This document shows, one piece after another, positions 1 through 64,000 of a stretch of DNA of 64,000 nucleotides (its first letter is position 1; each line of letters begins with the position of its first letter). Origin of the DNA: Chloroflexota bacterium (GTDB taxonomy: Bacteria; Chloroflexota; Anaerolineae; B4-G1). A program made the position numbers and the translations under genes. The notes under the pieces are model-generated. The model searched no databases. It saw only the letters and a list, made by a program, of their open reading frames with translations, and was not told the origin of the DNA. The stretch spans positions 133,976-197,975 of the forward strand of contig JAXHUO010000001.1 of NCBI GenBank assembly GCA_034189605.1, in the 5' to 3' direction.

Positions 1-81
1 TCGCGGTTAGAACTGGCGCTGGTGATCACTGCGTTTGAACAGGTTCCCCTCGTTGAGGAGCCTTCACCCGAAGAGCCATAG
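1..81 (+). CDS. mreC: Rod shape-determining protein MreC, 3' end (partial)
   Basis: Frame 1 reads SRLELALVITAFEQVPLVEEPSPEEP*, which resembles the MreC C-terminus; lies directly upstream of mreD and pbp2. Confidence 0.7.
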   Translation, partial: SRLELALVITAFEQVPLVEEPSPEEP

Positions 82-128
82 TCTCACGTATCACGTTTCA
101 TGCCAGGAGGTGTGAGATTAATCTCTAC

Positions 129-617
129 TTGACCCTCCCTCTTCTGACCGGCGTAGCCTTGACCCAGAGTGTCTTGCTAGCGCGAGTGAATCTGTGGGGA
201 GCACGGCCTGACTTGATGTTGTTGGTCGTGTTGGCGTGGACTGTGGTGCGCGGCGTAGACGAGGGGCTGATGTGGGGTTTTATCGGTGGGGTGATCGTTG
301 ACCTACTCTCCGGCGGGCCGTTGGGTGCGACTCCGCTGGCCCTGTTGGCGGTGGCGTTTCTGGCCGGGCAGCCATGGGGGCGGGGTTTGGGTTCATCCTT
401 GATACGCCTTTTGCTCCTGGTGTTTCTCGGCGTCGTGGTCTACCATCTGGTCTTGTTATCTGTCCTGGTCTCTATGGGGCATACGGTGGATTGGAGGTTT
501 GCGCTGACGCGGGTGGTTGGCCCATCTACACTGCTCAACCTGGTGCTGGCTCCGTTAGTCCGGTCACCGCTGGCCTGGCTTGAACGGAGAACACGGCGGG
601 AGGGATTTGCGCTGTGA
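129..617 (+). CDS. mreD: Rod shape-determining protein MreD
   Basis: Hydrophobic 162 aa protein with RPDLMLL and GFIGGVIVDLLSG motifs, between mreC and pbp2. The true start may be ATT at 117. Confidence 0.9.
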   Translation: MTLPLLTGVALTQSVLLARVNLWGARPDLMLLVVLAWTVVRGVDEGLMWGFIGGVIVDLLSGGPLGATPLALLAVAFLAGQPWGRGLGSSLIRLLLLVFLGVVVYHLVLLSVLVSMGHTVDWRFALTRVVGPSTLLNLVLAPLVRSPLAWLERRTRREGFAL

Positions 618-2587
618 CGTTGCACAGGTCGCCTCAGCATGCCGCCCAGAGCCGCTGGCAGGCGCGCTGGACGGCAATTCTGGAAGCACAGCGCGTTGTC
701 TTCTTGGCCCTGCTGATCTTGTGCGTCTTTGTGGTTTTTAGTCTGCGGCTGTGGCACGTGCAATTCGTGCAGGGCAAAGACTATCGTACCTGGGCGGAAC
801 GGCAGCGGTTGAAACCGGTTGTCATCCCTGCTGAGCGGGGGATCATCTACGATCGCACTGGCGTGCCGTTGGTGCGCAACGTCTCCAGTTTCAACGTTGG
901 TGTCGTTACCGCTTATTTGCCCGATGACGAGGATGAGGCTGAGTCTGTACTCATCCGCCTGGCCGTGCTCCTTGATATGCCCTACAGCGCGGCCAGTGTG
1001 CGGGGGAGTGAGGACAAAGGCTTGCGTGAGATTGTGCCTTATACCTATACGCTCAGTTATGACCCGCTGGTGGTCAAGCCAGGGGTAGATCGGGATATGG
1101 CTTTGCTGTTGAAACAGGAGGCGATGACGCTGCCTGGTGTGTCGGTTGATGTGGCATCGGTGCGCGACTATCCTTACGGCCCGCTGGTGTCACAGGTACT
1201 GGGGTATCTGTTGCCTATTCCTGAGGAAAGCGAGGAAAAGTACGTTGTTCTAGGCTACGATGCGGCCACTGACCGCGTCGGCAACGCTGGCGTCGAGGCC
1301 ACTTATGAGGACACATTGCGCGGGGAGAAGGGTGTGCAAATCGTCGAAGAAGACGTGATGGGCCGGGTGATCCGCGTGATTGAGGAGCAGGCCGTGCCTG
1401 TGCCGGGCGACAGTGTCCATCTGACGATTGATCTCGACCTGCAACGCTTTGTCGAGGAGGCATTGCGGCGTGGGATGGCGCAGCCAGGCGTGGACGCGCC
1501 GCGCGGGGTGGCGATCGCGATGAACCCGCAGACGGGTGAGATCCTGGCACTGGTTAGTTTGCCAACCTACGATAACAACGTTTTCACCCATGGTATCTCG
1601 GCGCGTGAGTTGCAGCGCCTGAATGATCCTCACCGGCCGTTGTTCAACCATGCCATCTCAGATTACCTGCAACCTGGATCAACGTTCAAGATCGTGATGG
1701 CGGCGGTTGCTCTCCAGGAGGGGGTGCTGACGCCGCGCACGCGCCTCTCCTGCCCCGGCACCATCGTTGTGCCCAACAAGTATTATCCCAACGACCCCGG
1801 TCAGGCACAGTCTTTCTACTGTTGGAACCGGCACGGCCACGGCTCGCTGGACGTGGTGGGTGGCATTGCCCATTCGTGTAATATCTTCTTCTACAAAGTT
1901 GGGGGGGGATTCGAAGAGACCGACTTTGAGGGTCTGGGTGTGGAGCGCATCGCCCAGTATGCCCAGTTGTTCGGCTTTGGAGAGCCGACCGGCGTAGAGT
2001 TGCTGGGCGAGATCGGCGGTCTGGTGCCCACGAGGACCTGGAAGCGGCTCACGTATGGCGAGTCCTGGTCCACTGGTGATACCTATAACCTATCCATCGG
2101 AGAGGGTTATCTCTCCGTCACGCCGCTGCAAATGCTCAATGCTGCGAACGTTGTTGCCAACGGTGGCACACTCTACCGCCCGCATATCGTCCACCATCTC
2201 ACTGATTCCCAAGGGGTTGTGACACAGCCTTTTGAGCCGGAGATCATCCGCACGCTGCCCATCAGCCCGGAGAACTGGTCGCTGGTGCAGCAGGGGATGG
2301 AGGGGGCGGTGGTCTATGGCACAGCGCCAAGAGCGCAGATTGAGGGTCTGCGCGTGGCCGGCAAGACTGGCACAGCCCAGTACTGTGACGATATTGCCGC
2401 GGCGGCTGGTCTTTGCGCAGGAACCTGGCCGGAGCATGCCTGGTTCGTCGCCTTTGCTCCCGTGGAAAAGCCCGAGATATCGGTCATCGCCTTTCTGTAC
2501 AACGGGGGTGAGGGATCGGTGGTGGCGGTGCCGGTGGTTCATGACATTCTGGAGTATTATTTCAGCCGCGATGAGACCGCTCCCTGA
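614..2587 (+). CDS. mrdA: Penicillin-binding protein 2 (class B transpeptidase)
   Basis: N-terminal TM helix, RGIIYDR motif, SxxK (STFK), SxN (SCN) and KTGT motifs; follows mreD. Confidence 0.93.
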   Translation: MTLHRSPQHAAQSRWQARWTAILEAQRVVFLALLILCVFVVFSLRLWHVQFVQGKDYRTWAERQRLKPVVIPAERGIIYDRTGVPLVRNVSSFNVGVVTAYLPDDEDEAESVLIRLAVLLDMPYSAASVRGSEDKGLREIVPYTYTLSYDPLVVKPGVDRDMALLLKQEAMTLPGVSVDVASVRDYPYGPLVSQVLGYLLPIPEESEEKYVVLGYDAATDRVGNAGVEATYEDTLRGEKGVQIVEEDVMGRVIRVIEEQAVPVPGDSVHLTIDLDLQRFVEEALRRGMAQPGVDAPRGVAIAMNPQTGEILALVSLPTYDNNVFTHGISARELQRLNDPHRPLFNHAISDYLQPGSTFKIVMAAVALQEGVLTPRTRLSCPGTIVVPNKYYPNDPGQAQSFYCWNRHGHGSLDVVGGIAHSCNIFFYKVGGGFEETDFEGLGVERIAQYAQLFGFGEPTGVELLGEIGGLVPTRTWKRLTYGESWSTGDTYNLSIGEGYLSVTPLQMLNAANVVANGGTLYRPHIVHHLTDSQGVVTQPFEPEIIRTLPISPENWSLVQQGMEGAVVYGTAPRAQIEGLRVAGKTGTAQYCDDIAAAAGLCAGTWPEHAWFVAFAPVEKPEISVIAFLYNGGEGSVVAVPVVHDILEYYFSRDETAP

Positions 2588-5500
2588 CGACTGGTTGAAT
2601 GTGGCGGGGGCCGGCGGGGCTGGCGCAATCTGGGGTCTGGGCCTGGCTCGCCTGATGGCGGAAGCGGGCTTCTGGACGCCACTCTACGGCTCTCTCCTGG
2701 CCGTTGCTGGGGTATCCATCGCCTGTGCTGCGATAGCCCTTGCTGTATGGCTGTGGTGGGTGGGTCGTACCTCCACCTCCGACACTCCCACGTCCCTACA
2801 CTCCCGACGCTTTCCCCCGGTGTTTTTTATTCCCCTGGCTCTCCCGCTTCTCTATGTCACAGGTATTGTCTCGTCTCCTCTATCTGGCTGCGTATTGCTT
2901 GCTGGCGGGGTGGTGCTACCGCTGTTGCTGGCGTGGGGGGGGCGGGTGCGTTGGATGCCACCTCTTGTGCTGGGCCTGACGGTGTTTGCACTTTACCTGC
3001 GTACGTTGTTGCCCTCTGTCGGGGTGGCCGACACCTTTGAATTTCAGGTCGTCGTCCCTCGGCTTGCAGTGGCCCATCCCACTGGCTATCCGCTTTACGT
3101 CCTGCTGGCCAAGTTGTTCACGCTGCTGCCGCTGGGACCTGCTCTGGGGGGAACCACAGGGAACGTGGCCTGGCGCGTGAACCTGGCCTCGGCCGTGTTC
3201 GCCACCGCTGCGGTGTTGGTGCTTTACACCCTACTGCAGCGCCTGACCTCTATTCGTCAATCTAAGGAGACTGCACAGTGGCTGCCGGCCTTTCTGGCCG
3301 CGCTCGCTTTCGCTTTTTCATCCACCTTCTGGTCCCAGGCTATCGTCGCCGAAGTCTACGCACTCCACAATTTGCTGGTGGCGGCCATCCTGTGGCTCCT
3401 GTTGGACGTCACCCCACATTCCCATATTCCCAAACTTTCTCTTTCACCATCACGTCGCTGGCAGGCGGTGTTCTTTTTAACTGGTCTGAGCTTCACCAAT
3501 CATCTGACAACGGCGCTGCTGTTGCCTGCCGTGGCGCTGGCTCTTGTGTGGGATCGGCCTCGCCTGCGGATCAAAGATTGGCTGGTTGCCGGGTGTCTAT
3601 TGCTCCTGGGCCTGTCGGTTTACCTTTTTATTCCGCTGCGCTGGCCGGTGTTGAACCACGGCCAGTGGATGGGGTTGCGAGAACTTGTTGCTTATATCAG
3701 TGGTGGTCAATTCCACGGGGCGTTACGGCTTGACGGCTGGCGTGTTCCCCTTCGTTGGAGTATCGTCGGACGATTGCTGCGTGAGCCCTTTGGCTGGATC
3801 GGGCTGCTGCTGGCAGTGGTAGGGGTGGTGCAACTGGCGGTTCGCCAGAAACGAGCACTGGCGCTGACCGGCGTGACTTTCCTGGCCTTTATCCTCTATG
3901 GGCTCGACTACTATGTCCCAGACATCTCTGTCTTTTTGCTCCCCGCCCACCTGATTCTTGCAATCTGGATTGGCGCTGGCATTACCTGCTTTATTGATTC
4001 TCTCTCTACCCTGGCAAAGGTCAGGTGGCGACCTCTGTTTCATTGTTCATTGTTCATTATTTCATTGATCATTGTTCATTGTCTTAGTCCCATCTGGCTC
4101 AACTTCCCCCTGGTGGACCAGAGCCACAATCAAGGCGGCTATGCCTGGGGCCAGTATGTGTTGAATCTTCCCCTTGTCTCGGATAGCGCAGTGCTGGCTG
4201 ACGTGGAAAAATTCGCCCCCTTATACTATTTGCAACAGATCGAGGGGGTGCGGCCTGACCTTGATTTGCTGTTGCTGGGCAGCGAGGAACTCTATCAGGC
4301 GGAACTGGCAGCGCGTCTGGGGGATGGACAGACGGTCTACCTGGCTCGCTATCTGCCACACCTGGAGGGGCTGCATCTGCGCTCGTTGGGGCCCCTGGCA
4401 GAGGTAAGGGGCCGGGGTTTTGCCAAAGACCGGGTCGCTGATAAAGCGGGTGTGAGTTTCGGCGAGGCGATCTGCCTGCTGGATGCCAAAGTGAGCGCTG
4501 ACCCACTGGGGCGAGCGCTGTATCACCTGACGCTCTACTGGCGGGCCGACCCGCGCGTGAGTGGCGATTTCGCCGTCCGGCTGCGGCTGGTGGACGCCGG
4601 GGGTGAGGTGCGCTGGGAGAGGGACGGGATACGGCCTGTGAGCGGCTTGTACCCGACCAACGCCTGGCATGTGGGCGCGGTGGTGTCTGACTACCACGAG
4701 ATATCGCTTCCCCCCTGGCTACCGCGCGGAGAGTACCTGCTGGAGGTGGGACTGTTTCCCCCCTTTGGTGATACGGGCCTGGAGGTGGACGGCGAGGCGA
4801 CGGCCTGGCTGGCTTTGGAGATGCTGAAAGTTGTCCCCCCATCCGGTTCCTTGTCTCCTCTGCCGCATGAGCGGCGCTACTGCTTCTCTACCGGTGCATG
4901 GTTGACGGGATACAATCTGGCTGGTGAGGTTTCTGCCGCCGCGCCGCTCGTCGCCGATCTCTCCTGGCACGGGGTCGAGGTAGACGAGGAGGTGCGTCTG
5001 GTCTGGGTGGATGCGCAGGGGCGGGAGGTGGAGGCGGACGTGTTCCCTCTCGTCGCTGGAGCGCTCCGTAGCCGCTACATCGTCACCGCGCCCCAGACCC
5101 CCGGCGATCACACATTGCGCGTGGGGCTCGTGGGCGAGACCGTTCGCTGCGGCTGGCTGGCTCCGCCGACCGGTGACTGCCTGCTTTCTGCAGTCGAGGT
5201 GGTGTCGGCGCAGGAGGGATTGGCAAACTTTGCTGATCTGGTGCTCTTGCTGGGCGCCGGAGTTGACAGTGCCAGCGCGCGACCGGGTGAGAACGTTCCC
5301 GTAGCACTGAGGTGGCGACCACTGCGAGTGGTGGATGAGGATTATACCGTCTTTGTGCACCTGGTAGGCCCCGATGGACGGTTGCACGGGCAGGTTGATA
5401 TGTGGCCAGTGCATGGGAGTTACCCCACCAGTCAGTGGACACCTGGCGAGGAACTGACCGACCTCTACGAGGTACGATTGGCCCCTGCTGCTCCGCCCGG

Positions 5501-5624
5501 TCACTACCAGGTCGAGGTGGGCTGGTATCTGCTGGCGACGATGCAGCGGTTACAGGTCGTAGATGCGACTGGGCATCCAATAGGCGATTCCATCGTCGTA
5601 GGCGAGTTTGACGTCAGTGATTGA
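2571..5624 (+). CDS. DUF2723/TMEM260-like multi-pass membrane glycosyltransferase (GT-C-like) with C-terminal beta-sandwich modules
   Basis: AHPTGYPLY and WSQAIVAEVYAL motifs, many TM segments, C-terminal YTVFVHL...YPTSQW.PGE module. Start set at ATG 2571 because the longer ORF overlaps pbp2. Confidence 0.75.
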   Translation: MRPLPDDWLNVAGAGGAGAIWGLGLARLMAEAGFWTPLYGSLLAVAGVSIACAAIALAVWLWWVGRTSTSDTPTSLHSRRFPPVFFIPLALPLLYVTGIVSSPLSGCVLLAGGVVLPLLLAWGGRVRWMPPLVLGLTVFALYLRTLLPSVGVADTFEFQVVVPRLAVAHPTGYPLYVLLAKLFTLLPLGPALGGTTGNVAWRVNLASAVFATAAVLVLYTLLQRLTSIRQSKETAQWLPAFLAALAFAFSSTFWSQAIVAEVYALHNLLVAAILWLLLDVTPHSHIPKLSLSPSRRWQAVFFLTGLSFTNHLTTALLLPAVALALVWDRPRLRIKDWLVAGCLLLLGLSVYLFIPLRWPVLNHGQWMGLRELVAYISGGQFHGALRLDGWRVPLRWSIVGRLLREPFGWIGLLLAVVGVVQLAVRQKRALALTGVTFLAFILYGLDYYVPDISVFLLPAHLILAIWIGAGITCFIDSLSTLAKVRWRPLFHCSLFIISLIIVHCLSPIWLNFPLVDQSHNQGGYAWGQYVLNLPLVSDSAVLADVEKFAPLYYLQQIEGVRPDLDLLLLGSEELYQAELAARLGDGQTVYLARYLPHLEGLHLRSLGPLAEVRGRGFAKDRVADKAGVSFGEAICLLDAKVSADPLGRALYHLTLYWRADPRVSGDFAVRLRLVDAGGEVRWERDGIRPVSGLYPTNAWHVGAVVSDYHEISLPPWLPRGEYLLEVGLFPPFGDTGLEVDGEATAWLALEMLKVVPPSGSLSPLPHERRYCFSTGAWLTGYNLAGEVSAAAPLVADLSWHGVEVDEEVRLVWVDAQGREVEADVFPLVAGALRSRYIVTAPQTPGDHTLRVGLVGETVRCGWLAPPTGDCLLSAVEVVSAQEGLANFADLVLLLGAGVDSASARPGENVPVALRWRPLRVVDEDYTVFVHLVGPDGRLHGQVDMWPVHGSYPTSQWTPGEELTDLYEVRLAPAAPPGHYQVEVGWYLLATMQRLQVVDATGHPIGDSIVVGEFDVSD

Positions 5625-5688
5625 TATAGTTTGTTAGGGCCACCGGATGGGTGCGCTTTATAGCTGAGTAATTGCTACACCCATACAA

Positions 5689-6999
5689 TCAACTGTCTTG
5701 TCCTCCGTTGTTGTGTTCGCCATCGCCTTGTCCGCCGTCATCGTGTTCACCACCCTCTTGTCCGCCGTCGTCCTGTTCACCATCATCTTGTCCGCCGTCG
5801 TTGTGTTCACCACCGCCTTGTCTGCCGTCGTCCTGTTCACCATCATCTTGTCCGCCGTCGTTCTGTTTACCATCGTCTTGTCCACCGGCGTTGTCGTGTT
5901 CACCACCGTCTTGTCCGCCCTCGCCCTGTCCACTATCGGGATACTGGGGCTGTAGCGTCGTAGTGGGAGGTATAGGAGTCTCTTGATGCCTATGGGGTGT
6001 GGCCCATGGCCCGTGGGGAGTGGCCTGTGGCTCGTGGTCCATCATATACGGCGTACCAACCGGTGTGCGCGGGTGCTCCTGATCCTGTTCCTGATCGCCT
6101 CCTGGGGTGGTGGTTACCTGCTCTGTCTCCTTCGTTGGCTCCGGTGTCCCTGCGGCAGGCTCAGGGCAGCCTCCTCGCTGGTAGCGGTAACATCGGCGAA
6201 AGGCCCGAGGGTCATCTAACCCTTTCCCTGCCGCTTCCGCCCCCCGCTGGCAGATGGTCACCGCGTGCTCCAGCCCGGGCTGGGTTTGTGGCGGCACCGT
6301 CGCCTGCACCTGTTCCAGTACCTGTGCCTGGGAGCGTGTGCATTCAGTGATTTGCGTCAGCAGGCCGGTGATTTCCTCATCAGAGGCCCAGGCTGCCTGG
6401 GTCAGCGCCCTCTCAATGTGCTGTTCCATCCGAGCGACAGTCTCGTCCGGCACTTGGCGCCTGGCCACTACCAGCGCTTGCATCTCTTCCGCCCGTTCCT
6501 GGACTAACTGTAGCGCCAGGTCTACTTGGTCCGCTGGCGCGGAGGTAAGCGCCAGGCGAGTGTCCTCCATGGCCAGTTTGGTCGGGTACAGCAGACCACC
6601 TGGCAGACTGTCGCCAGCAGCCCACAAGACTCCACCTCCGAGGGTAGCCATGCCCACGGCGACGACCAGCAGGACGGTGATGAGCCTCGTCGCAAAGATG
6701 AGCCTCATTTTTCGACCCGCTGTGCGTGTGTTTACAGTTCTGGTTGCCGAAATTGTCCCAACACCCCGGGCGCGTTGTTGTGCCGCCACGGCCAATAACC
6801 GCTCGCGACCGGCTATCAGCCCCCCTGGCGATTCCGGCACAGCCTCATAGTAGCGACGGGTTACCTGGGCCATTTCGAGCAATGGGCGCAACCGGTCAGT
6901 GTGCTGGCGATAAGATCGCAGGCTGGCTTTGACATCGCCAGTGCGGATCAGTTCTCGTAAGCAATGTTCTAGCGACTGTTCAAAAGAGATATTTGTCAT
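5689..6999 (-). CDS. Putative anti-sigma factor: N-terminal cytoplasmic domain, TM helix, DUF5667 domain, acidic Gly/Gln/Asp repeat tail
   Basis: Overlaps the ECF sigma stop codon; single TM helix; SLPGGLLYPTKLAME motif; C-terminal GGQDDGEQDD repeats. Confidence 0.75.
   Translation of the reverse strand: MTNISFEQSLEHCLRELIRTGDVKASLRSYRQHTDRLRPLLEMAQVTRRYYEAVPESPGGLIAGRERLLAVAAQQRARGVGTISATRTVNTRTAGRKMRLIFATRLITVLLVVAVGMATLGGGVLWAAGDSLPGGLLYPTKLAMEDTRLALTSAPADQVDLALQLVQERAEEMQALVVARRQVPDETVARMEQHIERALTQAAWASDEEITGLLTQITECTRSQAQVLEQVQATVPPQTQPGLEHAVTICQRGAEAAGKGLDDPRAFRRCYRYQRGGCPEPAAGTPEPTKETEQVTTTPGGDQEQDQEHPRTPVGTPYMMDHEPQATPHGPWATPHRHQETPIPPTTTLQPQYPDSGQGEGGQDGGEHDNAGGQDDGKQNDGGQDDGEQDDGRQGGGEHNDGGQDDGEQDDGGQEGGEHDDGGQGDGEHNNGGQDS
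5692..5920 (-). repeat. About 7.5 copies of a 30-bp coding tandem repeat (GGQDDGEQDD-like)
   Basis: Periodic ttgtccgccgtcgtcctgttcaccatcatc-like units on the + strand. Confidence 0.9.
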
Positions 7000-7537
7000 C
7001 AGTCCATTCTTTCTTCAGTATACGGCGCAGTGCAGCCAGAGCTCGATGTTGGAGGGCCTCAATTGCACCTGTGCTTTTGTCCATTATCTCGGCCACCTTC
7101 CGGGCAGTCATCTCCTCGCCGAAGCGCAGGGCCAACACCTGTTGCTGGTCCGACGTGAGCTGGCTGATGGCAGCACGAAGACGCCGGTGGGAGAGCCGCT
7201 CTGCTACAGCAGAGTCCGGGTTATCCTTGGCTGCCACCAGCTCTTCATTCAACTCCAACTCGGCGGCTGGCGGCTGGCGACGGTAGTGATCCACCACCAG
7301 ATTGTGCGCGATGCGATATAACCAGGCCTGGAAAGAGGTGTGCCAGAAGCGCTCCGACTGAATCGCTTGTATCACCCGCACGAACACGTCACTTGTGAGA
7401 TCCTCTGCCAGGTGAGCATTACCTACCCGCCGGTAGATATAGGCGTAGATGCGGGGGGCATAACGATCATAGAGTTCCCCCAATGCCACCTCGTCATATT
7501 GTTTTGCCAGTTCCAGCAATGCGCGCTCGTTCGTCAC
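6980..7537 (-). CDS. ECF-family RNA polymerase sigma factor
   Basis: Region 2 motifs AEDLTSDVF and FQAWLYRIAHN; region 4 LTSDQQQVLALRF...HRALAALR. Start set at GTG 7537, downstream of the promoter motif. Confidence 0.92.
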   Translation of the reverse strand: MTNERALLELAKQYDEVALGELYDRYAPRIYAYIYRRVGNAHLAEDLTSDVFVRVIQAIQSERFWHTSFQAWLYRIAHNLVVDHYRRQPPAAELELNEELVAAKDNPDSAVAERLSHRRLRAAISQLTSDQQQVLALRFGEEMTARKVAEIMDKSTGAIEALQHRALAALRRILKKEWTDDKYLF

Positions 7538-7561
7538 CTGATGATTGCTCTCCCACTTCTT

Positions 7562-7592
7562 ATGACGCAAAACTGCCCAAAGCCTTACGGGG
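7562..7592 (-). promoter_or_regulatory. Putative ECF promoter for the sigma/anti-sigma operon (CCCCGTAAG-N16-CGTCAT)
   Basis: Minus strand reads CCCCGTAAGGCTTTGGGCAGTTTTGCGTCAT, nearly identical to the divergent copy at 7630-7661; the CGTC -10 element is typical of ECF promoters. Confidence 0.65.
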
Positions 7593-7629
7593 CTGCTTAA
7601 ACCCGAGTATACCACATTTTTTCCGAATT

Positions 7630-7661
7630 CCCCGTATGGTTTTGGGCCATTCTCTCGTCAT
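7630..7661 (+). promoter_or_regulatory. Putative ECF promoter for the Cys/Asp-repeat gene (CCCCGTATG-N17-CGTCAT)
   Basis: Reads CCCCGTATGGTTTTGGGCCATTCTCTCGTCAT, matching the opposite-strand copy at 7562-7592. Confidence 0.65.
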
Positions 7662-7748
7662 GATAAGGGCAACGGGACGTCACGGGCAAGGGTTGTGGCT
7701 GATGAGATAGTGTGTTCACAAATCAACAGAACAGAAAGGAGCGGAATG

Positions 7749-8450
7749 ATGCACAATAAACTACTGAAAGCAGCGGTTTTGGCCCTGGTTCTAGCCTTTG
7801 GATCAATGGGGGGAATGGCTTGGGCTGCGGCTGAGAGCCAGCCGGGGACTCCTTTGTATCCTCTCAGGATGGCCGTCGAGAAGATGAGCCTGATTATGAC
7901 TACTGATGAGACTACTGAGACCCAATCGCAAATGGAGTCTGCTCAGCAGCAGGGGAGTGAGATGCAGACACTGACAGACGATGGTCAGGACTATGACCCC
8001 AACGGCGATTGTGATCCCGCCAGAGACCGGGACCGGGACCGGGACGGTGATTGCGACGGTGACGACTGCGACCCCGCCAGAGACCGCGACCGGGACCAGG
8101 ACGGCGATTGCGACGGTGACGACTGTGACCCCGCCCGCGACCGGGACCGGGACGGCACTTGCGACGGTGACGACTGTGACCCCGCCCGCGACCGCGACCG
8201 GGACGGCGATTGCGAGGGTGACGACTGTGACCCCGCCCGCGACCGCGACCGGGACCAGGATGGCGATTGCGACGGTGACGACTGCGACCCCGCCCGAGAC
8301 CGCGACCGGGACCAGGATGGCGATTGCGACGGTGACGACTGTGACCCCGCCCGCGACCGCGACCGGGACCAGGATGGCACTTGCGAGGGTGATGATTGTG
8401 ACGGCGATCAGGATGGTGGTGGCCACGGCGGTGGTGGAGGCCACCATTAA
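7749..8450 (+). CDS. Secreted protein with DUF5667-like N-terminal motif and Cys/Asp/Arg tandem repeats
   Basis: RBS AAGGAG; signal peptide ending AWA; SQPGTPLYPLRMAVE motif; repeats of DGDCDGDDCDPARDRDRDQ; GGGHH tail. Confidence 0.8.
   Translation: MHNKLLKAAVLALVLAFGSMGGMAWAAAESQPGTPLYPLRMAVEKMSLIMTTDETTETQSQMESAQQQGSEMQTLTDDGQDYDPNGDCDPARDRDRDRDGDCDGDDCDPARDRDRDQDGDCDGDDCDPARDRDRDGTCDGDDCDPARDRDRDGDCEGDDCDPARDRDRDQDGDCDGDDCDPARDRDRDQDGDCDGDDCDPARDRDRDQDGTCEGDDCDGDQDGGGHGGGGGHH
8004..8410 (+). repeat. 51/57-bp coding tandem repeat (6 full and 2 partial units)
   Basis: Repeated gacggcgattgcgacggtgacgactgtgaccccgcccgcgaccgcgaccgggaccag units. Confidence 0.92.
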
Positions 8451-8574
8451 CCGCTGCGTCTATGCCAGCAGCCACCCGGGTACCAGATCCGGCACAATGT
8501 CCCATCTGCCATTTGTTTTGAATCTGATGTTGGCTATCAGTCAATAGTTTACCACTACTAAAAAGGAGACCGCT

Positions 8575-9915
8575 ATGAAACGTCTTACTCGCATTGGATT
8601 GCTCACGCTGGCTGTAGGTGTCGGAATGATCACCGTCATTCTAACGGCGACGGGGCTTTCCGCTATGGCTGCGGCCGGGGAGGTGGACCTCACACTGGAC
8701 GCGATGTCACCAGCGCACGTTGCGGCCGGCTCGACCTACGTGGTCAGAATTGGCTACTTTAACTTTGGCACAGAAGCGGTCCCAGATGCCTGGATGACGG
8801 CCACGTTGCCCATAGGAACCCAGTTTGTCAGTGCCACGAATCGCTGGGGGGTACCACTCCCGCCGGACACGGCCGATGGCAACGTGTTGGCCTGGTATTT
8901 TGTCAGTCCGTCCTGTCAGTGGCCGGCCGATGCATGCTGCGGCCACGTCTTGATCACCTTGCAGACGGACGAGACGTTGCCAGAAGGGGAACTGCTGACT
9001 ACCACGGCGACCATCGCCACGACTGGTGTGGAATCCGACACAACGAACAACACGATCAGCACGACCAGTGTGGTGTGCGACATGGCTGGCTCGACAAAGC
9101 AGGTTCAGGCACGTCACGTGATGCCAGGTGATGTGCTCACGTACACGATCACAATCAGCCGGGCACACCGATCTGATGGGGGAATGAACGGGCGATGGGT
9201 CGCTTTGACAGACACATTACCCTTCAGCCACCATGTGCGTTTCCTGGGCTGGGGCAGCACGCTGACAGGCACGGCGCACGATGGCCATAAACTGCAGTGG
9301 CAGGGTCAGGTGCGCGCCGGGCAGCCGCTCACGATCCAATACCGGCTGGGAGTAGAAGGTGTGGTTACTCCCGGCACGGTCGTCACCAACGTGGCCAGGC
9401 TCGGATGGGGAGAACAACATATGCAACTCGGACCGGTCACCACGGTGGTCACGCTGCCCCACGGCATGCTCGCACTAGGCGCAAACCAGGGTGGCCAGTT
9501 GCGCCATCAGTACGGCGTCACGCTCAGCGTTCCGGCTGGCGCTGTGACCGACACGACGCTCTTCCAGTTCAGCCCACTCTTCACAGACACACGACCGATC
9601 TCCAGCCCGCCTGGTGGCTTGCTGTTCGCGCACCGGGCCTTCGAGATGGCCGCCTCCCGCTTCGGCGAACCCGTAGGCCAATTCAACCGACCGCTCACGA
9701 TCACACTGAACTATACTGATACAGATGTGATTGGGCTGAAGCGCGAGACATTACGCCTGTGGACGCGCACCGGTCCAGAGGGCCCATGGGCGATGCTGGG
9801 CGAACCGGCCCGCGTGATGTCCGGGGCGCTGACCTTCACGACGACACATTTCACCCAGTTCGCGCTGTTTGGCGAGGCCAAATATCACACGCATCTGCCG
9901 CTTATCGTCCGATAG
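8575..9915 (+). CDS. Secreted/surface protein with DUF11-like repeats and a C-terminal HTHLPLIVR sorting motif
   Basis: RBS AAGGAG, signal peptide, PGDVLTYTI and NNT motifs, THFTQFALF, terminal LPL motif typical of Chloroflexota surface proteins. Confidence 0.75.
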   Translation: MKRLTRIGLLTLAVGVGMITVILTATGLSAMAAAGEVDLTLDAMSPAHVAAGSTYVVRIGYFNFGTEAVPDAWMTATLPIGTQFVSATNRWGVPLPPDTADGNVLAWYFVSPSCQWPADACCGHVLITLQTDETLPEGELLTTTATIATTGVESDTTNNTISTTSVVCDMAGSTKQVQARHVMPGDVLTYTITISRAHRSDGGMNGRWVALTDTLPFSHHVRFLGWGSTLTGTAHDGHKLQWQGQVRAGQPLTIQYRLGVEGVVTPGTVVTNVARLGWGEQHMQLGPVTTVVTLPHGMLALGANQGGQLRHQYGVTLSVPAGAVTDTTLFQFSPLFTDTRPISSPPGGLLFAHRAFEMAASRFGEPVGQFNRPLTITLNYTDTDVIGLKRETLRLWTRTGPEGPWAMLGEPARVMSGALTFTTTHFTQFALFGEAKYHTHLPLIVR

Positions 9916-9926
9916 AGCGGCATCCG

Positions 9927-9962
9927 TCCAAAGCGGCGCACCAAGAGGTGTGCCGCTTTGGA
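9927..9962. terminator. Hairpin between convergent genes
   Basis: tccaaagcggcgcacc-aaga-ggtgtgccgctttgga, a 16-bp stem. Confidence 0.65.
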
Positions 9963-9985
9963 CATTCCAGTTTTATCGTGATTCC

Positions 9986-10900
9986 TCATGCGCCCGCGGC
10001 TGTCTCCGGCGAGGTCACTGGGTGATAGTGAACGTGAACTCGGCGCATAGACTCGATGTGCTCAATCAGCGTGTGCTCTACCTGGGTGGCGATTTTGTCA
10101 CCTTCAGTCACACTCAGCGAACCATCCACACCGATGGTCACGTTGGCTGCCAGGTATGGCCCGAACCGGTGGGCGCGGATCTCCTCAACCTGTTGTACGC
10201 CCGGAATAGTGTCCAGCAATGTGGTGATTTGTTGAGCCAGTGTCTGGCCCGGTATGGTATCCATCAAATCTGCGGTTGACTCGCGCAGAATCTCGATGCC
10301 CGTGCGCAGGATGATCAGTGCGACCAGTGCCCCGGCCAATGGGTCAACCCAGGGAAAGCCCCTCCGACCAAAGAAGATGCCAATCGTCGCTGCCATGGCG
10401 GAGAATACGTCATTGCGGTGGTCATAGGCCAGCGCCAGCACAGCGGCGTTCCGCGTCTGTTGGCCTACATGCTGTGTCCAAATCGTCAATCCTAGTTTGA
10501 GTGCCACTGTGAACAATGCTATCCACAAAGCACCAATCGAGGCCCCACTAAAGCCGCCCTGTCCGATCAGCAGATCGTACACATTGTTGACTGCGTCCCA
10601 GAAGATGGCGATGGCGGTGGTCATCACAAACGAGCCCACGACCACTGCCGCGATGCTTTCCATCTGGCTATGGCCGTAGGGATGTTCTTCGTCGGGCGGC
10701 TTGCCGGCCAGCCGCATGAATACGCTGACCACGATTCCATAAGCCACGTCAGAGGTGGAGTTGACGCCGTCGGCGAGCAAGGCGGGACTGTGGCCCAGGA
10801 TGCCGACGCTCGTTTTTAACGCGGCCAGAAAGATGTTGGCGACCAGTCCGAGATTGACGGTCAGGATGCTTTTGTGCTTTCGTTCTTCTTCAGTGATCAC
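9986..10900 (-). CDS. Cation diffusion facilitator (FieF-like) metal transporter
   Basis: SPALLADG, HPYGH, DHRND and VHVHYHP motifs. Confidence 0.92.
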   Translation of the reverse strand: MITEEERKHKSILTVNLGLVANIFLAALKTSVGILGHSPALLADGVNSTSDVAYGIVVSVFMRLAGKPPDEEHPYGHSQMESIAAVVVGSFVMTTAIAIFWDAVNNVYDLLIGQGGFSGASIGALWIALFTVALKLGLTIWTQHVGQQTRNAAVLALAYDHRNDVFSAMAATIGIFFGRRGFPWVDPLAGALVALIILRTGIEILRESTADLMDTIPGQTLAQQITTLLDTIPGVQQVEEIRAHRFGPYLAANVTIGVDGSLSVTEGDKIATQVEHTLIEHIESMRRVHVHYHPVTSPETAAGA

Positions 10901-10951
10901 TGTGATGCCGCCTTTACCACTCTAGACTGCAAGCGGCAAGAGAATGCCTGG

Positions 10952-11218
10952 TTATGTTAATCCTGCCTCGCGCAATGCACCGCTCAGGCTTTCCTTGCTC
11001 GGCGCCAGCCCCACAAACTTGACCAGGTCGCCGATGACCAGCGCCGGAGCATTGCCGATGGCATATTTCTCCCATTCCTCGTCGCCGGGGCCGGTGTGGA
11101 AGACGATCTCTACCTGGTCGCCAAACTCGGCCTCGATTTCCTTCAGCAGTCGTTTGACTGCCACGCCACCGGAGCAGGGCGGCACCGACACGAATACCTC
11201 AATCCTCACTTTAGACAT
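10952..11218 (-). CDS. Small thioredoxin-fold protein, monothiol (PPCSGG)
   Basis: Thioredoxin-like fold with cis-Pro segment NAPALVI; only one Cys. Confidence 0.75.
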   Translation of the reverse strand: MSKVRIEVFVSVPPCSGGVAVKRLLKEIEAEFGDQVEIVFHTGPGDEEWEKYAIGNAPALVIGDLVKFVGLAPSKESLSGALREAGLT

Positions 11219-11475
11219 AGCCCCCCTTCCCGCAACGCATTGTTAAGCGTCGCTTCACTGGGACACATTCCCTCAATACGGATGCTCCCGTTGACCACCG
11301 CCGCCGGGACGCAAAAGAGTTTGTATTCCTCGAACTTTTCCATCCCCTCAGCGCCCTCGTAGATGGTGAGTTCCAACTCGTCTTTATACCTGGACGCGAC
11401 CCGCTGCGCCAGTTCGATGATGGCGACACAGCCCGGGCAGGGCGGATTGCCGCTAAAGACCTCTAGTTTGACCAT
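11206..11475 (-). CDS. Small thioredoxin-fold protein (CPGC)
   Basis: PPCPGC and CVPAAVVNG motifs. Confidence 0.82.
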   Translation of the reverse strand: MVKLEVFSGNPPCPGCVAIIELAQRVASRYKDELELTIYEGAEGMEKFEEYKLFCVPAAVVNGSIRIEGMCPSEATLNNALREGGLCLK

Positions 11476-11477
11476 TA

Positions 11478-11735
11478 TCACCCTCCCAGTCTTGCCTCAA
11501 TGATTGATACGAGTTTCCCAGATGGCACAACCTTACCTGTGCCGACTACATCTTCGCCGACGACGACCAGCGGCGTGGTCATCAGGCCGTATTGATCTGC
11601 CTCTGGTCCCAGCGCGTCGAGCTTGACCACCTCCACCTGGCCGGGGAACTGCTCCGCCGCTTTCTGGGCCTGTGCCTCGGCGCGCTTGCAGTTAGCACAT
11701 GGCGGCATAGTGCCAAAGACTTTGATCTGAATCAT
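11478..11735 (-). CDS. Small thioredoxin-fold protein (CANC)
   Basis: PPCANC and TTPLVVV motifs. Confidence 0.82.
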   Translation of the reverse strand: MIQIKVFGTMPPCANCKRAEAQAQKAAEQFPGQVEVVKLDALGPEADQYGLMTTPLVVVGEDVVGTGKVVPSGKLVSIIEARLGG

Positions 11736-11747
11736 AGGCCTTGCCTC

Positions 11748-11993
11748 CTACAAACCTTGCATTACTTGAATCCACTCTGCGATCTCTTCCTTGCGCGGAA
11801 TCCGGCCCGACGACTTGACATCTTCGTTGATCACCAGCGCTGGTGTGCTGGCGATGTCGTAAGCCATAATCTCACCCATCTTTTTGACCTTGGTGAAGGT
11901 CACTTTGACGCCCACCTCGCTGGCCGCCTCACGAGCCAGCCTTTCCAGACGCTCGCACTTGGAGCATCCACCGCCCAGAATCTTGATCTCCAT
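11748..11993 (-). CDS. Small redox-active disulfide protein 2 (MTH895-like, CSKC)
   Basis: MEIKILGGGCSKC...TPALVIN...GRIP signature. Confidence 0.88.
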   Translation of the reverse strand: MEIKILGGGCSKCERLERLAREAASEVGVKVTFTKVKKMGEIMAYDIASTPALVINEDVKSSGRIPRKEEIAEWIQVMQGL

Positions 11994-12125
11994 TTTAACC
12001 TCTCCCATATAGTCATGAGCAGCAACAAGACTTTACTGCTTCGATAGTAGCCGAAACCACAAAATCCTCGACTCTCATACCTGGAGCCCAGTCACGGATG
12101 AATGCTCGCTATGTGAAATCAGGTG

Positions 12126-13484
12126 CTAGCGCACAAACCAGCCAAAGATCAGCCCAGAAAGCGTGCTAAAGATCGTCACCAACACCACGTACACCGCCGT
12201 CTTTTTTCTGCCAATCACCGAATTGGTGATGAGGATAGATTGCAGGCTCAACTCTGGGTCGGCCAGCAGGTAGGCCAGTAGCGGCCCTCGGTGCATCCCT
12301 AGCGCAAGGAAGGTCTGCGCGATAGGCACCTCGACCAGGGTGGGGAAATACATGAACACGCCAAACAGCACGCCGACCAGGTTGGCCCACACCGTGTTGC
12401 GCCCGGCGATGGCCTCAATCCACGTCGCGGGGATGACAGCGCGCGCCATCCCGGCCAGAAATACACCTGCCAGAAGCAAGGGGATGATCTGTTTGACAAA
12501 GCGGTACATCTCCCATAACCAGTCCTGGACGTCGTAGGCGTCGAACTTTTTGGCCGCCATCCACCACACAGCCCCGATGAGTACGCTCTCAACAATCAGT
12601 TTGCCGGTGATGCCCACGCTCAAGCCGTCGGCGACCGGGGTGACCTTGAAAGAAGCCACGAGCAACGTCGCCGTGATCAGCCCCAGCGCCACGTAGGTCC
12701 AGGTGTTGAATCCCTCATCAACCTTGTTCAGCCCCAGCCAGGTGGTGACGGCGATGAGGATCAACAGGCCGATCAGGAACACGCCGTGGACACTGATGCC
12801 CTCAATGCCCAGGGCGGGATTCGGGGGCACGATGTTATTGAGCCAGCCCTGGAACGGTTCTGCCCACGCGCCGGGGAGTGTGAACGTCGCGTAACTGTTC
12901 TTCAGCACGGCTACCTGTAATGTGCCTGCGATCAGCACGCCCAGGAGTAGCGCGAAGAAAACCCACGTGCGGGCGTTCACCTTGGCGTCTTGAGCAAAGG
13001 CCCGACTGCTGTTGGTGGTCTTATCGTGGGCCTCGTCGTCCTGGCGGAAGAACCAGGCCATCAGCAGGCCGATGCCGATGCCAAAGATGATAGAGAGCAC
13101 GATCCGTGCCAGCGCGATATCCATCCCAATCTGCACGCCGGTGAAGGAAATAGCCAGGATATTGACCGCCGGCCCGACGAACAGGAATGTGATCGCCGGC
13201 CCCAACCCAGCGCCTTTCTTATAGATACTGGCAAAGAGCGGCATGATCGTGCACGAACAGACTGCCAGCACAAAGCCGCCCAGCGCCGACGCCGGGTAGG
13301 AAATCCATCTGGGTGCGCCCCGGCCCAGGTATTTTGTGATGGCCTCTTTGGGGATCAGCGCCGCAAGCGCCCCGGCGATGAAAAAGGAGGGCAGCAGGCA
13401 CAGCAGCACGTGGGCAGCCAGGTAGGCCGCCAGGCTGCCCAGACCGGTTTGTAGCAATGTTGTCAGGTATTGTACAATGTTCAA
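12126..13484 (-). CDS. ArsP/DUF318-family permease
   Basis: HVLLCLLP, LAVCSCTIMPLF, GAGLGPA and FMYFPTLVEVP motifs. Confidence 0.88.
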   Translation of the reverse strand: MNIVQYLTTLLQTGLGSLAAYLAAHVLLCLLPSFFIAGALAALIPKEAITKYLGRGAPRWISYPASALGGFVLAVCSCTIMPLFASIYKKGAGLGPAITFLFVGPAVNILAISFTGVQIGMDIALARIVLSIIFGIGIGLLMAWFFRQDDEAHDKTTNSSRAFAQDAKVNARTWVFFALLLGVLIAGTLQVAVLKNSYATFTLPGAWAEPFQGWLNNIVPPNPALGIEGISVHGVFLIGLLILIAVTTWLGLNKVDEGFNTWTYVALGLITATLLVASFKVTPVADGLSVGITGKLIVESVLIGAVWWMAAKKFDAYDVQDWLWEMYRFVKQIIPLLLAGVFLAGMARAVIPATWIEAIAGRNTVWANLVGVLFGVFMYFPTLVEVPIAQTFLALGMHRGPLLAYLLADPELSLQSILITNSVIGRKKTAVYVVLVTIFSTLSGLIFGWFVR

Positions 13485-13615
13485 CCTGCACCTCTATCTT
13501 TATACGTGGTTTGCATATTTACAGGCCCAGAACAAGGCCGCAGCAATGACTGCCACGGCCAGGTTTCACCTACACGAGCCAGAATCCTGCACCGATAGAA
13601 ATATGATGCTGGCAG

Positions 13616-13963
13616 TTACTCACACGACACCTCAGAACTGCAACAGGCACACCGGGGGCACGGGCAATCTGGAGGGTGCGTTCTCTCACCGGCCGGCCCC
13701 AGAGCGACCTCTAGCAACTGTATGATCTGCGGATCGTTTAACCGATAGTAGACGAGTTGACCCTCTTTGCGATCCACGACCACCCCAGCCTCCCGCAGTA
13801 CCCGCAACTGCTGAGAGACATAGGCCTGGGGCCGCCTCAGTACTGCCTGGAGATGACATACACACGCCTCGTCTCGCCGCAGTTCGTCCATGATGCGCAA
13901 TCGCGCCATGTGAGATAAAATCTGAAATAGTTGAACCGCTTGCCGGTATGCGTCTTGCTGCAT
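13616..13963 (-). CDS. ArsR/SmtB-family repressor with Cys-rich C-terminal tail
   Basis: CVCHL and VSQQLRVLREAG motifs; tail DCPCPRCACC...C. Confidence 0.9.
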   Translation of the reverse strand: MQQDAYRQAVQLFQILSHMARLRIMDELRRDEACVCHLQAVLRRPQAYVSQQLRVLREAGVVVDRKEGQLVYYRLNDPQIIQLLEVALGPAGERTHPPDCPCPRCACCSSEVSCE

Positions 13964-13978
13964 CTCATAACCTTCACT

Positions 13979-14014
13979 ATATGCAGTGTGACATATATAT
14001 GATATACTGCATAT
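13979..14014. promoter_or_regulatory. Putative ArsR operator, 36-bp imperfect palindrome
   Basis: atatgcagt-gtga-catatatatg-atat-actgcatat, immediately upstream of the arsR start. Confidence 0.7.
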
Positions 14015-14102
14015 TATATATTGGAAAGATACTTTTGTCAATATGGCAATCGTCACCAGGCAGGATGTGCACAATGTCATCTGACGATTTGCAGGGAAGC
14101 CA

Positions 14103-14234
14103 TTCTCATCCCGTCCTCATCACAAGCACGTCCTTCCCGACATCAAGCCCCGCCGCGTCCCTGTGCCGGAACCCGCGTTCACCGAATCTAACTTGCCCTT
14201 CTTGATCCGGGAGATTGAGCAACCAAAGCCCTGA
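14103..14234 (+). pseudogene. C-terminal remnant of a DUF6516/TumE-like protein
   Basis: Translates as RPHHKHVLPDIKPRRVPVPEPAFTESNLPFLIREIE*, with the PHHKH motif; in-frame stop upstream and no start codon. Confidence 0.5.
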
Positions 14235-14311
14235 CCACCAAGCTCTACATTCCCTCCGTCTGGCCTGGGTTCGTCTCGTGCCCGCGCCTGATTGAATGGT
14301 TGAACGTGGGC
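14231..14311 (+). pseudogene. N-terminal remnant of a MalT-like LuxR regulator
   Basis: LTTKLYIPSVWPGFVSCPRLIEWLNVG resembles the TKLYIP...RPRLIERL N-terminus of MalT-type regulators. Confidence 0.6.
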
Positions 14312-14439
14312 GGCAATGCCTCAGCGTGTTCCCTGGGCTGCCTTTCAGGTCTGATCGTATTCGGGGCGCGGCGAGCGAACATCATCCGCGAGCAGCGGGA
14401 GAATAGGGCCAAGGGGTCTCTTTATTGATGGCACTAGTG

Positions 14440-14594
14440 GCATTAACGGCACAATGGCACAGTGGCCGTTAATGCTCACCCTCCCGCAGGTTTTGACGAG
14501 TTTTCAATGCAAAAGCACATCCCAACGGCTATGCAAGCCTGCAAGTACAGCAAATCGTAACCTGCGGGAGGGTAGCCTGAGGTTGCTACTCAGG
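14440..14594. repeat. Cluster of inverted repeats (MITE-like element or structured RNA)
   Basis: gcattaacggc/gccgttaatgc hairpin; perfect 15-bp IR accctcccgcaggtt (14478-14492)/aacctgcgggagggt (14559-14573); cctgag/ctcagg hairpin. Confidence 0.6.
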
Positions 14595-14657
14595 TGCAAC
14601 GCACTTTTGCTTACTTGCGCCGTTGTGAGCGGCTACCGCGTTGAGCATTGGTAACGC

Positions 14658-15935
14658 TCACCTTTTCTTTGGGCGTGACTGCGCTGGTTTGCGTCTGGAT
14701 TGCCCTGGCGACTTGCGGTGGGCAGTATGGCTACTGCCCCGGCCGCGCTGGTGTGATTGCGTCTGTCGCGGCTGGTTTGAACGGCGCTGCTGGGAGTATC
14801 TTTCTGGCGCCAAGTTGCCATAGTCGAAATCGGGTACCCGTCGCCGTTCGATTTGTGTGCCCAGTACTTTTTCAATTGCGCGCACCATCTGGCTGTCTGC
14901 TTGGGCGACAAACGTGTAGGCTTCACCTGTTTGGTCAACACGACCGGTGCGCCCGATGCGGTGGATATAGGCATCAACCGTATTGGGCATGTCAAAGTTG
15001 ATCACGTGCGTGATGTGCGTCACGTCTATGCCACGCGCGGCAATGTCGGTGGCAACAAGGATATCATACTTGCCGTTGCGAAAGCCGTTGATCGCTTTCT
15101 GGCGCTGGTTTTGTGACATGTTGCCCTGCAACGCTGACACGTTGTACTTTTGTTTTGCCAGGTCGCGCGCCAGGTTGCGGGCACGATGTTTGGTGCGCGT
15201 AAAGATCAACACGCGTCCCGTATTTGTCTGCGACAACAAGGCCAACAAGAGCCTTTTCTTGAGGTTGTTAGGTACAGGGTAGAGCGCGTGTGAAACTGTC
15301 TTGGCCGGTGCGATCATACCGATCTGCACGGTGGTCGGAGCGTTGAGAATGTTATCCGCCAGTGTGCGAATATCCTTTGGCATAGTGGCCGAGAAAAAGA
15401 GCGTCTGGCGTTTTGCCGGCAGGCGCTTGATGATGCGGCGAATGTCGGGCAGGAACCCCATATCGCACATACGATCGGCTTCATCTAGCACCAGCACCTC
15501 AACGTGTGATAGATTGATGCTGCCATCGCTGAGAAGGTCGAGCAGGCGGCCTGGACAAGCGACGACGATCTCTGCGCCGCGCCGCAACGCTGCGATTTGG
15601 GGACCTTTGCTCACACCACCATAAATAGAGACGCTGTGTATTTTGGTGTTTTGGCCCAAATCTACACTTGCCTGGTAGGTTTGCTCGGCGAGTTCGCGCG
15701 TGGGTGCGATGATAAGGGCGCGTACCCGATGCGATGGGCCTCGTGTTAGCCGGTGCAGAATGGGCAGGAGAAAGGCTGCGGTTTTGCCGGTGCCGGTCTG
15801 TGCCAGTCCCAACACGTCGTGTCCTTTGAGCACAATGGGGATGGCTTGCTGCTGGATCGGGGTAGGTGTGGTATAACCGGCTGTCTTGATGGCGGCGGCA
15901 ATGCGCTGATCGAGGGAAAATTGTTTGAAATTCAC
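14658..15935 (-). CDS. rhlE: DEAD-box RNA helicase (RhlE-like)
   Basis: Q motif TPIQ, AQTGTGKT, PTRELA, DEAD, SAT, ARGID and HRIGRTGR motifs; basic C-terminal tail. Confidence 0.9.
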   Translation of the reverse strand: MNFKQFSLDQRIAAAIKTAGYTTPTPIQQQAIPIVLKGHDVLGLAQTGTGKTAAFLLPILHRLTRGPSHRVRALIIAPTRELAEQTYQASVDLGQNTKIHSVSIYGGVSKGPQIAALRRGAEIVVACPGRLLDLLSDGSINLSHVEVLVLDEADRMCDMGFLPDIRRIIKRLPAKRQTLFFSATMPKDIRTLADNILNAPTTVQIGMIAPAKTVSHALYPVPNNLKKRLLLALLSQTNTGRVLIFTRTKHRARNLARDLAKQKYNVSALQGNMSQNQRQKAINGFRNGKYDILVATDIAARGIDVTHITHVINFDMPNTVDAYIHRIGRTGRVDQTGEAYTFVAQADSQMVRAIEKVLGTQIERRRVPDFDYGNLAPERYSQQRRSNQPRQTQSHQRGRGSSHTAHRKSPGQSRRKPAQSRPKKR

Positions 15936-16142
15936 TGAGAATACTCCTTGACTTTTGAGCCAAGTCGCAATCTCAGCCCGATTCTTTTATAATGTTTTGC
16001 TGATTATGTAGCGAATCGCTTGAACAAGCGGTCTGGCCATTTCAGGGCGGTTACGCCAATGTTATATTTTTTGGCGAACTTGCGAGCCTAGCGGATTAGA
16101 GGGATAAAGATCCAAAACCCTACAATACGCCCAAACTGGCAC

Positions 16143-16170
16143 ATGATACAGTACATCTGCTATTTGTCAA
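16143..16170 (-). promoter_or_regulatory. Sigma70-type promoter for the helicase (TTGACA-N16-TATCAT), implying a 5' UTR of about 200 nt
   Basis: Reverse complement of atgatacagtacatctgctatttgtcaa. Confidence 0.6.
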
Positions 16171-16249
16171 GAATCCTGGAACAACACCCGCCCCTGCGAA
16201 AAGCCCGCTGGGCCGAACGTATTGACCTATCTGCAAAATCGGCTATAGA

Positions 16250-19200
16250 CAACTACAATCCCTGCTCCGCGAACTCTTTCAATTCGATAGCGCCGACCTG
16301 GACTTTGGCATCTATCGCATCCTCAACGAAAAGTGGGACGAAATCGAACGTTTTATCGAGCGCGACCTCCTCGACGCTGTGGACCAGGCCCTGGCGCACT
16401 TTCAGGCAGCCGACCGGCAGGAGTTGGAAGCGCAGTTGGCAGAGAAGCGCGCTCTGTTAGGTGCCGCCGCGCTGGATGAGACGGGCGCGGTGCGCGAAGC
16501 GTTCCGAACCCTGCCCATCGCTCAAGATTATACGAATCTGTACCAACAACTCCAAAGTCTCGACGTCGCCGAGGAGACCGAGGCGCGCGTCTTTAACGAC
16601 CTGTGGAGATTCTTCTCCCGCTACTATGACAACGGCGACTTTCTCACCGAGCGCCGCTACTCCTCCCGCGAGCCCAAGTTCAGTGTTCCCTACAACGGCG
16701 AGGAGGTGTTGCTCCACTGGGCCAACCGCGACCAGTACTATGTCAAGACCAGCGAGCGTTTTAGCGACTATTGTTTCACCGCTGGCGATCACACCATCTG
16801 GTTCCGGTTGCAGCGTGCCGAGGTAGAACAGGACAACGTCAAGGGCGACAAGCGCCACTTTGTGCTCCGCACCCAATCTCCCCTCGACCATGACACAGAG
16901 ACTCAAACGCTCACCGTCTTTTTCGAATACCGCCCCATCACCGAGGAGGAAGAGGCTCGTTACCTCACCACCTACAACGCCCAGCAGTCCAAGAGTAGTC
17001 GTCGCAAGACCTTAGATCGTCGTGCGCTCTGCACGGCGTTGGAAGTGGAGATCCTGGCCGGCCTCGATGACGCCAATTTGAGAGTTACCCTCGGCGCTAT
17101 CCCCGCAGGCAAGAGCACCTCTTCCTTGGGCCAACACCTCAACCGCTACACCGCCCGCAACACGATGGACTATTTTGTGCACAAGGACCTGGGCGGGTTC
17201 CTGCGGCGCGAACTCGACTTTTTCCTCAAGAACGAGGTGCTGCGCATAGATGACGTGATCGGCGACGAGTCGGGCGAGATGATGCAACACGTGCTCACCC
17301 GCATGCGCGTGGTGCGCCAGATTGCGGACAAGATCATCGCCTTCCTGGCCCAGATCGAGGACTTTCAGAAGCGGCTCTTTGAGAAGAAAAAGTTCGTCGT
17401 GCAGACTGATTACTGCATCACGCTGGACCGCGTGCCGGAGGGTTTTTACCCCGAGGTACTGGCCAACGAGGCCCAGTTGGCGGAGTGGCGGCGGCTCTAC
17501 AACGTGGACGCCTGGGAAGAGGACCTCTTCTGGCAAGGTCAATTCGATGATGCCTTCCTGCGGGACCATCCCTACGCCATGCTGGACACAGCCTTGTTCG
17601 ACGGTGATTTCAAAGCCAGGCTGCTGGCCACTTTCGACGACCTGGACGGGGCCACCGATGGCCTGCTGATCCACGGCGAGAACTTTCAGGCGCTCAACCT
17701 GCTGCAAGAAAAGTGCGCGGGGCAGGTAAAGTGCATCTACATTGATCCGCCGTACAACAAAGGGAATGATGAGTTCACCTACAAAGACAACTATCAGCAC
17801 TCATCTTGGCTGACAATGATGACCGATAGATTGCGATCGACGCGAGGTCTACTAGCCCACGATGGAATCATTCTGATCTCGATTGACGATGTCGAACAGC
17901 CTGTGCTGCGGATTATATGTAATGACACATTCGGTAAGGTTAGCTTTCTCTCGAATCTTGTTTGGAAAAGCCGACAAAATGTTGATAGCCGAGCAACGAA
18001 TAACATCTCAAACGACCACGAGTTCATACTACTAGCCTACGGCCACGCCTTCCGTGGAAGTCAAAAATCTGAGAGTAAATACTCTAACCCTGACAGTGAT
18101 CCTAGAGGCCCTTGGATGAGCGATAACATGGTCGGGCTTCGCACGAAGCAAGACAGACCAAACCTACACTACGACATCCTCGTAGGCGTCGTTGAGGATA
18201 TGCAGACTGATGAGACAAGCCAAGACAAAGTCTGGAAAATAGGAGAATATCAAACCCTGCTTGGCCCCGATGTACCCATCAATCAAGAAAGCGGTACCAT
18301 AGAGGTTGGTAGTTATGTCTTTGTGCTAGGAACGAAGGCAGAGAACGATCGTTTCGCCGCCCGCTATATCGGTAATATGACACGTTTGTCTGAAGGAATG
18401 CCAATGCCCAGCAACATTTACCCTTGTACAAACAAAGGGTGGCGCTATGAACCGAGCACTATGGCTTTCAGGATTCTCGATCGACGAGTTATCTGGCCCA
18501 GCGACCCAACAGGACGCCCTCGAAAGAAATCGTTCTGGAGAGAGCTGAAAAGCGCCTACACCGGATTCTCCAGTGTCGTCGGTTATACTAAAGACGGCAC
18601 GATAGAAACCCAGGACATTTTCGGTGAAGAAGTGATTAGCTTTCCGAAGCCGTCAAGGCTTATATCAACCCTAATAGAGCAGGCAAGTGATGGGGACGCA
18701 ACAATACTTGACTTTTTTGCTGGCTCTGGGCCAACTGCCCACGCCGTGATGAATCTGAACAAAGAGGACGACGGCAGCCGAAGGTACATATTGGTTGAAA
18801 TGGCTGACTACTTCAGTACAGCACTCAAGCCTCGCATCCAGAAGGTCGCCTTCTCCGCCAATTGGAAGGACGGTGTGCCACAGGATCGGGAGGGGATGAG
18901 CCACCTGTTCAAATACCAGCGCATCGAATCCTACGAGGATGCCCTCAACAACATCCGCGTCCGCCGGCCGGAGGGCGCCCAGCGCCGGTTGCTCTACGAC
19001 GAGTTCGACGATTATCAACTCCACTATATGCTCGACTTTGAGACCCGCGACAGTGCCACGCTGCTCACCCAGGAGGGTTTTGAGACACCCTTTAACTACA
19101 CGCTCAAGATCCAGCGCGGCCATACAAGCCCCCAGGACACCGTCGTGGACCTGGTCGAGACCTTTCACTACCTGATCGGTATGCACGTGCAGCGGCTGGA

Positions 19201-19465
19201 GCGGCACGAGCACCAGGGCCGGCCCTACGTCGTCAGTCGTGGCGAGGTGCGCTCCACACGCACCGTCGAAAAGGTCGTCGTCGTATGGCGCGACACCGAG
19301 AACCTCGACCTGGGGCAAGAGGCCGACTGGGCCAACGGCGAGGACGGGCTGCTCACCGAGCCGGTGGATCGTGTCTACGTCAACGGCCCTAGTTTCATCA
19401 ACTGGGCCCAGCCGTTGGAGATCACCTTCCGCGAGCGCATGGAAGGAGGTCGCCGTGCCGCCTAG
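16250..19465 (+). pseudogene. mod: Type III restriction-modification Mod subunit (m6A methyltransferase), 5' end disrupted
   Basis: Conserved N-terminal LRELFQFDSADLDFGIYRILN lies upstream of the called GTG (16379) with no in-frame start codon; IYIDPPYN and DFFAGSG motifs. Confidence 0.8.
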
Positions 19466-22400
19466 TTCCCTGGACCGCTTTGAACGCAGGCTGGCTTTGT
19501 CCGCCTACTTTCGCCATCTGTTCGGCGTCAAGGACATCCACGCCCCCCAATCCGTGCGCAACTTTTACAATACGCTCAAGGAGCAGCCAGAAGGGTACGA
19601 TGCCGAGGGGTGCAGTTACGTCTTCAACGTGCTAAAGGGGCTCGTGCGCGGCATAAACGTGGCGAATCTGCTATCCTACGACGCCAACGTCCGCCGCCAC
19701 ACCGACGCGCTCAACCGCCGCCGCAGTGCCGAGCCGATCATGCTAAAGTACTTTCAGATTCTGGCCGCGCTGATGACGGAGCACTATTTGGACCGCGTCA
19801 CCAACGAGCCAGACACCTTCCTCGCCGACCTCAACACCTTTGTGGATGAGCAAAACAAGGCCCATACCACCGCTCGCGTCGAGTTCCCCACTTTCACGCC
19901 GGACGACCTCAACAAACTGGCCTACTGGATGGCCACCGGCAGTGGCAAGACGTTGCTCATGCACCTCAACTATTACCAATACCTGCACTATCGCCCGGAC
20001 GAGCCGGAAAACATCCTGCTGGTCACCACCGGCGAGGGCATGTCGGAGCAACACATCGCCGAAATGGAAAAAAGTGGTATTCCCTGCCGCCGCTTTAACG
20101 GTACCACGAACGACTTGTTCGACGTCGTTCCCCACACGGTCAAGGTCATCGAGATCCACAAACTGGTCACAGAGAAAACCGGTGGCGGCGAGAGTGTCGC
20201 GGTCGCGGCCTTTGAATGGCGCAACCTCGTCTTCGTGGACGAAGGGCACAAAGGCGCTGGCAGCGAGGCGCAGGCCTGGCGCCGCCGCCGCGAGGCCCTG
20301 GCGAGGGATGGTTTTACCTTTGAGTATAGCGCCACCTTTGGGCAGGCGGTCGGCACGTCGGGCGCTAGAGACGTTGAAAAAGAATATGGCAGAGCCATCA
20401 TCTTTGACTATTCCTATCCCCGCTTCTACAAAGATGGTTATGGCAAGGATTACCGCATCCTCAACCTGGAGCAAGACCTGGATCCAGGGCTGACCAATCG
20501 TTACATGATGGCCAATTTACTCACCTTCTATGAGCAGGTGCGCTGCTACGCGCTGGACGCCGATACCTTTTACGCGACGTACAACGTGGCTCCGCCATTG
20601 TTGATTTTCATCGGCCACAGCGTCACCGCTGGCAAGACGCGCTCGCAGTTGAGCCGAGACGACAAGCGCAGCCTCTCCGATGTGCAGGAATTGGTGATCT
20701 TTCTGCACCGTGTGCTGCAGAATGAGAATGGTTGGGTGGTCACGGCCATCAATGTTATTCTCAACGGTGAGGCTGACCTGAAACGCGAGGACGGCGGCGA
20801 CATCTTTGCCGACGCTTTCCGCACGCTCCGTGAGAATCATCTGGACGGCGCGGCCATCTACGCCGACATGCTCCACCGCATCTTTCACGCGAAATCTGCG
20901 ACCACGGCGGCTGGCATGCACCTGGTCAACCTAAAGTCCGCCGCAGGCGAGATCGGGCTGCGTGCCGGTGCGACAGATCAATTCTTCGGTCTGATCAACA
21001 TCGGCGATGCTGCCCATTTCCTCAAGTTGGTCGAAGAGCAGGCTCCCGGGATCGCCGTTGAGGAAGAGCAATTCAGCGGCTCGCTCTTCCAGGCCATCAA
21101 CCGGCAGGACTCGCCCATCAACGTCCTGCTCGGCTCCAAAAAGTTCATCGAGGGCTGGGACTCCTGGCGCGTCTCGGCTATGGGTCTGATGAACATCGGG
21201 CGTGGAGAGGGGCCTCAGATCATCCAACTGTTCGGGCGCGGCGTGCGCCTGCTGGGCAAGGGCCGCTCTCTCAAGCGTTCCGACGGACTGGACGGTGACC
21301 ATCCCGACAACCTGCGGCTGCTGGAAACGCTCAGCATCTTTGGCGTCCGCGCCAGGTATATGGCCCAGTTTCGCGACTATCTCGCCGAGGAGGGTATAGA
21401 CACCGACGAGCGTGAGACCGTTATCATCGGAACCAGGCTCAACGAGGATTTCAAGGGCCAGAATCTGCTTGTCATTCGACCCCAGATTGAGACGCCGTTC
21501 GAGGACGTGGTGCGTTTAGAACTGCAACTGGACAATACCTGCCGGTCAACCATAAACCTGATGCCCCGCATGCAAGTTATGATGTCCGAGGGACTGGTGC
21601 ACGAGACGCCCGAGTTCTACGAGCCGCGAGACGCGCAGGCGCTGCCGGCAAAAGCCCTGCCGCTCTTTAACTGGGACCAACTCTACCGCGAGGTCTGGCA
21701 CTTTTGCGCCGCGCGCGGTTACCGTAACCTGGCGCTGGATCAGAATGTGCTGCGGCGCGTTCTTGAGACAGGCTGTTATCAACTCCAATGCCCACCGGCG
21801 ATGCTGGAAATGGCGTCATTTGCGGACGTGGGCCAATTGGAACAGATCGCGCTGATGATCCTGCGCAAGTACGTCGAGCGGTACTATACCCGCGCCCACC
21901 GGCAGTGGGAGCAGGAGCAACTGGTTTACCAGGTGCTGGACAAAGATGACGACAACCTGATTGACTCCTACCAGGCTCGGGTGAAACGTTCGGCCACGGA
22001 CTTTATCCAGGCCTCCGTGAGATGTGTGACGATCCGGCTCTCTACGAGCGCGATGACGATCTTCCTCCCAGGGTTCACTTTGACCGGCACCTCTATCTTC
22101 CTCTGTTGCTGGAGGATGCAAGCAGTGCGCAAGTGGTCAAATACTCTCCTCCAGGGCTCAACACTGGCGAGCGCGATTTCGTGGTACGGTTACGTGAATA
22201 CGTTGAGACCGACGCAGGCCAGGCAACGTTAGAAAGTCACGACCGCGAACTGTTCCTCCTGCGCAATCAAGCCCGCGGCCGGGGAGTCGGGTTCCTGATC
22301 AACGACGAAAAGTTCTTCCCCGACTTTATTCTGTGGTTAAAGGGGCCAGACCGGCAGGACATTTTGTTTGTTGACCCGCACGGTTTGATCATAGGTGGCA

Positions 22401-22645
22401 ACCTCGACGTCAACCCCAAGGTCCAGTTTTACGAGACCATCAAGGAGTACGAACAGAAACTAAACCGCCGGGCTGCCCGCGATGACATCGCCCTCCACTC
22501 CTACGTCATCTCTCAGACGCCGTTCCCGGAATTGAAAAAGCAGACCGGTATCGTTGCTTTGCAAGACTTTAACCGACGCCACGTCTATTTCCGAAAGCAA
22601 GTCAACTATGCCAAGTTGCTGATAGAGGATGTTCTGACTAATTGA
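19455..22645 (+). pseudogene. res: Type III restriction-modification Res subunit, frameshifted near 22012
   Basis: RBS AGGAGG and GTG start; MATGSGKT, DEGH, SAT, EGWD and QLFGRGVR motifs. The nuclease part (FDRHLYLPLL, FPDFILW, VDPHG) is in another frame (ORF 22022..22645). Confidence 0.85.
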
Positions 22646-22656
22646 TGCTCCGACGC

Positions 22657-22690
22657 AGACCCTTTGGGTTTCGGAAAACCCAAAGGGTCT
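22657..22690. repeat. Perfect hairpin (REP-like element or terminator)
   Basis: agaccctttgggttt-cgga-aaacccaaagggtct. Confidence 0.75.
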
Positions 22691-22784
22691 CTGAGAGCAT
22701 CGAAAGTCAAAAGAGGGCCGCTACTGCGACTCTTTCCTATCCGTTACTGTTATCCGTTGTTGTCCTGTAAGCCGCGTTCCAAGT

Positions 22785-22813
22785 TGGACAAAGCAAGCGC
22801 TCTTTGATATAAT
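22785..22813 (+). promoter_or_regulatory. Sigma70-type promoter TGGACA-N17-TATAAT with extended TG
   Basis: Direct sequence match upstream of the ORF at 22863. Confidence 0.65.
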
Positions 22814-22862
22814 CTTTTTGTGGTTGTCAGAGTGAAGGATCAGGACGGGGAAGGAGTGACTT

Positions 22863-23162
22863 GTGAATCAATCCACAATCCAGGAAAAGGCGCTCGCTGT
22901 CTGGACGGAAATCTGGGAACTGGCCGGTGAACAGTGGCCGCCGACGAGCATCCCGGTCGCCTGGCGGGTGTATGAATGTCTCAAAGAAGCACTCGTTGGC
23001 GCTGGCGTGAGCGAGGCGCAGGCGATAGCCTTTGCCGACGACTTTTTTTATGGCCAAGAAGCCTGGGGTGATTTAAGACTCACTAGTAATCACAAGCGAG
23101 CCGTTGACGCACTGATCGTGGCGTTGCTTGACTCTGAACTTGTGGAACTAGGCACCGAATGA
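22863..23162 (+). CDS. Hypothetical protein, 99 aa
   Basis: RBS AAGGAG and a good upstream promoter; no recognised motif. Confidence 0.6.
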   Translation: MNQSTIQEKALAVWTEIWELAGEQWPPTSIPVAWRVYECLKEALVGAGVSEAQAIAFADDFFYGQEAWGDLRLTSNHKRAVDALIVALLDSELVELGTE

Positions 23163-23175
23163 GTACCAGGTGCGG

Positions 23176-23271
23176 GTAGGCGGAAAGGCTCTCGACGTAC
23201 CATTGCTGCCTCTCAGCATAGGTGGTGCCGAGGGCCAGGGATGACTTGGCCGTCCCCGAGATGCCGGTGAC
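23176..23271 (-). pseudogene. uvrA: Fragment of the uvrA N-terminal Walker A region
   Basis: VTGISGTAKSSLALGTTYAERQQWYVESLSAY versus UvrA VTGLSGSGKSSLAFDTxYAEGQRRYVESLSAY. Confidence 0.75.
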
Positions 23272-23459
23272 GCTCCCTTTTGAGGGTTGGCCAAAGCCGG
23301 TGTTCTTTGATCCCTTTGACACGATCTCATCTGGAAGTCGAAGAAGCGCTGGCCTGACAAACACACCATACTTTTCCTTCAGGCGAGTTGAGTGTATAAT
23401 CGTCACTCGTAGACGAGAAATGGGAAGACAAAACAACCAACCACTGCCTGGAGGCCAAA

Positions 23460-24086
23460 GTGCTCATTCAGATCATCCCTGTCGGGATCACCCAAACCAA
23501 TTGTTACGTCGTCGGCTGCGAGGAGACGCGGGAAGGGGTGGTGATTGACCCCGGTGCGAACCCCGGGCGCATCCTCAAGGGGATTGAGGAGAGCGGGCTG
23601 ACTATATGTTACGTTTTCAACACCCATTGTCACTTTGACCACATGGGGGCCAACGGTGACATCGTGGCTGCCACCGGCGCACCTCTGGCCCTTCATCCAG
23701 ACGAATTGCCTATCTTGCGGGCGCGGGGAGGCGCAGCCATGTTTGGCGTGCCGGTGAAGGAAAGCCCCCTACCGGATGTGGAACTGGAGGATGGGCAGGT
23801 GCTGGAGGTGGGTAAACTCCGTTTTCAGGTGCTGTATACGCCCGGTCATAGTCCCGGCAGTGTCACTTTCTACGAAGCCGATGCAGGCGCTGCCTTTGAC
23901 GGAGACGTGCTCTTCGCGAGCGGGGTGGGGCGCACCGACCTGCACGGCGGCGACTGGGAGACACTGATGCGCTCGATCCGGGGAGTGCTCTTTGCGCTGC
24001 CGGACGAGACGGTGTTATACCCTGGTCATGGGCCGAAGACGACGGTGGGGCGGGAGAAACGGTCCAACCCCTGGATGATTGGGTAG
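23460..24086 (+). CDS. MBL-fold metallo-hydrolase (glyoxalase II-like)
   Basis: THCHFDH, TPGHSPG, GD and PGHG motifs. Confidence 0.92.
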   Translation: MLIQIIPVGITQTNCYVVGCEETREGVVIDPGANPGRILKGIEESGLTICYVFNTHCHFDHMGANGDIVAATGAPLALHPDELPILRARGGAAMFGVPVKESPLPDVELEDGQVLEVGKLRFQVLYTPGHSPGSVTFYEADAGAAFDGDVLFASGVGRTDLHGGDWETLMRSIRGVLFALPDETVLYPGHGPKTTVGREKRSNPWMIG

Positions 24087-24091
24087 TGATA

Positions 24092-24125
24092 AGAAACCAG
24101 GTTTTTTCCGAAAAACCTGGTTTCT
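24092..24125. repeat. Perfect hairpin (REP-like element or bidirectional terminator)
   Basis: agaaaccaggttttt-tccg-aaaaacctggtttct between convergent genes. Confidence 0.75.
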
Positions 24126-24146
24126 GGATGCCAGTGTGAGCATCGC

Positions 24147-25031
24147 TCATTGTTCATTGGTCATTAGCCTGACATAGATCTCTTCAAGCGCGGATTCGCG
24201 CACAGACAGGTTAACCAGAGCCCAGTTGTTTTCGGAAATATCCTCCAGTACTGAGGCAATTTTACTTATGCTGGTACTCCTGAATACATAGTTTCCATCT
24301 TCCTGTTCATAGTTCAGGCTGTCATCAGAATAAAAGACTATTTCGTAATCCCTGTGACCGAGGTTCCGGCGTATGGTCTCCATGTTATCGCAGGTGATCA
24401 ACCTGCCGTCTTTTAGAATGGCGACGCGGTCGCATATATGCTCAATGTGGAACAGGTTATGGGCGCTCAGGAGGATGGTCTTGCCCTGTTCTTTCAGGCT
24501 TTTCAGGTAATTGATGATAAAGAACGAAGTAAGAGGGTCGAGCCCCGAATTTGGCTCGTCCAGTATGAGGAGCCTTGGGTCATGCAGCAGTGTGCGGGCG
24601 ATGGTCACCTTTCTCTTCATACCCTTTGAGAGTTCTCCTGTGAGCCTGTCCCGCTCAGGGAGCCTGAGCGAGCAAAGCAGCACGTCTATTCGCTCCTCGG
24701 CTTCTTGCCTGGGCATCTTGTAGAGTTCAGAGAAAAACATGAGGTACTCGGCTACCGTCATATTTTCGTAGAGGGGGCTTTCTTCAGGCAGGTAACCAAT
24801 AAATTGTTTCACATAGGTGCTTTCTTTGGCCATATCCCGGCCCATCACCTCGACCTGACCAGACGTTGGGCTGAGGAGGCCGGCGATCATCTTGATGGTG
24901 GTGCTCTTTCCAGCGCCATTATGACCTATGATCCCCATGATTTCGCCATCCTCTACCTCCAGACTCAGGTCCTTGACGGCGGCAATATGTCCATGCTCGT
25001 ATAGTTTAGTGACTTGTTTCAGATTGATCAT
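24147..25031 (-). CDS. ABC transporter ATP-binding protein
   Basis: GHNGAGKS, LSKGM, ILDEP and SAH motifs. Confidence 0.95.
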   Translation of the reverse strand: MINLKQVTKLYEHGHIAAVKDLSLEVEDGEIMGIIGHNGAGKSTTIKMIAGLLSPTSGQVEVMGRDMAKESTYVKQFIGYLPEESPLYENMTVAEYLMFFSELYKMPRQEAEERIDVLLCSLRLPERDRLTGELSKGMKRKVTIARTLLHDPRLLILDEPNSGLDPLTSFFIINYLKSLKEQGKTILLSAHNLFHIEHICDRVAILKDGRLITCDNMETIRRNLGHRDYEIVFYSDDSLNYEQEDGNYVFRSTSISKIASVLEDISENNWALVNLSVRESALEEIYVRLMTNEQ

Positions 25032-25054
25032 TTATCTCCATTCTCGTGTGGACG

Positions 25055-26836
25055 ATGGGCAACATCCTGACGATCGCAAAACAAGAGATTAAGAGACTGA
25101 GTTCCCGTTTCAAGGGAGGCTCAAGGCCGGTCGTGATGCTCATCCTGGCTGGCGTGTTGGTCATCTCTTATATGGCATTCCGACAGGGGACAGTGTTGAG
25201 TCAGGGTATGTACAGGATAGGAGTTTCCCCTGACGGCCCCTATATTCAAGATGGCCGATTTGATATGGTCACGCTCTCCCCTGTTCTGGGACACTCTATG
25301 CTGGATGCACAGGCGATAGACGTTTACATTGAAGGGTCCAAAGTCGTCCATAGGAATGATGCCAAGTCCCGTTACGCGGCCGGGGCATTAAAAACATACC
25401 TTGAGAAGCAGGAATTGGCAAGGATCGCTGATGAGTATGAGATTGACCGCGCGTTTCCGCTGCGCATTGAGGTCAATTATATAGAGAATGTCACAATAAC
25501 TCAAGGGACGGCACTCTTGGATCTGGCGGATGTATTGACGGACAACTCTCTGGAACCAGCAGAGGCCGATTCAGAGGCGGCGGATGTGGACGCAGAGCAG
25601 GCGACGTATGAAAGTGACACTGATTTTGCTGTCAGGGAGCAGATCAGGGGACTGGAAGGCGGCAACAGGTTGGCTGAACTTGAAATGGAGTTTATGTCAG
25701 ATAAAGAGATCATCGTCCCGTCACTTATGAGCCCGCCTATACCTTTCGCGCAGGTCATTGTTGCTTTTCTCTACGTTCTCCCTGTCTCCTTCGTCAGCGT
25801 CTTTTTCACCAGTAGTTTTATGAATGAAAAGATAGATAGAAGGATCGTGGTCCTTATGTCTACCCCGGTGACGCCGTTCCAGATCATCGTTGGCAAAATG
25901 CTCCCCTATATGAGTTTCGCGTTGGTATCCGTGGTCGTTATTACTTTGGTGTTGGGGGGCAACTTGCTGCTGGCAATGGCTATCTTTACCCCGGTGATAC
26001 TATTCATCTTTTCTATATACCTGATGGTACCACTCGTGTACCGCACGTTCAAGGACACGACGTTTATCTCAATGCTCGCAATCACGGTGATTACGTCATA
26101 TCTTGTTTTCCCCGCGATGTTCTCAGGCGTCAACGACTTGAGCCTTATGTCGCCCCTCACGCTTGCTGTCAAGATGTATAGAGGTGAGCCTTTTGGGCTG
26201 AGGGAGTATCTGTTCTCGACGACGCCAATGTGTTTTATCTTTATCCTTTCCATGTATGTCGGCACTCGTATTTTGAATGAAGAATACCTCATGGGGTTCC
26301 GGCCACTGTACAGAAAGGTCGCCGATGCCATCTACCTCTCCATCGTCCGCAGCCACATCTATGTGTCCATCGCGTTGTTAAGCCTGTTTTTTATCCCTAT
26401 AGTCTACATGATACAGTTGGTGACTCTGGCGCTGTCACTCAACCTGCCGCTGTCCTATGCTGTAGGGGGTCTCCTGATGGTGGCGGTAGTCATAGAGGAG
26501 GTCGCCAAATCGGCGGGTATTGCAGTGCTCCTTGAGAACGGGGTCATCAGCACAACGAAAGACATCCTTGTCCTATCGTTCCTTTCCGCGGTCGGGTTCC
26601 TGATTGGAGAGAAACTGCTGCTATATGTTTCGCTGAGCGTGGTGTCAGAGTCCATGTTGTCGCCAGCCCTTTTCAGTTCCGGCCTGCTCTTGATACCGCT
26701 TGCCGTCCACTCTGTCTCCACAGCGATTGTCTGCTTGCTCACGGGCCGCTTTGGCGTCAGGTATCCTTTCGCAGTACTTGCTGGGTCAATCGCGCATACT
26801 TTGTATAACCTGTATGTGCTTGGAGTGATCCCATGA
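25055..26836 (+). CDS. ABC-2 type permease fused to a PrsW-like intramembrane protease domain
   Basis: ABC-2 signature EK...LMSTPV...IIVGK; C-terminal EEVAK, FLIGEK, H and HTLYN motifs. Confidence 0.75.
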   Translation: MGNILTIAKQEIKRLSSRFKGGSRPVVMLILAGVLVISYMAFRQGTVLSQGMYRIGVSPDGPYIQDGRFDMVTLSPVLGHSMLDAQAIDVYIEGSKVVHRNDAKSRYAAGALKTYLEKQELARIADEYEIDRAFPLRIEVNYIENVTITQGTALLDLADVLTDNSLEPAEADSEAADVDAEQATYESDTDFAVREQIRGLEGGNRLAELEMEFMSDKEIIVPSLMSPPIPFAQVIVAFLYVLPVSFVSVFFTSSFMNEKIDRRIVVLMSTPVTPFQIIVGKMLPYMSFALVSVVVITLVLGGNLLLAMAIFTPVILFIFSIYLMVPLVYRTFKDTTFISMLAITVITSYLVFPAMFSGVNDLSLMSPLTLAVKMYRGEPFGLREYLFSTTPMCFIFILSMYVGTRILNEEYLMGFRPLYRKVADAIYLSIVRSHIYVSIALLSLFFIPIVYMIQLVTLALSLNLPLSYAVGGLLMVAVVIEEVAKSAGIAVLLENGVISTTKDILVLSFLSAVGFLIGEKLLLYVSLSVVSESMLSPALFSSGLLLIPLAVHSVSTAIVCLLTGRFGVRYPFAVLAGSIAHTLYNLYVLGVIP

Positions 26837-27873
26837 GCGTATTCTGTGTTATGGTAAAAAGGGAGTTGAGATCGGTCACCAAAGAGAAGACGATCATGAT
26901 CGCTATCATGATCCAGTTATTCATCGCATCTTTCTCATCGGTGATACTCGTCGGGCTGATGTCATTTTATGACCCAGACTCCATAGGCTTGAACGCCAGG
27001 ATCAGTACCAGGGTAGGTATCATCGGCGATGCCAACAGTCCATTGATAGGGTTTCTGAGAGACCGCAATGCGAGGGTGACGGCTTTCCCCTCACCCATGG
27101 ATGCCGAGAGTGCTTTCAGGGCCGGGATGATAGATACCATCATCTTTGTACCACAGGACAGCGGGCCCGTCGTTGATATGAAACTCTTTCTGCCCGCATC
27201 TGAGACGCAGGCAACGGTGATATTGATGGTGTTGAGGGAACCGATGAAACAGTATGAGAATTACTTGCGAGAAGGGCAGGGTGTCCACGTCAGGTATACG
27301 GATATCAGGGGGATGCCTTCCACGACATACGAGTTTCGATATTCTGTTATCATTCCCATATTGATGATCTTCCCTGCTTTCGTGGCGGGCAGTATGGTGA
27401 TAGACTCGATATCCGAAGAGTTGGAGAATCATACGCTGGAAACACTCTGGTCGGCGCCATTATCTCTCAACATGGTATTCGGGGCCAAGATCGCCTCAGC
27501 GCTCGTTCTCGCCATAGTGCAGTGCACCTTGTGGTCAATGCTGCTGCGTTTCAACCGCATTACCATACAAAATCTGGGCCTGGTTCTGCTATTCGCGGCA
27601 GTGTTGGCAGCCATAATTGCTGTGGGATCGGCGCTCATCGCGACCTACTTTAAGGACAGAGAACGGTCACAGTTTGTGTATTCCCTTTTTGTTCCCCTCT
27701 CAGCCGGAGCGAGTTATTTGTTCGACTTTTCACCCATAATGTTGATGACCCGCCTGGCGACGGGCGACTATTATACCGGTTTTGCGGACGTCGTTATATA
27801 TGGTATTCTGCTACTGGTGCTCCTGGCACTATTTTTCTCCATGGCCAAGAGGCTGATTGCCGTGCCTGCCTGA
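26833..27873 (+). CDS. ABC-2 type permease
   Basis: KRELR and ISEELENHTLETLWSAPL...GAK motifs; ATGA overlap with the upstream permease. Confidence 0.85.
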   Translation: MSVFCVMVKRELRSVTKEKTIMIAIMIQLFIASFSSVILVGLMSFYDPDSIGLNARISTRVGIIGDANSPLIGFLRDRNARVTAFPSPMDAESAFRAGMIDTIIFVPQDSGPVVDMKLFLPASETQATVILMVLREPMKQYENYLREGQGVHVRYTDIRGMPSTTYEFRYSVIIPILMIFPAFVAGSMVIDSISEELENHTLETLWSAPLSLNMVFGAKIASALVLAIVQCTLWSMLLRFNRITIQNLGLVLLFAAVLAAIIAVGSALIATYFKDRERSQFVYSLFVPLSAGASYLFDFSPIMLMTRLATGDYYTGFADVVIYGILLLVLLALFFSMAKRLIAVPA

Positions 27874-27928
27874 TGTTTCCCTTTGGGCAGAGGGTATTTG
27901 CACAAGAAGGTAGCGAACCCCAATGCTC

Positions 27929-30847
27929 CTAACGTGACTTTGTTGTAAACAGGGCGCAGCGGAAGCCTGCTTCGGGACTGGTGGCCGTCTGGTTGCCTTT
28001 GTAGCGGTTGGCGCAGCGCGCGGTCATACGGTTGGAGGACCACGAACCGCCCCGCAGCACTTTAACTGCCCCGGAAGCCGGGCCGTATGGGTCTTGGGAG
28101 ATGGAGGAGTGGGCATAATAGTCCTCACGGTACCAGTTGGCCGTCCACTCCAACACGTTCCCTGCCATGTCTGTGCAGCCGTAGGGGCTGTCCCCCGCCG
28201 GGCTAAAAGTTCCTACCGGCGTCGTGCCTCTTTTGTTCCCTTCCTTCGTGTTACACTTTTGGTCATCCCATCTGTTTCCCCAAGGATACGTCCGTCCATC
28301 CGTGCCCCGGCTTGCTTTCTCCCACTGGGCCTCTGTCGGCAGCCGGTATGGTTTGCCCGTCACCTCTGCCAGCCAGTGGCAGTAGGCCAGTGCATCCCAC
28401 CAACTCACGTTCACTACCGGGTGATCCTCCTTACCCTCCGGCGGGCGACTCCCTTCCCAGTGCTCTGGGGGCCGGCGTCCGGTGGCCTCCACGAAGACGG
28501 CATATTGGGCATTGGTCACTGGATGTTTACCGATCCAATAGTCTGACAGGTAAATCTGACGCTGAGGCTTTTCGGATGCTAGTGCTTTTTTGTCCCGCTC
28601 CTTGCTGCCTCTCAGGAACTCGCCGGCTGGGATGCCCACCATCTCTGGCTCCAGGTGAAAGCGCACATGCAACAGGACCTCTACTTCTGCCACCCCGGCG
28701 TTGGAAACTGCGTGAACGACCTCGCGGTGGTTGCCTGTCGTCAGTCTGACCGTTGACAAACGTACTGGTTGCGCTTCTCCGGCCCGACAGCGGAAGGCGG
28801 CTGGTTTGGCGGTCAGCCAGTCGGCCTCGGCCATCACTGCGCCAGTTAGTACTCCAGGCCCGGTGTTACGCACCATCAGTTTAGCGCTCCTGGTTGCATC
28901 AGGCTGGGCCAGGTCTATGGTCCCCAGGTCTATCTGCGCCGGCTCTACCTGCAAACGGGGGGGCAGGACCCGAATATGAACGCCCAGAACTGTGTGACCG
29001 CCGTTGCTTTCTAACACCAGCGCCCAGGCATGGGTAGCATCGCCTGGCGGGAGCGCCTCCGAATCAACGTTCACTACCACCTGGATGCTGTCCCTGGCTG
29101 GCACTTTGAATTGCTCCGGTGAGGCCGTCAGCCAGCCCACCCGGCAACAGACTCTGCCGATCAGATAGCCCCGGCCGCTGTTGCGGATGGTGAATGTTGT
29201 CTGACTGGTCTCTCCCTGGCCCACCTCGCCAAAGTCGAGCGCTGGAACATCTACCTGTAGTACGGATGGCAGGATGTCTACCCGAACTGTCAAATCCTGG
29301 TCACCGCCTATGCTGTGGATCTGAAGACTATCTGACGACTGAATACGGCCAGATGGCAGGCCACTCAAGTCAGGGTTCACCGTTATGGTAGAACACTCTC
29401 CCGCTTTGCAGCCAAACCACTCTGGTGCGACCTTGAGCCACGGCACCCGGCACACGACATTGCCAAAGAGGTATCCCCGTCCCGTGTTGGTGATGGTCAG
29501 GGTTACCGGTTGCCCGGTCTCTCCCACCCCAACTGCTGGCAGGTCAAGCCTTTTGGGGGTGATATCTATGACTGCCGGGGTCGCGCCCAGCGACTCCAGG
29601 AACTCTTCCAGGCCAGCATTGCGGGCAATATCGTCACCACTCTGGATCCGTTGGACGATGGCCTCTGCTCGCGCGGTGATCACTCCCAGTTCATCGGCTG
29701 GGCCGTGCAGGTGGGCGGTCCGTAAGCGGTTCACACCGTCGCGCAGCCAGTCGGTGATGTAACCTTTGGCAAAGTGATCCACCGCCCGATCCCAGTCGTC
29801 GTCGCATACAGCCGGCAGATCAGCGGGGTCGGTGGCGAGGTGATCGGAGGACAGGATATAAGGGGCCAGCCCGACTGCACCAGACAGGGTGGCGACTGGC
29901 GGCGGAGACGTCGGCGGGAAGGCAGAGAACACAGATGCGGACTGGCCTGTCAGGTCTATGCCTGTGGTAGTGAGAAACGTGGATAGAGACGTGTCCGTGA
30001 TAGAAGCGCCGGCGCCAACCCGGTTCAGGTGTTCGATGAACTCATCGGCACTTTGGTAGCGGTCACGTGGGTTCTTGGCCATCGCTTTGATAATGATCCG
30101 GTCAATATCTGACGGCAGAGCCGGGTTGAGTTGGCTGGCTATGGGAATCGGGTCATTTACGTGCTTGAGGAGAACCGCCACCCCTGAGTCCGCGCTGTAT
30201 GGGGGCTGGTCGGTCACCATCTGAAAGAACATGGCCCCCAACGAATAGATGTCGCTACGTGCGTCTTGGGGTTTTCCCAATCCTTGTTCGGGGGATATAT
30301 AGTTAGGTGTGCCCGCTATTGCTCCGGCGGAGGTGTACTGAGGGCTACCCAGAATCTTGACTATGCCAAAATCTGTCAGAATCACCTGGTTATCTCGATT
30401 GATCATGACGTTGGATGGTTTGATGTCCCGGTGGATCATATTGCGGCCGTGGGCATAAGAGAGCGCAGATGCCACGTCTCTGGCGATGCGGGTCGCTTCC
30501 TCTAATGGCATGATCTTGTTGTTGTCTGTCAGTTCACGCAGTTTCGCTTCCAGGGTATAACCATCAATGAATTCCATGACGATGTAATAGTACACGCCAT
30601 CCGTTACGTCAAAATCGTGCACCTGCACAATATTGGGGTGGCGGAGATGGCCTGCTGCCTTGGCTTCGCGTTGGAACCGGTCCAGAAAATCCTTGTCTTC
30701 AGCGAGAAAGGAGTGCAGAATTTTGATTGCAACGTGCCGATCCAGCGCCGGGTGATAGGCCTGGTAGACCTCGGCCATTGCCCCTCGCCCGAGGAGTTCC
30801 ATTATCTGGTATTTGCCAAGTGTTTTGCCGATGATCGAATCCACCAT
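27929..30847 (-). CDS. Ser/Thr protein kinase with Ig-like repeats and a C-terminal FGE-sulfatase (SUMF1) domain
   Basis: Kinase motifs GRGAMAEV, VAIK, HRDIKPSN, DFG; repeated LDFG..N.G.G.L.G....WL modules; RLPTEAQWEKA and DMAGNVLEW. Confidence 0.9.
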   Translation of the reverse strand: MVDSIIGKTLGKYQIMELLGRGAMAEVYQAYHPALDRHVAIKILHSFLAEDKDFLDRFQREAKAAGHLRHPNIVQVHDFDVTDGVYYYIVMEFIDGYTLEAKLRELTDNNKIMPLEEATRIARDVASALSYAHGRNMIHRDIKPSNVMINRDNQVILTDFGIVKILGSPQYTSAGAIAGTPNYISPEQGLGKPQDARSDIYSLGAMFFQMVTDQPPYSADSGVAVLLKHVNDPIPIASQLNPALPSDIDRIIIKAMAKNPRDRYQSADEFIEHLNRVGAGASITDTSLSTFLTTTGIDLTGQSASVFSAFPPTSPPPVATLSGAVGLAPYILSSDHLATDPADLPAVCDDDWDRAVDHFAKGYITDWLRDGVNRLRTAHLHGPADELGVITARAEAIVQRIQSGDDIARNAGLEEFLESLGATPAVIDITPKRLDLPAVGVGETGQPVTLTITNTGRGYLFGNVVCRVPWLKVAPEWFGCKAGECSTITVNPDLSGLPSGRIQSSDSLQIHSIGGDQDLTVRVDILPSVLQVDVPALDFGEVGQGETSQTTFTIRNSGRGYLIGRVCCRVGWLTASPEQFKVPARDSIQVVVNVDSEALPPGDATHAWALVLESNGGHTVLGVHIRVLPPRLQVEPAQIDLGTIDLAQPDATRSAKLMVRNTGPGVLTGAVMAEADWLTAKPAAFRCRAGEAQPVRLSTVRLTTGNHREVVHAVSNAGVAEVEVLLHVRFHLEPEMVGIPAGEFLRGSKERDKKALASEKPQRQIYLSDYWIGKHPVTNAQYAVFVEATGRRPPEHWEGSRPPEGKEDHPVVNVSWWDALAYCHWLAEVTGKPYRLPTEAQWEKASRGTDGRTYPWGNRWDDQKCNTKEGNKRGTTPVGTFSPAGDSPYGCTDMAGNVLEWTANWYREDYYAHSSISQDPYGPASGAVKVLRGGSWSSNRMTARCANRYKGNQTATSPEAGFRCALFTTKSR

Positions 30848-31012
30848 GCTGTCTTTGTTTTCCCCAGTGTGTGATTGGGAGATTGCATAGCAAAGCGATT
30901 GGCACAGGATGCTGTTCTGATGCCAATGACTGACTATCTCTTATCATGTGTTGGTGATGCTACAAGTAGCCTGCTCTGCCCAGTTTGTCCAGTATAGTAA
31001 CTACTCAGCCTA

Positions 31013-31100
31013 TGTCATTGCGAGGGCGTTTTTTTGCCCGAAGCAATCCCCAAGTAGCATCATAGGAGATTGCTTCGTCGCTACGCTCCTCGCAATGACA
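31013..31100. repeat. REP-like palindromic element (GTCATTGCGAG type)
   Basis: tgtcattgcgagg...gaagcaatcc...gagattgcttc...cctcgcaatgaca, nested inverted repeats. Confidence 0.8.
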
Positions 31101-31304
31101 AATGCGGCGTTGTTGTGCTGTATGCCCGAGTAGTTACCCAGTATAAATATAAACCGGAATCAACATTGTCAGGGTTTCACTTGCGTTACGGTTTCGTTGC
31201 GCCGCGTCACTCGTGCAGACAAAAACAATCCTGCACATCTCACGCACGCAGTGGTAGCCGTGGCGTGGGTTGTCCCAGGATTGCTTCCAGTTCCACCCGT
31301 TTTA

Positions 31305-32630
31305 TTACCCAATCGCCCGATCAATTGCCTGGCTCACCACCTGGACGTCGGCTGGCAATTCCAGCGGTGGGTTGGCGTGGCGGGCGACCACGTCCGCCAG
31401 TCTCTCTTCGTGGTAATCCACCTTGAATCCGGTGAACTTGAGGCCGTGGGCGGTGGAGATGACGACGACACGGTGTTTTGGCAGGATCATGCCCCGTTTC
31501 ACCAGTTTGAACAGAACTGCCAACGCTACGCCGGTCTGGGGGCAGCAGTATAGCCCGGCACGGTCGGCGCGGGCGGCGGTGTTTGCCAGTTCATCCTCGC
31601 TGGCTTGCTCGACGATACCATCAAAGGCTCTCAGCGCCTTGACCGCGCGCTCGTAACTGACCGGCGCACCAATCTGGATGGCGCTAGCCAGCGTCTTTCG
31701 TGCTGACACTGGCCGGTACTCCTTAAAGCCCGTCAGGTAACTCTGGTAGAGCGGGTTGGCGTTTGCGGCCTGGGCACAGGCGATGCGCGGCAGCCTGTTT
31801 ATCAACCCTAATTCCTGCATCATCAGGAAGCCTCGGCTAAGTGCGCTGACGTTGCCCAGGTTGCCCGCCGGTATGACTACCCAATCCGGCACCTCCCAGC
31901 CAAATTGCTGGACGATCTCAAAAGCGACTGTCTTTTGGCCCTCAATACGCAGCGAGTTCATCGAGTTAGCCAGGTAGATGGTCTGGTCGGCCGTCACCTG
32001 TTGCACGACGCGCATGCAGCCATCAAAGTCAGTGTCGAGCGCCAGCACCAGCGCGCCGTGGGCAATGGGTTGCACCAGTTGGGCGGTGGAGACTTTGCCC
32101 CGGGGCAGGAAGACGATAGCGGGGATGCCGGCCGCAGCCGCGTAGGCAGCCAGCGCCGCCGATGTGTCGCCGGTGGAGGCGCAGGCCACCGCCCGGATTG
32201 GCTTCCCGTCGGCGATCATTTGCCGTACCACCGACGCCAGCACTGTCATACCCAGGTCTTTGAATGAGCCGGTGTGGCTGTTACCGCACAACTTGACCCA
32301 CAGGTCGGACACGCCAATCTCTTGCCCCAGTCGCTCTGCCCAAAAGCAATTGGTGTGTCCCTCGTACATAGAGACGACATTCTCGGCCTCCACCTGAGGG
32401 CAAACCCACTCCTTTTTGCCCCACACGCCGCTGCCGTAGGGCCACTCGTTCGTCCGCGTCCGCTGGTCGAAGAGGCGCATCCACGCGGCTGCGCTGCGGT
32501 TCTTTAGCGCTTCTAGATCGTGCTCCACGTCCAGCAACCCCCCGCAATCCTCGCAGTGGTAGACGACATCGTAGATGGAATAGCGACGTCCGCAGCCACG
32601 GATACACTCAAACCAACTGTTGTAGATCAT
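31305..32630 (-). CDS. thrC: Threonine synthase
   Basis: PLP-lysine motif [10 protein letters not shown]; [22 protein letters not shown] and STAHGLKF motifs. Confidence 0.95.
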
Positions 32631-32704
32631 TCCTTAACCTCCCAAATAGACGGCGGATGGTGGGTGGTAGATGGCGATTTTGTCATTTGTCATTTTTCAA
32701 TCTG

Positions 32705-33835
32705 TCATTCGCCCACGGCGTGCGTCTCTACCCGGTGGATGGGCCGGTATCCCTGGGCTGCCAGGTCGTCCGTCGGGATGGAGGCCTCGTCAGGCTTGTC
32801 CGAAAGACCGAACAGTAGCGCGCCTTGTGTTTGCCACTTTAGCGCCATCTCCCGTACCTCCTGCGTGATGACGATCTCCTGTCCCAGCAAGTTCTCTACC
32901 GCTGCCTCGTCCTCCAGCCACCCCATCCGCTCGACGGTGGCATGGTACTCGTTGTAGCGAAAGGCCTTGAAGGGGGTGGGGTCGCCCTGCTGCACGAGGG
33001 CGTGAACGCTGCTGTGAATCTGGTGCAGGTTGGCGGGCAATTCGCCTGCACGGTCGTCTACCTCGGCGATGAACTGCTCAAAGTTCATCAATTGCCCGGC
33101 GCGCACCTGGGCCACCAGCGGCTCTAGTCTGTACAGACCACTGCCCAGGATCAAGCAGACGTAGGCCAGATAGTCCTGGTTGTCGCTGGTAAAGGGGTGG
33201 AACTCGGGCTGGTTGAGGCGGTCATAAGCGGTCTGAAAGTTCTCCGCGTTAAAGTCAGCCCCCAGCAAGTCGCCGACGGTGCGGCGCACCGCCTCGACCC
33301 GTGCCTGGTCAATGACGTGATCGTTGCGCCCGCGCGCACCTAACGCCGTCTTGTCCAGGTCAACGATTATCGCCGTCCGCTCGTCCAGCGGGAAACGGTG
33401 CTGGCGGCAGAAACGGTCAAATCCAGAAAGCGCCGCCCAGCGGTTCGCCAGATGGAGCGTGCCCCCGTCCTGTTCGACGACCTCCACGCGCGCGGGCTCG
33501 TCCCGTTCGGCCCCGATGAAGGCCAGGCCAGGCCAGCCGCCAGCGCGGCAGATATTGGCAAAGGCGGTGCCGTCGTTCATCTGCGTGTCTCCCACGTAGA
33601 TCAGCCGCTCGATGGGAGTGCCTGGCGCACCCAATGCCCGCGCCTGCCGCAGCAGATAGGCCATAACGCGGGCATACTCTGGTTGGCTCTTGCGCGGGAT
33701 GATACCTTCTGGCAACCCCACGTGCTCGCGAATCTCGTCCAGCGGCGGCAGTCGTCGGTCAACCGGCACCAGGTTGCGGTAGACGACCATGTCGCCCAGA
33801 AATTCGTAGACAGACGTACGGCCATGATTCTCCAT
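32705..33835 (-). CDS. Uncharacterised HAD-like protein with motifs in permuted order
   Basis: RKSQPEY, IYVGDTQMND, IVDLDKT and GLSDKP motifs. Start at ATG 33835 (RBS AGGAG) or 33853. Confidence 0.7.
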   Translation of the reverse strand: MENHGRTSVYEFLGDMVVYRNLVPVDRRLPPLDEIREHVGLPEGIIPRKSQPEYARVMAYLLRQARALGAPGTPIERLIYVGDTQMNDGTAFANICRAGGWPGLAFIGAERDEPARVEVVEQDGGTLHLANRWAALSGFDRFCRQHRFPLDERTAIIVDLDKTALGARGRNDHVIDQARVEAVRRTVGDLLGADFNAENFQTAYDRLNQPEFHPFTSDNQDYLAYVCLILGSGLYRLEPLVAQVRAGQLMNFEQFIAEVDDRAGELPANLHQIHSSVHALVQQGDPTPFKAFRYNEYHATVERMGWLEDEAAVENLLGQEIVITQEVREMALKWQTQGALLFGLSDKPDEASIPTDDLAAQGYRPIHRVETHAVGE

Positions 33836-33849
33836 TCGATCCAGTCTCC

Positions 33850-34014
33850 TCATACATTTTCTTTCCTGGCAACAAAAAGAAGGTGGAGTCCCATCCCCAG
33901 TAATTCTGGGGTTGTACAAACCTCCAATTCCAACTCCTTTAGCCTTTCCCACTTTTCCTTCTCGGAATATGTACCAGTATCAATCGTATCTGCAAAGGTC
34001 GGGGTTGAGGCCAC
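33850..34014 (-). pseudogene. C-terminal remnant of a class I SAM-dependent methyltransferase
   Basis: ...EKWERLKELELEVCTTPELLGMGLHLLFVARKENV* resembles a methyltransferase final helix and strand; no N-terminal part. Confidence 0.5.
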
Positions 34015-34015
34015 T

Positions 34016-34969
34016 TTAGAAGTCTATCTTCCCAAGAATGTGCTGCTTGTACCACTCGACTGTTTTCTCCAGCCCTTCTTCCAGTGTCGTGGTTGGATTG
34101 TAGCCCAATAGCCTGCGCGCTTTTTCAATATTGGCGTGTGTCTTTAGTTGGTCTCCCGCTCTCCTGGGAACCCTTGTTATCCTGGCTGGTTTGCCGATGA
34201 TCTCCTCCACAGTTCTTTTTCCTTCTTCTGTGGTAAGCGTGACATCTGTTCCGATGTTAAAAATCTCGCCGATGCACCTGTCAAAGTTGGCCAGGGCTGC
34301 TACCATTCCATCTATGGCGTCCCCGACATAAGTGTAACTTCGCAGGTGGTGTTCGCTGCCCTCGCACAGCGGGAATTCTCTATCTTCGAGAATGCAGCGG
34401 ATCAGTTTGGAGTACAACTTCTCCGGTCGCTCACGCGGTCCGTATACAGAGAATAGCCGCAACGAACAGGCCGGCAACCCTTGCTCTCGCGTGTACGCAA
34501 GCACGAGTTGTTCTGCAGCGAGTTTGGTGACTCCATAATATGACGTGGGTTTGGGTTCCGTTGTCTCGTCTCCGCTGGCGTCGGCTCCGTATATGGATGA
34601 CGTGGAGATATTGATGAACCCTTGGAACGAAGGGGATAACCTGACGGCTTCCAGCAGCCGGTATGTTGCCGTGATGTTGTTTCTCACGTATGTCTCAAAT
34701 GTGGTCGTGGCGGATATCCCAGGCTGTGCGGCCACGTGATACACGAATTCGATATCTCTGACGGCCAAACTGAGGTCATCCTCTGCCAGATCGAGGGGCA
34801 AAAGTACGACGCCCTTGTTTTTTATCTGACTGGCGTTGAGTTCCTTGAGCGCCCTGGCATAGTAATCCGTGAAGCAATCCAGCCCGCGCACAGAATGGCC
34901 CAAGTTTACCAATCGCTCCGCCAAGTGGGATCCGATAAAGCCTGCTGCTCCTGTTATGAGAATGTTCAT
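34016..34969 (-). CDS. NAD-dependent epimerase/dehydratase (extended SDR)
   Basis: ITGAAGFIGS, STSSIYG, YGVTK and VYGP motifs. Confidence 0.92.
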   Translation of the reverse strand: MNILITGAAGFIGSHLAERLVNLGHSVRGLDCFTDYYARALKELNASQIKNKGVVLLPLDLAEDDLSLAVRDIEFVYHVAAQPGISATTTFETYVRNNITATYRLLEAVRLSPSFQGFINISTSSIYGADASGDETTEPKPTSYYGVTKLAAEQLVLAYTREQGLPACSLRLFSVYGPRERPEKLYSKLIRCILEDREFPLCEGSEHHLRSYTYVGDAIDGMVAALANFDRCIGEIFNIGTDVTLTTEEGKRTVEEIIGKPARITRVPRRAGDQLKTHANIEKARRLLGYNPTTTLEEGLEKTVEWYKQHILGKIDF

Positions 34970-35076
34970 GGGAAAGCCTCCTGATTGAACGGTTTCACTT
35001 GATATACTCGTGTAGGGCGGTTTTGCTAACCGCCATAGCCAACGACAATCACCCCCGGTCGGATAGCAAATCCGAC

Positions 35077-36171
35077 CTACGTCCTTGCCAGATAACCTTT
35101 GGCTTTGAGCAGTTCGGCGCTCAAGATTGCGCCGCCGGCTGCTCCTCGGATCGTGTTGTGCGACAAGGCGACGAATCGGATGTCCATCACCGGGCATTCA
35201 CGCAAGCGCCCGACGGTCACGGCCATGCCCTTTCCAGCGTCCCGATCCTTACGAGGCTGCGGCCGAACCTTTTCACCCCGGTAAATGATAGGCGATTTGG
35301 GGGCAAAAGGAAGACCCAGTTCCTGCGGCTCGGCCCTGAATTCGCTCCAGATGGCGATAATCTCGTCCAGCGAGGGTGGGGCCGACTCGAACTTTAGGCT
35401 GACACAGGCTGTATGACCATTTGTGATGGGGACGCGGTTGCAATGGGCCGAAATCCTCAACGAGTCGTTATAGACGAACTCGCCATTTTTAATAGAGCCA
35501 ATTATTTTCAGTGGCTCGCACTCGGTTTTCTCTTCCTCGCCCGGTATAAAGGGAACAACGTTGTCAATCATATCTATTGATGCAGGCCCAGGGTAACCTG
35601 CGCCGGACACCGCTTGAAGGGTAGTAACAACCAGGCTCTCGACAGGATACCCGGCTGCTATTAGAGCGTAAACGGGAGGCAAGTAGCTCTGTAGGCTGCA
35701 GTTTGGTTTTACTACAATGAACCCTCTGTCCCAACCTCTGTTCTTCTGCTGAAAGGGAATAATGTCGGTGTGATCGGAGTTTACTTCCGGGATGAGCATC
35801 GGGACATCTTTTGTATGGCGGTGTGCCGAGTTGTTAGAGATGACCGGAATGCCGCTGGCTGCATACCTCTCCTCCAGTGCGCGCACGGCCTGTTTTTCCA
35901 TCTCGACGGCAGAAAACACAAGGTCGCATTGGGTTCTCGCTTCTTCCACGTCACGGGCGTGGCCGACGACCAGGTTGGCAATTTCCTCTGGGATATCTTT
36001 ATCCATCAACCAACGACCTGCCACTGCCTCGGAGTACTTTTTTCCTGCGGACCTGGGAGACGCGGAGACGTACGTTACCTGAAACCAGGGATGATCCTTC
36101 AAAAGCCGCAGATAGTTTTGCCCAACCATACCAGTTGCGCCGACGACCCCCACTTTTGTTTTTTTCATCAT
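35077..36171 (-). CDS. asd: Aspartate-semialdehyde dehydrogenase (archaeal/fungal-type branch)
   Basis: GATGMVGQ, KPNCS, QAVSGAGYPG and SHNTIRGAAG motifs. Confidence 0.93.
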   Translation of the reverse strand: MMKKTKVGVVGATGMVGQNYLRLLKDHPWFQVTYVSASPRSAGKKYSEAVAGRWLMDKDIPEEIANLVVGHARDVEEARTQCDLVFSAVEMEKQAVRALEERYAASGIPVISNNSAHRHTKDVPMLIPEVNSDHTDIIPFQQKNRGWDRGFIVVKPNCSLQSYLPPVYALIAAGYPVESLVVTTLQAVSGAGYPGPASIDMIDNVVPFIPGEEEKTECEPLKIIGSIKNGEFVYNDSLRISAHCNRVPITNGHTACVSLKFESAPPSLDEIIAIWSEFRAEPQELGLPFAPKSPIIYRGEKVRPQPRKDRDAGKGMAVTVGRLRECPVMDIRFVALSHNTIRGAAGGAILSAELLKAKGYLART

Positions 36172-36189
36172 CTACCTCACAATTTACAG

Positions 36190-36290
36190 GTATCTTTTCA
36201 ATAAATGGGGGTGGGATGGAGGAACGCCGGCATCTTGCTGGCATCTAGCGACCAAGATGGTCGCGTTCCCCCAAGATATTGAGAAGATAC
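36190..36290. mobile_element. MITE-like element with 14-bp terminal inverted repeats and an 8-bp target-site duplication
   Basis: gtatcttttcaata...tattgagaagatac (13/14 match), flanked by ATTTACAG at 36182-36189 and 36291-36298; second copy at 39706. Confidence 0.8.
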
Positions 36291-36325
36291 ATTTACAGTT
36301 TCTCGGCTGAGAATCTGTGACGGTT

Positions 36326-37738
36326 CTACCCGCTATTGATAACTACCTCACTATGAATCTTCCGCACCGCGTCTGCGGCGGTGTCGGCTGCGACGACGAG
36401 GGAAATGCTACATTCGGATGAGCCCTGGGCGATGGCGATGACATTGATATCCCCCTGGCCCAGCGCGCCAAAGATGCGGGCAGCGACACCCGGCGTGCCG
36501 CGCATTCCTGCACCCACGGCGGTCACAATCACTACCTCGTCCAGTGACCAGACACGGTCCACGTCTCGCCGTGTCAGTTCCAGCGTCATCTCCTCCTCAA
36601 TGGCGCGGATGACCGGCGGCGCTACCTGCGTGGGGATGACGAAACAGATGGATTGCTCTGACGAAGCCTGTGAGATCATCAGCACGCTGGCCCCCTGGCT
36701 GGCGACGGCGGAGAAGGTGCGGGCGGCGATGCCGGGCACGCCCATCATGCCCCGCCCCTCGACCGTCACCATACTCAATCCACTGATGGCGGTGACTGCC
36801 TTGACCGTGCCGGATGCGCTCTCTGGCTCGCGGACGATGCGGGTTCCAGGACAGGTCGGATTGAAAGTGTTCTTGACCCACAGCGGGATGGAGCGTTCGA
36901 CGACGGGCCGGATGGTCCGGGGGTGCAGCACTTTGGCCCCAAAGTAGGCCAGTTCGCCTACCTCGCCGTAGGAGAGGACAGGGATCACCCGGGCATCGGG
37001 CACGATGCGGGGGTCGGCGCTCATCACGCCATCCACGTCGGTCCAGGTCCAGACCTCGTCGGCGTCCAGGCAGTCGCCCAGGATGGCGGCGCTGTAATCG
37101 CTGCCGCCTCGACCCAGCGTCGTCGTCACGCTCTCATCTGTCGCCCCTATGAAGCCGGTCACGACGGGGATGATCCCCTCGTCCAGCAGCGGAGCCAGAT
37201 GGGCGGCGACCCGGGCGCGGGTACCATCCATCAGCGGCACACTGTTCTGGAAGGTATCGTCGGTGACGATCAGTTCGGTGGCGTCCACTGGGTCGCTGCG
37301 GGCTCTCTGTTGGCGCAGGAGGGCGGCCAGGATGCGGGCACTGATGCGCTCACCCAGCGAGGTGATGGCGTCCATCGCGCGCGGGGTGACCTCGCCCAGG
37401 ATGTGGATGCTGCGGCAAAAGGCGGCAAACTCATCCAGGTACTCATCTACCGTGGCAAGCAATTGGGCACGCTCGCCGTCCGGGGACAGCAGCGCATCCA
37501 CAGCGCGGTAGTGGCGTACGCGCAGGTCGGCGACGGTGGCGTGGTAGGTCTGTTCGTCACCAGATGCGGCGGTAAGTGCGCCCTTGGTCAGTGCATTGGT
37601 AACACCGCTCATTGCCGAGACGACGATGACCAACCTGTCCCAGTTTTGGGCCTGTTCCAGCACAAGGTCGGCGGCCTGGGTGAATGCTTCGGCACTGCCG
37701 ACTGAGGTGCCGCCGAATTTCATTATCAGTGTGCTCAT
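36326..37738 (-). CDS. Aspartate kinase with two ACT domains
   Basis: MKFGGTSVG, VSAMSG, TLGRGGSDYSA, GAKVLHP, SQASSE and AQGSSE motifs. Confidence 0.95.
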   Translation of the reverse strand: MSTLIMKFGGTSVGSAEAFTQAADLVLEQAQNWDRLVIVVSAMSGVTNALTKGALTAASGDEQTYHATVADLRVRHYRAVDALLSPDGERAQLLATVDEYLDEFAAFCRSIHILGEVTPRAMDAITSLGERISARILAALLRQQRARSDPVDATELIVTDDTFQNSVPLMDGTRARVAAHLAPLLDEGIIPVVTGFIGATDESVTTTLGRGGSDYSAAILGDCLDADEVWTWTDVDGVMSADPRIVPDARVIPVLSYGEVGELAYFGAKVLHPRTIRPVVERSIPLWVKNTFNPTCPGTRIVREPESASGTVKAVTAISGLSMVTVEGRGMMGVPGIAARTFSAVASQGASVLMISQASSEQSICFVIPTQVAPPVIRAIEEEMTLELTRRDVDRVWSLDEVVIVTAVGAGMRGTPGVAARIFGALGQGDINVIAIAQGSSECSISLVVAADTAADAVRKIHSEVVINSG

Positions 37739-37781
37739 TGTGCTCTCCTTATTCGAGTGATCGGGCGTGAAACGTGATGAC

Positions 37782-38831
37782 CTACCCGGTAGACGCGAGG
37801 TTGATGACGTCCCCTAACAGGCCAGCGGCCGTGACCTCCGGGCCAGCGCCAGGGCCAGAGAGGATCAATGGTATCTCGGCGTAGCGTATCGTGTGCAGGG
37901 CGACGTGGTTCGCAGGGCCGGGTGGGGGCGTAGCCACCAATCCTACCTCGCCACCGGCGGGGCCGACGCGGGCTATGTAGCGCAAAGTCTGTCCCCTGGC
38001 CTGTGCCTCACTGGTGCGGGTGGTGTATTCATCGTCCAGCGTGGGCGTGGCTGCTATAAACTCTTTGGTTGAAACACCGGCCAGCGACTCAGGATACAGT
38101 GGTTCGACTGACAGGTTGGCCATTTCCAGCGGCCAGCCGGCGGTGCGGGCCAGGATGAGTGTTTTGCGGGCCACGTCCCGCCCGCTCAGGTCCTCCCGCG
38201 GGTCGGGCTCGGTGTAGCCCAGCGTGCGGGCTTGAGAGAGGGCGGCAGAGTACGGCACGCCGCGTTCCAGTTCGGCGCACAAGTAGCCCAACGTTCCGCT
38301 CAGGCAGCCCTCGATGGCGGTAGCCTGATCGCCGGTATCAAGCAGGTAGCGCAGAGTGGCGATGATGGGCAACCCGGCTCCCACAGTGGCCTCGTAACGC
38401 AGGCGGGGATGTTCGAAGAACGATTTCGTTTTGGCCCAGGGGCTGCTCAGCGGGATTTTGTTGGCCAGGACGAGACCGCAGCCAGCGCCCAGCGCAGCCC
38501 GCAGCGTGGGGTCTGTCTTGGGGGATGCGGTCACATCCACCACGATGGTGCCTGCTCGCAGCGCATCATCCACCTCGTTCAGGGGGCGGATCCCCGGCAG
38601 AGTGTTCAGTGGTCGGCCTTCTGTCTTGGCTTCCAGCGCGGCATGTAGGGTCTCGTTGGGTAGGCCAGCGGGGTCGAGCAGCAGTCCCTGGCTATCGGCC
38701 AGGCCGATGGGGGTCAGCCGCAGCCTGGCCCGGCGGGCGAGCACGGCACGGGTGTCGAGGATCTGGCGTAGCAGTGCCCGTCCGACGTTGCCCAGGCCGA
38801 GAATGATAATGGTAGTCTGTCTCACATCCAC
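37782..38831 (-). CDS. hom: Homoserine dehydrogenase
   Basis: GLGNVG, ANK, YEATVGAGLP, SGT, EPDPREDLSG and GPGAG motifs. Confidence 0.92.
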   Translation of the reverse strand: MDVRQTTIIILGLGNVGRALLRQILDTRAVLARRARLRLTPIGLADSQGLLLDPAGLPNETLHAALEAKTEGRPLNTLPGIRPLNEVDDALRAGTIVVDVTASPKTDPTLRAALGAGCGLVLANKIPLSSPWAKTKSFFEHPRLRYEATVGAGLPIIATLRYLLDTGDQATAIEGCLSGTLGYLCAELERGVPYSAALSQARTLGYTEPDPREDLSGRDVARKTLILARTAGWPLEMANLSVEPLYPESLAGVSTKEFIAATPTLDDEYTTRTSEAQARGQTLRYIARVGPAGGEVGLVATPPPGPANHVALHTIRYAEIPLILSGPGAGPEVTAAGLLGDVINLASTG

Positions 38832-39313
38832 GCCACGATCTCCGTGAAAATGGTGCCGCTCTGTAAGTCGGCCGGAGGGAGTACTTGGTATTCGCCCCGA
38901 AGCACGCGCTCGGCGATGCGACGCGATTGGGCCTCGACTGGCTCCTCCAGCGCGGTCAGTTCCTCTAGTGAAAAGAAAGCGGCCGCGTCGTTCTCAATCC
39001 CGTCGGCGACCGGCTCTGCGTCACCGGTTGGTCGGCAGAGGAATACAACAAAGACGTGGGGCGGGACGTGGGGAGGCGGTGGGGCCACGACGCTGGTCAA
39101 CCCAATCAAGCCTACGACCTCCACCTCGATGGACGCTTCCTCCTGGAGTTCCCGGCAGATTGTCTTGTCCACCGTCTCGCCCGGTTCGGAGCGCCCGGCG
39201 GGCACAACCCACTGACTGGCGAAAGGCGGGTAGGTCTGGCGGACGAAGAGCACGCGGTCGTTCCGCACGACGACAGCGCCAACGGCAACGAAGGGGAGAT
39301 TGAGTTGCTTCAC
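38822..39313 (-). CDS. NUDIX hydrolase
   Basis: NUDIX box GRSEPGETVDKTICRELQEEASI; RBS AAGGAGG. Confidence 0.88.
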   Translation of the reverse strand: MKQLNLPFVAVGAVVVRNDRVLFVRQTYPPFASQWVVPAGRSEPGETVDKTICRELQEEASIEVEVVGLIGLTSVVAPPPPHVPPHVFVVFLCRPTGDAEPVADGIENDAAAFFSLEELTALEEPVEAQSRRIAERVLRGEYQVLPPADLQSGTIFTEIVAWM

Positions 39314-39373
39314 TATGCCTCCTTATGCCATGCCATCTTGGTCATAGCCGCAATATATACCGGAACGTATATG

Positions 39374-39625
39374 CAAAAAACCCCTGCGCCTGGGGCGCGG
39401 GGGTCTCCCACGTGGTTCCACCCAAGTTCTACAGCGGAATGCTGCAGCACTCTGCGGCGATAACGGGCCGTCCGAAGCCCCATACTCTCGCACGACGGCG
39501 ATTTAAGGGACCCGCTCCCGGGTGGTTTTCCCGCCTGTCCGGTCGAGGGGGCTCGCAGCCGGTGGCCTCCTCTCTCTTGGACCTTCACCAGGTGGTACTC
39601 GTCCCGGTCAATGCTTTGGTACACT
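39374..39625 (-). promoter_or_regulatory. T-box riboswitch with Thr (ACC) specifier and intrinsic terminator
   Basis: Minus strand: AGTA box, GAAA-ACC-A specifier loop (ACC at 39524-39526), T-box AACTTGGGTGGAACCACG (39411-39428), then a GC hairpin and T6; lies upstream of the thr genes. Confidence 0.88.
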
Positions 39626-39639
39626 CGATTGTGAATAAG

Positions 39640-39668
39640 ATTATATCATCCCCGTTGAGATTTGGCAA
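39640..39668 (-). promoter_or_regulatory. Sigma70 promoter TTGCCA-N17-TATAAT (extended TG) for the T-box leader
   Basis: Direct sequence match on the minus strand. Confidence 0.75.
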
Positions 39669-39705
39669 ATCGCTATCACGCTTGTGTTGCTTTGACAATC
39701 CCGCC

Positions 39706-39807
39706 GTATCTCTATCAATAAACAGGGGTGAGAGGGAGGAACGCCAGCATCTTGCTGGTATCTAGCGACCAAGATGGTCGCGTTCCCCCAAGATGTTGAG
39801 AAGATGC
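39706..39807. mobile_element. Second copy of the ~100-bp MITE-like element
   Basis: Near-identical core ggaggaacgccagcatcttgctgg...gcgaccaagatggtcgcgttccccca and matching ends; no clear target-site duplication. Confidence 0.75.
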
Positions 39808-39914
39808 CTCCCATTCTCGGTTGGTGTGAGCCATCTGGGGGGTGTGGCTGTTGAACTTTACAGACGTGGGGACACCGGTGAACATTGACAGCTGAGCGGG
39901 ATCTTCTCGACCAT

Positions 39915-40760
39915 CTATCGTTGACGCAAGCGCGCCATCTCAATCACGCCGTCCTCCCCAACCGGGTAGACGCGGGCGCAGCCGGTACAGCGGAATGTCT
40001 GGGCCTCGCGATTAAGCCGGTCACTGCAGGTGGGGCAGCGCAGAATCTCCGCCAGGGGCCGAATACCACCGCCTTGTGGCTTTCCGCTCTTGACTGCCCA
40101 GGCCAGGTCATAGTCCACCTGCCACGTCTGTACCTTGATATCTTCGAGGGGCAACTCGCGCAGCAGCCGCTCGAACTCGTCGCGGGGAAAGGCCCGCCGG
40201 CGCAGGAACTTGGCGTCGGGTCCGACGCGATTGGTCACCAGCAGCACCCCGCCGGGCCGCAAGGCGCGCACCAATTCTGCCAGCACTGCCCGCGGGTTGG
40301 GCGTGAATTCGAGTGCCTCCAGGCAGGTGACGGCGTCGAAGGTGTCGTCGGCGAAGGGGAGTTTGCGGGCGTCCTGCCAGACGAAGGTCAAGCGATCCGC
40401 GAACTGGGCTGTCTTGTGTATCGCTTCGCGCAGCATCCGGCGCGAGAGGTCAAGCCCGATGATACGTCCATCGAAGGCAGGTTGGCGCAGCAGCGTCCGA
40501 GGCAATCTGCCAGTGCCTGTCGCCACGTCGAGTACCAGAGGGGCGGGGATCAGCTCCAGCGCGCGGGCCAGTGGCAGGCCCAGGAACCATTGCTCGGCGC
40601 CGGCGTCGAATTGTTTGATGCGCTCGTAGACTCGCGCCGACCAGTCGTACAGCAGTGTCACGAGACGTGGTCCCAGGTAGGTGCCCTCGGCGATGACCAG
40701 TTGCCAGTAGAGCAGCAGTCCCAGCAGTGCGAGGCCCAGCGCCAGTGCGAGCCAACCCAT
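39915..40760 (-). CDS. Class I SAM-dependent methyltransferase with N-terminal TM helix and C-terminal Trm112-like Zn ribbon
   Basis: VLDVATGTG, DLS, LPF.D.TFD and LRPGG motifs; LRCPTC...CTGC...YP. Confidence 0.85.
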   Translation of the reverse strand: MGWLALALGLALLGLLLYWQLVIAEGTYLGPRLVTLLYDWSARVYERIKQFDAGAEQWFLGLPLARALELIPAPLVLDVATGTGRLPRTLLRQPAFDGRIIGLDLSRRMLREAIHKTAQFADRLTFVWQDARKLPFADDTFDAVTCLEALEFTPNPRAVLAELVRALRPGGVLLVTNRVGPDAKFLRRRAFPRDEFERLLRELPLEDIKVQTWQVDYDLAWAVKSGKPQGGGIRPLAEILRCPTCSDRLNREAQTFRCTGCARVYPVGEDGVIEMARLRQR

Positions 40761-40763
40761 CGC

Positions 40764-41660
40764 TCACAATGCCCAGGCAGCAACCAGCATAGCCGCCATC
40801 AGCCAGGGCCGGGTGTGACGCACGTACCAGGAAACGGGCTGACCACGACTCAGCCAGGGGAGGAGTAGCAGTTGCGGAGTCAGGAGCAGCAACAGGCCCC
40901 CCGCTGTCAGAGGGCGATGCAACGCTATAAGGAGCGCCACTGCTATGAGTTGGGCGCCGATTCCCAGCGTGCGTTTCCAGGGTGAGTTGCTTTGCCATGC
41001 AGCGGACCAGGCCAGGGCGAAGGCCAGCGCCAGACCGGCCGACCGCAGCGTTGATTCTCCAAAGGCGGCGTGCCCTGCCAGCCAAGGCAGTGCTACAGCG
41101 ACGATGGCGTCCCACCCTGGCGCAATGGAGCCCTGACCGCCCTCCCAGAGCATGCCCAGTTGCATTATGGCAAATGCTGCCGCGCTCAGCAGCAACATCT
41201 CTGGCCCCAGCAGTGTTCCCAGCACCGCCGTCACTGGCAAGGCGACAGCCATCGCTGAGAGCGCCGGGCCGCAAGTGGGCCAGAGGGCCTCACGCCACCA
41301 GGCGCGCAGTTGTCCCAACCAGAGGGATGCCTGATCGCCGGGGGAACCAGGGCAGGTATATGGAAGCGGAGTGACCGGATCGCCGGATCTCCAGTTGTGC
41401 CAGCGGCGCAACGGAGTGGCCCAGTTGGTACTTCCCAGCGCCGCCCACAACGTGCCCCATCCCCCATCTACCAGCAGGATCAGTAAGGCCAGCCGCAGCC
41501 AATTCTCGTCTTGCCATCTGAAGCCGCCTGATGCGACGATGCCGCACAAACTTGCCCAGGCCGGACCCAGCCAGGTGATCAGGTTGGTCAGACGGCCCTG
41601 AAAGCGGATCAGACCGCCGGAGACCGGGTGGGAAGGAGTGAAATGGGGATTTTCTTTCAT
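40764..41660 (-). CDS. Hypothetical multi-pass membrane protein
   Basis: Trp/Leu-rich 298 aa ORF tightly packed between neighbouring genes on the same strand. Confidence 0.7.
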   Translation of the reverse strand: MKENPHFTPSHPVSGGLIRFQGRLTNLITWLGPAWASLCGIVASGGFRWQDENWLRLALLILLVDGGWGTLWAALGSTNWATPLRRWHNWRSGDPVTPLPYTCPGSPGDQASLWLGQLRAWWREALWPTCGPALSAMAVALPVTAVLGTLLGPEMLLLSAAAFAIMQLGMLWEGGQGSIAPGWDAIVAVALPWLAGHAAFGESTLRSAGLALAFALAWSAAWQSNSPWKRTLGIGAQLIAVALLIALHRPLTAGGLLLLLTPQLLLLPWLSRGQPVSWYVRHTRPWLMAAMLVAAWAL

Positions 41661-41672
41661 AGATCGGGCGAA

Positions 41673-42785
41673 TTATACCACAGATTGCTCAATAACGCTC
41701 AGTGCGGATTGAGCGCAGGCGGTCCATGAAAAACGGCGCACATTGGCGAATCCACGTTCTATCAGCCTGTCCCGCAGAGCGGGGTCAGTGACGATCCGCT
41801 GCATTCCTGCTGCGATGGCTCTGGTGTCGCTGGGGTCCACCATAAGCGCGGCGTCTCCGGCCACCTCGGGCAGGCTTGAGGTAATGCTGGTGATGACTGG
41901 GCAGCCGCATGCCTGGGCCTCAAGCACTGGCAGTCCAAACCCTTCGTATAGCGATGGGAAGGTGAAAGCCAGCGCCCCGCTCAGTAGGGCCGCCTTGTTC
42001 TCGTCGGGAATGTAGCCAGGGAAGATCACACGCCCTGCGGCGCTGCTCAGGGCGGGCCCTTCCAGGCCTAGATGGCGTACCTGCGCAAAGAGGTCTTTGT
42101 AGAGCCAGCCGTGCTTGCCGGCCAGGACTAGAACGGTTTCAGTTTTCAGGGTGGCAAAGGCGGCGATGAGGCGCGAGAGATTCTTGCGTGGCTGGAGAGT
42201 GCCCAGGTAGAGAAAGTAGTCGCCGGTGATGCCATAGTGTGCCTTGACTGCCTCAACCCTGGCTTGGTCGCGCACTGGGGCGAGTCTCTCATTGCGCCCA
42301 GGGTAAACGACGGTGATCTTTCCCGGAGGGATGGAGTAGCGGGCCACCAGGTCGGCTTTGGTGGCTTCTGAGTCGGCCAGGAGGTGCGCGGCGGCACGTG
42401 CGTTCCAGCGGGTGGAGAGGTCGAGGTACAGCCGCTGTCGCCAGGGGTGGGCCTCTGGAAAGTAAAGATAGCCCAGGTCGTGGACAGTAACCAGGCTGGC
42501 GTGGGGGTGGACGAGGGGCAGGACGTGGGCCGGGATGAAGAGCGCATCTGGTGGATGGTGTGCTACCTCCCAGGACAGACGCAGGTGGGTCCACAGGCGG
42601 GGGAGGGTGATGACGCGGCGCTCGGCACCGGGGAAGACGCCGGACGGGGCTGTGCCTCGGAGGTAGAGGCGGAAGCGGTGGAGGCTGCCGAGCGCCAGCA
42701 GCGCCTCAATGATGCGCTGAGAGTAGATTTCGGTGCCGGTCGGATGGGCAGTGACGGCACGACTGGCGTCAATCCCGATCAACAT
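41673..42785 (-). CDS. GT4 glycosyltransferase
   Basis: VTVHDL, PRKN and PSLYEGFGLPVLEA motifs. Confidence 0.93.
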   Translation of the reverse strand: MLIGIDASRAVTAHPTGTEIYSQRIIEALLALGSLHRFRLYLRGTAPSGVFPGAERRVITLPRLWTHLRLSWEVAHHPPDALFIPAHVLPLVHPHASLVTVHDLGYLYFPEAHPWRQRLYLDLSTRWNARAAAHLLADSEATKADLVARYSIPPGKITVVYPGRNERLAPVRDQARVEAVKAHYGITGDYFLYLGTLQPRKNLSRLIAAFATLKTETVLVLAGKHGWLYKDLFAQVRHLGLEGPALSSAAGRVIFPGYIPDENKAALLSGALAFTFPSLYEGFGLPVLEAQACGCPVITSITSSLPEVAGDAALMVDPSDTRAIAAGMQRIVTDPALRDRLIERGFANVRRFSWTACAQSALSVIEQSVV

Positions 42786-43307
42786 CTATGGCGAGCGTTT
42801 GCCGAGCAGGGCTCGCAGGAGTGCCATCAATCCCCCCAGAATCAGGAGGACGGGCCACAGCCTGGGCAGGAGTTCACGGGTCTGGGGGCCGAGCAGCCGC
42901 AACGTCATGGCCAGCCCCGCGCCACCGACCACGAGAGCCACCAGCGCCAGGAAGAGCGCGCCCCAATCGCGGAAGCGGGTCGCGACCCACTGGGCCAGGA
43001 AGGCGACGCTGCCGATGAGGACGAACACCGGCCACCACGTCTCCAGGTCGCGATAATCCAGCGGGCCAAGAGTGATAAAGAGGAACCACAGCCCCACGAG
43101 TGTGGCGGCCGTGCCGACAAAGACCATGCCAGGGTCGCGCCGTGCGCCGAAGATATAGCCACCCAGGAAGGCGAGTCCTCCGGCGAGGGGGAAGACGGGC
43201 CAGATGGCGTCCCAACCGGGGATGCTGACGCCCAGTTCGCCCAGTAGAAAATAGACGCCTATCAGGATGAGGAAAAGAGCCGGAATGATTGATCCTTTTC
43301 TTCTCAC
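42786..43307 (-). CDS. Membrane protein with repeated WP motifs (LiaF/DUF5668-like)
   Basis: LILIGVYFLL, IWPVF, WWPVF and LWPVLLI segments. Confidence 0.7.
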   Translation of the reverse strand: MRRKGSIIPALFLILIGVYFLLGELGVSIPGWDAIWPVFPLAGGLAFLGGYIFGARRDPGMVFVGTAATLVGLWFLFITLGPLDYRDLETWWPVFVLIGSVAFLAQWVATRFRDWGALFLALVALVVGGAGLAMTLRLLGPQTRELLPRLWPVLLILGGLMALLRALLGKRSP

Positions 43308-43486
43308 TGTGATCTCCTTTCTAGTGTAACAGGATTGTAGACCGAAACGACCTGCTCGTCAAGCCCGGTTGTTCGCGCCCAAAGTTCCCCATTGGCGATG
43401 AGTGTGCTATAATCAGATAGCCTGATGACCAACAGTCAATACGTGAAATGTGATGCGTAAAACTCAAAGGATAAGGAGCGGAAGGG

Positions 43487-44326
43487 ATGGGGCATAAAGA
43501 GAGCACTTTTAGTGGCTTTGGGGGACTGGAACTCTACTACCAATGCTGGAGGCCGGAGGTGGAACCAAGGGCCGCTCTGGCTGTCGTCCACGGCTTTGGC
43601 GAACACAGTGGCCGCTACGGCAACGTGGTGGATTGGTTTGTGCCCCGAGGGTGCGCCGTCTATGCTTTCGACCTCCGGGGGCACGGTCGCTCGCCTGGCC
43701 CGCGCGGTTATATCAACGAGTGGGCCGAATTTCGCGAGGATGTAAAGTCGTTCCTGGAACTTGTGCACGAGCAGGAGCCGGAGCGGCCTGTCTTTTTGTT
43801 GGGGCACAGCATGGGTGGATTGATCGTACTCGAGTACGTCTTGCACCACCCGGAGGGGTTGATTGGCGTGATTGCCTCTGGACCGGCGCTGGAGGTCGGC
43901 ATTTCTCCATTCCTGATGGCGCTAAGCAAGGTCCTGTCGGGTGTCCTGCCTCGGCTCACGCTCGGTACCAAGTTGGACGCCACGACCATCTCCCGCGATG
44001 CGGCTGTCGTCGAAGCCTACGTCAGCGACCCACTGGTGCACAGCCTGGGCACGCCTCGTCTGAGCACCGAACTCACCCGGGCCACTGAGTGGACACAGGC
44101 GCACGCCGCCGAGATGCGGATCCCATGCCTGATTGTGCACGGCAGCGCCGATCGGCTGGTTCCACCTGAGGGTAGTCGCATCTTTTACGAAAATGTGACG
44201 TTTGCCGATAAGGAGCGGCAGGCCTACGAGGGCTACTACCACGAGGTCTTTAACGACGTTGGCAAGGAGCGGGTGTTGGCAGATGTGGAGGCGTGGATAG
44301 AGCGGCATCTGCCGCGTCTTGAGTGA
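43487..44326 (+). CDS. Alpha/beta hydrolase (lysophospholipase/monoacylglycerol lipase-like)
   Basis: HGFGEHSGRY, DLRGHG, GHSMGG, HG..D and YHE motifs; upstream TGCTATAAT. Confidence 0.92.
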   Translation: MGHKESTFSGFGGLELYYQCWRPEVEPRAALAVVHGFGEHSGRYGNVVDWFVPRGCAVYAFDLRGHGRSPGPRGYINEWAEFREDVKSFLELVHEQEPERPVFLLGHSMGGLIVLEYVLHHPEGLIGVIASGPALEVGISPFLMALSKVLSGVLPRLTLGTKLDATTISRDAAVVEAYVSDPLVHSLGTPRLSTELTRATEWTQAHAAEMRIPCLIVHGSADRLVPPEGSRIFYENVTFADKERQAYEGYYHEVFNDVGKERVLADVEAWIERHLPRLE

Positions 44327-44737
44327 GCCGTTGTTTGACCGGCCCACTCCTTTGTGTTAGCATGTCGTCGCCTGGGGTGACGCCGCTTCTGGGAAGATCG
44401 CCCTGTGCGGGAGGGCGGATGATGGATTGCGGCTGCCAGGGTGTTTGGCGCTATTTTCTGGATAGCGTTTCATACGGAAGAATCGCGGCACAATCGTTTT
44501 GGGCGGCAGGAAGGTGTGGGGTAAATGCAGATCTTCTGCCCCTATGGCAAAAAGAGGGCGGAACTGTCTGGGACAACGAAGCAGGCGAGGACATAGTGTG
44601 CCCTATCGAGTTCGCCAGGTGAGATACCGCCCAGTTATGGTCGGCGGGGCGGTCGCCCACCCCGCCGCCACTCCTGAACCGTGGGTAAGGGCAGACTCGA
44701 CGGCTTGAACTTGAATGCGGAAGCGAGTATTTCTGAA

Positions 44738-44806
44738 GAGCCCGGTGCGGGAAAACCACACGCCGGGATCTGTGTGAGGGCTGTTGGGTAACTGGTAGTC
44801 CTATAT
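44738..44806 (+). mobile_element. Group II intron remnant (domains V-VI)
   Basis: GAGCCCGGTGCGGGAAAACCACACGCCGGGATC with the AGC triad, followed by a DVI-like stem ending CCTAT; no RT ORF. Confidence 0.78.
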
Positions 44807-44854
44807 GGGTCTGGTGGGTGCACAGCGATGAGCAGGTTGTCTAGTGAGATAATC

Positions 44855-45061
44855 ATGAATGAAGCCATTTCTCACGACCGTCAGGAGGAAACACCCGAAG
44901 CCAAGGCCCGTTGGTTCCAGTCGCTATTGCTCTCGGAGCGGATGGATATGCTGTGTTTCTTCACTGACCTGATACTGGCAAACAATCCCGAGGTTGTGGA
45001 GCAGAAGGATGCTCAACCGGTTGCGGGACGTGTTCGCGTCCTTTCAAAAGCACGAGGTTAA
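44855..45061 (+). CDS. Small hypothetical protein, partner of the downstream nucleotidyltransferase
   Basis: 68 aa ORF (ETPEAKARWFQSL...ERM) overlapping the nucleotidyltransferase gene. Confidence 0.6.
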   Translation: MNEAISHDRQEETPEAKARWFQSLLLSERMDMLCFFTDLILANNPEVVEQKDAQPVAGRVRVLSKARG

Positions 45062-45457
45062 GTATGTCATCATTGGTGGTATCGCTGCCGTGTTGCACGG
45101 TGTGCCACGTGCTACATTTGACCTTGATATTCTTACCGAAACCACCCCCGACAACGCACAACGACTACTTGATGCGCTTGTGGAGGCCAACCTGGGCACT
45201 GCCTCGCTCACTTCAGATGAACTGCTTGCCCACGAGATCACGATTTTCAAAGATCGTGTTCGCATTGATGTGCAGACTGTCACGCAAGGTTTGCGCTTTG
45301 AGGACGCCTGGCGGAATCGAGAGATGATGGAATATCAAGGCCAGACATTCTCGTCGTCTCACGGGATGACCTGATTGCCTCAAAACGTGCGGCTGGTCGT
45401 AAGATTGATTTAGAAGATGTGCAATTATTAGAATCAGGGGATTCAAATAAACCATAA
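45009..45457 (+). pseudogene. Nucleotidyltransferase (DUF6036-like), frameshifted near 45350
   Basis: IIGGIAA..HG..RATFDLD motif; the conserved C-terminus VSRDDLIASKRAAGRKIDLEDV is in another frame. Confidence 0.75.
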
Positions 45458-45506
45458 CGCAACATGGACCTGGCACTGAATCGCATTCAGTAATCCCGAA
45501 GTAACG

Positions 45507-46424
45507 ATGCTCGATCTAGGAATCGTCATCACCAGTTATAATACCCGTGACTTGCTGCGCACCTGCCTGCATTCGGTTTACGCCAGCCAGGGCGATTTCA
45601 CCTTTGAAGCCTGCGTCGTAGATGACGCCTCGTCCGATGGCAGTGCCGCGATGGTCGCCGCCGAGTTTCCCCAGGCGCGGCTCATCGCTAACACAGAGAA
45701 CGTCGGCTATCCCTCCGCCAACAATCAGGGGCTGGAGGCGTTCGGCTTCACCACCCGGCCAACCAACCAACCGGCCAGCAAGCAAACAAACAAACCTGCA
45801 TTTGCGTTGCTCTTGAACTCTGATACGGAATTGCCGCCGGACGCGCTGGCGCGGATGCTGGACTTTATGGTCGAGCATCCTGATGCTGGCGTCGCAGGTC
45901 CCAAACTGGTGCTTCCAGACAGATCGCTTGACCTGGCCTGCCGGCGTTCATTCCCCACGCCAGAGATCTCCTTCTACCGGCTGACGGGTCTTGCACGCCT
46001 GTTCCCTCGTAGCCGGCGTTTTGGCCGCTACAATCTCACCTATCTCGACCCGGATCAGGTCACCGAAGTGGATTCCGTCGTGGGAGCGTTTATGCTGGTG
46101 CGGGCAGAGGCTATTGCCCAGGTCGGCTTAATGGACGGGCAGTTCTTTTTGTACGGCGAAGACCTGGACTGGGCCTATCGCATCAAGGCAGCCGGCTGGA
46201 AGGTCTACTACAACTCGGCCGTGACTGTGTTGCACGTCAAGCGGGCATCCACCCGTCAGAATCCGCGGGCGCAGGTCGAGTTCTACCGGGCGATGGATAT
46301 TTTCTACCGGAAGCATTATGCTGCTGAGACCCCCTGGTGGCTCCACGCTCTCATCGTCAGTGCTATTTCGTTGCGACAGGGATTGGAACAATTGCGGCTT
46401 ATCATCACCTCAACCGGAGAATGA
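45507..46424 (+). CDS. GT2 glycosyltransferase (WbbL-like)
   Basis: VVDDASSDGS, LLNSD, GAFML and FFLYGEDLDW motifs. Confidence 0.92.
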   Translation: MLDLGIVITSYNTRDLLRTCLHSVYASQGDFTFEACVVDDASSDGSAAMVAAEFPQARLIANTENVGYPSANNQGLEAFGFTTRPTNQPASKQTNKPAFALLLNSDTELPPDALARMLDFMVEHPDAGVAGPKLVLPDRSLDLACRRSFPTPEISFYRLTGLARLFPRSRRFGRYNLTYLDPDQVTEVDSVVGAFMLVRAEAIAQVGLMDGQFFLYGEDLDWAYRIKAAGWKVYYNSAVTVLHVKRASTRQNPRAQVEFYRAMDIFYRKHYAAETPWWLHALIVSAISLRQGLEQLRLIITSTGE

Positions 46425-46438
46425 TAGGAGGCGACATT

Positions 46439-47851
46439 GTGAAGTCGAAGACGCGAACTCAGCTGATATTTGTGCTCACGTTGGCTCTTACTGATGCAGT
46501 GATGGCCAACCTGGCTTTCTTGGTGGCCTACTGGGTGCGCCGCTGGATTCCCTGGCCGAATGAGGCTCAGGCCATGGGAAGTTTCTCCGCTTATTCTGGC
46601 ATTGTGTTGGCCCACGTCGTATCCATCCTGGTGGTGTTTGCGTTCACCCGTTTGTACCGATTGACCCGTATGCCTTCGCGCGTTGACGAGTTCTACTCCA
46701 TTTTCGCATCCACGACGGTGGGCACGTTGATGGGGGTGGCACTCTCCTCACTGCTTTTTAAGAATAGCCCTCTGGAACTGGACTACTCGCGGGGGATGAT
46801 CCTGTACGGCTGGGGGCTCACCATCGTGTTTATCACCATCGGTCGAGTGGCGCACGCGCAGGTTCGTGCCAGTCTGCGGGAGCAGGGCTGGGGGCGCGAC
46901 CGGGTGCTCATCGTCGGTACCGGTGACGTGGGGTGGATGATCTTCCAGAAGATTCAATCGAACCCTGGACTGGGATACGAAGTGGTCGGCTTTGTCACCA
47001 ACGGCTCGGATGATGTTCCATTGGGGGCTCGAGTTCTCGGGCACGCTGGGGACCTGTCGCCCATCATTGACGAGCACCGGGTTGACGAGGTCATCATCGC
47101 CCTGCCAGAGGCGACGCATCAGGAAATCCTGATGTTGCTTTCGGAATGTGAGCGGGGCAAGGTCACGATCAAGGTCTACCCCGACGTGTTCCAGATTATG
47201 GCCAGTCAGGTCAGCATCGGCGACCTGGGAGGGCTGCCGCTGCTGACTGTGCGCGACATTGCATTGCGCGGCTGGCGACGTGTGGCCAAGCGGCTGATGG
47301 ACGTCGTGGGGGCGGCCTGTGGACTGGTTTTGATTTCGCCACTGCTGATGCTGATGGCGGTCCTGGTCAAACTGGATTCGCGCGGCCCGGTGTTTTATGT
47401 CCAGGAGCGGATGGGGCTCGACGCCCGGCTTTTTCAGATGCTAAAATTCCGCTCTATGCGGCAGGATGCAGAAGCTAGTGGGCCTGGCTGGACGGTGGAG
47501 GACGACCCGCGCGCCACCAGGCTGGGCCGCATTATACGTCGCTTCAACATAGATGAACTGCCCCAACTGATCAACGTGTTGCTGGGAGAGATGAGCCTGG
47601 TGGGACCGCGCCCTGAGCGTTCTGTCTACGTCAACCAGTTCCGCCGCTCTATCCCGCGTTATATGGACCGCCACTGGGAGAAGGGGGGTATCACGGGCTG
47701 GGCGCAGGTCAATGGGCTGCGGGGAGATACTTCCATTGCCGATAGAACCAGGTACGACTTGTGGTACATTGAGAACTGGTCGTTGCTTCTGGACATCAAG
47801 ATACTGATCCGCACGTTTTTTAATATTTTCAGATCGCCGAATGCTTACTGA
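46439..47851 (+). CDS. Undecaprenyl-phosphate sugar phosphotransferase (WcaJ/CpsE family)
   Basis: KRLMD, KFRSM, DELPQLINV...MSLVGPRPE and GITGWAQVNG motifs; RBS AGGAGG before the GTG start. Confidence 0.93.
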   Translation: MKSKTRTQLIFVLTLALTDAVMANLAFLVAYWVRRWIPWPNEAQAMGSFSAYSGIVLAHVVSILVVFAFTRLYRLTRMPSRVDEFYSIFASTTVGTLMGVALSSLLFKNSPLELDYSRGMILYGWGLTIVFITIGRVAHAQVRASLREQGWGRDRVLIVGTGDVGWMIFQKIQSNPGLGYEVVGFVTNGSDDVPLGARVLGHAGDLSPIIDEHRVDEVIIALPEATHQEILMLLSECERGKVTIKVYPDVFQIMASQVSIGDLGGLPLLTVRDIALRGWRRVAKRLMDVVGAACGLVLISPLLMLMAVLVKLDSRGPVFYVQERMGLDARLFQMLKFRSMRQDAEASGPGWTVEDDPRATRLGRIIRRFNIDELPQLINVLLGEMSLVGPRPERSVYVNQFRRSIPRYMDRHWEKGGITGWAQVNGLRGDTSIADRTRYDLWYIENWSLLLDIKILIRTFFNIFRSPNAY

Positions 47852-47871
47852 GGGCCAAGTCTCCGTTGTGG

Positions 47872-50800
47872 TCAGGGAATGGTCACGAGTTCGGAGAGGA
47901 CGAGGCGGTTATTGGGCAGGACGCTGCCCGTCACATCCTGCGCTTCCAGTCGAATCTTGGTCTCAGGTTCGTACCAGCCGATGGCCAGATCATACTGCCC
48001 GCCTGGTACTCCCTCTAGTGAAAGCACAACCTCGTCGGAGACGATTTCCTCAGGAGCCCACAGTCCGGTGGGGTAGGTGAATCCCCGGGGCATTGTGTCC
48101 ACTTGTGTTACAGGCTGACCGGTGATCTGGTCGGCCAGGTGTACAAAGAGCATATAGTGCTGATCGGGGATGGTCAGGGCCCGCCAGTGGAGCGTCAGGT
48201 GCAGTGTGTCTCTATCTTGTTTCAGGTCGTACCCTGCCAGTTCAATCACCTCGCCGAAGCGGATGCTCGTTTCATGCTGCATTGGCGGCAGTTCCCAGAC
48301 CCGCTCCCGCTCCTGCACGCGCACAGGCTCTGAGTGTGTATACGTGCCCAGCGACGCGCCGCTGGTGGGATTGTGCAGCGTGAGCGAGAGAGTATAGTTG
48401 CCCGGGGGGGCGGTGGGCGGGATGGGCAGCACGGCGCGGCCAACGACCCAGGCCCCGGCAGGCCAGGTGGCCGGTGGTGAGCCGGGGGCCAACGGTGTAA
48501 ATAACGAATCGTGAATAACAAACCGTGACGTTTCAGCCATCTCCAGTCGCCACTCTGCCATATAGTCCGCCGAGGGCTGCTCTATGGCCAGCCAGCAGGC
48601 TGTCAGAGGTAGGGTCTCCCCTTGTTGCACACGCTCTGGCACCTTCAGCCGGTTCAGTGCCAGTTCATCCCCAAAGTGAGCGATGGTCCGCGCGTCAGGA
48701 CGCAGGGTGGCCCGATCCAACGAGATGGAGGAGATGAACTCTCCCACGCTCTCCCAGGTCGTCACGCGGTAGAGGTTCACGGTGAGGGTATAGTCGTCGC
48801 CGGGTGGGATGCCTGTCGGAAGTAGGAGGGTGTAACGGTCGTGGACAATGCGGCCAACCGGCCACAGGCTGGTGGGCAGGAAGCCGTAGCCGGGTTGGGT
48901 GTCCAGCCGCGTCCACTCGTTGCCGGCGGGGTCGGTCAGCCGCAGGCGGAGCCCATAGTTGGCGGCGATGGATTTGGCGGCGGACCAGTCGAGACGTAAG
49001 TCGAGCCGATCGGGTGCAACCTGCGTGGCCTCGACGGCATGCAGATGCAGTGCGCCCTCGGCGAACATGCTACCTGCAGGTTGCCCTGTGGACGTTTCAC
49101 CTGCGCTTACCCAAACCGGCCGCAGGTAGGCCGTCTTGACCTTCTCACCCCCTCCCTCCAGGTGGACCAGGTACAGGCCTGGGGCTGCTTCTTGAGGGAT
49201 AGGCAGTTCAAGCGCGGTGCTGCCCGGCCAGGGGATGGTGGGTGATGGGGTGTCTGGTTGCAATTGAGCGGTGACTGTTGCCACTGCGGAGAGTTCATCC
49301 TGGCGAATTACTGCTGGCGAGACCAGGCGCAAGGTCACGCTATTTTCTCCTTGCCACGCATTCCAATCGAGTGTCACGTCCAGCGTGTCCCCCGGGGCAA
49401 GCCGGTCGGTGCTGTAGCGGTAGCCGGCCATTTGCCACCGGTCAAAGTCCACGCCGCCGGGGTTGTGGTGCAGGTATGGCATGCGCTCAAAGTCCATGGT
49501 GAGATCGTCACCGTTGGTAAGAGCCACACGTGGGTTGAAGGTGAGGAGTAGAGCGAGTGAAATGACAAATGACAGGTGGCAAGTGATCAAGGGCCAATTT
49601 AGCGTTTGGGATTTGGGGTTTTGGGTTTCGCGCCTGGATGTAATGGCGACTACCAGCAGCACCAATGCTGTGACCAGCGATACTCCTTCGGCGACGGCGC
49701 GCAGCGGAGTGCGGCCCAGCCACATCACGACCGTGTGTCGCCCGGCGGGGACTGCCAGTGTGAGGTAGCCTGAATCGGGCGCGGGTTTCGCTTCAGCGGG
49801 CGCGCCGTCCACCATTGCCCGCCAGCCGGGCCAGTAGTAGAGCGGGAAGGCCACCTCTGCGCCTCCCGGGCCAGTTTCCACCATCCAAACGCGGCGCGTT
49901 GCTTTGTGTGTGGTTTCCTCCGCACTTACCAGTTCGCCGCTGAGCAAGATGGCCTGCGGAGGGGCATGGGGATTGAAGAGGGTCGGGCCTGTATAGGGAC
50001 GTGGCACTACCCAGTGGGGCAGGTACTCGTGACGGATGGTCGAGCCGACGTTGCCGGTAAAGAGTTCGTATAGTTGTAGCCTCTCGATGGTGATTTCCTC
50101 GGCTGTGATAGTCAAGTATTCGGGGTGTAGGCCGGCCAGACTGACCACGCCCAAGAGGATGGCCAGGGCAGTGGCGACGGCCCAGCCTGAGCGGCGTAGG
50201 TATGTCACCAGCACGCCGCCAAGTAGTGCGGCGAAAAGCGCCTGTACTGAGAGCAATCGCCAGGGGAACTGAACCATCGGTAGCAGCGGCAGGTGGTCCC
50301 ACAGTGGGCGGGAGAGAGGCGTGATTAGCCATGTGCTGAGGGCCAGGCCGAGAATGACGAATAACGAATGGCGAATGGCGAATGGCGAACGGCGAACGGT
50401 CAAACGCGAACGTGCCCATTCGACGATGATGACGAGCACGCCAGCGAGCGCCAGCGTCGCCTGCACCAATCCCATCGCGAAGGGGGTTGGGCCGCTGGGG
50501 GTGATGGCATAGTCGAAGATGAGCCTTGGTTGTACCAGATCTGGCCCCCGAAAGTGGTTGCCGTAGAAGAAATAGCCACTGGTCTGGGCGGTCAGTTGAA
50601 CGTGACCGGTCTCGGCCAGGGCGGGGAGCCAAAACCAGGCCGAAAGTAAAATCCCAATTAACAATGGGACAATGAGCAATGAACAACGGCAAATGACAAA
50701 CCGCCTCTTCTCTCCTGCTTTTTGTTTCCTGTTCTCTGCTTCATGCTCTTTTTCTGCAGCGCACGATATCACCACGATATACAACAGCATAAAAGGGGAA

Positions 50801-51414
50801 AAGATCAGGGCGGACCCGTTGTGGGTGAGGATCAGGCCCGCGTATGCCAGGGCAGAGGGAAGGGTGCGGCGGAGGGACGGACGTGCTGCCAGGTGATCCA
50901 GACCCCACAGGATGAGGGGATAGAAGGCGAAGGCGGCGAACTCGGAGAGCGAGTCGCCGCGCACGTAGACGTTGACCATGTGGAAGGGGGCCAGGGTGTA
51001 GGCGACAGCGGCCAGCCAGCCGCCAGGCTGGCTGTGTAATACCCGCCGCGCCCAGCCATATATTCCCAGCGCCGCCGCTGCGAAAAAAAGTGTCTGGGTG
51101 AGTTTGATGGCGCTGAGGATGTCCAGGCCGACCAGGGTGAACCCTGCGGCCAGGTAGTATGGCAGCGCCGCATAGTAACTGAAGAAGGGGTAGCCCAGCC
51201 CGTAGGCAGCGTCGGGCATCCAGCGGACTGGAAAGACGCCAGTTTGCAGGTTGACTGCCAATTGGTGGGTGCGCAGTAGAAGGAAGGGGCTGTCGCCGCC
51301 TCCTCGGGTATTCAGCAGGCCGGGCCCCCACAGCGGCCCGGCCGCGATCAACACCACAAACAGGAGCGCCGCCAGGGGCACGACGTTTCCCCAGACGACG
51401 CTCCGTGAGTGCAT
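47872..51414 (-). CDS. Large multi-pass membrane protein (YfhO/PTPS-related, GT-C-like) with repeated extracellular beta-sandwich modules
   Basis: RWMPDAAYGLGYPFF, QFPWR and YWPGWRA motifs; about 4 C-terminal L.W...P...W..G modules. Confidence 0.75.
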   Translation of the reverse strand: MHSRSVVWGNVVPLAALLFVVLIAAGPLWGPGLLNTRGGGDSPFLLLRTHQLAVNLQTGVFPVRWMPDAAYGLGYPFFSYYAALPYYLAAGFTLVGLDILSAIKLTQTLFFAAAALGIYGWARRVLHSQPGGWLAAVAYTLAPFHMVNVYVRGDSLSEFAAFAFYPLILWGLDHLAARPSLRRTLPSALAYAGLILTHNGSALIFSPFMLLYIVVISCAAEKEHEAENRKQKAGEKRRFVICRCSLLIVPLLIGILLSAWFWLPALAETGHVQLTAQTSGYFFYGNHFRGPDLVQPRLIFDYAITPSGPTPFAMGLVQATLALAGVLVIIVEWARSRLTVRRSPFAIRHSLFVILGLALSTWLITPLSRPLWDHLPLLPMVQFPWRLLSVQALFAALLGGVLVTYLRRSGWAVATALAILLGVVSLAGLHPEYLTITAEEITIERLQLYELFTGNVGSTIRHEYLPHWVVPRPYTGPTLFNPHAPPQAILLSGELVSAEETTHKATRRVWMVETGPGGAEVAFPLYYWPGWRAMVDGAPAEAKPAPDSGYLTLAVPAGRHTVVMWLGRTPLRAVAEGVSLVTALVLLVVAITSRRETQNPKSQTLNWPLITCHLSFVISLALLLTFNPRVALTNGDDLTMDFERMPYLHHNPGGVDFDRWQMAGYRYSTDRLAPGDTLDVTLDWNAWQGENSVTLRLVSPAVIRQDELSAVATVTAQLQPDTPSPTIPWPGSTALELPIPQEAAPGLYLVHLEGGGEKVKTAYLRPVWVSAGETSTGQPAGSMFAEGALHLHAVEATQVAPDRLDLRLDWSAAKSIAANYGLRLRLTDPAGNEWTRLDTQPGYGFLPTSLWPVGRIVHDRYTLLLPTGIPPGDDYTLTVNLYRVTTWESVGEFISSISLDRATLRPDARTIAHFGDELALNRLKVPERVQQGETLPLTACWLAIEQPSADYMAEWRLEMAETSRFVIHDSLFTPLAPGSPPATWPAGAWVVGRAVLPIPPTAPPGNYTLSLTLHNPTSGASLGTYTHSEPVRVQERERVWELPPMQHETSIRFGEVIELAGYDLKQDRDTLHLTLHWRALTIPDQHYMLFVHLADQITGQPVTQVDTMPRGFTYPTGLWAPEEIVSDEVVLSLEGVPGGQYDLAIGWYEPETKIRLEAQDVTGSVLPNNRLVLSELVTIP

Positions 51415-51524
51415 CTCAAAGGCCTTCAAGGTTTCCTTGGCGAGCTCGTTATGCGGCTCCTAATCGCTCTTTTTTGCTGCGGTATGCCCGAACCTGATGG
51501 CAAACCCCCGGGGGTTTGATTGAC

Positions 51525-53099
51525 TTACATCCTCCGCCGGTTGAGGACGAAGAGCACTGCCGCTCCTACAGCCAGGATGAGAACCAGCACGCCGCTGACC
51601 TTGGCGACAGTTGCAAAGACGCGGCTGAAGGTCGAGTTGTCGGTCGGTTCGTTGTTCTCTTCACTCGCCGGGGGAGGCTCAGCAGCCTCACCCTCCCCAC
51701 CAGGGGAAGCCGGGCTCTCGCTCCGTGCATTGCCAAACTGCAGGTCCCAACTCATATCCTCTGATAGGGCCACTGCCCACTCGGCGGGACCGCTAGGTGC
51801 ATAGCCTGGCGGCGGGTTCTGGATCACCCGGTAGGCCCCTGGGAGTATCCCGGTGAAGCAGTAAGGTTCATTGATACCGTCTGAGGTATACCGATCCGTC
51901 ACGCCGGAGGCATCAGCGACGGTGAACTCGGCGTTGGGTAAGAGTTCCTCGGTCTCCTCGTCGCGGAACGTGTCGTTGTTTCGGTCATGATAGGCCAGCA
52001 CGCAGATGGAAGCGCCTCCGGGCGTTTCATTTTCCTCTGTCGCGGCGGTCGGCTCGGGTGTGGGTGGCGCAGGTAGTGGTGTGGGAGTAGGCGTCTCGCT
52101 AGGCAGAGAAACCACCAATGTCTGGCCTACGTTGATCAAGTCATTGGGGCCGAGGGAGCCAGCATTGAGTTCGCGGATCTGATCTGTATCTATGCCGTAC
52201 ATCAGCGCAATGCCAAACAGCGTGTCACCCTCCCCGACGATGTGCACCGTCGCGCCATCTGGACGCGGAGTGGGCGTATTACGCGGTGTGGGGGACGGGC
52301 CGGGGGTTGCTGTGGGAGGGGGGGGCGGAGGGGTGTTCGTCGGCGGGATGCCAGGCGCGGTCATCACCAGGCTGGCGTCGTCCCAGTAGGCGTCCTGATA
52401 TTTGAAGCCCCACTTGGTCTGGGAGCGCAGGAAGACACATACGCTGCCTCCCTCCCCCACCTGAGTAGTGACCGGACCGATATGGCTGTAGTTGTCAGCC
52501 GACAGTTGATCTGCGCTCCAGATGATGGTCGGTGAGAATGGATCCGCGATGCCGTTGGGCTCAATGCCGACGTTGAACCACTGATTCCAGGGGTCGCCGC
52601 AAGAATAGCCCAACTTTTCGTCGTTGTTGCAACTCCACCCATGAGCGTATGCCGAAAGCTCTACCGTCGCTCCTGGTTCCAGGCCGGTCACGACCTGGTA
52701 GACCCCCGTATCCTGGAGACGGTAAAAGTTAAAGAGCATCAACGCATAGTTACCGCTACGAATGCGAGGCAGTTCGCCGGTGAATGGGGGTGCATTGGGG
52801 ATGGTCTTGACCTCGGGCTGACCATAGTCACCCCCTTTGCGCCACCAGGTGACCCATCCCTGGGGGGTGAAAATGTTGTCGTGAAATGTCCCATCGTGAA
52901 CGTCGTGCGTCCAGTTGTCCAGACACCATCCTGGTTCCGAATCAGGTCGGCAGGTGATTCCCTCGAATCCAGGGTTCTGCAACAGGTTTACTTCTTGCGC
53001 GTGCCGCGAAGGATCGGGCGTGGCTAGAGAAAAAACCTGCATCGCCCCCAACAGCACGGCTGCTAGCAGGGTGCCGATCAGTATACGTTTTTTAAGCAT
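51525..53099 (-). CDS. Secreted LysM-domain surface protein with Pro/Thr linkers, SdrD-B-like domain and C-terminal membrane anchor
   Basis: Signal peptide; NLLQNPGFE; HIVGEGDTLFGIA (LysM); YHDRNND; terminal TM helix followed by NRRR. Confidence 0.85.
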   Translation of the reverse strand: MLKKRILIGTLLAAVLLGAMQVFSLATPDPSRHAQEVNLLQNPGFEGITCRPDSEPGWCLDNWTHDVHDGTFHDNIFTPQGWVTWWRKGGDYGQPEVKTIPNAPPFTGELPRIRSGNYALMLFNFYRLQDTGVYQVVTGLEPGATVELSAYAHGWSCNNDEKLGYSCGDPWNQWFNVGIEPNGIADPFSPTIIWSADQLSADNYSHIGPVTTQVGEGGSVCVFLRSQTKWGFKYQDAYWDDASLVMTAPGIPPTNTPPPPPPTATPGPSPTPRNTPTPRPDGATVHIVGEGDTLFGIALMYGIDTDQIRELNAGSLGPNDLINVGQTLVVSLPSETPTPTPLPAPPTPEPTAATEENETPGGASICVLAYHDRNNDTFRDEETEELLPNAEFTVADASGVTDRYTSDGINEPYCFTGILPGAYRVIQNPPPGYAPSGPAEWAVALSEDMSWDLQFGNARSESPASPGGEGEAAEPPPASEENNEPTDNSTFSRVFATVAKVSGVLVLILAVGAAVLFVLNRRRM

Positions 53100-53160
53100 T
53101 GGTTCCCTCCCTCAAACAGATTTGTGCTCGCAGAGCGAACAATGGAACAGTGAGCACTAC

Positions 53161-55173
53161 TCATTGATTGGGCAACACCAATTCGTCTCCCAACGGTTCC
53201 CCAGATGGTGTCACCACCTCCAGACGTTCCATCGTTGGCCAGATGTAGAGTCCCACGACGAGTTGGGGCGTGCCTCCCCACTTTTTTGGAGGTTTCAGCA
53301 CGTGGGTATCCACGACCACGTCCCCGCTCCGCCACAACTTTGTGGGGTAATACCCTCTGGCTGGCTCCCCATCATCCTGATCCACCACCCGCTCGCCATC
53401 ACGTAGGTGGACGAAGACGGTGTAATTTTCCAGTGGAGACGCCAAAGCCTCCCATTCCAACTGTACTCGCCACTCCTGGTCGCTGGTCTCAATTGTATAG
53501 TCGGTCAGTGTGATCTGGTCTCCGAAGCGAGCCATGTACTCCGCCGGATGTCCCGCTATTGGATCGGCGGTATAGGCGACGTAGGCTATGTAAGGCGTAT
53601 CCTCCAGGTCTCCCCGGGTCAGCGGCCCTGCGTGCGCCTCAATGCGCGCGTTGCGCGGAAGCAGGTCCATGTACTGCTCTACCCCATCATAGTGCCAGAG
53701 TAGGAGCAACGTCCCTTCCCCCGCGCCCCCCTCTATGGCGGGGGATTCCGTCGGGAGCCGGCTCACCATTTCGGTTTCCGGCACGAGAAATGGGATCGCC
53801 GCCCACTCATCCCACAGTCGGCTGTCCACGTATACACGCCGCCCGGGTCTGGGATTACCCTCTCGTGCCACCAGTCTGTTCCCGTCCCATCCGATGCCGA
53901 CGAAGCGATTGACCTCAGCGGCCAGTTCAGTAGCGGCATCCTCAAACGCATAACTGGTCTGCGGGTCGGTTCCATAGTGGAAGAAATAGTCCCGCCCGGT
54001 CGTGGCCAGGCCAATGGCCAGGATTGTGCAGACTATCACAACTGCCCAGCCGCGTCTCCTGCGTTGCTCCAGCCAGTCCATTGCTGTATCCATCCCCAAC
54101 GCGGGAAAGATAACCAGCAGGGGCAGCACGCCCACCGCTCGCAAAAAGTGTGGTGCGTCCTCGGCCAGCCAGGTGGGTGACAGCATCAGCCCTACCCAAA
54201 TCAGCGTGAGTGCCGGGGCAGTCTCCCGTCGCGCACGCAGCGTTGCCCGCACCAGGCCCAACACCATCATTGCTCCCATCAATGGCCCAAAGACCGGTCG
54301 CCCTGGCGGATTGTGACGTGGGATGGTGTCGCCGCGAATGAAGAACATTCCCAACGTATTGGCCAGTTGGTGACTCAGTGCGCCCCAGAGGTCGCCACTG
54401 TTGATGAGCGGGTTAAAGACCGAGACTTGTCCCGGTCGTCCCATCACCACGTCCCAATGACCCACTGTATAGAGGCCCAACGGTATCAGCGATACCAGTG
54501 TCCCAGCCGTAAACCACGCCGCTCCCGGCCACAGCCAGCGGCTTTGTCCGGTGAACAACAAATAGAGGGCAAAGGCGGCCAACACGACAGGGGTGAAGCG
54601 GGCTGGCAGGTAGGCATAGAAGCAGATGCCGTATAAAAGCCCAGCCAACAGCCAGTTGTGCCAGTGGCGCGAACGGTAGGCCCGCGCTCCTAGCCATAAC
54701 GTTAGAGCCGTCGTCAGAGGTAGCACGACGGCGCGGAACCCTATGCGGCTGAGATGCACGTGCCACAGCGTGATTGCCAGGACGGCTGCGCTCAGTAGCG
54801 CTACGCGCCGATTGAACCAGGCACGGGCCATCAGGTAGGTGGCAGGGATTGTCAATGTGCCACAAACAGCCGCCGCGGACCGCAGGGCCCCCGGCGTCCG
54901 GCCCAGCAAGCCAACCGTGGCGGCGATGAGGTAGATAAACAAGGGTTCGCGGCCACGATTGGCCGCAAAGTAGACCGGCCACTGGCCCGTGATAACGTCC
55001 AGGGCATCCAAGCCGTTGAACGCTTCGTCGTGATAGAGCCCTGGTGGAATGTCCCCCAGAGCAAAGATACGCAGTGCCGCCGCCAGCGCTGTCACACCTA
55101 TGACCAGGGCCCACTCTCCTACCCTCTTGCGCCGGCGCCCTAGTAGAATCTCACCGTCCGCCGAACTTGCCAA
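53161..55173 (-). CDS. ArnT/PMT-like (GT-C) glycosyltransferase
   Basis: PPGLYHDEA and GREPLF motifs, many TM segments, C-terminal YTVFVHL...YPT..W module. Start moved to TTG 55173 because the called ATG 55194 lies inside the promoter. Confidence 0.8.
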   Translation of the reverse strand: MASSADGEILLGRRRKRVGEWALVIGVTALAAALRIFALGDIPPGLYHDEAFNGLDALDVITGQWPVYFAANRGREPLFIYLIAATVGLLGRTPGALRSAAAVCGTLTIPATYLMARAWFNRRVALLSAAVLAITLWHVHLSRIGFRAVVLPLTTALTLWLGARAYRSRHWHNWLLAGLLYGICFYAYLPARFTPVVLAAFALYLLFTGQSRWLWPGAAWFTAGTLVSLIPLGLYTVGHWDVVMGRPGQVSVFNPLINSGDLWGALSHQLANTLGMFFIRGDTIPRHNPPGRPVFGPLMGAMMVLGLVRATLRARRETAPALTLIWVGLMLSPTWLAEDAPHFLRAVGVLPLLVIFPALGMDTAMDWLEQRRRRGWAVVIVCTILAIGLATTGRDYFFHYGTDPQTSYAFEDAATELAAEVNRFVGIGWDGNRLVAREGNPRPGRRVYVDSRLWDEWAAIPFLVPETEMVSRLPTESPAIEGGAGEGTLLLLWHYDGVEQYMDLLPRNARIEAHAGPLTRGDLEDTPYIAYVAYTADPIAGHPAEYMARFGDQITLTDYTIETSDQEWRVQLEWEALASPLENYTVFVHLRDGERVVDQDDGEPARGYYPTKLWRSGDVVVDTHVLKPPKKWGGTPQLVVGLYIWPTMERLEVVTPSGEPLGDELVLPNQ

Positions 55174-55182
55174 AGCGGACAA

Positions 55183-55210
55183 ATTATAGCACAATGCAAG
55201 TGTCTGTCAA
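55183..55210 (-). promoter_or_regulatory. Sigma70 promoter TTGACA-N16-TATAAT (extended TG)
   Basis: Reverse complement of attatagcacaatgcaagtgtctgtcaa. Confidence 0.7.
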
Positions 55211-55239
55211 ACCTTTGAAGTTAACGTAACGGAGGGTCT

Positions 55240-56382
55240 ATGCGTGTCTTGATGATCTCCAAAGCCTGTCTGGTGGGTGCTTACCAACGCAAACTGGAGG
55301 AAATCGCCCGTTTCCAGGACATTGAGTTGATGGTCGCCGTGCCGTCATCGTGGCGCGATGGCAGCCGCGTGATCCTGTTACAGCGAGCCTACACCAGTGG
55401 TTACGAATTGGTCGTCGAACCTATCGCGTTCAACGGGAATTTCCACCTTCACTTTTATCCCCGTCTAGGGCAACGTCTGCGAGCCTTTGCTCCCGACGTA
55501 GTACACGTGGACGAGGAGCCTTACAATTTTGCCACTTTACACGCTCTTCGGCTGGCCCAAAGGTCCGGTGCCCGTGTTTTATGGTTCACGTGGCAGAACC
55601 TGAACCGGCGTTACCCGCTTCCTTTCCGCCTCATTGAACGCTATAATCTGTGCCACGCCGACTATGGTATCGCGGGCAGCCAGGGGGCGGCCAAGGTCTG
55701 GCGCGAGAAGGGGTACACTGGCCCGCTGGCTGTCATCCCGCAGTTCGGTGTAGACCCTGACATCTTTGCTCCGCGCCTGGGCGGGTATGATCCTGCTCGT
55801 GGTTTTGTCATTGGGTACGCGGGGCGATTGGTGCCTGAGAAGGGAGTGGATTTGCTTCTAGAAGCGGTGGCCGGGTTGTCGGGTGGATGGCGGCTGGTGA
55901 TTGTGGGGAGTGGGCCGGAACTGAACCGGCTGGAATTGCTAGCCCGCCGCCTGGGGTTGGCCGACAAGGTCTCTTTTGAGGGAGACATCTCCTCCACTCG
56001 TATGCCGGCCTTTTACCGGGAACTGGACGCGCTGGTGGTCCCCTCTCGCTCCCGTCCTAACTGGATTGAGCAGTTCGGGCGGGTGTTGATCGAGGCGATG
56101 GCTTGCGGCGTGCCTGTCGTCGGGTCTGATTGTGGCGAGATTCCCAATGTGGTGGGCGATGCTGGCCTGATCTTCCCCGAGGAGGATGTCGGGGTGTTGC
56201 GGGAACACTTGACGTGCCTGATGCGTGGGGCCGATTTGTGGGCTGACCTGGCCCGGCGCGGACGGGATCGGGTCAGAGCATGCTTTACCCAGGCGCACGT
56301 CGCCGCGCAGACGGTGGCGGTGTACAGGACAATGAACAATGGATCCATGGAAAATGAACAAGAGTCAATTGCTGGTGGCTGA
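55240..56382 (+). CDS. GT4 glycosyltransferase
   Basis: GRLVPEKG and EQFGRVLIEAMACG motifs. Confidence 0.92.
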   Translation: MRVLMISKACLVGAYQRKLEEIARFQDIELMVAVPSSWRDGSRVILLQRAYTSGYELVVEPIAFNGNFHLHFYPRLGQRLRAFAPDVVHVDEEPYNFATLHALRLAQRSGARVLWFTWQNLNRRYPLPFRLIERYNLCHADYGIAGSQGAAKVWREKGYTGPLAVIPQFGVDPDIFAPRLGGYDPARGFVIGYAGRLVPEKGVDLLLEAVAGLSGGWRLVIVGSGPELNRLELLARRLGLADKVSFEGDISSTRMPAFYRELDALVVPSRSRPNWIEQFGRVLIEAMACGVPVVGSDCGEIPNVVGDAGLIFPEEDVGVLREHLTCLMRGADLWADLARRGRDRVRACFTQAHVAAQTVAVYRTMNNGSMENEQESIAGG

Positions 56383-56409
56383 TTGCTAACTGTTACAGAA
56401 AGGAGTGTT

Positions 56410-57831
56410 ATGTTTGTCACATTCGAAGAAGCACGGCAGTACGTGGAAGAGAACGATGTGCATATGATTGATCTCAAGTTCGCTGATCTTTGGGGCCGCT
56501 GGCATCACCTCACGATCCCCCAGAGTCAATTCGTCCCGGCGCTTATGGATGCTGGCGTCGGCTTCGATGGCTCCGCCGTCGGCTTAAAGTCAGTCAAGGC
56601 CGGTGACATGGTATTGGTGCCCGACCTCTCAACTGGTTTTGCCGATCCCTTTTGGGACATACCCACTCTCAGTTTTATCTGCACTACACTGGAGGCTGAT
56701 ACGAAAGCGGTCTTTCCTAACGACCCGCGCAACATTGCTCTCCGTGCCGAGGAGCATCTGGTCGAGAGCAGCGTCGCTAGCCGGAGCCAGTGGGGGCCAG
56801 AGTTCGAGTTTTACGTCTTTGACAGCGTGGCCTACGAAAATGAGATGAACCGTGCTGGCTACAGCGTCGAGTCGGGTGAGGCTGCCTGGCGTAGCGGGGC
56901 AGGAGGGCACGGTCACTATATCCCGCCCCACGGTGGTTATCACGCGATTCCCCCCAAGGATACGCTCTACAACCTGCGCGCCGAGATGAGTTTACACCTC
57001 CGGACGATGGGGGTGCCAATCAAATATCACCATCACGAGGTGGGAGGGCCGGGACAGTGCGAGATTGAGACGCCACTAATGGGGCTTTTAGAGGCTGGTG
57101 ACACAGCGATGATTGTCAAGTACGTCACTAAAATGGTCGCCCACCGGCATGGCCAGACAGTCACATTTATGCCCAAGCCGATCTATGGCGAGGCTGGGTC
57201 GGGGATGCATTTCCATCAGCATCTGTTCAAGGGTGATCAGAACGTGTTCTATGATCCCACGGGCTATGGACTGTTGAGCCAGACGGCACTGTACTATATT
57301 GGTGGGCTGTTGCTCCACGGGCCGGCGTTGCTGGCATTTACCAGTCCCAGTACCAACTCCTACCGGCGACTTGTGCCTGGCTTTGAGGCTCCGGTCAATG
57401 CTTTCTTCTCCATTGGGAACCGGAGTGCCGCTGTGCGCATCCCGCGTTATGCTACTCAACCCGACCGGGTGCGCGTCGAGTTCCGCCCGCCGGATGCCGC
57501 CTGTAACGTCTACCTGGCGCTGGCGGCCCAACTTCTGGCTGGATTGGATGGCATCCGCCGCCAGATTGATCCCACCGAGGCCGGATTCGGTCCGATAGAT
57601 GCCGACGTTTTTGCCTGGACAGATGAACGGCGGGCGACGATCCGGCCACTGCCCGCGTCGCTCAAGGAGGCTCTGGAAATCCTGGCGACCGATCACGATT
57701 TCCTGTTGGCGGGTGATGTCTTTAGCAAAGACTTGATCGAACGTTGGATCGCTTTCAAGATGGACGAAGAGTACTATCAGGTGCGCAACCGCCCGCATCC
57801 CTATGAGATGGAACTCTACTTTGACGTGTGA
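56410..57831 (+). CDS. glnA: Glutamine synthetase type I
   Basis: FDGS, GPEFEF, HHEV, FMPKP, GSGMH, NSYRRLVPG and NRSA motifs; RBS AAGGAG. Confidence 0.95.
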   Translation: MFVTFEEARQYVEENDVHMIDLKFADLWGRWHHLTIPQSQFVPALMDAGVGFDGSAVGLKSVKAGDMVLVPDLSTGFADPFWDIPTLSFICTTLEADTKAVFPNDPRNIALRAEEHLVESSVASRSQWGPEFEFYVFDSVAYENEMNRAGYSVESGEAAWRSGAGGHGHYIPPHGGYHAIPPKDTLYNLRAEMSLHLRTMGVPIKYHHHEVGGPGQCEIETPLMGLLEAGDTAMIVKYVTKMVAHRHGQTVTFMPKPIYGEAGSGMHFHQHLFKGDQNVFYDPTGYGLLSQTALYYIGGLLLHGPALLAFTSPSTNSYRRLVPGFEAPVNAFFSIGNRSAAVRIPRYATQPDRVRVEFRPPDAACNVYLALAAQLLAGLDGIRRQIDPTEAGFGPIDADVFAWTDERRATIRPLPASLKEALEILATDHDFLLAGDVFSKDLIERWIAFKMDEEYYQVRNRPHPYEMELYFDV

Positions 57832-57834
57832 GCG

Positions 57835-57863
57835 TTGACACCTGTTAGTTCTCAGGCTATAAT
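57835..57863 (+). promoter_or_regulatory. Consensus sigma70 promoter TTGACA-N17-TATAAT
   Basis: Exact match to both hexamers. Confidence 0.85.
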
Positions 57864-57996
57864 CAGGTTGTGGGGTAGGATGATGATTTTTGCAGCGGCC
57901 CGGCCCGGCTGTATTCATTGCAGGATGGGGACGTGGCCATCATCTGCCTCGGGCTTTTTTTCTGTTCTGTGAACAGATTATCTCAGGAGATGCTCT

Positions 57997-59424
57997 ATGA
58001 CTATCAAGTTCGGCACCGATGGCTGGCGCGCCGTCATTTCTGATACCTTTACCTTTGCTAACCTGCGACTGGTGACCCAGGCCATCGCCGATTATGTGCT
58101 GGAGGAGACCGGCGACGGCCAGCCTGAGGTTGTCATCGGTTTCGATACTCGGTTTCTCTCTGACCGCTACGCGGTTGAGGCGGCCCGTGTCATGGCTGGT
58201 AACAACATTGTTGCCCATCTCACCCGCGCCGATGCCCCGACCCCGGCTATCTCTTACGCCGTTGTCCATAAAGAGGCTGTTGCCGGCGTGATGATCACCG
58301 CCAGCCATAACCCGCCGCGCTATAATGGTCTCAAACTCAAAGCCGCTTTCGGCGGAACGGCGCTGCCGGAGCAGGCGGATCGTGTCGAGGCTCATCTGAT
58401 GCGCAACCAGGAGGCGGCTCGCGGGCCTAACGTGATGGACTACCAGGCAGCGCTGGACAAAGGACTCATCTGCCGCTTCGATCCCGCCTGGGCTTACTAT
58501 GAGCACCTTGGTCAACTAGTGAACTTGGACGTGATTTCGGATGGCGAACTGCGGGTGGTGACCGACGCGATGTACGGTTCCGGCCGCAAGTGCATTGCTG
58601 ATATGCTGGCTCGCACGCGGTGCCAGGTGCACGAAATTCGGGGGGAGATGAACCCCGGCTTTGGCGGCATTCACCCTGAACCCATCGCTTGCTACCTGAG
58701 TGCCCTGGGAGCGGCCATCCAGTCCTATCATGCCGACCTGGGGTTGGCTACTGACGGAGACGGCGACCGCATCGGGGCGATGGATGCCCAAGGTAACTTT
58801 GTGGACCCTCATCACATCTTCGCACTGGCCTTGCGGTACCTGGTTGAGGAGCGGGGATGGAGTGGGACGGTTGTCAAGAGCGTCTCCACTACCCGTATGG
58901 TGGACCGTCTGGCGGCGCAGTACGACCTGCCACTGGTGGAGACGCCTGTTGGTTTTAACCACATCGCTGACCACATGCTGAATGGCGGTGTGCTCATCGG
59001 TGGGGAGGAGTCGGGCGGGATGAGCATCAAAGGCCATATCCCAGAGGGAGATGGTGTATTGATAGGACTGTTGCTGTTGGAGATTGTCTCAGCCGCTGGT
59101 GCTCCTCTGCACGAACTGGTGGCTAATCTTCAGGCCGACGCCGGTCCGACCTGCTACACTCGCCACGACATCCCTCTCCGCCGTCCCGTCACCAAGGCGG
59201 AGATGGTCGCCCGGCTGACCGGTGAGGTGCCGGACGCCCTGGGTGGTCAAGAGGTGGTCGAAGTGAAGACGCTTGATGGCGTCCAGTACCTGCTGGCCGA
59301 CGACTCATGGCTCTTGATCCGCCCATCAGGCACCGAACCGGTACTGCGCGTCTATGCTGAGGCGCGGGAGAAGGAAATGGTCAAGGTGTTATTGTCTTAT
59401 GGGGAGCATGTGGCCAGTGGATGA
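57997..59424 (+). CDS. Phosphoglucomutase/phosphomannomutase family protein
   Basis: FGTDGWR, TASHNP, DGDGDR, GEESGG and RPSGTEP motifs. Confidence 0.94.
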   Translation: MTIKFGTDGWRAVISDTFTFANLRLVTQAIADYVLEETGDGQPEVVIGFDTRFLSDRYAVEAARVMAGNNIVAHLTRADAPTPAISYAVVHKEAVAGVMITASHNPPRYNGLKLKAAFGGTALPEQADRVEAHLMRNQEAARGPNVMDYQAALDKGLICRFDPAWAYYEHLGQLVNLDVISDGELRVVTDAMYGSGRKCIADMLARTRCQVHEIRGEMNPGFGGIHPEPIACYLSALGAAIQSYHADLGLATDGDGDRIGAMDAQGNFVDPHHIFALALRYLVEERGWSGTVVKSVSTTRMVDRLAAQYDLPLVETPVGFNHIADHMLNGGVLIGGEESGGMSIKGHIPEGDGVLIGLLLLEIVSAAGAPLHELVANLQADAGPTCYTRHDIPLRRPVTKAEMVARLTGEVPDALGGQEVVEVKTLDGVQYLLADDSWLLIRPSGTEPVLRVYAEAREKEMVKVLLSYGEHVASG

Positions 59425-59500
59425 TGAAGGATGAGGCAGTGTACAATGAACAAACGGCAAGTCTCAATTGCTAACTGCTGATTGCCAATATCCAATTGTT

Positions 59501-60391
59501 ATGGTGACGAGACCTTTCTTCCTTGCTATTGAGGGTGCCATCGGAGTGGGAAAGACGACGCTGGCTCGTCTGTTGCAACCCCGTTTCAAATCAGGGTTGC
59601 TATTGGAGGTTTTTGAGGAAAACCCCTTTCTCTCTGATTTTTATGCTGACCGTGCCCGTTATGCCTTTCAGACTCAGATGTTTTTCCTGCTAAGCCGCTA
59701 CCGGCAGCAGCAGGCGATATCTGATCTTCTGGCGCGTGGCCCCCTCATCGCGGATTACACCTTCGCCAAGGACAGCCTCTTTGCCTGCTTGAATCTGGAA
59801 GGTGACGAGTTGGAGATATATAAGCGGCTATACAGGGTGCTGGCCGACCGCATCCCTGCTCCCGATCTTGTCATTTACCTGCGCGCTGATACCGATGTGC
59901 TGATGACGCGCATTGCGACCCGTGACCGGGCCTACGAACGGGAGATGGACCGCGCTTACATCGAAAGCCTGCAGCAGGCCTACGAACAGCACTTTTCTAC
60001 TATTCAAGTCCCGTTGCTGATCATTGACACCGACAATCTGGATTACGTCCGGGATGCGAGCGCCCTAGCCTTTGTCGAGGGCCAGGTGCAGATGGCGCTT
60101 GGGATTGGAGCCTATCAGCAGCCTCTACCTCAGATGGGACTCGTTGGCCCGTCGAGTGCACCAGCCATGCCAGCGGGGATGATTCGCGTAGCGTCAGAAT
60201 GGGAAGCGGTGGGAGAGTTTCTGGTAGCAATTGAGGCTATGGGGCGTCTGGGCGCCACGCTGGCTGATGGCGTACAGGGAAGGGCAGGCGAACAGGATGC
60301 GCAATTGAGGGTCGCGCTGCAGGATGCGATGGTGAGGCTGCAGCGGCTGGCACGTGCGGTCGGGGTTGACCTGCAGGGGGTACAGTGGTAG
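59501..60391 (+). CDS. Deoxynucleoside kinase with a degenerate C-terminal helical (MazG-like) extension
   Basis: IEGAIGVGKTT, ENPFL..FY, FQTQMFFL and RI..R.R..E motifs. Confidence 0.88.
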   Translation: MVTRPFFLAIEGAIGVGKTTLARLLQPRFKSGLLLEVFEENPFLSDFYADRARYAFQTQMFFLLSRYRQQQAISDLLARGPLIADYTFAKDSLFACLNLEGDELEIYKRLYRVLADRIPAPDLVIYLRADTDVLMTRIATRDRAYEREMDRAYIESLQQAYEQHFSTIQVPLLIIDTDNLDYVRDASALAFVEGQVQMALGIGAYQQPLPQMGLVGPSSAPAMPAGMIRVASEWEAVGEFLVAIEAMGRLGATLADGVQGRAGEQDAQLRVALQDAMVRLQRLARAVGVDLQGVQW

Positions 60392-63300
60392 ATTGGCTGA
60401 CACTCATTCTTAGCAGCGTTGTGATTTCTATGGCGGTGTTGGCCGCAGCCTATATTTACCTCTATGTACGGCAGCGGCGGCGGCGACGGCAGGTCGCGAT
60501 GGGGTTGTGGGCTCTGGGGTGGACCGCCTACCTGGGCCTCCACCTCGGGCTCCTGGCCGAGATATTCCTGCCGCTGGCTATGCTGTGGTGTTATCTGAGT
60601 CTGGCGCTGTTGGGCTTGAGTGCTTTTCTCCTTTGGGCAGGTACGCGCCACTTTGTTGGGTCTCCTCCTTTCCGTCGTGCTTACGCTTGGGGAGCACTGC
60701 CGGTGATCTGTGCTGCTGTTGCTTTCCTGGGGCTGGAGGAACGACCCTGGCTGGCCATTCCAATATTCCTTTTTGCGGGTATTGCCAATCTGTTCACCGC
60801 AGCGAGTCTGTATCACTACAGCCGCTCCGGTGAAGGCTTGGAGGCTGCTATAGTCGCAGCACTGGGGTACGGGCTGTGGGGTGTGCTGGAACTGCTCTTT
60901 CCCTTCGTCCACATCATCTTATCGCCTCGGATCACCGTATTGGCTTTGAGCATGTTACTCGCGAATGGTCTGACTCTCGGCCTGGCCATCTCCCTGCTCG
61001 GCCTCCACATACAGAAGAGGGGGCGAAGATCATACCGACAGGCCAGGCAACTAAAGAGCCTGCGCACGATCACGGCGGCTGTCAGTCAGGTGCTCGACCC
61101 CGATGAGGTACTGAATCTGGTGGCTCATCAGGCCGCCGCGCTGGTCGGGGCGGAGACAGTCGTCGTCTCACTGATCAGTGAAGACGGCACTCGTCTGCTC
61201 TACAAGGCTGCTCGCGGCCGCTGGGCCGCTCAGTTGCTCGGGCAAGGGAAACTCATCCGCAGTACGGGCATCTGTGGCTGGGTGATGGACACGCGAGGGG
61301 GGTTCTACTCCGAGAATCTGGCGCAGGATGGCCGGGCAACGGAGGTGATGGGTGAGATACCCGAGTTGGAGACGGCCATCTCTGCCCCGATGGTGTTCAT
61401 GGGGAAAGCGATTGGCGCGATCACCATGTTCAACAAGGTCGGTGGTGGAAGTTTCACTCGCGACGACCTGGAACAGCGCCTGCAACCTCTGGCAGACCAG
61501 GCTGCTATCGCTATTCAGAACGCCCGGCTTTTCGAGGAGACGAAGCAGCGTACGCGCCAGTTGGAAGCCTTGACTGAAGTCGGACGGGCTATTGGTTCCA
61601 CCCTCAACCTCGACGAGGTGCTGCAGTTGATCCTGAGGCGGTTGGAAGATGTTGTGCCATACGATGCGGTTTCCCTGTGGCTGCGAGAAGGGGGGGCGAT
61701 GCGCATCCGGGCGGTGCAGGGCTTTGAGGTCTTGGAAGTGCACATGGGCTTTGAGATCACCATTCAGGACGATGTCCTCTCTCAGGAGATGGTGAGCACA
61801 CAGCGGCCCCTCATTCTCGCCGATGCGCGACAGGATGAACGATTTCGTGGTCTGGCGGGCACGGATTGGGTGCGCTCCTGGCTGGGGGTGCCACTGCTGA
61901 GCAAGGGGGAGGTCATCGGTCTTGTCACCATAGACAAGAGAGAACCATCTTATTACACGGCGGAGATGGCCGAACTGGCACTGGTCTTTGGCCAGCAGGC
62001 GGCCATGGCCATCGAAAATGCCCGCCTGTATGAAGAGACGAAACGGCGGGCCGAGGAGATGACGGCACTGTATTACACCTCCCTGGAAATTCCCACCAAC
62101 CTGCCAGACTTGCTGTGGGCTATCTGCGACCGGGCGGCCAGACTGCTGGATGTGGAAAAGGGAGGTCTCTATCTCTACGACGAGGCGCGGGAAGAACTGG
62201 AACTGGTGGTTTCCTACAAACTAGGGCGAGACTTTGCCGGTGCGCGCATCAAACTCGGCGAGGGTCTTGCTGGTCGCGTGGTTCTGACGGGCCAGCATCT
62301 GATCGTGGATGACTATTCCCGTTGGGACGGGCGGGCACGGGTGTATGAGGGGGAGCCTTTTGCCACAGTTATTGGTCTCCCTCTCAAGTGGCAGGAGCGA
62401 GTCATCGGGAGTATCGTCCTGGCTGAAGGGAGCGGGCGGCGCATGTTCACTCCCGAAGATGAACGGTTGCTCAGTCTCTTTGCTCAGCAGGCCGCCGTGG
62501 CCATCGAGAATGCCCGGCTCTACGAAGGGACAATGCGGCACGTGGAGGAACTGACCGCGCTGCACAACATTGACGTCGCCATTGCCTCGACGCTGGACCT
62601 GGATGAGGTGCTGCGGCGAGTTTACGAGCAAGTCAGCACGGTGATGGACGTCACTGCTTTCCACATCGCTTTGTACGATGAGGAGAAGGACGAACTCTAT
62701 TCGCCGGTCATTGTGGATCGGGGAAAATGGTTGCCACCTCAGGTCTTGGAAGGTGGGTTGAGCGGTTGGGTCGTCCGTACGCGGGAACCGCTGTGGATCG
62801 AGGATTGGGACAAGGAGCGAGACACTTTGTCTGCCGAGGCCATTGCCTTGGGCATCCCAACTTGCTCTCTGATGGTGCTGCCGCTCATTGCCAGAGATAA
62901 GATCGTCGGCGTCATGTCGGCCCAGTCCTATGAGCCCTATGCCTTCGACGAGGGTCACCGACGTCTCTTCTCCGGCATCGCCAGCCAGGTAGCAGTCGCG
63001 ATTGAGAACGCCTGGTTGTTCGAGGAGACCGATCGTCGCCTGGCGGAGACGTGTTTGTTACAGGAAGTGATGCAAGCAGCCACCTCTATACTCGACTTTG
63101 ACGAGGTGCTCACCCGCACTCTCGAAACGCTGCATAGAACCCTGGGCATCGAATATCTGAACTTTGCTCTCCCCGACGGGCAGGGAACAGGTCTGACGTT
63201 ACATCCGTCTCAGATTGGCTATCCAATTACACTGCCTGGCTTGCATGTGCCCCTGGATGGAAGTGTGACCGGCCGGGTATATCAGAGTGGGGAGCCACAG

Positions 63301-64000
63301 ATTGTCCCCGATGTGCGAGAGTTGCCGTACTACTTTGAGGGTGCGCCGGAGATCCGTTCCGAGTTGGCAGTGCCGGTCAAGGTGGCTGGCCAGGTCATCG
63401 CCGTCCTCAATGCGGAGAGCCCTGACCTGGGAGCCTTTAGTGAAGGCGACCTGCGCCTGTTCTCTGCCGTCGCCGCTCAACTGGGCGTGGTGCTGGATAA
63501 TACACGGCTTTACGAAGAGGCTACGAGGCGTCTGGCCGAGGCCCGTCTGACTCAGGAGGTGGTGCTGGCGGCTGCCTCGACGCTCGATTTCGACCTGGTG
63601 CTCGAACGCGCCGTCAAGGCGCTGTACCGGGCGCTGGCCATTGCTAGCCTCGGTTTCCTGTTGCCGGACGAGCAGGAAGGTGTATTGGTATCTCATCCTT
63701 CCCTGGTCGGTTTTGTGGAGAGGGCTTTCCGGGTTACCATCGAAGGTAGCCTGGTCGGACAAGCCTATCGCACCGGTCAGCCAGTGCTGGTGCAGGACGC
63801 CGCGAAGGAACCTGCCTACTTTGAACAGGCCTCTGATGTCCGTTCCGTGCTGACCGTGCCGGTGTGGATCAGCGATCGTGTCGTCGCAGTGCTGTACGCG
63901 GAAAGTCTCCAGGTAGGAGCCTTTGGCGAGGACGAACTGCGCCTCTTTACCACCATCGCCGGGCAGTTGGGCGTGACGCTGGATAACGCCCGGCTGTATC
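60385..64000 (+). CDS. Membrane-anchored multi-GAF sensor protein, partial (runs off the window; missing from the ORF track)
   Basis: Open frame from GTG 60385 to the window end; about 7 TM segments, then six GAF units each ending in an AIENARLYEE-like motif. Confidence 0.88.
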   Translation, partial: MVDWLTLILSSVVISMAVLAAAYIYLYVRQRRRRRQVAMGLWALGWTAYLGLHLGLLAEIFLPLAMLWCYLSLALLGLSAFLLWAGTRHFVGSPPFRRAYAWGALPVICAAVAFLGLEERPWLAIPIFLFAGIANLFTAASLYHYSRSGEGLEAAIVAALGYGLWGVLELLFPFVHIILSPRITVLALSMLLANGLTLGLAISLLGLHIQKRGRRSYRQARQLKSLRTITAAVSQVLDPDEVLNLVAHQAAALVGAETVVVSLISEDGTRLLYKAARGRWAAQLLGQGKLIRSTGICGWVMDTRGGFYSENLAQDGRATEVMGEIPELETAISAPMVFMGKAIGAITMFNKVGGGSFTRDDLEQRLQPLADQAAIAIQNARLFEETKQRTRQLEALTEVGRAIGSTLNLDEVLQLILRRLEDVVPYDAVSLWLREGGAMRIRAVQGFEVLEVHMGFEITIQDDVLSQEMVSTQRPLILADARQDERFRGLAGTDWVRSWLGVPLLSKGEVIGLVTIDKREPSYYTAEMAELALVFGQQAAMAIENARLYEETKRRAEEMTALYYTSLEIPTNLPDLLWAICDRAARLLDVEKGGLYLYDEAREELELVVSYKLGRDFAGARIKLGEGLAGRVVLTGQHLIVDDYSRWDGRARVYEGEPFATVIGLPLKWQERVIGSIVLAEGSGRRMFTPEDERLLSLFAQQAAVAIENARLYEGTMRHVEELTALHNIDVAIASTLDLDEVLRRVYEQVSTVMDVTAFHIALYDEEKDELYSPVIVDRGKWLPPQVLEGGLSGWVVRTREPLWIEDWDKERDTLSAEAIALGIPTCSLMVLPLIARDKIVGVMSAQSYEPYAFDEGHRRLFSGIASQVAVAIENAWLFEETDRRLAETCLLQEVMQAATSILDFDEVLTRTLETLHRTLGIEYLNFALPDGQGTGLTLHPSQIGYPITLPGLHVPLDGSVTGRVYQSGEPQIVPDVRELPYYFEGAPEIRSELAVPVKVAGQVIAVLNAESPDLGAFSEGDLRLFSAVAAQLGVVLDNTRLYEEATRRLAEARLTQEVVLAAASTLDFDLVLERAVKALYRALAIASLGFLLPDEQEGVLVSHPSLVGFVERAFRVTIEGSLVGQAYRTGQPVLVQDAAKEPAYFEQASDVRSVLTVPVWISDRVVAVLYAESLQVGAFGEDELRLFTTIAGQLGVTLDNARLY

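What the first reader, a model, noticed from the sequence alone, without database searches (positions are those of the whole stretch)
32705..33835. Circularly permuted HAD protein upstream of thrC in a T-box thr cluster lacking thrB: candidate new homoserine phosphotransferase
Seen: the minus-strand cluster behind a Thr T-box encodes hom, aspartokinase, asd and thrC, but no GHMP- or APH-type homoserine kinase. The uncharacterised gene directly upstream of thrC has HAD-like motifs in the order III (RKSQPEY), IV (IYVGDTQMND), I (IVDLDKT, the DxDxT nucleophile), II (GLSDKP), instead of I-II-III-IV. Known: ThrC needs O-phosphohomoserine, and Pseudomonas ThrH is a HAD-family phosphoserine:homoserine phosphotransferase. 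Inference: this permuted HAD may fill the missing step. Caveat: an epimerase and a methyltransferase remnant lie between it and asd, so the adjacency may be accidental.
Basis: partly seen in the sequence, partly recalled or inferred. Interest (0 to 1): 0.78.

Follow-up and report, generated by a model that had tools for sequence, protein, structure and literature searches.

The report
Permuted HAD enzyme, candidate homoserine kinase
A conserved, unnamed Chloroflexota gene that sits between asd and thrC encodes a rearranged HAD-type phosphoryl-transfer enzyme, and it is a strong but untested candidate for the homoserine-phosphorylating step that these genomes otherwise seem to lack.

Summary
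Window 32705-33835 (-) encodes a 376-aa protein with no Pfam, NCBIfam or PDB sequence match. Its HAD catalytic motifs run III-IV-I-II and are invariant or nearly so across 75 diverse homologues. Weak profile matches, Pfam hits on two family members and a confident AlphaFold model (pLDDT 97.7) all fit a circularly permuted HAD core with a roughly 165-residue helical cap.

The gene lies in a Thr (ACC) T-box operon: nudix-hom-ask-asd-SDR-X-thrC. The adjacency is not accidental. In 80 related loci, asd or ask lies upstream in 57 of 70 and thrC downstream in 46 of 65. Even 31-37%-identical homologues follow asd directly (18 of 20). Seven protein clusters are aspartokinase-X fusions.

In 301 genomes of the phylum, 23 carry X. 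All 23 have thrC, and none has canonical thrB or HomK (TIGR02535).

Caveats:
- 20 of the 23 carry a sub-threshold APH-like protein resembling type II homoserine kinase.
- One carries ThrH.
- Several relatives have ThrC-family genes but neither X nor any known kinase type searched.

Best reading, at about 0.55: X forms O-phosphohomoserine through an aspartyl-phosphate intermediate, with the phosphate donor unknown. No experiment exists.

The parts
39640..39668 (-). sigma-70-like promoter (TTGCCA, 17 nt, TATAAT, with TG)
   Evidence: 11 of 12 hexamer positions match, directly upstream of the T-box. This is a consensus match only.
39388..39620 (-). T-box leader with specifier ACC (Thr). Its terminator hairpin and U-tail lie at about 39380-39398.
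   Evidence: RF00230, 95.9 bits (gathering 93). The specifier was read from the alignment. The same ACC appears in the T-boxes of L047 and L054.
38822..39313 (-). NUDIX hydrolase gene, the first ORF of the operon. It overlaps the start of hom by 10 nt.
   Evidence: PF00293, E 1.7e-21. The same nudix-hom order appears in L036.
37782..38831 (-). homoserine dehydrogenase (hom)
   Evidence: PF00742, PF03447.
36326..37738 (-). aspartokinase (ask) with two ACT domains
   Evidence: PF00696; TIGR00657 at 419.9 bits.
35077..36171 (-). aspartate-semialdehyde dehydrogenase (asd)
   Evidence: NF006416 at 456.4 bits; TIGR00978 at 374.7 bits.
34016..34969 (-). SDR epimerase/dehydratase, a lineage-specific insertion between asd and X
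   Evidence: PF01370, E 3.7e-51. It occupies the same place in only 3 of 80 related loci (L031, L032, L068) and in L177. Elsewhere asd abuts X.
32705..33835 (-). gene X: a 376-aa protein of a large unnamed family, a circularly permuted HAD-like enzyme
33674..33697 (-). motif III region (residues 47-54, R48/K49)
   Evidence: R48 is invariant and K49 at least 90% conserved in A2. It aligns to the motif III Lys region of HAD_2 in hhalign.
33572..33604 (-). motif IV (residues 78-88, G82-D83...D88) at the end of strand 77-82
   Evidence: It aligns to the C-terminal motif of HAD proteins (2hcf_A residues 157-193; HAD_2 positions 115-211; the equivalent stretch of P0266 matches HAD_2 profile 139-171 of 178).
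33347..33370 (-). motif I (residues 156-163, D159 x D161 x T163) at the end of strand 154-159
   Evidence: It aligns to motif I of 2hcf_A (residues 3-29) and of HAD_2.
32828..33322 (-). all-helical cap insertion (residues 172-336) carrying the conserved DNQDY and GDPTPFK..FR..E blocks
   Evidence: Secondary structure from the AF2 model; conservation.
32786..32818 (-). motif II (residues 340-350, S345-D346-K347-P348) after strand 340-344
31305..32630 (-). threonine synthase (thrC), of the subtype that travels with X
   Evidence: TIGR00260 at 228.1 bits (cut-off 167.1); this subtype (model positions 12-337, 209-229 bits) is found only in the 6 X-bearing genomes among 21 relatives.
31231..31251 (-). 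terminator-like hairpin after thrC
   Evidence: This is a consensus match only.

Best explanation
Gene X encodes a new, circularly permuted member of the HAD (haloacid dehalogenase-like) phosphoryl-transfer superfamily. It supplies O-phospho-L-homoserine to threonine synthase, in place of homoserine kinase ThrB.

Proposed mechanism (inferred from general HAD chemistry, which I recall rather than tested):
- A phosphate donor phosphorylates D159, the motif I nucleophile.
- Mg2+ is held by D159, the backbone at D161, and D83/D88 (motif IV).
- S345 (motif II) and K49 (motif III) hold the phosphoryl group.
- D161 acts as the acid/base that activates the gamma-hydroxyl of homoserine to take the phosphate.
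- The roughly 165-residue helical cap, with its conserved Arg/Lys-rich blocks, closes over the site and selects the substrates.

The donor is unknown. Candidates are a phosphomonoester such as phosphoserine (as for ThrH), an acyl phosphate, or ATP.

Expression is induced when tRNA-Thr is uncharged, through the Thr T-box at the head of the operon.

Shown here: the motif order and its conservation, the model topology, the operon structure, the synteny, the fusions and the phyletic pattern. Inferred: the reaction, the donor and the residue roles.
For: 1. Pathway hole.
- The window's genome has thrC, hom, ask and asd.
- It has no thrB above cut-off; the best hit scores 28.8 bits, and the hits are HddA-like kinases, galK and mvk.
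- It has no thrB_alt above cut-off (40.5 bits against 255.9).
- It has no ThrH and only one shikimate-kinase domain.
- Its TIGR02535-like hit is an NF003160 phosphoglycerate mutase at 587 bits. This is the only PGM type found in the genome. That family occurs in 93 of 301 genomes, including thrB-positive families (f26 17 of 17, f18 6 of 6), and in 0 of 18 X-bearing f19 genomes.

2. Synteny, in 80 related loci.
- thrC lies on the same strand within 3 kb downstream in 46 of the 65 loci with enough flank (within 300 nt in 29).
- asd or ask lies on the same strand upstream in 57 of 70 (within 300 nt in 48).
- 66 of 77 loci are linked in at least one of these ways.
- In 20 further loci, asd directly precedes X in 18, 16 of them with homologues only 31-37% identical.
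- In L114 the two ORFs overlap by 4 nt and their neighbours are unrelated.

3. Fusion. Seven 90%-identity clusters (25 member sequences, 841-896 aa) are aspartokinase+ACT fused to full-length X.

4. Regulation. A Thr (ACC) T-box heads the operon here and in 2 of 9 other loci tested.

5. Phyletic pattern, in a sample of 301 genomes of the phylum.
- X is in 23 genomes, and all 23 have thrC.
- thrB is in 214 genomes and in 0 of those 23.
- TIGR02535 is in 28 genomes and in 0 of those 23.
- Among 21 close relatives, the ThrC subtype adjacent to X occurs only in the 6 genomes with X.
- The one X-bearing relative that also has thrB (G312) carries an X with most of the cap deleted.

6. Chemistry.
- All four HAD motifs are conserved.
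- Family member P0238 reaches Pfam's cut-off for PF00702 (26.6 against 26.4 bits). Its residues 145-353 match profile positions 3-142 of 191.
- In P0266, residues 54-86 match HAD_2 profile positions 139-171 of 178.
- The family profile matches the HAD protein 2hcf_A in three stretches in permuted order (whole-sequence E 0.13).
- hhalign against a 28-sequence HAD_2 alignment gives two local matches in permuted order (E 0.0012 and 0.0072).
- The AF2 model has pLDDT 97.7 and pTM 0.93, with the strand order expected of a core cut between S3 and the motif III helix.

7. Precedent. ThrB2/HomK was predicted from the same kinds of evidence (PMC9026213, passages read). It was later confirmed by complementation (bioRxiv 10.1101/2024.10.14.618325, passages and Appendix 3 read).
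Against: - There is no experiment of any kind.
- Structure searches did not place the model in the HAD fold with confidence. Foldseek found nothing (best E 2.3e-3, TM 0.15). VIA-align's best Z was 7.3, to a generic Rossmann-like domain. The HAD phosphatase 6iah_A ranked second at Z 6.6, rmsd 4.0, 151 residues aligned. All of these are below the level at which a match means more than a common arrangement.
- I could not measure whether the four motifs converge in space, because no coordinates are available to me.
- The query itself has no Pfam or NCBIfam hit. Only 3 of 75 members hit PF00702 at E up to 5.
- The complementarity is less clean than it first looks. 20 of the 23 X-bearing genomes (all 18 of family f19, plus G015 and G271) carry an APH-family protein that weakly resembles type II homoserine kinase. 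It scores 61-128 bits on TIGR00938 (cut-off 255.9) and 110 bits on NF003558 (cut-off 271) in L174. In those genomes phyletic data cannot separate the two candidates.
- X-bearing genome G094 encodes a ThrH (NF010109, 234 bits against a cut-off of 133).
- 40 of the 278 X-lacking genomes have neither thrB nor TIGR02535.
- In the window's own order, 14 of 21 genomes lack X, thrB and thrB_alt although all 21 have ThrC-family hits. The five of these checked further also lack HomK and ThrH. At least one more unknown solution, or auxotrophy, therefore exists nearby.
- Related genomes are not independent. X occurs in about five families in the sample.
- Only 2 of 9 related loci showed a T-box.
Confidence: 0.55

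Rival explanations
1. X is a HAD-type phosphatase or phosphotransferase that serves the aspartate pathway in another way, while the real homoserine kinase is something else. Possible roles are a phosphoserine phosphatase, or an enzyme acting on beta-aspartyl phosphate or O-phosphohomoserine for regulation or salvage. The real kinase would be the diverged APH-like protein in family f19, or an unknown enzyme in the window's own lineage.
For: - The D-x-D motif I with an acid/base second Asp is typical of phosphatases and mutases (recalled knowledge).
- An APH-like protein with homoserine kinase as its best NCBIfam match is present in 20 of 23 X-bearing genomes.
- SerB (TIGR00338) was found in only 2 of 61 genomes of the phylum, so a phosphoserine phosphatase is also missing.
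- Relatives with ThrC-family genes but no X and no known kinase show that another solution exists.
Against: - A phosphatase that destroys pathway intermediates would be counter-productive in an operon induced by Thr starvection signals, that is, by uncharged tRNA-Thr.
- X tracks asd, ask and thrC, not serA or serC.
- X is present in only 23 of 301 genomes, whereas SerB is missing almost everywhere, so X cannot be the phylum's general phosphoserine phosphatase.
- The APH-like protein also occurs in 12 thrB-positive genomes. It is absent from the window's genome, G002 and G094 and from X-bearing close relatives. Its neighbours in L174 show no threonine context.
Confidence: 0.25
2. X has a function unrelated to threonine synthesis. 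On this reading its position next to asd and thrC is inherited gene order without functional meaning.
For: - 11 of 77 loci show no thrC, asd or ask next to X.
- L119 and L120 also lack asd next to X.
- One family member is fused to a JAB domain instead (P0177).
Against: - The asd-X adjacency survives down to 31% identity, with overlapping ORFs.
- There are independent aspartokinase fusions.
- X is exclusive with thrB and HomK in the 301-genome sample.
- X co-occurs with one ThrC subtype.
- Unselected gene order is not expected to persist across such divergence.
Confidence: 0.08
3. X is not a HAD-fold enzyme at all. On this reading the motif resemblance is convergent or due to chance.
For: - Structure searches gave no confident HAD match.
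- The rotation test did not merge the two local profile matches.
- The query has no Pfam hit.
Against: - Four motifs with the right residues sit at the ends of the right predicted strands.
- P0238 passes Pfam's PF00702 cut-off.
- Three independent profile comparisons place the two halves on the matching halves of HAD proteins.
- The best specific structural match is a HAD phosphatase covering motif I through motif II.
Confidence: 0.07

Closest known systems
ThrH, phosphoserine:homoserine phosphotransferase / phosphoserine phosphatase (NF010109, TIGR02137)
   Same: It is a HAD-superfamily enzyme with an Asp nucleophile, and it makes O-phosphohomoserine without a GHMP kinase. [quoted passage not shown]
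   Different: X gives no hit to the ThrH models. X is 376 aa against a model length of about 205. Its motif order is III-IV-I-II instead of I-II-III-IV, and it has a roughly 165-residue helical cap. One X-bearing genome (G094) has a separate true ThrH. The donor for X is unknown.
HomK / ThrB2 (TIGR02535; BT2402)
   Same: It is a non-orthologous replacement of ThrB, recognised by complementary occurrence with thrB and co-localisation with asd, hom and thrC. It was later confirmed by complementation, and its donor is also unknown (PMC9026213 passages; GapMind 2026 preprint).
   Different: It has an unrelated fold and chemistry: it is a cofactor-independent phosphoglycerate-mutase-like metalloenzyme with a Ser nucleophile. 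In the 301-genome sample, none of the 28 genomes with TIGR02535 has X.
Canonical homoserine kinase ThrB (GHMP family, TIGR00191) and type II ThrB (APH fold, TIGR00938)
   Same: The proposed product (O-phospho-L-homoserine) and the pathway position directly before ThrC are the same.
   Different: Both are ATP-dependent kinases of unrelated folds. X matches neither model. thrB is absent from all 23 X-bearing genomes. Only sub-threshold APH-like proteins occur alongside X.
DvMF_0971, the shikimate-kinase-like homoserine kinase of Desulfovibrio vulgaris
   Same: It is another recruited, non-orthologous homoserine kinase, proven by thrB complementation (PMC5764234, passages read).
   Different: It has a P-loop kinase fold. 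The window's genome has a single shikimate-kinase domain, so no spare copy.
Ordinary HAD phosphatases (PF00702, PF13419; for example PDB 2hcf and 6iah)
   Same: They share the four catalytic motifs and a Rossmann-like core with a cap inserted after motif I. There are weak but consistent profile and structure matches.
   Different: The order of the two halves of the core is swapped. The cap is far larger. The flap region carries an invariant G-A-R-G-R-N block. No curated model recognises the query itself.

Membership tests
HAD superfamily | Motif I: D-x-D-x-[TV] following a hydrophobic strand | tested here: met
   D159, D161 and T163 are at least 90% conserved in 75 sequences. They lie at the end of predicted strand 154-159 and align to motif I of 2hcf_A and of HAD_2.
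HAD superfamily | Motif II: Ser/Thr at the end of the next core strand | tested here: met
   S345 is at least 90% conserved, directly after strand 340-344. The role is inferred from position only.
HAD superfamily | Motif III Lys/Arg and motif IV acidic residues (GDxxxD type) | tested here: met
   R48 is invariant and K49 at least 90% conserved. G82 is invariant, and D83 and D88 are at least 90% conserved. The region aligns to the C-terminal motifs of HAD_2 and 2hcf_A.
HAD superfamily | Motifs in the order I-II-III-IV along the chain | tested here: not met
   The order is III-IV-I-II. The profile matches are likewise in permuted order. This is the basis for calling the protein a circular permutant rather than an ordinary member.
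HAD superfamily | Rossmannoid core fold recognisable by structure comparison | tested here: inconclusive
   The model is confident (pLDDT 97.7), but Foldseek found nothing. VIA-align gave Z 6.6 to the HAD phosphatase 6iah_A and Z 7.3 to a generic Rossmann-like domain. Sequential aligners handle permutations poorly.
HAD superfamily | Match to a curated HAD profile (PF00702, PF13419) | tested here: inconclusive
   The query has no hit. Among the 75 members, PF00702 is hit by 3, and one of these (P0238) scores 26.6 bits against the cut-off of 26.4. HAD_2 is hit by 1.
ThrH (NF010109 / TIGR02137) | Score above the curated cut-off of the equivalog model | tested here: not met
   X has no NCBIfam hit at E up to 0.01.
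ThrB, GHMP type (TIGR00191) | Score above the curated cut-off | tested here: not met
   X has no hit.
ThrB type II, APH fold (TIGR00938 / NF003558) | Score above the curated cut-off | tested here: not met
   X has no hit.
HomK / ThrB2 (TIGR02535) | Score above the curated cut-off | tested here: not met
   X has no hit.
Homoserine-phosphorylating enzymes (by function) | Forms O-phospho-L-homoserine; rescues a thrB mutant | not testable with these tools
   This needs complementation and enzyme assays.

The most novel reading that the evidence does not exclude
X is a phosphotransferase that takes its phosphate from beta-aspartyl phosphate, the product of aspartokinase, and passes it to homoserine. 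Aspartokinase would then supply both the carbon skeleton and the phosphoryl donor for threonine synthesis, and the pathway would need no separate ATP-dependent homoserine kinase.

This would explain three things:
- X is fused to aspartokinase in seven protein clusters.
- X is translationally coupled to asd, the other consumer of aspartyl phosphate, even where thrC and hom lie elsewhere.
- X keeps the acid/base Asp of phosphomutase-type HAD enzymes.

Nothing here tests the donor. The idea is inference from gene linkage.
Probability: 0.12. Interest if true: 0.9.

Novelty: new variant of a known kind. Interest (0 to 1): 0.78.

Why it matters
Homoserine kinase is one of the four steps that still account for most unexplained gaps in amino-acid biosynthesis. 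It is missing in 16 of 208 prototrophic prokaryotes in the GapMind 2026 preprint (passages read).

This family is large. At least 3560 proteins match at E up to 0.001, and it occurs in at least 520 species-level genomes. It has no name in any library searched.

Identical or near-identical homologues are on record in cultured phototrophs such as Chloroflexus aurantiacus J-10-fl and Oscillochloris trichoides DG-6. A one-plasmid complementation test is therefore immediately possible.

If confirmed, this would:
- close a gap in metabolic reconstructions of Anaerolineae and Chloroflexia, which are abundant in sludge, sediments and mats;
- stop false calls of threonine auxotrophy in those groups;
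- add a further independent origin of this step;
- provide a natural circular permutant of the HAD core. I found no report of one in the library searched (three papers listed, passages read in one, none relevant).

Tried and rejected
- Foldseek against PDB found no meaningful match.
- VIA-align against 48,161 chains gave only middling, generic matches.
- Rotation test. I rotated the columns of A2 at 26 cut points and re-ran hhalign against the HAD_2 alignment. The top local score stayed at about 31.4 at nearly all cuts. The two partial matches never merged, probably because of the 165-residue cap. The test is inconclusive.
- ESM Atlas. The whole protein gave only its own clusters, then HAD clusters at 0.76-0.77, which is a lead only. 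Residues 146-376 alone gave no usable hit.
- AlphaFold with the shallow 21-sequence alignment gave a poor model (pLDDT 67.4). It was replaced by the 75-sequence run.
- The search for related loci with A2 failed for lack of a conserved stretch. I repeated it with A1.
- I tried to build a SerB-type comparison set, but TIGR00338 was present in only 2 of 61 genomes. I used HAD_2 instead.
- I tried to read the HomK specificity residue (E299 of BT2402) in the window genome's apgM-like protein from an alignment with eight TIGR02535 proteins. I could not map the published numbering with confidence, so I relied on the phyletic test instead.
- RNA evidence: no RNA holder was listed.
- Complex prediction on Asd with X returned no answer (score 0.00, mark 0.32). 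This is evidence neither for nor against binding.
- The search of earlier findings returned nothing for this place.
- Literature searches that found nothing relevant:
  - accessions of the Chloroflexus and Oscillochloris homologues;
  - 'Chloroflexus' with 'homoserine kinase' (one listing, irrelevant by title);
  - 'homoserine kinase' with 'Chloroflexi' and 'missing';
  - 'homoserine kinase' with 'haloacid dehalogenase' (12 listings, of which only PMC9026213 was read in passages, and it has no HAD-type ThrB).
- Supplementary tables of the GapMind papers, which may list which prototrophs lack thrB, could not be seen.
Full report
WHAT IS THERE

Window 32705-33835 (-) is an intact ORF of 376 aa. 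It has a good ribosome-binding site and starts at the same position as its homologues. It matches nothing at E up to 0.01 in Pfam or NCBIfam, and phmmer at E up to 10 finds no solved structure.

The family is nevertheless very large and tightly conserved. At least 3560 proteins match at E up to 0.001. The best 120 are 72-100% identical and almost all 376-378 aa long. Every name given by a source is 'hypothetical protein', from Anaerolineae or Chloroflexi metagenome bins. A search without a word index found 362 cluster representatives, down to about 30% identity.

THE OPERON

On the minus strand the order is as follows:
- a sigma-70-like promoter, 39668-39640
- a T-box leader, 39620-39388 (95.9 bits against a gathering score of 93)
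- a NUDIX hydrolase
- hom
- aspartokinase
- asd
- an SDR epimerase/dehydratase
- X
- thrC
- a terminator-like hairpin, 31251-31231

In the cmscan alignment the specifier-loop sequence reads GAA-A-ACC-A, so the specifier is ACC, which codes for threonine. The same ACC is kept in the two other T-boxes I found in related loci.

Between the T-box terminator and the end of thrC, the only minus-strand terminator-like site in an intergenic gap is a weak 5-bp stem just before X. I saw no methyltransferase remnant between asd and X.

THE PERMUTATION

In a 75-sequence alignment reaching down to 28% identity, the catalytic positions are invariant or at least 90% conserved. These are R48, K49, G82, D83, D88, D159, D161, K162, T163, S345, D346, K347 and P348.

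Three independent profile comparisons place the N-terminal part of X on the C-terminal part of ordinary HAD proteins, and the C-terminal part of X on the N-terminal part of ordinary HAD proteins:
- The family profile against PDB sequences matches the HAD hydrolase 2hcf_A in three stretches. Query 151-177 pairs with chain 3-29, query 313-342 with chain 85-114, and query 62-99 with chain 157-193. The whole-sequence E-value is only 0.13.
- hhalign against 28 HAD_2 domains from related genomes gives two local matches. Query 30-135 pairs with HAD 115-211 (E 0.0012) and query 151-346 with HAD 2-188 (E 0.0072). The motif residues are aligned in both.
- Pfam on single family members. P0238 reaches the PF00702 cut-off (26.6 against 26.4 bits), with residues 145-353 on profile positions 3-142 of 191. 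In P0266, residues 54-86 match HAD_2 positions 139-171 of 178.

The deep-alignment AlphaFold model is confident (pLDDT 97.7, pTM 0.93). Its elements run in this order:
- the motif III segment
- helix 52-69
- strand 77-82, ending in G82-D83
- helix 85-99
- strand 103-108
- a hairpin
- helix 133-145
- strand 154-159, ending in D159
- an all-helical insert, residues 172-336
- strand 340-344, followed by S345
- a last strand, 371-375

This is what a HAD core would look like if it were opened between strand S3 and the motif III helix and closed between S5 and S1. That topological reading is my inference.

Structure searches do not confirm the fold. Foldseek found nothing. In the exhaustive VIA-align search the best Z was 7.3, to a generic Rossmann-like domain. 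A HAD phosphatase (6iah_A) ranked second with Z 6.6, rmsd 4.0 and 151 residues aligned, pairing model 154-373 with chain 1-166. My rotation test with hhalign was uninformative.

I could not measure distances in the model. Convergence of the four motifs on one site therefore remains untested.

LINK TO THREONINE SYNTHESIS

It is not.

In 80 loci from other species, I counted neighbours where enough flank was available:
- thrC follows X on the same strand within 3 kb in 46 of 65 loci (within 300 nt in 29).
- asd or ask precedes X in 57 of 70 loci (within 300 nt in 48).
- 66 of 77 loci show at least one of these links.
- 11 loci do not: L033, L039, L057, L080, L086, L091, L098, L099, L101, L108 and L109.

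In most loci asd abuts X directly. The SDR gene between them is found only here, in L031, L032 and L068 (3 of 80), and in L177.

In 20 X-bearing genomes from elsewhere in the phylum, asd lies directly upstream on the same strand in 18. In 16 of these X is only 31-37% identical to the window's protein. In L114 the two ORFs overlap by 4 nt and the flanking genes are unrelated.

Seven protein clusters (25 member sequences, 841-896 aa) are seamless fusions of aspartokinase plus ACT domains to full-length X.

THE PATHWAY HOLE

The window's genome is 94.7% complete with 7.5% contamination. It has the following:
- No thrB. The best score is 28.8 bits against a cut-off of 168, and the hits are two HddA-like kinases, galK and mvk.
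- No thrB_alt above cut-off (40.5 against 255.9 bits).
- No ThrH.
- Only one shikimate-kinase domain.

Its one TIGR02535-like gene scores 587 bits on the phosphoglycerate-mutase model NF003160. The GapMind 2026 preprint shows that a HomK can hide under a PGM label, so I checked further. The genome has no GpmI and no GpmA above cut-off. NF003160 proteins occur in 93 of 301 genomes, including thrB-positive families, but in none of the 18 X-bearing f19 genomes. This gene is therefore the glycolytic mutase, not the missing kinase.

PHYLETIC PATTERN

In an even sample of 301 genomes of the phylum:
- X is in 23.
- thrC is in 288, including all 23 with X.
- thrB is in 214, and in none of the 23.
- TIGR02535 is in 28, and in none of the 23; four of the 28 also have thrB.

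These tallies include five genomes flagged as unpublished. All five are X-negative, and no individual claim rests on them.

Among 21 close relatives, X is in six genomes. The ThrC subtype that sits next to X occurs in exactly those six. One of the six, G312, also has a canonical thrB on another contig. Its X has an in-frame loss of roughly residues 226-328, and the asd next to it is a remnant. G312 is a bin with 9% contamination, so this is an anecdote and not a test.

WHAT CUTS AGAINST THE READING

- No type II (APH-fold) homoserine kinase reaches its cut-off anywhere in the 301 genomes. However, a weaker APH-like protein (61-128 bits against a cut-off of 255.9) is present in 42 of them. These include all 18 f19 genomes, G015 and G271, which is 20 of the 23 with X. 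They also include 12 thrB-positive genomes and 10 that lack both thrB and X.
- In L174 the best NCBIfam match of that protein is homoserine kinase, at 110 bits against a cut-off of 271, and its neighbours give no clue. In family f19, co-occurrence therefore cannot separate X from this protein.
- The APH-like protein is absent from the window's genome, G002 and G094 and from the X-bearing close relatives.
- G094, a complete genome with X, has a genuine ThrH (234 bits against a cut-off of 133).
- 40 of the 278 X-lacking genomes have neither thrB nor TIGR02535.
- In the window's own order, 14 of 21 genomes lack X, thrB and thrB_alt while all have ThrC-family hits. The five of these that I checked also lack HomK and ThrH. 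Either they are auxotrophs carrying ThrC paralogues, or yet another solution exists.

MOST LIKELY FUNCTION

X most likely makes O-phosphohomoserine for ThrC by HAD-type catalysis through an aspartyl-phosphate intermediate on D159. I put this at about 0.55.

The D-x-D form of motif I points to transfer between a phospho-donor and an alcohol rather than direct use of ATP, as in ThrH and the phosphomutases. That is recalled general knowledge, and the donor is open.

The fusion to aspartokinase and the tight coupling to asd suggest a bolder possibility: that beta-aspartyl phosphate is the donor. I give this about 0.12.

COMPARISON WITH WHAT IS KNOWN

X is not a member of ThrB, type II ThrB, HomK or ThrH by their models. 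It would work like ThrH.

It belongs to the HAD superfamily by its motifs and weak profile matches, but it fails the canonical motif order. I therefore call it a new, permuted family within a known superfamily, filling a known step in a new way.

I found no paper on this family or on a permuted HAD in the searches listed. The GapMind 2026 preprint still counts thrB among the main unexplained gaps, and its main text does not mention Chloroflexi. Its supplements could not be read.

Proteins identical to the homologues in L114, L113 and L115 are on record as hypothetical proteins of Chloroflexus aurantiacus J-10-fl (ABY33469.1), Chloroflexus sp. Y-396-1 (WP_028459811.1) and Oscillochloris trichoides DG-6 (OSCT_1454). 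This gives cultured sources for a direct test.

Noticed in passing
window 38822-39313 (-): A NUDIX hydrolase is the first gene behind the Thr T-box and overlaps the start of hom by 10 nt. The same nudix-hom order occurs in L036. Its role in a threonine operon is unexplained.
   Followed up: partly
window 34016-34969 (-); also L031, L032, L068, L177: A full-length SDR epimerase/dehydratase is inserted between asd and X in this lineage only (3 of 80 related loci, plus L177). Elsewhere asd abuts X.
   Followed up: partly
L177 (G312:C16) about 3805-4602; L178 (G312:C96): In one relative, X has an in-frame loss of about residues 226-328 (most of the cap), and the neighbouring asd is reduced to its last ~45 residues. 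A canonical thrB (258.9 bits) lies on another contig. This could be decay of X where thrB is present, but the bin has 9% contamination.
   Followed up: partly
L174:3872-4876 (-) and the hits: An APH-fold protein that weakly resembles type II homoserine kinase (61-128 bits, cut-off 255.9) is present in 42 of 301 genomes. It is enriched among thrB-lacking genomes (30 of 87 against 12 of 214), including families f19, f35 and f56. It may be a diverged homoserine kinase in its own right.
   Followed up: partly
G076, G148: Two thrB-lacking, X-lacking, TIGR02535-lacking genomes each carry two NF003160-type 'phosphoglycerate mutase' genes. One copy might be a disguised HomK, as reported for Dehalococcoides DET_RS08350 in the GapMind 2026 preprint.
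   Followed up: no
G313, G315, G317, G319 (family f70): Four genomes of the window's order (92-100% complete) have a well-scoring ThrC (225-233 bits) but none of X, thrB, thrB_alt, HomK or ThrH. This is another unfilled homoserine-kinase gap.
   Followed up: partly
P0225, P0250, P0253, P0254, P0267: Distant relatives of X (about 31-34% identity) are 607-816 aa long. They have N-terminal extensions of 230-430 residues with no Pfam match, and they keep the catalytic motifs. Their taxa and gene context are unknown.
   Followed up: no
P0177, P0203: One family member carries a C-terminal prokaryotic JAB domain. Another has the N-terminal half of X joined to MFS transporter sequence, which may be a gene-call artefact.
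   Followed up: no
window 31305-32630 (-): The ThrC found with X scores lower on TIGR00260 (E about 1e-59 to 1e-67) than ThrC of thrB-bearing genomes (mostly 1e-80 to 1e-100). It also begins with a Cys-rich stretch containing two C-x-x-C pairs. This is a distinct ThrC subtype that travels with X.
   Followed up: partly
Classical phosphoserine phosphatase SerB (TIGR00338) was found in only 2 of 61 genomes of the phylum, both X-bearing (G011, G036). The phylum's usual phosphoserine phosphatase is something else.
   Followed up: no
window 27929-30847 (-): This 972-aa ORF has an N-terminal Ser/Thr protein-kinase-like region and a C-terminal region that looks like a formylglycine-generating-enzyme/sulfatase-modifying domain. 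I read this from the translation; the labels are recalled and were not tested.
   Followed up: no
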